Virus record (IMG/VR): IMGVR_UViG_2541047425_000011
Source of the DNA: a virus
Lineage: Duplodnaviria; Heunggongvirae; Uroviricota; Caudoviricetes
Reading direction: 5' to 3' (one strand)
Length of the DNA stretch: 4,793 nucleotides
Shown here: positions 1-4,793 of the stretch, piece by piece
How positions within the stretch are numbered: position 1 is the first letter of the stretch
Layout of the letters: the number at the start of each line of letters is the position of its first letter
Translations under genes and position numbers: made by a program
The notes under the pieces: generated by a model
Seen by the model: only the letters and a program-made list of their open reading frames with translations
Told to the model about the DNA's origin: nothing
Databases searched by the model: none

Positions 1-2015
1 CCGGTCAGCATCGCCGCCATATTCTGTGCAATACCGTCAAAGGTCTGCGTGGCAGCACTTTTAACCTGCGAAAAACTGTCCGTCGCACTTTCCGCCCACT
101 CGCCCCAGCCGGACTTCAGCCCGGCCATCCAGCTTCCACGAAGCTGCTCCTCCGCAGACCTGGTGTTCTTCAGTGCCGATGTGGCCTTCGCCAGCGCAGC
201 CGGATTATCACCGTACACGTCCCGAAGACGCTGCGCTTCAGACTCCCGCTGCGCCTGACGGTCAGTGAGACCGCGGGCTTTTGCGCTGATGGCGGCCTGC
301 TTCGCGCTCTGCTGCTCTTCAAACCGCACCGCCTGCTGTGCCAGCTCATTCAGGCGTTTCTGGTATTCAACCTTGTCGCCCAGCTCAGCCAGCTGGCGTT
401 TGTACTCCAGCGTCTCGTCTTTATGCGCCAGCAGGGATTTTTCCTGCTCAGATAACTGCCGTTTCGTGGCAGCCTCTTTCAGGACCGCATACTGATTTTC
501 CGCTTTCCATAAATCGCGACGCTGCTGGCTGATTTTCTCATTCGCACCGCTGTGTTTTTCCAGCGTCCTGAGCTCGGTTTCAAGCGCCAGCAGGGCAGCA
601 TGCGCCTGGTCTTCCTGACGATCGCCCGCAGACACCTTCACGCCGGACTGTTTCGGCTTTTTCAGCGTCGCTTCATAGTCCTTTTTCGCCGCCGCCATCA
701 GCGTGTTGTAATCTGCCTGCAGGATTTTCCCGTCTTTCAGTGCCTTATTCAGTTCTTCCTGACGGGCGGTATATTTCTCCAGCGGCGTCTGCAGGCGTTC
801 GTAAGCCTTCTGCGCCTCTTCGGTATATTTCAGCCGTGACGCTTCGGTATCGCTCTGTTGCTGCGCATTTTTGTCCTGTTGACTCTGCTGCTCAGCCTTC
901 TTTCGGGCGGCTTCAAGCGCAAGACGGGCCTTTTCACGATCATCCCAGTAACGCGCCCGCGCTTCATCGTTAACAAAATAATCATCCTTGCGCAGATTCC
1001 AGATATCGTCCGCTTTCTTAAACGCGGCCTCTGCCTTAATCAGCATCTCCTGCGCGGTATCAGGACGACCAATATCCAGCACCGCATCCCACATGGATTT
1101 GAATGCCCGTGCTGTCCTGTCTGCCCAGGTTTCCAGCGTGCCCATGTTCTCTTTCAGGCGGCGGGTCTGGTCATCAAACCCTTTCGTCGCGGCCTCGTTC
1201 GCCGCCTGCAATGCCCCGGCTTCTTCGCCGGAACGCTGCAACTGAGCAACATACGCAATCTGCTCCGCCGTCACGTTATGGAACTGGCGCGCCATCGCTG
1301 TCAGCCCCGACGTCGGGTCAGTGGTCAGCTTCCCGAAGGCTTCAGCGACCTTGTCCACCTCCACGCCTGATGCAGAGGAGAAACGCGCCACACTCTGGCT
1401 GATGGACGCAATCTGAGCCTCACCGCTTACCCCCGCCTTAACCAGTGCGCTGAGTGACTCGCTGGTCTGGTTAAACGTCAGCCCTGCCGCCTGCCCGGCT
1501 CTGGACAGGACCAGCATACGATCTGCCGTCAGCCCGGCCTGATTGCCGGAAAGGACCAGCGTTTTGTTGAAATCGGACAGGGTTGAGTTGCCCTGATACC
1601 AGGCATACGCCAGCGCACCGGTCGCCACCGCCAGCGAGGTGGCCCCCACCATCGGCAGGGTGATCGCACCGGCAAGCCCCCGGAACATGGGGATCATCCC
1701 GCCGAAGGAGTCCTTCACCTGCCCCCCCTGTTGCAGCAGGATCAGCCACGGACTTTGCCCACCTGCAAGCTGCGTGGCCACGTCAGTGAACTGCGCAGGC
1801 AGCATACGCATGGCGGCTTTATACTGCCCGACGGAAATTCCCGCTTTCTGTGCAGCCAGCGCCTGCCGGCTCATCGACTGTTCAACGACTGCCGCTGTTT
1901 TTTTCGCATCACTTTCCGTACCGGAAAAATGACGCCTGACTCTGGCCATCTGCTCGTCAAATCTGGCCGCATCCAGACTTAAATCAACGACCAGATCGCC
2001 TACCGGTTCAGCCAT
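1..2015 (-). CDS. H: Tail tape measure protein, lambda H-like; partial, N-terminal ~671 codons, C-terminal part lies beyond position 1
   Basis: ATG at 2015..2013 with a strong AGGAGG Shine-Dalgarno (plus-strand 2024..2029) 8 nt upstream. I hand-translated the minus strand at 2015..1621 (MAEPVGDLVVDLSLDAARFDEQMARVRRHFSGTESDAKKTAAVVEQSMSRQALAAQKAGISVGQYKAAMRMLPAQFTDVATQLAGGQSPWLILLQQGGQVKDSFGGMIPMFRGLAGAITLPMVGATSLAVA), around 1019..963 (KKADDIWNLRKDDYFVNDE), around 539..483 (EKISQQRRDLWKAENQYAV) and at 59..3 (SAATQTFDGIAQNMAAMLTG). All are in the same frame and match lambda gpH. It is absent from the track only because it has no stop inside the window. Confidence 0.9.
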   Translation of the reverse strand, partial: MAEPVGDLVVDLSLDAARFDEQMARVRRHFSGTESDAKKTAAVVEQSMSRQALAAQKAGISVGQYKAAMRMLPAQFTDVATQLAGGQSPWLILLQQGGQVKDSFGGMIPMFRGLAGAITLPMVGATSLAVATGALAYAWYQGNSTLSDFNKTLVLSGNQAGLTADRMLVLSRAGQAAGLTFNQTSESLSALVKAGVSGEAQIASISQSVARFSSASGVEVDKVAEAFGKLTTDPTSGLTAMARQFHNVTAEQIAYVAQLQRSGEEAGALQAANEAATKGFDDQTRRLKENMGTLETWADRTARAFKSMWDAVLDIGRPDTAQEMLIKAEAAFKKADDIWNLRKDDYFVNDEARARYWDDREKARLALEAARKKAEQQSQQDKNAQQQSDTEASRLKYTEEAQKAYERLQTPLEKYTARQEELNKALKDGKILQADYNTLMAAAKKDYEATLKKPKQSGVKVSAGDRQEDQAHAALLALETELRTLEKHSGANEKISQQRRDLWKAENQYAVLKEAATKRQLSEQEKSLLAHKDETLEYKRQLAELGDKVEYQKRLNELAQQAVRFEEQQSAKQAAISAKARGLTDRQAQRESEAQRLRDVYGDNPAALAKATSALKNTRSAEEQLRGSWMAGLKSGWGEWAESATDSFSQVKSAATQTFDGIAQNMAAMLT

Positions 2016-2846
2016 ACCGGACTCCTCCTGCGATCCCTTCTGATACTGTCATCAGCATTACGTCATCCTCCGTCATGTCCGCCACATCCGGGGAAGCGGG
2101 GATAACTTCATTCCCGTCCGGGCCAAAACGAACGCCTCCAGCAAGCCCTGCCGCTTTCTGCATCAGCACATCATCTTCAGGCTCTTCGTCAGCCTCACGC
2201 CGGTTCAGCAGACTGAAATCCAGCGGATGCATATCCGGATCGCTGAAAAACAGGCTGAGCACGGTGTACGTCAGCCCGGAAAAGTGCATATCCAGCAGAA
2301 CATCATGAAAATAATGGGTACTGTAAAAGCGGTGCCAGTCGGCATACTCCGTGGATGACATCCCGGCAAGCATGGCACGCCAGTCGGGTCGCCCCATCTC
2401 GCGCGCCAGTTTCAGGGCAAAACTCAGCTCACCGTCGAACACTTTCCCGCAGAAACAGGCTCTGCAGGCCCGGCGTCCTCTGCCTGTTCAGGGGCATCAT
2501 TCACCACAAACTCATACATACCGGACAGCCGGTACACCACGTTTTCAGCATGAGAAATTGCCTCCGCGGGCCAGGTGGTAAGCACTTCCTGCTCAATCTG
2601 TTTAACGGCTTCATTCATGGACGGCATCTGCGTCTTCTTCGGATGGTTATGCCACAGGGACATCGCCACCACAAAAGCGCCGGTTCTGATGGCGTCTTCC
2701 ACAGTAAACTTCCGGTTGCTGTCTGACTCCGCCTGTTCTGCCTGCCGTTTCATCAGGGCGAGATGCTCAATACGCTGCAGGGCTGACAGTTCAGAAAGCG
2801 TGACGGTCACGCCGTTATGTTCAAATGATTCGGTTTTCAGGAACAT
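2008..2846 (-). CDS. GT: Tail assembly chaperone G-T fusion, made by programmed -1 ribosomal frameshift at 2448..2442 (about 279 aa)
   Basis: The G frame reads GCG GGA AAG (A-G-K, codons 133-135) and ends 5 codons later. The -1 frame reads GGG AAA GTG TTC GAC… and stays open for 144 more codons (VFDGELSFALKLAREMGRPDWRAMLAGM…GIAGGVRYG) to a TGA at 2010..2008. The T frame has no ATG start with a ribosome-binding site of its own; the track's ORF 2008..2442 begins at GTG, which is the codon reached by the frameshift. This is the arrangement established for lambda G/GT. Confidence 0.88.
2024..2029 (-). promoter_or_regulatory. Shine-Dalgarno (AGGAGG) for H, embedded in the 3' end of the T coding region
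   Basis: Minus strand reads AGGAGG-AGTCCGGT-ATG. The 8-nt spacing to the H start codon is within the usual range. Confidence 0.7.
2424..2846 (-). CDS. G: Tail assembly chaperone, lambda G-like (140 aa)
   Basis: 140-aa minus-strand ORF (MFLKTESFEHNGVTVTLSELSALQRIEHLALMKRQAEQAESD…SAGKCSTVS) recognised as lambda gpG. ATG at 2846..2844 with GGAGAA Shine-Dalgarno 6 nt upstream (plus-strand TTCTCC 2854..2859). Stop TGA at 2426..2424. Confidence 0.93.
   Translation of the reverse strand: MFLKTESFEHNGVTVTLSELSALQRIEHLALMKRQAEQAESDSNRKFTVEDAIRTGAFVVAMSLWHNHPKKTQMPSMNEAVKQIEQEVLTTWPAEAISHAENVVYRLSGMYEFVVNDAPEQAEDAGPAEPVSAGKCSTVS
2442..2448 (-). other. -1 programmed ribosomal frameshift slippery heptamer G GGA AAG (plus-strand CTTTCCC)
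   Basis: Heptamer GGGAAAG read directly on the minus strand at 2448..2442, positioned 5 codons before the G stop and at the entry to the open T frame. It matches the X XXY YYZ slippery-site rule and the known lambda G-T site. Confidence 0.88.
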
Positions 2847-2861
2847 CGCTGATTCTCCGGA

Positions 2862-3602
2862 TTAACTGGCGGTGACGTTGATTTCTGCAACCGCAGCAAA
2901 CTCACCATTACCGGATACGACCGGAATGTTGACCTTGCCTGCAGCAACACCTTTCACGGTGATGGTCATACCACTGACCGACACGGTGGCTTTTGTTTTA
3001 TCCGCAGACACCGCACGGAAGCTCTTGTCGGTTGCGCCTTCCGGCTGGAATGCCACGGTCAGCGTCGTGCTCTGCCCTTTCACCACCGAGGTGCTGGCAG
3101 GCGTCACGGTCATGCCGGTTGCCGCTGTTACCGTGCTGCGATCTTCTGCCATCGACGGACGTCCCACGTTGGTGACTTTCACCGTGCGGGTGATCACTTC
3201 CTTCGCCGTCACCGCCTTACCGATACTGCTGACCCAGCCGCGGAACACATCGACCGTGCCGTTCGGGAAGCGGATTTTATAGGCACGGGTATCACCTTCA
3301 TTAAACCACGCCAGCAGCGCCTGCTGCCCCTGCTCTCCGGGCATCCACGCCAGCGTGAAGCTGGTATCTCCAGCGGATTTCTGCCCCTGTCCGGTCGCGG
3401 CCCAGTCCGCATCTTCATCATCGAGATAACTGTCGTCATAGGACTCAGCGGTCAGTTCGCCGGGCGTCAGGTCTTTAACCTTTGCCAGACGCGACCAGTC
3501 ATTGTCTGAAAGCGGGTTTGCATATGGGTCGCCGTTCCCGTTATAAACCCACAGTGTGGTCCCGGCCCCTTTCACCGGTGCCAGAGGATTTGGTGTTGGC
3601 AT
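2862..3602 (-). CDS. V: Major tail tube protein, lambda V-like (246 aa) with C-terminal Ig-like domain
   Basis: Minus-strand ORF recognised as lambda gpV (…[12 protein letters not shown]…DPYANPLSD…[24 protein letters not shown]…). The track begins the ORF at 3632 ([10 protein letters not shown]…), but that start lies inside U. I place the start at the internal ATG 3602..3600, which has a GAGGA Shine-Dalgarno 4 nt upstream (plus-strand TCCTC 3607..3611) and gives the 246-aa length expected for gpV. Stop TAA at 2864..2862. Confidence 0.9.
2865..3134 (-). other. Ig-like (Big_2-type) C-terminal domain of the V tail tube protein, about residues 157-246
   Basis: The C-terminal ~90 residues ([90 protein letters not shown]) have the alternating T/V/S beta-strand pattern of bacterial Ig-like domains. 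A C-terminal Ig-like domain is established for lambda gpV. Boundaries are approximate. Confidence 0.7.
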
Positions 3603-3609
3603 ATCGTCC

Positions 3610-4005
3610 TCACATTTCATAGGTAATGACATAAGTCAGATCGGCTGAACTCCACAGGCCCGCATCATCGTCGCGCCGGTAGTCATAGCCACTGGCCACC
3701 ATACTGGTGATCAAATCTGATAGTGCCGGGATATCGCTCATCACCGGATAAATCCGGGACTCCATCCACGCATCCAGCTCTGAATCCGGCACCTGAGCAG
3801 GCAGGAAAACTTCGATATGCAGCTCCGCCTGCCAGGTATCGCTGTCCAGCTCTTCGCCCGTGTATTCAGCGCCGGTGAGATAAACGGCAACTGCCGGAAA
3901 ATCCGCCTCATCAAAAACAGCGGGGCGACCATCAAAAAACGTCGCCCCGGTGTCATGCTTCTCCAGTGCATCCAGTACGGCTGCACGGAGTTCAGTATGT
4001 TTCAT
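3610..4005 (-). CDS. U: Tail terminator protein, lambda U-like (131 aa)
   Basis: 131-aa minus-strand ORF ([33 protein letters not shown]...LTYVITYEM) recognised as lambda gpU. Its ATG (4005..4003) overlaps the Z stop in an ATGA arrangement. Stop TGA at 3612..3610. Confidence 0.93.
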
Positions 4006-4580
4006 CGCTTTATTACCATTCTCAGTTGATGCTGCAGCGCATAGCCCAGCTCTTTCGGAAGACGTTCACGCCGTATCCGCTCAATATTCTGTTTAAACGC
4101 CGTGGTCAGCGGCACCGCCATCGGGATTTTCACCACATCAATGGGGTAACGGTTTTTCCCGGCCACACGCTGCATGACATGCCACCGGCCATTTTTCAGT
4201 TGCTGAATAAACGCGCCGGGAATACGACGGTTTCCCACCACAAGCACGCTGCCGCCACCTTTCAGGGATGAACGCTGCCCCTTTTTACGACGCCTGCGTC
4301 GGGACAGGACAACCCGCGCGTTACCCAGCTTGATTACGGGCAAATCCCCCCGGTTAACCTTGATTCTGGCCTGCGGATTTTTAACCGTGGCCCTTTTCAG
4401 CCTGGCCCTTTCCTTTACCAGTTTCCGGCGTACTCTTGTCTCACGGGCAACCTGTGACGCCGACTGCGATATCGCGGATGAAGCAACGCGGTTAATGGCC
4501 ATTGCTGACGCACCAGGCACCGCCGTTTTGCTGATACGACTGAGGTTTTCAACGGCCTGCTCAAGACCTTTTATGGCCAT
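4002..4580 (-). CDS. Z: Tail completion protein, lambda Z-like (192 aa)
   Basis: 192-aa minus-strand ORF (MAIKGLEQAVENLSRISKTAV...[15 protein letters not shown]) recognised as lambda gpZ. ATG at 4580..4578 is preceded by a G-rich Shine-Dalgarno (GGGGGG, plus-strand 4585..4590 as CCCCCC). Stop TGA at 4004..4002 overlaps the U start. Confidence 0.93.
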   Translation of the reverse strand: MAIKGLEQAVENLSRISKTAVPGASAMAINRVASSAISQSASQVARETRVRRKLVKERARLKRATVKNPQARIKVNRGDLPVIKLGNARVVLSRRRRRKKGQRSSLKGGGSVLVVGNRRIPGAFIQQLKNGRWHVMQRVAGKNRYPIDVVKIPMAVPLTTAFKQNIERIRRERLPKELGYALQHQLRMVIKR

Positions 4581-4591
4581 ACATCCCCCCT

Positions 4592-4793
4592 TCAGCGACG
4601 ACGGTTAACGGCAGGCGGTACGCCCCGCCCAAGCCAGAGATGACAGCTTCCGCCATCATCCGTCGAAATCCGGTCTATCCAGAAGTTTTCCTCACCGATG
4701 GTCAGCGTGTCTCCACGCCGCAGTTGCCGCACATCATCAGTCCGGACAAACAGGGACGGGCTGGAGCCTTCAACACGCACGCCCTGTCCGGCA
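4592..4793 (-). CDS. FII: Head-tail joining protein, lambda FII-like; partial, N-terminal part lies beyond the window end
   Basis: Minus-strand reading frame open from the window edge to a TGA at 4594..4592. The track fragment (MRVEGSSPSLFVRTDDVRQLRRGDTLTIGEENFW...GRGVPPAVNRRR) matches the C-terminal part of lambda gpFII as I recall it. It sits directly upstream of Z, as in lambda. Confidence 0.85.
   Translation of the reverse strand, partial: AGQGVRVEGSSPSLFVRTDDVRQLRRGDTLTIGEENFWIDRISTDDGGSCHLWLGRGVPPAVNRRR

What the first reader, a model, noticed from the sequence alone, without database searches (positions are those of the whole stretch)
2430..2460. Programmed -1 ribosomal frameshift joining G to T (slippery heptamer GGGAAAG)
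The minus strand carries G GGA AAG at 2448..2442. In the zero frame G ends 5 codons later at a TGA (2426..2424). In the -1 frame an open frame of 144 codons continues to 2008 with no ATG start or ribosome-binding site of its own. In lambda this low-frequency shift makes the G-T tail-assembly chaperone, and the G:GT ratio is needed for correct tail assembly around the tape measure. I see no obvious strong downstream hairpin or pseudoknot, which fits the lambda site reportedly working without a strong stimulatory structure. This is conserved, well-described biology and not novel, but it is the one non-standard decoding event here and is easily mis-annotated as two genes.
Basis: partly seen in the sequence, partly recalled or inferred. 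Interest (0 to 1): 0.5.

Follow-up and report, generated by a model that had tools for sequence, protein, structure and literature searches.

The report
Lambda G–T tail chaperone frameshift site

Summary
GGGAAAG lies at 2448..2442 on the minus strand, in the G_GGA_AAG phase of gene G. G stops at TGA 2426..2424, five codons later. The -1 frame runs 144 codons to 2008.

The window is the Z-U-V-G-T-H tail operon of a lambda-like phage. It is 98.1% identical to lambda over G-T, and identical from 17 nt upstream to 40 nt downstream of the heptamer. G matches Pfam Phage_TAC_2 and T matches Phage_tail_T.

About 75 relatives keep an N_NNA_AAG slip site at the same spot, with heptamers GGGAAAG, AAAAAAG, GGAAAAG or GGTAAAG. 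The junction GTG and the first ATG of the T frame are not conserved. T therefore has no start of its own, and the frameshift reading stands. It is already known (Levin 1993; Xu 2004-2014).

One sub-claim fails. A 71-nt Y-shaped RNA structure (2434..2364, -36.4 kcal/mol, z about -5) begins 7 nt after the heptamer. It is kept in 23 of 27 relatives and folds better than synonymous recodings. The bare heptamer gives only 0.28% shifting in E. coli reporters against about 4% in lambda, so a moderate stimulator is plausible. This is unproven.

The parts
2862..3602 (-). Major tail tube gene V (upstream neighbour). The mechanical ORF extends to an in-frame ATG at 3632.
   Evidence: Pfam Phage_TTP_12 at 2.7e-70 plus Big_2. 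Lambda V is annotated at the equivalent of 3602. The SD match is better for 3602 than for 3632.
2424..2846 (-). Gene G, the zero-frame tail assembly chaperone gpG (140 aa), ending at TGA 2426..2424.
   Evidence: ORF list. Pfam PF06894 Phage_TAC_2 at 1.8e-59. 98.1% identity to lambda G-T. Annotated as G in lambda.
2442..2448 (-). Slippery heptamer G_GGA_AAG, encoding Gly134-Lys135 of G. tRNA-Gly and tRNA-Lys re-pair to GGG_AAA.
   Evidence: Sequence. Single match in the window. In phase. Identical to the lambda site. Positional conservation as GGGAAAG, AAAAAAG, GGAAAAG or GGTAAAG in relatives.
2435..2441 (-). 7-nt spacer (UGUUCGA) between the heptamer and the first pair of the downstream structure.
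   Evidence: Folds.
2364..2434 (-). Candidate frameshift-stimulatory RNA, a Y-shaped element. The outer 8-bp helix pairs 2434-2427 with 2371-2364. It encloses a small hairpin and a long, roughly 14-bp interrupted hairpin (2408-2373).
   Evidence: MFE -36.4 kcal/mol, centroid equals MFE, z = -4.98 against dinucleotide shuffles. Top 0.3% of 71-nt windows and 0 of 281 GC-matched windows. About 4th of 53 boundary-optimised local structures. z = -2.8 against synonymous recodings, with the same architecture in 23 of 27 relatives. 90% of cells paired in 66 sequences, with weak covariation. Its function is inferred, not shown.
2008..2442 (-). T segment: the -1 frame, 144 codons plus TGA. It is translated only as the C-terminal part of gpGT, encoded by join(2846..2442, 2442..2008), 279 aa, with base 2442 read twice.
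   Evidence: ORF list. Pfam PF06223 Phage_tail_T at 2.1e-14. Homology starts at the junction and no start codon is conserved. The -1 frame is closed 13 codons upstream of the heptamer.
1..2015 (-). Tape measure gene H (downstream neighbour, runs off the window). Its ATG at 2015..2013 overlaps the end of T, and it lies in the same frame as G.
   Evidence: Pfam TMP_2 at 4.8e-70 and Tape_meas_lam_C. Lambda annotation. Strong SD match of -10.3 kcal/mol.

Best explanation
The window carries the Z-U-V-G-T-H tail operon of a lambda-like phage on its minus strand.

Most ribosomes translating G pass G_GGA_AAG and terminate at the UGA five codons later, giving gpG (140 aa). A few percent behave differently (about 3-4% in lambda). 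With tRNA-Gly on GGA in the P site and tRNA-Lys(mnm5s2UUU) on AAG in the A site, both tRNAs slip back one base to GGG_AAA. The next codon is then GUG (2442..2440). Translation continues for 144 codons in the -1 frame and gives the 279-aa fusion gpGT.

gpG and the G part of gpGT coat the tape-measure protein gpH. The T part recruits the tube protein gpV. The fixed ratio of about 30:1 is needed for correct tail assembly, and neither protein ends up in the virion.

Basis of each step:
- Shown here: the anatomy, the homology and the conservation.
- Taken from the lambda literature: the slippage itself, its rate and the chaperone roles.
- My inference: the 71-nt structured element that starts 7 nt downstream (2434..2364) acts as a moderate stimulator and raises the shift from the level of the bare heptamer to the few-percent level.
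For: Anatomy.

Identity with lambda: 98.1% over G-T. The site and its flanks are identical. Gene order and annotation match lambda.

Domains: Phage_TAC_2 and Phage_tail_T lie between the tube gene (Phage_TTP_12) and the tape measure gene (TMP_2).

Conservation of the slip site:
- 12 phage records.
- 24 species-level genomes: 20 GGAAAAG, 3 GGTAAAG, 1 GGGAAAG.
- 39 distinct IMG/VR sequences: 37 GGAAAAG, 1 GGCAAAG, 1 AGAAAAG.
- A_AAG is invariant in all of them.
- The -1 frame is closed 3-19 codons upstream of the site in the 12 phage records. Start codons in the T frame are not conserved across the relatives compared.

Other points: there is no promoter-like site between G and T. N15 and LLS records annotate the homologous site as a -1 slippery sequence.

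Literature: PMC5009743, PMC3296357 and PMC7618472 describe lambda G/GT at G_GGA_AAG, with about 96% of ribosomes staying in the zero frame and a product ratio of about 30:1.

For the stimulator:
- Stability.
- Pairing is kept in 90% of cells. Pair 16-84 covaries (AU 54, GC 8).
- G_GGA_AAG gives 0.277% shifting without a stimulator, 3.8% with the IS911 stimulators and 43% with the IS3 pseudoknot (Sharma 2014 supplement).
Against: No experiment was done on this sequence. The frameshift is inferred by near-identity to lambda.

Against the stimulator:
- Covariation is weak and mostly clade-linked.
- Synonymous diversity in the region is only slightly lower than in the rest of T (0.35 against 0.42, p = 0.09).
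- The underlying peptide LAREMGRPDWRAMLAG is itself highly conserved.
- Three other coding-region structures in the window score as well or better.
- The Pantoea and Proteus relatives lack the structure.
- An earlier in-silico screen found a 54-nt hairpin with a 7-nt spacer in 51% of gpG-cluster members and judged it no more stable than the local average (Sharma 2014 Table S8).
- I could not read Levin 1993 to see what was tested downstream.
Confidence: 0.96

Rival explanations
1. T is an independent gene initiated at GTG 2442, or at the first ATG of the T frame at 2397. This is how GenBank J02459, PGAP and many phage records annotate it. Under this reading the heptamer is coincidental.
For: The ORF finder lists a 144-aa GTG ORF at 2008..2442. 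Separate T CDSs are annotated in lambda, PhiR26_1 and RefSeq E. coli. Later-ATG versions appear in PhiR12_2 and VT1-Sakai. The heptamer alone is not rarer than chance.
Against: The junction codon is GTC, GCA or GCC in relatives, and M16 is Phe in most. Even so, homology (xFxGELxF...) begins right at the junction. The SD match is weak and abuts the GTG (-4.3 kcal/mol), and it is -1.8 for ATG 2397. The slip site is conserved in position while the G tail around it diverges. The literature reports gpGT, not free gpT, as the product.
Confidence: 0.02
2. The shift is real but unstimulated. The heptamer and its immediate context alone set the rate. The 71-nt downstream fold is a by-product of a GC-rich, protein-constrained sequence.
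For: Covariation is weak. Reduction in synonymous diversity is not significant. Other equally strong coding-region folds exist in the window. The structure is absent in the Pantoea and Proteus homologues, which keep the A_AAG site. Sharma 2014 judged the gpG-cluster hairpin near the local average.
Against: The bare G_GGA_AAG gives 0.28% in E. coli reporters against about 4% for lambda G-T. The fold starts at the canonical 7-nt spacing. With about 4 such strong elements in 4.8 kb, the chance that one starts 5-9 nt after the heptamer is about 0.4% (my estimate). The native sequence folds better than synonymous recodings in 23 of 27 relatives, and the target is in the top 2% of 174 coding windows.
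Confidence: 0.5
3. The G-T fusion arises by transcriptional slippage of RNA polymerase, or the frame change is a sequencing error or pseudogene, rather than by ribosomal slippage.
For: None specific. Relatives with AAAAAAG have a 6-A run.
Against: The window has runs of only 3 G and 3 A, too short for RNA polymerase slippage by established knowledge. The two-frame arrangement is identical in more than 100 phage records and in 4029 of 5426 complete E. coli genomes, so it is not an error. Changes in tRNA-Lys modification alter the G:GT ratio, which points to the ribosome (PMC3296357).
Confidence: 0.01

Closest known systems
Bacteriophage lambda G / G-T programmed -1 frameshift (Levin, Hendrix & Casjens 1993; Xu, Hendrix & Duda 2004, 2013, 2014)
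   Same: Same genes, same order (V-G-T-H) and same heptamer G_GGA_AAG. The zero-frame stop is the same 5 codons downstream, the -1 extension is the same 144 codons, and the sequence is identical from -17 to +40 nt around the site.
   Different: About 1.9% substitutions over G-T and about 5% over the whole window against the best phage records. Two changes lie in the gpG tail (NNAPEQTED becomes NDAPEQAED). Within the 71-nt element there is one change, C2401 where lambda has T. It turns a G-U pair into G-C, giving -36.4 against -34.8 kcal/mol.
N15 genes 14/15 and the mEp213/LLS-type tail chaperones (slip site G_GAA_AAG)
   Same: Homologous T domain (53-62% identity). The slip site sits at the same alignment position. 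The zero-frame stop is usually 5 codons later. The downstream Y-shaped fold has the same architecture.
   Different: The heptamer is not a strict X_XXY_YYZ, because P-site GAA re-pairs imperfectly to GGA. The G proteins are highly diverged, and T is shorter at 113-119 aa.
Stx-phage / O157 prophage tail assembly chaperone (VT1-Sakai; ECs1801 cluster, A_AAA_AAG)
   Same: Same G/T architecture. The T N-terminus is 71-74% identical. The same inner hairpin and outer helix lie downstream. It is listed as a true -1 PRF case in Sharma 2014.
   Different: The heptamer is A_AAA_AAG. The G tail differs (…TSKKHSKAS). Some T frames are truncated to 117 codons.
Stimulated bacterial -1 PRF signals (IS911, IS3, dnaX)
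   Same: An A_AAG-type heptamer decoded by shift-prone tRNA-Lys(UUU). A structured element lies 5-9 nt downstream. The IS911-level stimulators give 3.8% on G_GGA_AAG, close to lambda's rate.
   Different: There is no SD-like element 6-17 nt upstream here (sequence; Sharma Table S8). The candidate stimulator is a three-way junction, not a simple stem-loop or pseudoknot, and it is untested.

Membership tests
Lambda-type tail assembly chaperone G/GT -1 PRF (Xu et al. 2004 class) | Two overlapping ORFs located between the major tail (tube) gene and the tape measure gene | tested here: met
   V (Phage_TTP_12), then G, then T, then H (TMP_2) on the minus strand. The order is the same as in lambda.
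Lambda-type tail assembly chaperone G/GT -1 PRF (Xu et al. 2004 class) | [quoted passage not shown] | tested here: met
   G_GGA_AAG at 2448..2442. The -1 frame is open from 13 codons upstream, and the zero-frame stop is 5 codons downstream. It is the only in-phase heptamer in that stretch.
Lambda-type tail assembly chaperone G/GT -1 PRF (Xu et al. 2004 class) | The downstream ORF lies in the -1 frame and lacks a conserved start codon or RBS of its own | tested here: met
   The junction GTG and M16 are not conserved in relatives. The SD match is weak and mis-spaced. There is no promoter-like site.
Lambda-type tail assembly chaperone G/GT -1 PRF (Xu et al. 2004 class) | Sequence homology to gpG and gpT | tested here: met
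   PF06894 at 1.8e-59 and PF06223 at 2.1e-14. 98.1% DNA identity to lambda.
Lambda-type tail assembly chaperone G/GT -1 PRF (Xu et al. 2004 class) | Slip site conserved in position among homologues despite divergence of the flanking protein sequence | tested here: met
   The sample is 12 phage records, 24 species-level genomes and 39 distinct IMG/VR sequences. All have N_NNA_AAG at the same position.
Lambda-type tail assembly chaperone G/GT -1 PRF (Xu et al. 2004 class) | The fusion protein is actually made at a low fixed ratio (about 3-4%) and is required for tail assembly | not testable with these tools
   Known for lambda from the literature only (PMC5009743, PMC3296357). It is inferred here from sequence identity at the site.
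-1 PRF signals with a downstream RNA stimulator (IS911 / IS3 / dnaX type) | Stable structure beginning 5-9 nt 3' of the heptamer | tested here: met
   7-nt spacer and a 71-nt element of -36.4 kcal/mol with z = -4.98. Top 0.3% of 71-nt windows. About 4th of 53 local structures.
-1 PRF signals with a downstream RNA stimulator (IS911 / IS3 / dnaX type) | Structure maintained by selection, shown by covariation or synonymous-site constraint | tested here: inconclusive
   90% of cells are paired. There is one clear covarying pair (16-84), and wobble-compatible third-position changes at pairs 18-82, 45-72 and 48-69. The native sequence folds better than recodings in 23 of 27 relatives. Synonymous diversity gives p = 0.09, and the protein constraint is strong.
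-1 PRF signals with a downstream RNA stimulator (IS911 / IS3 / dnaX type) | SD-like stimulator 6-17 nt upstream of the heptamer | tested here: not met
   The 12 nt at 2464..2453 read CAGAGCCTGTTT and contain no GAGG, GGAG, AGGA or GGNGG. This agrees with the absence of an SD for cluster G_GGA_AAG_4 in Sharma 2014 Table S8.
-1 PRF signals with a downstream RNA stimulator (IS911 / IS3 / dnaX type) | Mutating the structure lowers frameshifting and compensatory changes restore it | not testable with these tools
   Needs reporter assays. No paper held in the library reports this for lambda G-T. Levin 1993 and Xu 2013/2014 could not be read.

The most novel reading that the evidence does not exclude
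The lambda-type G/GT frameshift is not a bare-heptamer event. A Y-shaped (three-way-junction) mRNA structure starts 7 nt downstream (2434..2364). It is shared by the GGGAAAG, AAAAAAG and GGAAAAG clades of enterobacterial lambdoid, N15-like and mEp213/LLS-like phages. On this reading it is the stimulator that lifts shifting from about 0.3% to about 4% and so helps set the G:GT ratio. It would have been overlooked because it is not a simple hairpin or pseudoknot and lies inside a conserved peptide-coding stretch.
Probability: 0.4. Interest if true: 0.35.

Novelty: already known. Interest (0 to 1): 0.15.

Why it matters
The site is the founding example of the conserved tail-chaperone frameshift of long-tailed phages, so finding it here adds nothing new biologically.

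Its practical value is for annotation. In most public records retrieved, including lambda J02459 and RefSeq PGAP, G and T are given as two separate CDSs. The correct annotation is G plus a joined GT product.

The only point of wider interest is the downstream RNA structure. If it is a real stimulator, it would explain how a heptamer that shifts at 0.28% on its own reaches the roughly 4% that tail assembly needs. It would also give a second handle, besides tRNA-Lys thiolation, on the G:GT ratio.

Tried and rejected
1. Ribosome collision with a ribosome paused on the conserved UGA as stimulator. The A-site-to-A-site spacing here is 6 codons. The measured optimum is 8-10 codons, and 5 codons is baseline (PMC6815119). 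The conserved GAGCTGA is explained by the conserved Glu-Leu of T.

2. Upstream SD-like stimulator. No such motif is present.

3. Rfam. There is no family match near the site. The only hit is a chance miRNA match at E = 0.29.

4. Solved structures of gpG/gpGT by sequence. None were found at E <= 0.01.

5. Internal promoter for T. None was found.

6. First IMG/VR scan. All 80 loci were about 99% identical to the query and useless for covariation. It was repeated with an N15-type query.

7. A 62-nt downstream fold is unremarkable (z = +0.57). The structure only appears once the 3' arm at 2371..2364 is included.

8. Reading Levin 1993 and Xu 2013/2014. These papers are not held. What was tested downstream of the lambda site is therefore unknown to me. 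My recollection that a 3' region modestly affected the rate is unverified.

9. Other in-phase heptamers are not credible recoding sites. They are Z AAAGGGG and GGGAAAC, V AAACCCG and H GGGGGGG. They lie mid-gene, lead into short -1 ORFs, and I know of no evidence for shifting at them.

Full report
**What is in the window.** All long ORFs with protein-family support lie on the minus strand. They are:
- Z (4580..4002, Pfam Minor_tail_Z)
- U (4005..3610, Phage_tail_U)
- V (3602..2862, Phage_TTP_12 plus Big_2)
- G (2846..2424, Phage_TAC_2, E = 1.8e-59)
- an overlapping ORF in the -1 frame (2442..2008, Phage_tail_T, E = 2.1e-14)
- the 5' two-thirds of the tape measure gene H (2015..1, TMP_2)

This is the lambda tail operon. 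The G-T stretch is 98.1% identical to lambda J02459 and 99.6% identical to phage PhiR26_1. The whole window is 95-96% identical to the best phage records. Related copies occur in 4029 of 5426 complete E. coli genomes.

**Checking the observation.** GGGAAAG is at 2448..2442 on the minus strand. Counting from the G start at 2846, it falls as G_GGA_AAG. The zero frame then reads Cys-Ser-Thr-Val-Ser-stop, with TGA at 2426..2424. From base 2442 the -1 frame reads VFDGELSFALK... for 144 codons to the TGA at 2010..2008. The fusion would be 279 aa.

The heptamer alone is not statistically unusual. Its expected count is 0.81 per window, and in-phase X_XXY_YYZ heptamers occur at 5 of 1517 codon positions. 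What matters is its place. It is the only such heptamer in the roughly 20-codon stretch where a -1 shift would join the two open frames.

**Is it the lambda frameshift?** The window is base-for-base identical to lambda from 17 nt upstream to 40 nt downstream of the heptamer. The lambda event is established experimentally. According to reviews and primary papers I could read:
- Ribosomes shift -1 at G_GGA_AAG in about 4% of passages.
- This gives gpG and gpGT at about 30:1.
- The ratio is needed for tail assembly.
- Thiolation of tRNA-Lys(UUU) tunes the rate.

These points come from PMC5009743, PMC3296357 and PMC7618472, all citing Levin 1993 and Xu 2004/2013/2014.

**Comparative evidence.** I compared three sets of relatives:
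- 12 annotated phage records
- 24 diverged loci from one-genome-per-species bacterial assemblies
- 39 distinct IMG/VR sequences

The alignment position of the heptamer always carries N_NNA_AAG. In the lambda-like phages it is GGGAAAG. In Stx-phage types it is AAAAAAG. In the N15 and mEp213/LLS types, and in most Enterobacter, Citrobacter and Kluyvera prophages, it is GGAAAAG. In Pantoea it is GGTAAAG.

The zero-frame stop follows after 5 codons in most relatives, and after 0-1 codons in a few. In the 12 phage records the -1 frame is closed 3-19 codons upstream.

The codon at the junction is GTG only in the lambda-like group. Elsewhere it is GTC, GCA or GCC. The first ATG of the T frame (M16) is Phe in most relatives. 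T-domain homology (xFxGELxF, LAREMGRPDWRAMLAGM) nevertheless starts at the junction.

The anti-SD complementarity before GTG 2442 is weak and abuts the codon (-4.3 kcal/mol). For comparison it is -6.6 for G, -10.3 for H and -11.3 for Z. No promoter-like site lies between G and T.

Independent initiation of T is therefore very unlikely. Transcriptional slippage is implausible on runs of three bases.

**Annotation.** Lambda J02459, PhiR26_1 and RefSeq PGAP give G and T as separate CDSs. PhiR12_2 and VT1-Sakai start T at a later ATG. Only LLS (joined CDS) and N15 (misc_feature) mark the slippage.

**The downstream RNA.** Folding the 102 nt after the heptamer gives -42.4 kcal/mol (z = -2.2). The core is a 71-nt Y-shaped element, 2434..2364, which starts after a 7-nt spacer. 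Its outer 8-bp helix (2434-2427 with 2371-2364) encloses a small hairpin and a long interrupted hairpin.

Stability of the 71-nt element:
- On its own it folds at -36.4 kcal/mol, the centroid equals the MFE, and z = -4.98 (0 of 200 dinucleotide shuffles).
- It is in the top 0.3% of all 71-nt windows of this mRNA strand, and no GC-matched window of 281 is as stable.
- Those comparisons favour the target, because I chose its boundaries. Against 52 non-overlapping local structures with optimised boundaries it ranks about 4th.
- With about four such elements in 4.8 kb, the chance that one starts 5-9 nt after the heptamer is roughly 0.4% (my estimate).

Conservation of the fold:
- The same architecture is the MFE fold in 23 of 27 relatives across all three heptamer clades.
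- In those 23 the native sequence is more stable than recodings that keep the protein (z from -0.7 to -3.6, most below -2).
- As a control, 174 coding windows from this window give mean z -0.45 with sd 0.98, and 1.1% reach the target's value.
- In 66 distinct sequences 90% of cells are paired. Pair 16-84 covaries (AU 54, GC 8). Third-position changes at pairs 18-82, 45-72 and 48-69 are all wobble-compatible.

Evidence against a selected structure:
- Covariation is sparse and clade-linked.
- Synonymous diversity is only slightly reduced (0.35 against 0.42, p = 0.09).
- The encoded peptide is itself highly conserved.
- The Pantoea and Proteus relatives lack the fold.
- Sharma et al. 2014 recorded a 54-nt hairpin with a 7-nt spacer in 51% of their gpG cluster and rated it no better than the local average (Table S8).

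One quantitative argument favours a stimulator. In their E. coli reporters G_GGA_AAG gives 0.277% shifting with no stimulator, 3.80% with the moderate IS911 stimulators and 43% with the IS3 pseudoknot. Lambda's about 4% matches the moderately stimulated level, not the bare level. No SD-like element lies upstream.

I put the stimulator reading at about 0.4-0.5. It is an inference and does not affect the main verdict.

**Rejected ideas.** Collision with a ribosome paused at the nearby UGA does not fit. The spacing is 6 codons, whereas stimulation peaks at 8-10 codons (PMC6815119). Rfam has nothing at the site. No solved structure matches gpGT by sequence.

**Verdict.** The feature is the already-known lambda G/GT programmed -1 frameshift in a lambda-like phage or prophage. 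Novelty: already known. Interest: low. The one addition is a candidate downstream stimulatory structure that deserves a simple reporter test.

Noticed in passing
L095-L109, L122, L128, L133 (genome-contig hits): DNA 98-100% identical to lambda G-T sits on short or roughly 1x-coverage contigs of assemblies labelled Neobacillus, Oceanobacillus, Kitasatospora, Chromatium, Shewanella, Leeuwenhoekiella, Tardiphaga, Paenibacillus, Enterococcus, Marinifilum, Pseudoxanthomonas, Psychrobacter and others. This looks like lambda control or ladder DNA contaminating public genome assemblies.
   Followed up: no
H74-H77 (E. coli O157:H7 F6294, ERL05-0623, strains 105 and 108): The homologous Z-to-H stretch is split into two pieces spanning about 7.2 kb instead of 4.8 kb. 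The features annotated under the match include an ltrA group II intron reverse transcriptase/maturase, so a group II intron appears to have been inserted within this tail-gene stretch, possibly in the tape-measure gene.
   Followed up: no
window 1728..1722 (-), in H; L001 3623-3629: There is an in-phase run of seven G (G_GGG_GGG) in the tape measure gene, and the -1 frame stays open for 83 codons. The same run is present in lambda. The count is not above chance, and I know of no evidence that it is used.
   Followed up: partly
window 3632..3602 (-): The V ORF can be extended 10 codons upstream to an ATG at 3632 (256 aa). Lambda V is annotated from the equivalent of 3602 (246 aa). The anti-SD match favours 3602 (-5.9 against -2.2 kcal/mol). 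The lambda record's label 'V (tail component;256)' disagrees with its own 741-nt CDS.
   Followed up: partly
window 2011..1936 (-), 1255..1196 (-), 2939..2895 (-), 2304..2226 (-): These other local mRNA structures have z-scores from -4 to -5.2. One starts right at the T-stop/H-start overlap (2011..1936). Windows of T starting at 2295 and 2271 also fold much better than synonymous recodings (z -2.8 and -3.6). Their function, if any, is unknown.
   Followed up: no
L132 (Shigella flexneri SFBU0723): The T-frame match is open for only 28 codons and no G ORF precedes it. This prophage copy of G/T looks disrupted.
   Followed up: no
window 2478..2436 (-): An alternative 43-nt local hairpin (-20.3 kcal/mol) pairs upstream G sequence with the heptamer itself. 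It would compete with, or precede, the downstream element. It was not analysed further.
   Followed up: no

Follow-up and report, generated by a model that had tools for sequence, protein, structure and literature searches.

The C-terminal Big_2 Ig-like domain of the tail tube protein V in a lambda-like tail gene block is of the well-studied lambda type

Introduction

The minus strand of a 4,793-base stretch of DNA, referred to here as the window, encodes a protein V whose last 90 residues (positions 2865-3134) were originally predicted to form an Ig-like decoration domain on a phage tail tube. The question raised by this locus is whether the segment is indeed such a domain and, if so, what role it would have on the tail. 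About 70% of the tube proteins of enterobacterial siphophages carry an Ig-like domain, and its role is unclear (PMC9022992).

In phage lambda, the tail tube protein gpV is divided into an N-terminal domain (residues 3-156) that builds the hexameric rings of the tube and a C-terminal domain, gpV-C (residues 157-246) (PMC10721106). The work of Pell et al. 2010, as summarized in the review PMC8718954, describes gpV-C as a canonical Ig-like sandwich with two sheets of four strands each, whose conserved residues lie at the proximal and distal ends; when gpV-C was removed, tails were still formed and the biological activity was reduced 100-fold. This review also places gpV-C parallel to the tube axis, touching loop beta1-beta2 of the subunit next to it. 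A map at 6 Å showed three protrusions per ring, each of which fits two copies of the gpV-C structure 2L04 from neighbouring subunits, and at higher resolution the gpV-C protrusions blur, being flexible (PMC10721106). In Ur-lambda, Ig-like domains in three helical arrangements were described on the tube surface (PMC12617516). Adhesion of gpV-C to carbohydrates "remains to be experimentally verified" (PMC8718954).

Results

The window was found to be colinear with positions 7764-12556 of lambda NC_001416, without indels and at 94.7% identity, and the lambda gene annotation carries over to it base for base. It holds a minus-strand tail-gene block in the order FII'-Z-U-V-G-T-H', belonging to a lambda-like siphophage or prophage. 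Based on this colinearity, the genes are a partial H (1-2015), T (2008-2442), G (2424-2846), V (2862-3602, corresponding to 8955-9695 in lambda), U (3610-4005), Z (4002-4580) and a partial FII (4592-4793), all on the minus strand. As in lambda gpV-type systems, both the Z-U-V-G-T-H neighbourhood and the G/GT frameshift site are present. The heptamer of the lambda G/GT -1 frameshift, GGGAAAG, occurs once, at 2442-2448 on the minus strand, in the frame G GGA AAG and close to the end of G, in its overlap with the T frame. By itself the heptamer is statistically unremarkable, with at least one copy in 117 of 200 shuffles. An Rfam scan of the whole window detected no RNA family above threshold.

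The nearest sequenced phage is PhiR26_1, with 95.9% identity to the window overall, and among complete E. coli genomes O157:H7 strains come nearest, with prophages that are 97.1% identical. A copy of the block, covered for at least 80%, was detected in 3,683 of the 5,426 complete E. coli genomes (~68%). Divergence within the window is by far the highest in a mosaic segment of the tape measure gene H at positions 1-600 (minus strand). Its identity is only 69-80%, to lambda as well as to PhiR26_1, and it is mostly because of this patch that PhiR26_1 and the best O157 prophage differ from the window outside V. The remainder of H within the window is 96-99% identical to lambda and PhiR26_1. In several O157:H7 genomes (H26-H29, for example NZ_CP038372.1 at 3207386-3214584) the corresponding block is in two pieces that together extend over 7.2 kb, and within it, adjoining the tape measure gene, the annotation shows a group II intron reverse transcriptase/maturase (ltrA). 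The record MW057783.1, named 'Campylobacter phage CJLB-4', matches the block at 7683-12475, equals lambda in identity and score and uses the lambda gene names; this entry, filed under a Campylobacter jejuni phage, is apparently a lambda sequence that was mislabelled or came from contamination.

Gene V, encoding the major tail (tail tube) protein, occupies 2862-3602 on the minus strand, as indicated by its open reading frame and by lambda colinearity, and specifies 246 residues followed by a stop codon at 2862-2864. The accepted start is the ATG at 3600-3602, which is preceded at a distance of 4 nucleotides by a Shine-Dalgarno-like GAGGA (3607-3611, minus strand) that overlaps the stop codon of U. 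The mechanical list of open reading frames contained a 256-residue frame at 2862-3632 (minus strand), and a V of that length, starting at the upstream ATG, is also found in the old J02459 annotation. This longer form was rejected on the basis of the position of the Shine-Dalgarno sequence, of RefSeq and of the sequences in the PDB. An antisense open reading frame of 136 codons at 2872-3282 (plus strand) was rejected as a gene as well, as the opposite strand carries the strongly supported gene V and nothing favours the antisense frame.

The promoter scan of 2700-3300 returned no promoter-like sites. In the same region three terminator-like hairpins were found against 0.7 expected, all of them antisense to the late operon and inside coding sequence. 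One of these, with a T-run, lies at 2971-2989 on the plus strand, followed by CTTTTGTTTT, antisense to V and within the part that encodes the Ig-like domain. Since coding constrains the sequence, we take these three hairpins to be probably due to chance.

Within V, the tube-forming N-terminal domain comprises residues 1-156 (3135-3602, minus strand; PMC10721106, PMC8718954). Residues 18-152 match Phage_TTP_12 (PF16461) with 235 bits against a cutoff of 26.1 (E=2.3e-70), and the domain matches PDB 2K4Q and 7T2E with E<1e-96. About residues 147-156 (3135-3164, minus strand) form a flexible linker between the domains; it was recognized by a pLDDT below 50 in the structure model and by an abrupt change of identity among the relatives of V. 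The Ig-like domain at the C terminus, gpV-C, comprises residues 157-246 (2865-3134, minus strand), as delimited by the Big_2 match, the structure 2L04 and an eight-strand model. The coordinates proposed for this domain proved exact in the 246-residue numbering, with residue 246 encoded by 2865-2867 and residue 157 by 3132-3134. In a phmmer search of the PDB with full-length V, 6P3E, 7T4F and 9MFE were matched with E of about 1e-152, and the lambda gpV structures 8IYD and 8IYK were matched as well.

The C-terminal segment had been described as rich in T, V, S and G, and these residues indeed make up 52% of positions 157-246 compared to 32% of positions 1-156. The prediction of a Big_2-type Ig-like domain was likewise borne out, both by the profile search and by the fold that it had named as checks. 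The 90 residues alone matched Big_2 (PF02368), whose gathering cutoff is 22.8, with 76.1 bits and E=2e-21, and the match takes in positions 2-78 of the 79 in the profile. The core of the match is formed by residues 161-240 (2883-3122, minus strand), which is the best stretch, 5-84, of the 90-residue query; within full-length V the score was 72 bits for residues 161-239. The NMR structure solved for the Ig-like domain at the C terminus of lambda gpV (PDB 2L04) matched residues 158-246 with E=3.4e-43 and 97% identity.

We used AlphaFold2 with a 30-sequence alignment to build a model of full-length V. In this model the C-terminal domain has pLDDT values of 77-97 in blocks of ten residues and eight beta strands (residues 163-167, 170-174, 178-186, 195-197, 205-210, 213-218, 222-230 and 236-244), whereas linker residues 147-156 fall below 50. 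Using Foldseek, the model superposed as a beta-sandwich on 2L04 with a target-normalised TM score of 0.84. For the Big_2 domains of 7QUZ and 7R3T, which are unrelated, the rmsd was 1.4-1.6 Å over 86-89 columns. A single-sequence AlphaFold2 model of the 90-residue domain had low confidence (pLDDT 60.8), yet was all-beta; it was left out of the fold comparison. Superposition of the whole chain on cryo-EM gpV gave an rmsd of 17-19 Å, with a model pTM of 0.48, because the inter-domain orientation and loops 1-12, 44-78 and 147-156 are not predicted. As the orientation of the domains is unreliable in the full model, only the matches per domain are meaningful. Together, the positions 2865-3134 on the minus strand are confirmed as a real Big_2 Ig-like gpV-C domain, which is ordinary, already known and of the well-studied lambda type.

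Compared to lambda gpV, 34 codons of V differ, and 10 of these differences are replacements, leaving 236 of 246 residues identical (96%). The comparison with lambda that had been proposed for the Ig-like segment yielded three substitutions, V190A, N217K and T242N, with 87 of 90 residues identical. Codon 190 (3033-3035, minus strand) is GCA for Ala instead of GTA for Val in lambda and lies in the B-C loop, with strand 178-186 before it and strand 195-197 after it. Ala occupies this position in 28 of the 29 cluster representatives, so that Val190 of lambda is the outlier and the residue in the window the common one. Codon 217 (2952-2954, minus strand), AAA for Lys instead of AAC for Asn, encodes the last-but-one residue of its strand, before the turn at the invariant G218; the representatives carry K (18), N (8) or T (3). 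Codon 242 (2877-2879, minus strand), AAC for Asn instead of ACC for Thr, lies in the final strand, and the representatives have T (22), N (6) or A (1). The alternation of polar and hydrophobic residues in E-I-N-V-T suggests that the side chain of residue 242 faces outward. From secondary structure and side-chain alternation we infer that residues 190, 217 and 242 would all be exposed.

The other seven replacements, V3T, T7L, M8A, K21N, S23N, V34N and T68A, are in the N-terminal domain, six of them within residues 1-34. For codons 1-34, dN was 0.152 and dS 0.51 (omega 0.298); for codons 35-156 these values were 0.0036 and 0.127 (omega 0.028), and for the N-terminal domain as a whole (codons 1-156) 0.033 and 0.20 (omega 0.164). 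The Ig-like domain (codons 157-246) had a dN of 0.015 and a dS of 0.105 (omega 0.146). Both values are below those of the whole N-terminal domain, and dN is lower still only in codons 35-156. The N-terminal arm of V (about 3500-3602, minus strand, codons 1-34), with six of the ten replacements, is the variable part in comparison to lambda, and not the Ig-like domain. In comparison to a Stx2a phage, dN was 0.27 and dS 2.27 for the C-terminal domain (omega 0.12, a rough value as this dS is saturated), and 0.09 and 0.99 for the N-terminal domain (omega 0.09). With an omega of about 0.12-0.15, the Ig-like domain is subject to purifying selection, as is the N-terminal domain.

The allele itself is common. 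Its protein is identical to V of PhiR26_1 (XSB42110.1), with one synonymous difference in the gene; several O157:H7 chromosomes carry the 741-base gene without any difference (100% identity), and 315 E. coli records match it at 99% or more. In complete E. coli genomes, V is present in about 7,000 copies altogether. The V allele of the window is known from a sequenced phage as well as from many O157:H7 prophages, and it contains nothing new.

In the wider family the picture is different. Among the 120 best homologues listed, Big_2 was present in all except one truncated entry, and no other Ig family was found to replace it. The identities of the two domains to the window V are uncoupled among homologues: the N- and C-terminal domains are 95.5% and 67.8% identical in P0054 and 93.5% and 54.5% in P0111, while in P0032 they are 87.8% and 98.9%. 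Mean column entropy was 0.83 bits for the C-terminal and 0.34 for the N-terminal domain (Mann-Whitney p=6e-10); the representatives were hand-picked, and these values are indicative and no population estimate.

At the nucleotide level, identity to the window switches abruptly at the inter-domain linker of V in three related loci. In L007 it is 98.5% in U, 94.9% in the N-terminal part of V, 64.4% in the C-terminal part and 76.8% in G; the corresponding values are 85.6%, 82.9%, 93.0% and 98.1% in L005 (E. albertii) and 59.6%, 89.7%, 59.3% and 61.5% in L006. The C-terminal domain follows the downstream G rather than the N-terminal domain in L005 and L007. The linker is clearly a mosaic junction across the relatives of V. 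Just upstream of it, about codons 107-156 are 87-97% identical in L005, L006 and L007, and this conserved stretch would supply the homology for crossovers at the linker. The higher dN of the C-terminal domain against the Stx2a phage is accompanied by a higher dS (2.27 compared to 0.99), which points to older alleles that were swapped in and not to diversifying selection. The extra divergence of the C-terminal domain thus looks like the result of recombination of older alleles under continuing purifying selection. It had been expected that any variation of V relevant to host range would lie in the Ig-like domain. For variation as such, this holds at the level of the family, given the entropy values and the mosaic junctions at the linker; it does not hold for the window in comparison to lambda, where there are three replacements in the 90 residues of the Ig-like domain (dN 0.015) and seven in the 156 of the N-terminal domain, six of them in residues 1-34 (dN 0.15).

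Some longer tail tube homologues of E. coli (P0001-P0003, P0009 and P0004, the last with 401 residues, six members and a 22.7-kb contig) have two matches each to Phage_TTP_12 and Big_2, and in a BLAST comparison these longer homologues have two Big_2-like stretches after the tube domain. The longer homologues on short contigs may be assembly artefacts. In Escherichia phage vB_EcoM_swi3 (Rosemountvirus), the 212-residue 'hypothetical protein' QNR52378.1 is made up of two Big_2 domains; its gene, at 2617-3255 of the locus L004, comes directly after that of a tail protein. The second of these domains shares 45% identity with gpV-C. Ig-like domains of this kind are therefore found in another protein context.

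Discussion

In the present study, V of the window was compared with several known tube proteins. Lambda gpV (2L04; full-length 6P3E, 7T4F and 8IYD/8IYK) resembles it in gene position and length, without indels, and in the combination of Phage_TTP_12 and Big_2. V of PhiR26_1 and of the O157:H7 prophages is the same protein as in the window, and these phages differ outside V. The tail core V of phage YDC107 (PDB 9MFE, E=5e-152) shares T3, L7, N23 and A190 with the window; however, it has 245 residues with one residue of the N-terminal arm deleted, carries S171A and A200S, and has N217 and T242 as in lambda. The Big_2 domain of T5 pb6 (PDB 5NGJ), the Big_1 domain of YSD1, the FN3 domain of SPP1 and the I-set domain of HK97 are, like gpV-C, surface-exposed Ig-like additions at the C terminus of a siphophage tube protein. 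However, the sequence identity of T5 pb6 and other such tube decorations to the domain of the window is only 10-11%. Moreover, T5 pb6 differs from V by a duplicated tube domain, trimeric rings and an Ig-like domain orthogonal to the tube axis, and the SPP1 domain differs from gpV-C in being added by a frameshift and dispensable (PMC8718954).

The 96-97% identity to lambda gpV in its cryo-EM structures, together with the published descriptions, suggests that gpV-C of the window would sit on the outer face of the tube once this is assembled. In the mechanism that we propose by analogy, the N-terminal domain of V (residues 1-156) would polymerize into hexameric rings and thereby form the tube around the tape measure protein. 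The short flexible linker would place the beta-sandwich of about 90 residues on the outer surface, with six copies per ring in about 31-32 rings. If V behaves as lambda gpV, with which it shares 96% identity, neighbouring gpV-C domains would pair to give three protrusions per ring and so a loose surface lattice. This lattice would not be needed for tail formation, and virions that lack it would be expected to be about 100-fold less active. An added weak binding of cell-surface glycans is plausible. Surface display, pairing and the loss-of-function phenotype would thus apply to this allele as they do to lambda. The claim that the domain is dispensable for assembly can be kept in part: tails form without gpV-C, but according to the passages of PMC8718954 on lambda the activity then falls about 100-fold. 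With a probability of roughly 95%, we regard 2865-3134 on the minus strand as the gpV-C Big_2 Ig-like domain of a lambda-like tail tube protein V that would act by this mechanism.

What the domain contributes to the virion can be read in several ways. A view of the T/V/S/G-rich end of V as a passenger, low in complexity or vestigial, with neither a fold nor a function of its own, might seem to fit its biased composition (52% T+V+S+G) and the tails still made with truncated gpV (as summarized for lambda in PMC8718954). This reading has practically no chance of being correct and is refuted by the Big_2 match (E=2e-21), the solved structure 2L04 at 97% identity, the confident eight-strand model, the Foldseek superposition, an omega of about 0.15 and the retention of the domain in all but one truncated entry of the 120 best homologues listed. 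A purely structural role, in which gpV-C would stabilize or assemble the tube by intra-ring contacts and a surface lattice and would make no contact with the host, deserves more weight, and we consider it possible, though somewhat improbable in this exclusive form. The 100-fold loss of activity upon deletion with tails still made, and the contact within the ring to the neighbour's loop beta1-beta2, both reported in the lambda passages of PMC8718954, agree with it, as do the pairing of gpV-C with two copies per protrusion (PMC10721106), the ordered helical arrangements (PMC12617516) and the purifying selection. However, the density of the domain is weak and flexible (PMC10721106, PMC9022992), and other siphophages lose their Ig domain without a phenotype (PMC8718954). 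Furthermore, relatives in which C-terminal domains of 54-70% identity stand behind N-terminal domains of 93-96% imply that any interface between the two cannot be very specific.

Weak adhesion to carbohydrates on the cell surface has been the general hypothesis for Ig-like domains of phages (Fraser et al. 2006, in the form in which PMC10721106 and PMC9022992 cite it). Applied to V, gpV-C would be mainly an accessory adhesin, of which about 190 copies per tail weakly bind LPS, O-antigen or capsule, and allelic variation would tune host range or adsorption rate. Across the family, V varies more in its C-terminal than in its N-terminal domain (entropy 0.83 compared to 0.34), and whole alleles of the C-terminal domain are exchanged at the linker, as this reading would have it. 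However, the omega of the domain (0.12-0.15) is no higher than that of the N-terminal domain (0.09-0.16), giving no sign of diversifying selection, and its greater amino acid divergence is paired with a higher dS (2.27 compared to 0.99), which points to older alleles acquired by recombination. The window allele is only three residues away from that of lambda, where gpV-C is oriented in parallel with the tube and contacts the next subunit (lambda passages of PMC8718954), and the same review describes adhesion as still to be verified by experiment. A main role as an adhesin is for these reasons unlikely. Even less probable, and in our opinion a speculative extension, is that the linker is a preferred junction at which whole gpV-C alleles travel with the downstream G/T chaperone genes, with classes of about 97%, 70% and 55% identity to the allele of the window that would match either host surface glycans or chaperone partners. 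If this were true, the type of C-terminal allele would predict adsorption behaviour or prophage compatibility, and the window would carry a lambda-class allele. We favour the reading that gpV-C is a surface decoration that probably improves the assembly or stability of the tail and hence infectivity, with accessory adhesion as a possible addition.

The choice between adhesion and stabilization is a long-recognized question, on which the window gives no special handle. The lambda domain has been structurally characterized since 2010 and several cryo-EM structures are available, and beyond a correct annotation the finding matters little. Its modest by-products are the variation of the N-terminal arm of V in comparison to lambda, the unusual Val190 of lambda and the mosaic junction at the linker between the two domains of V.
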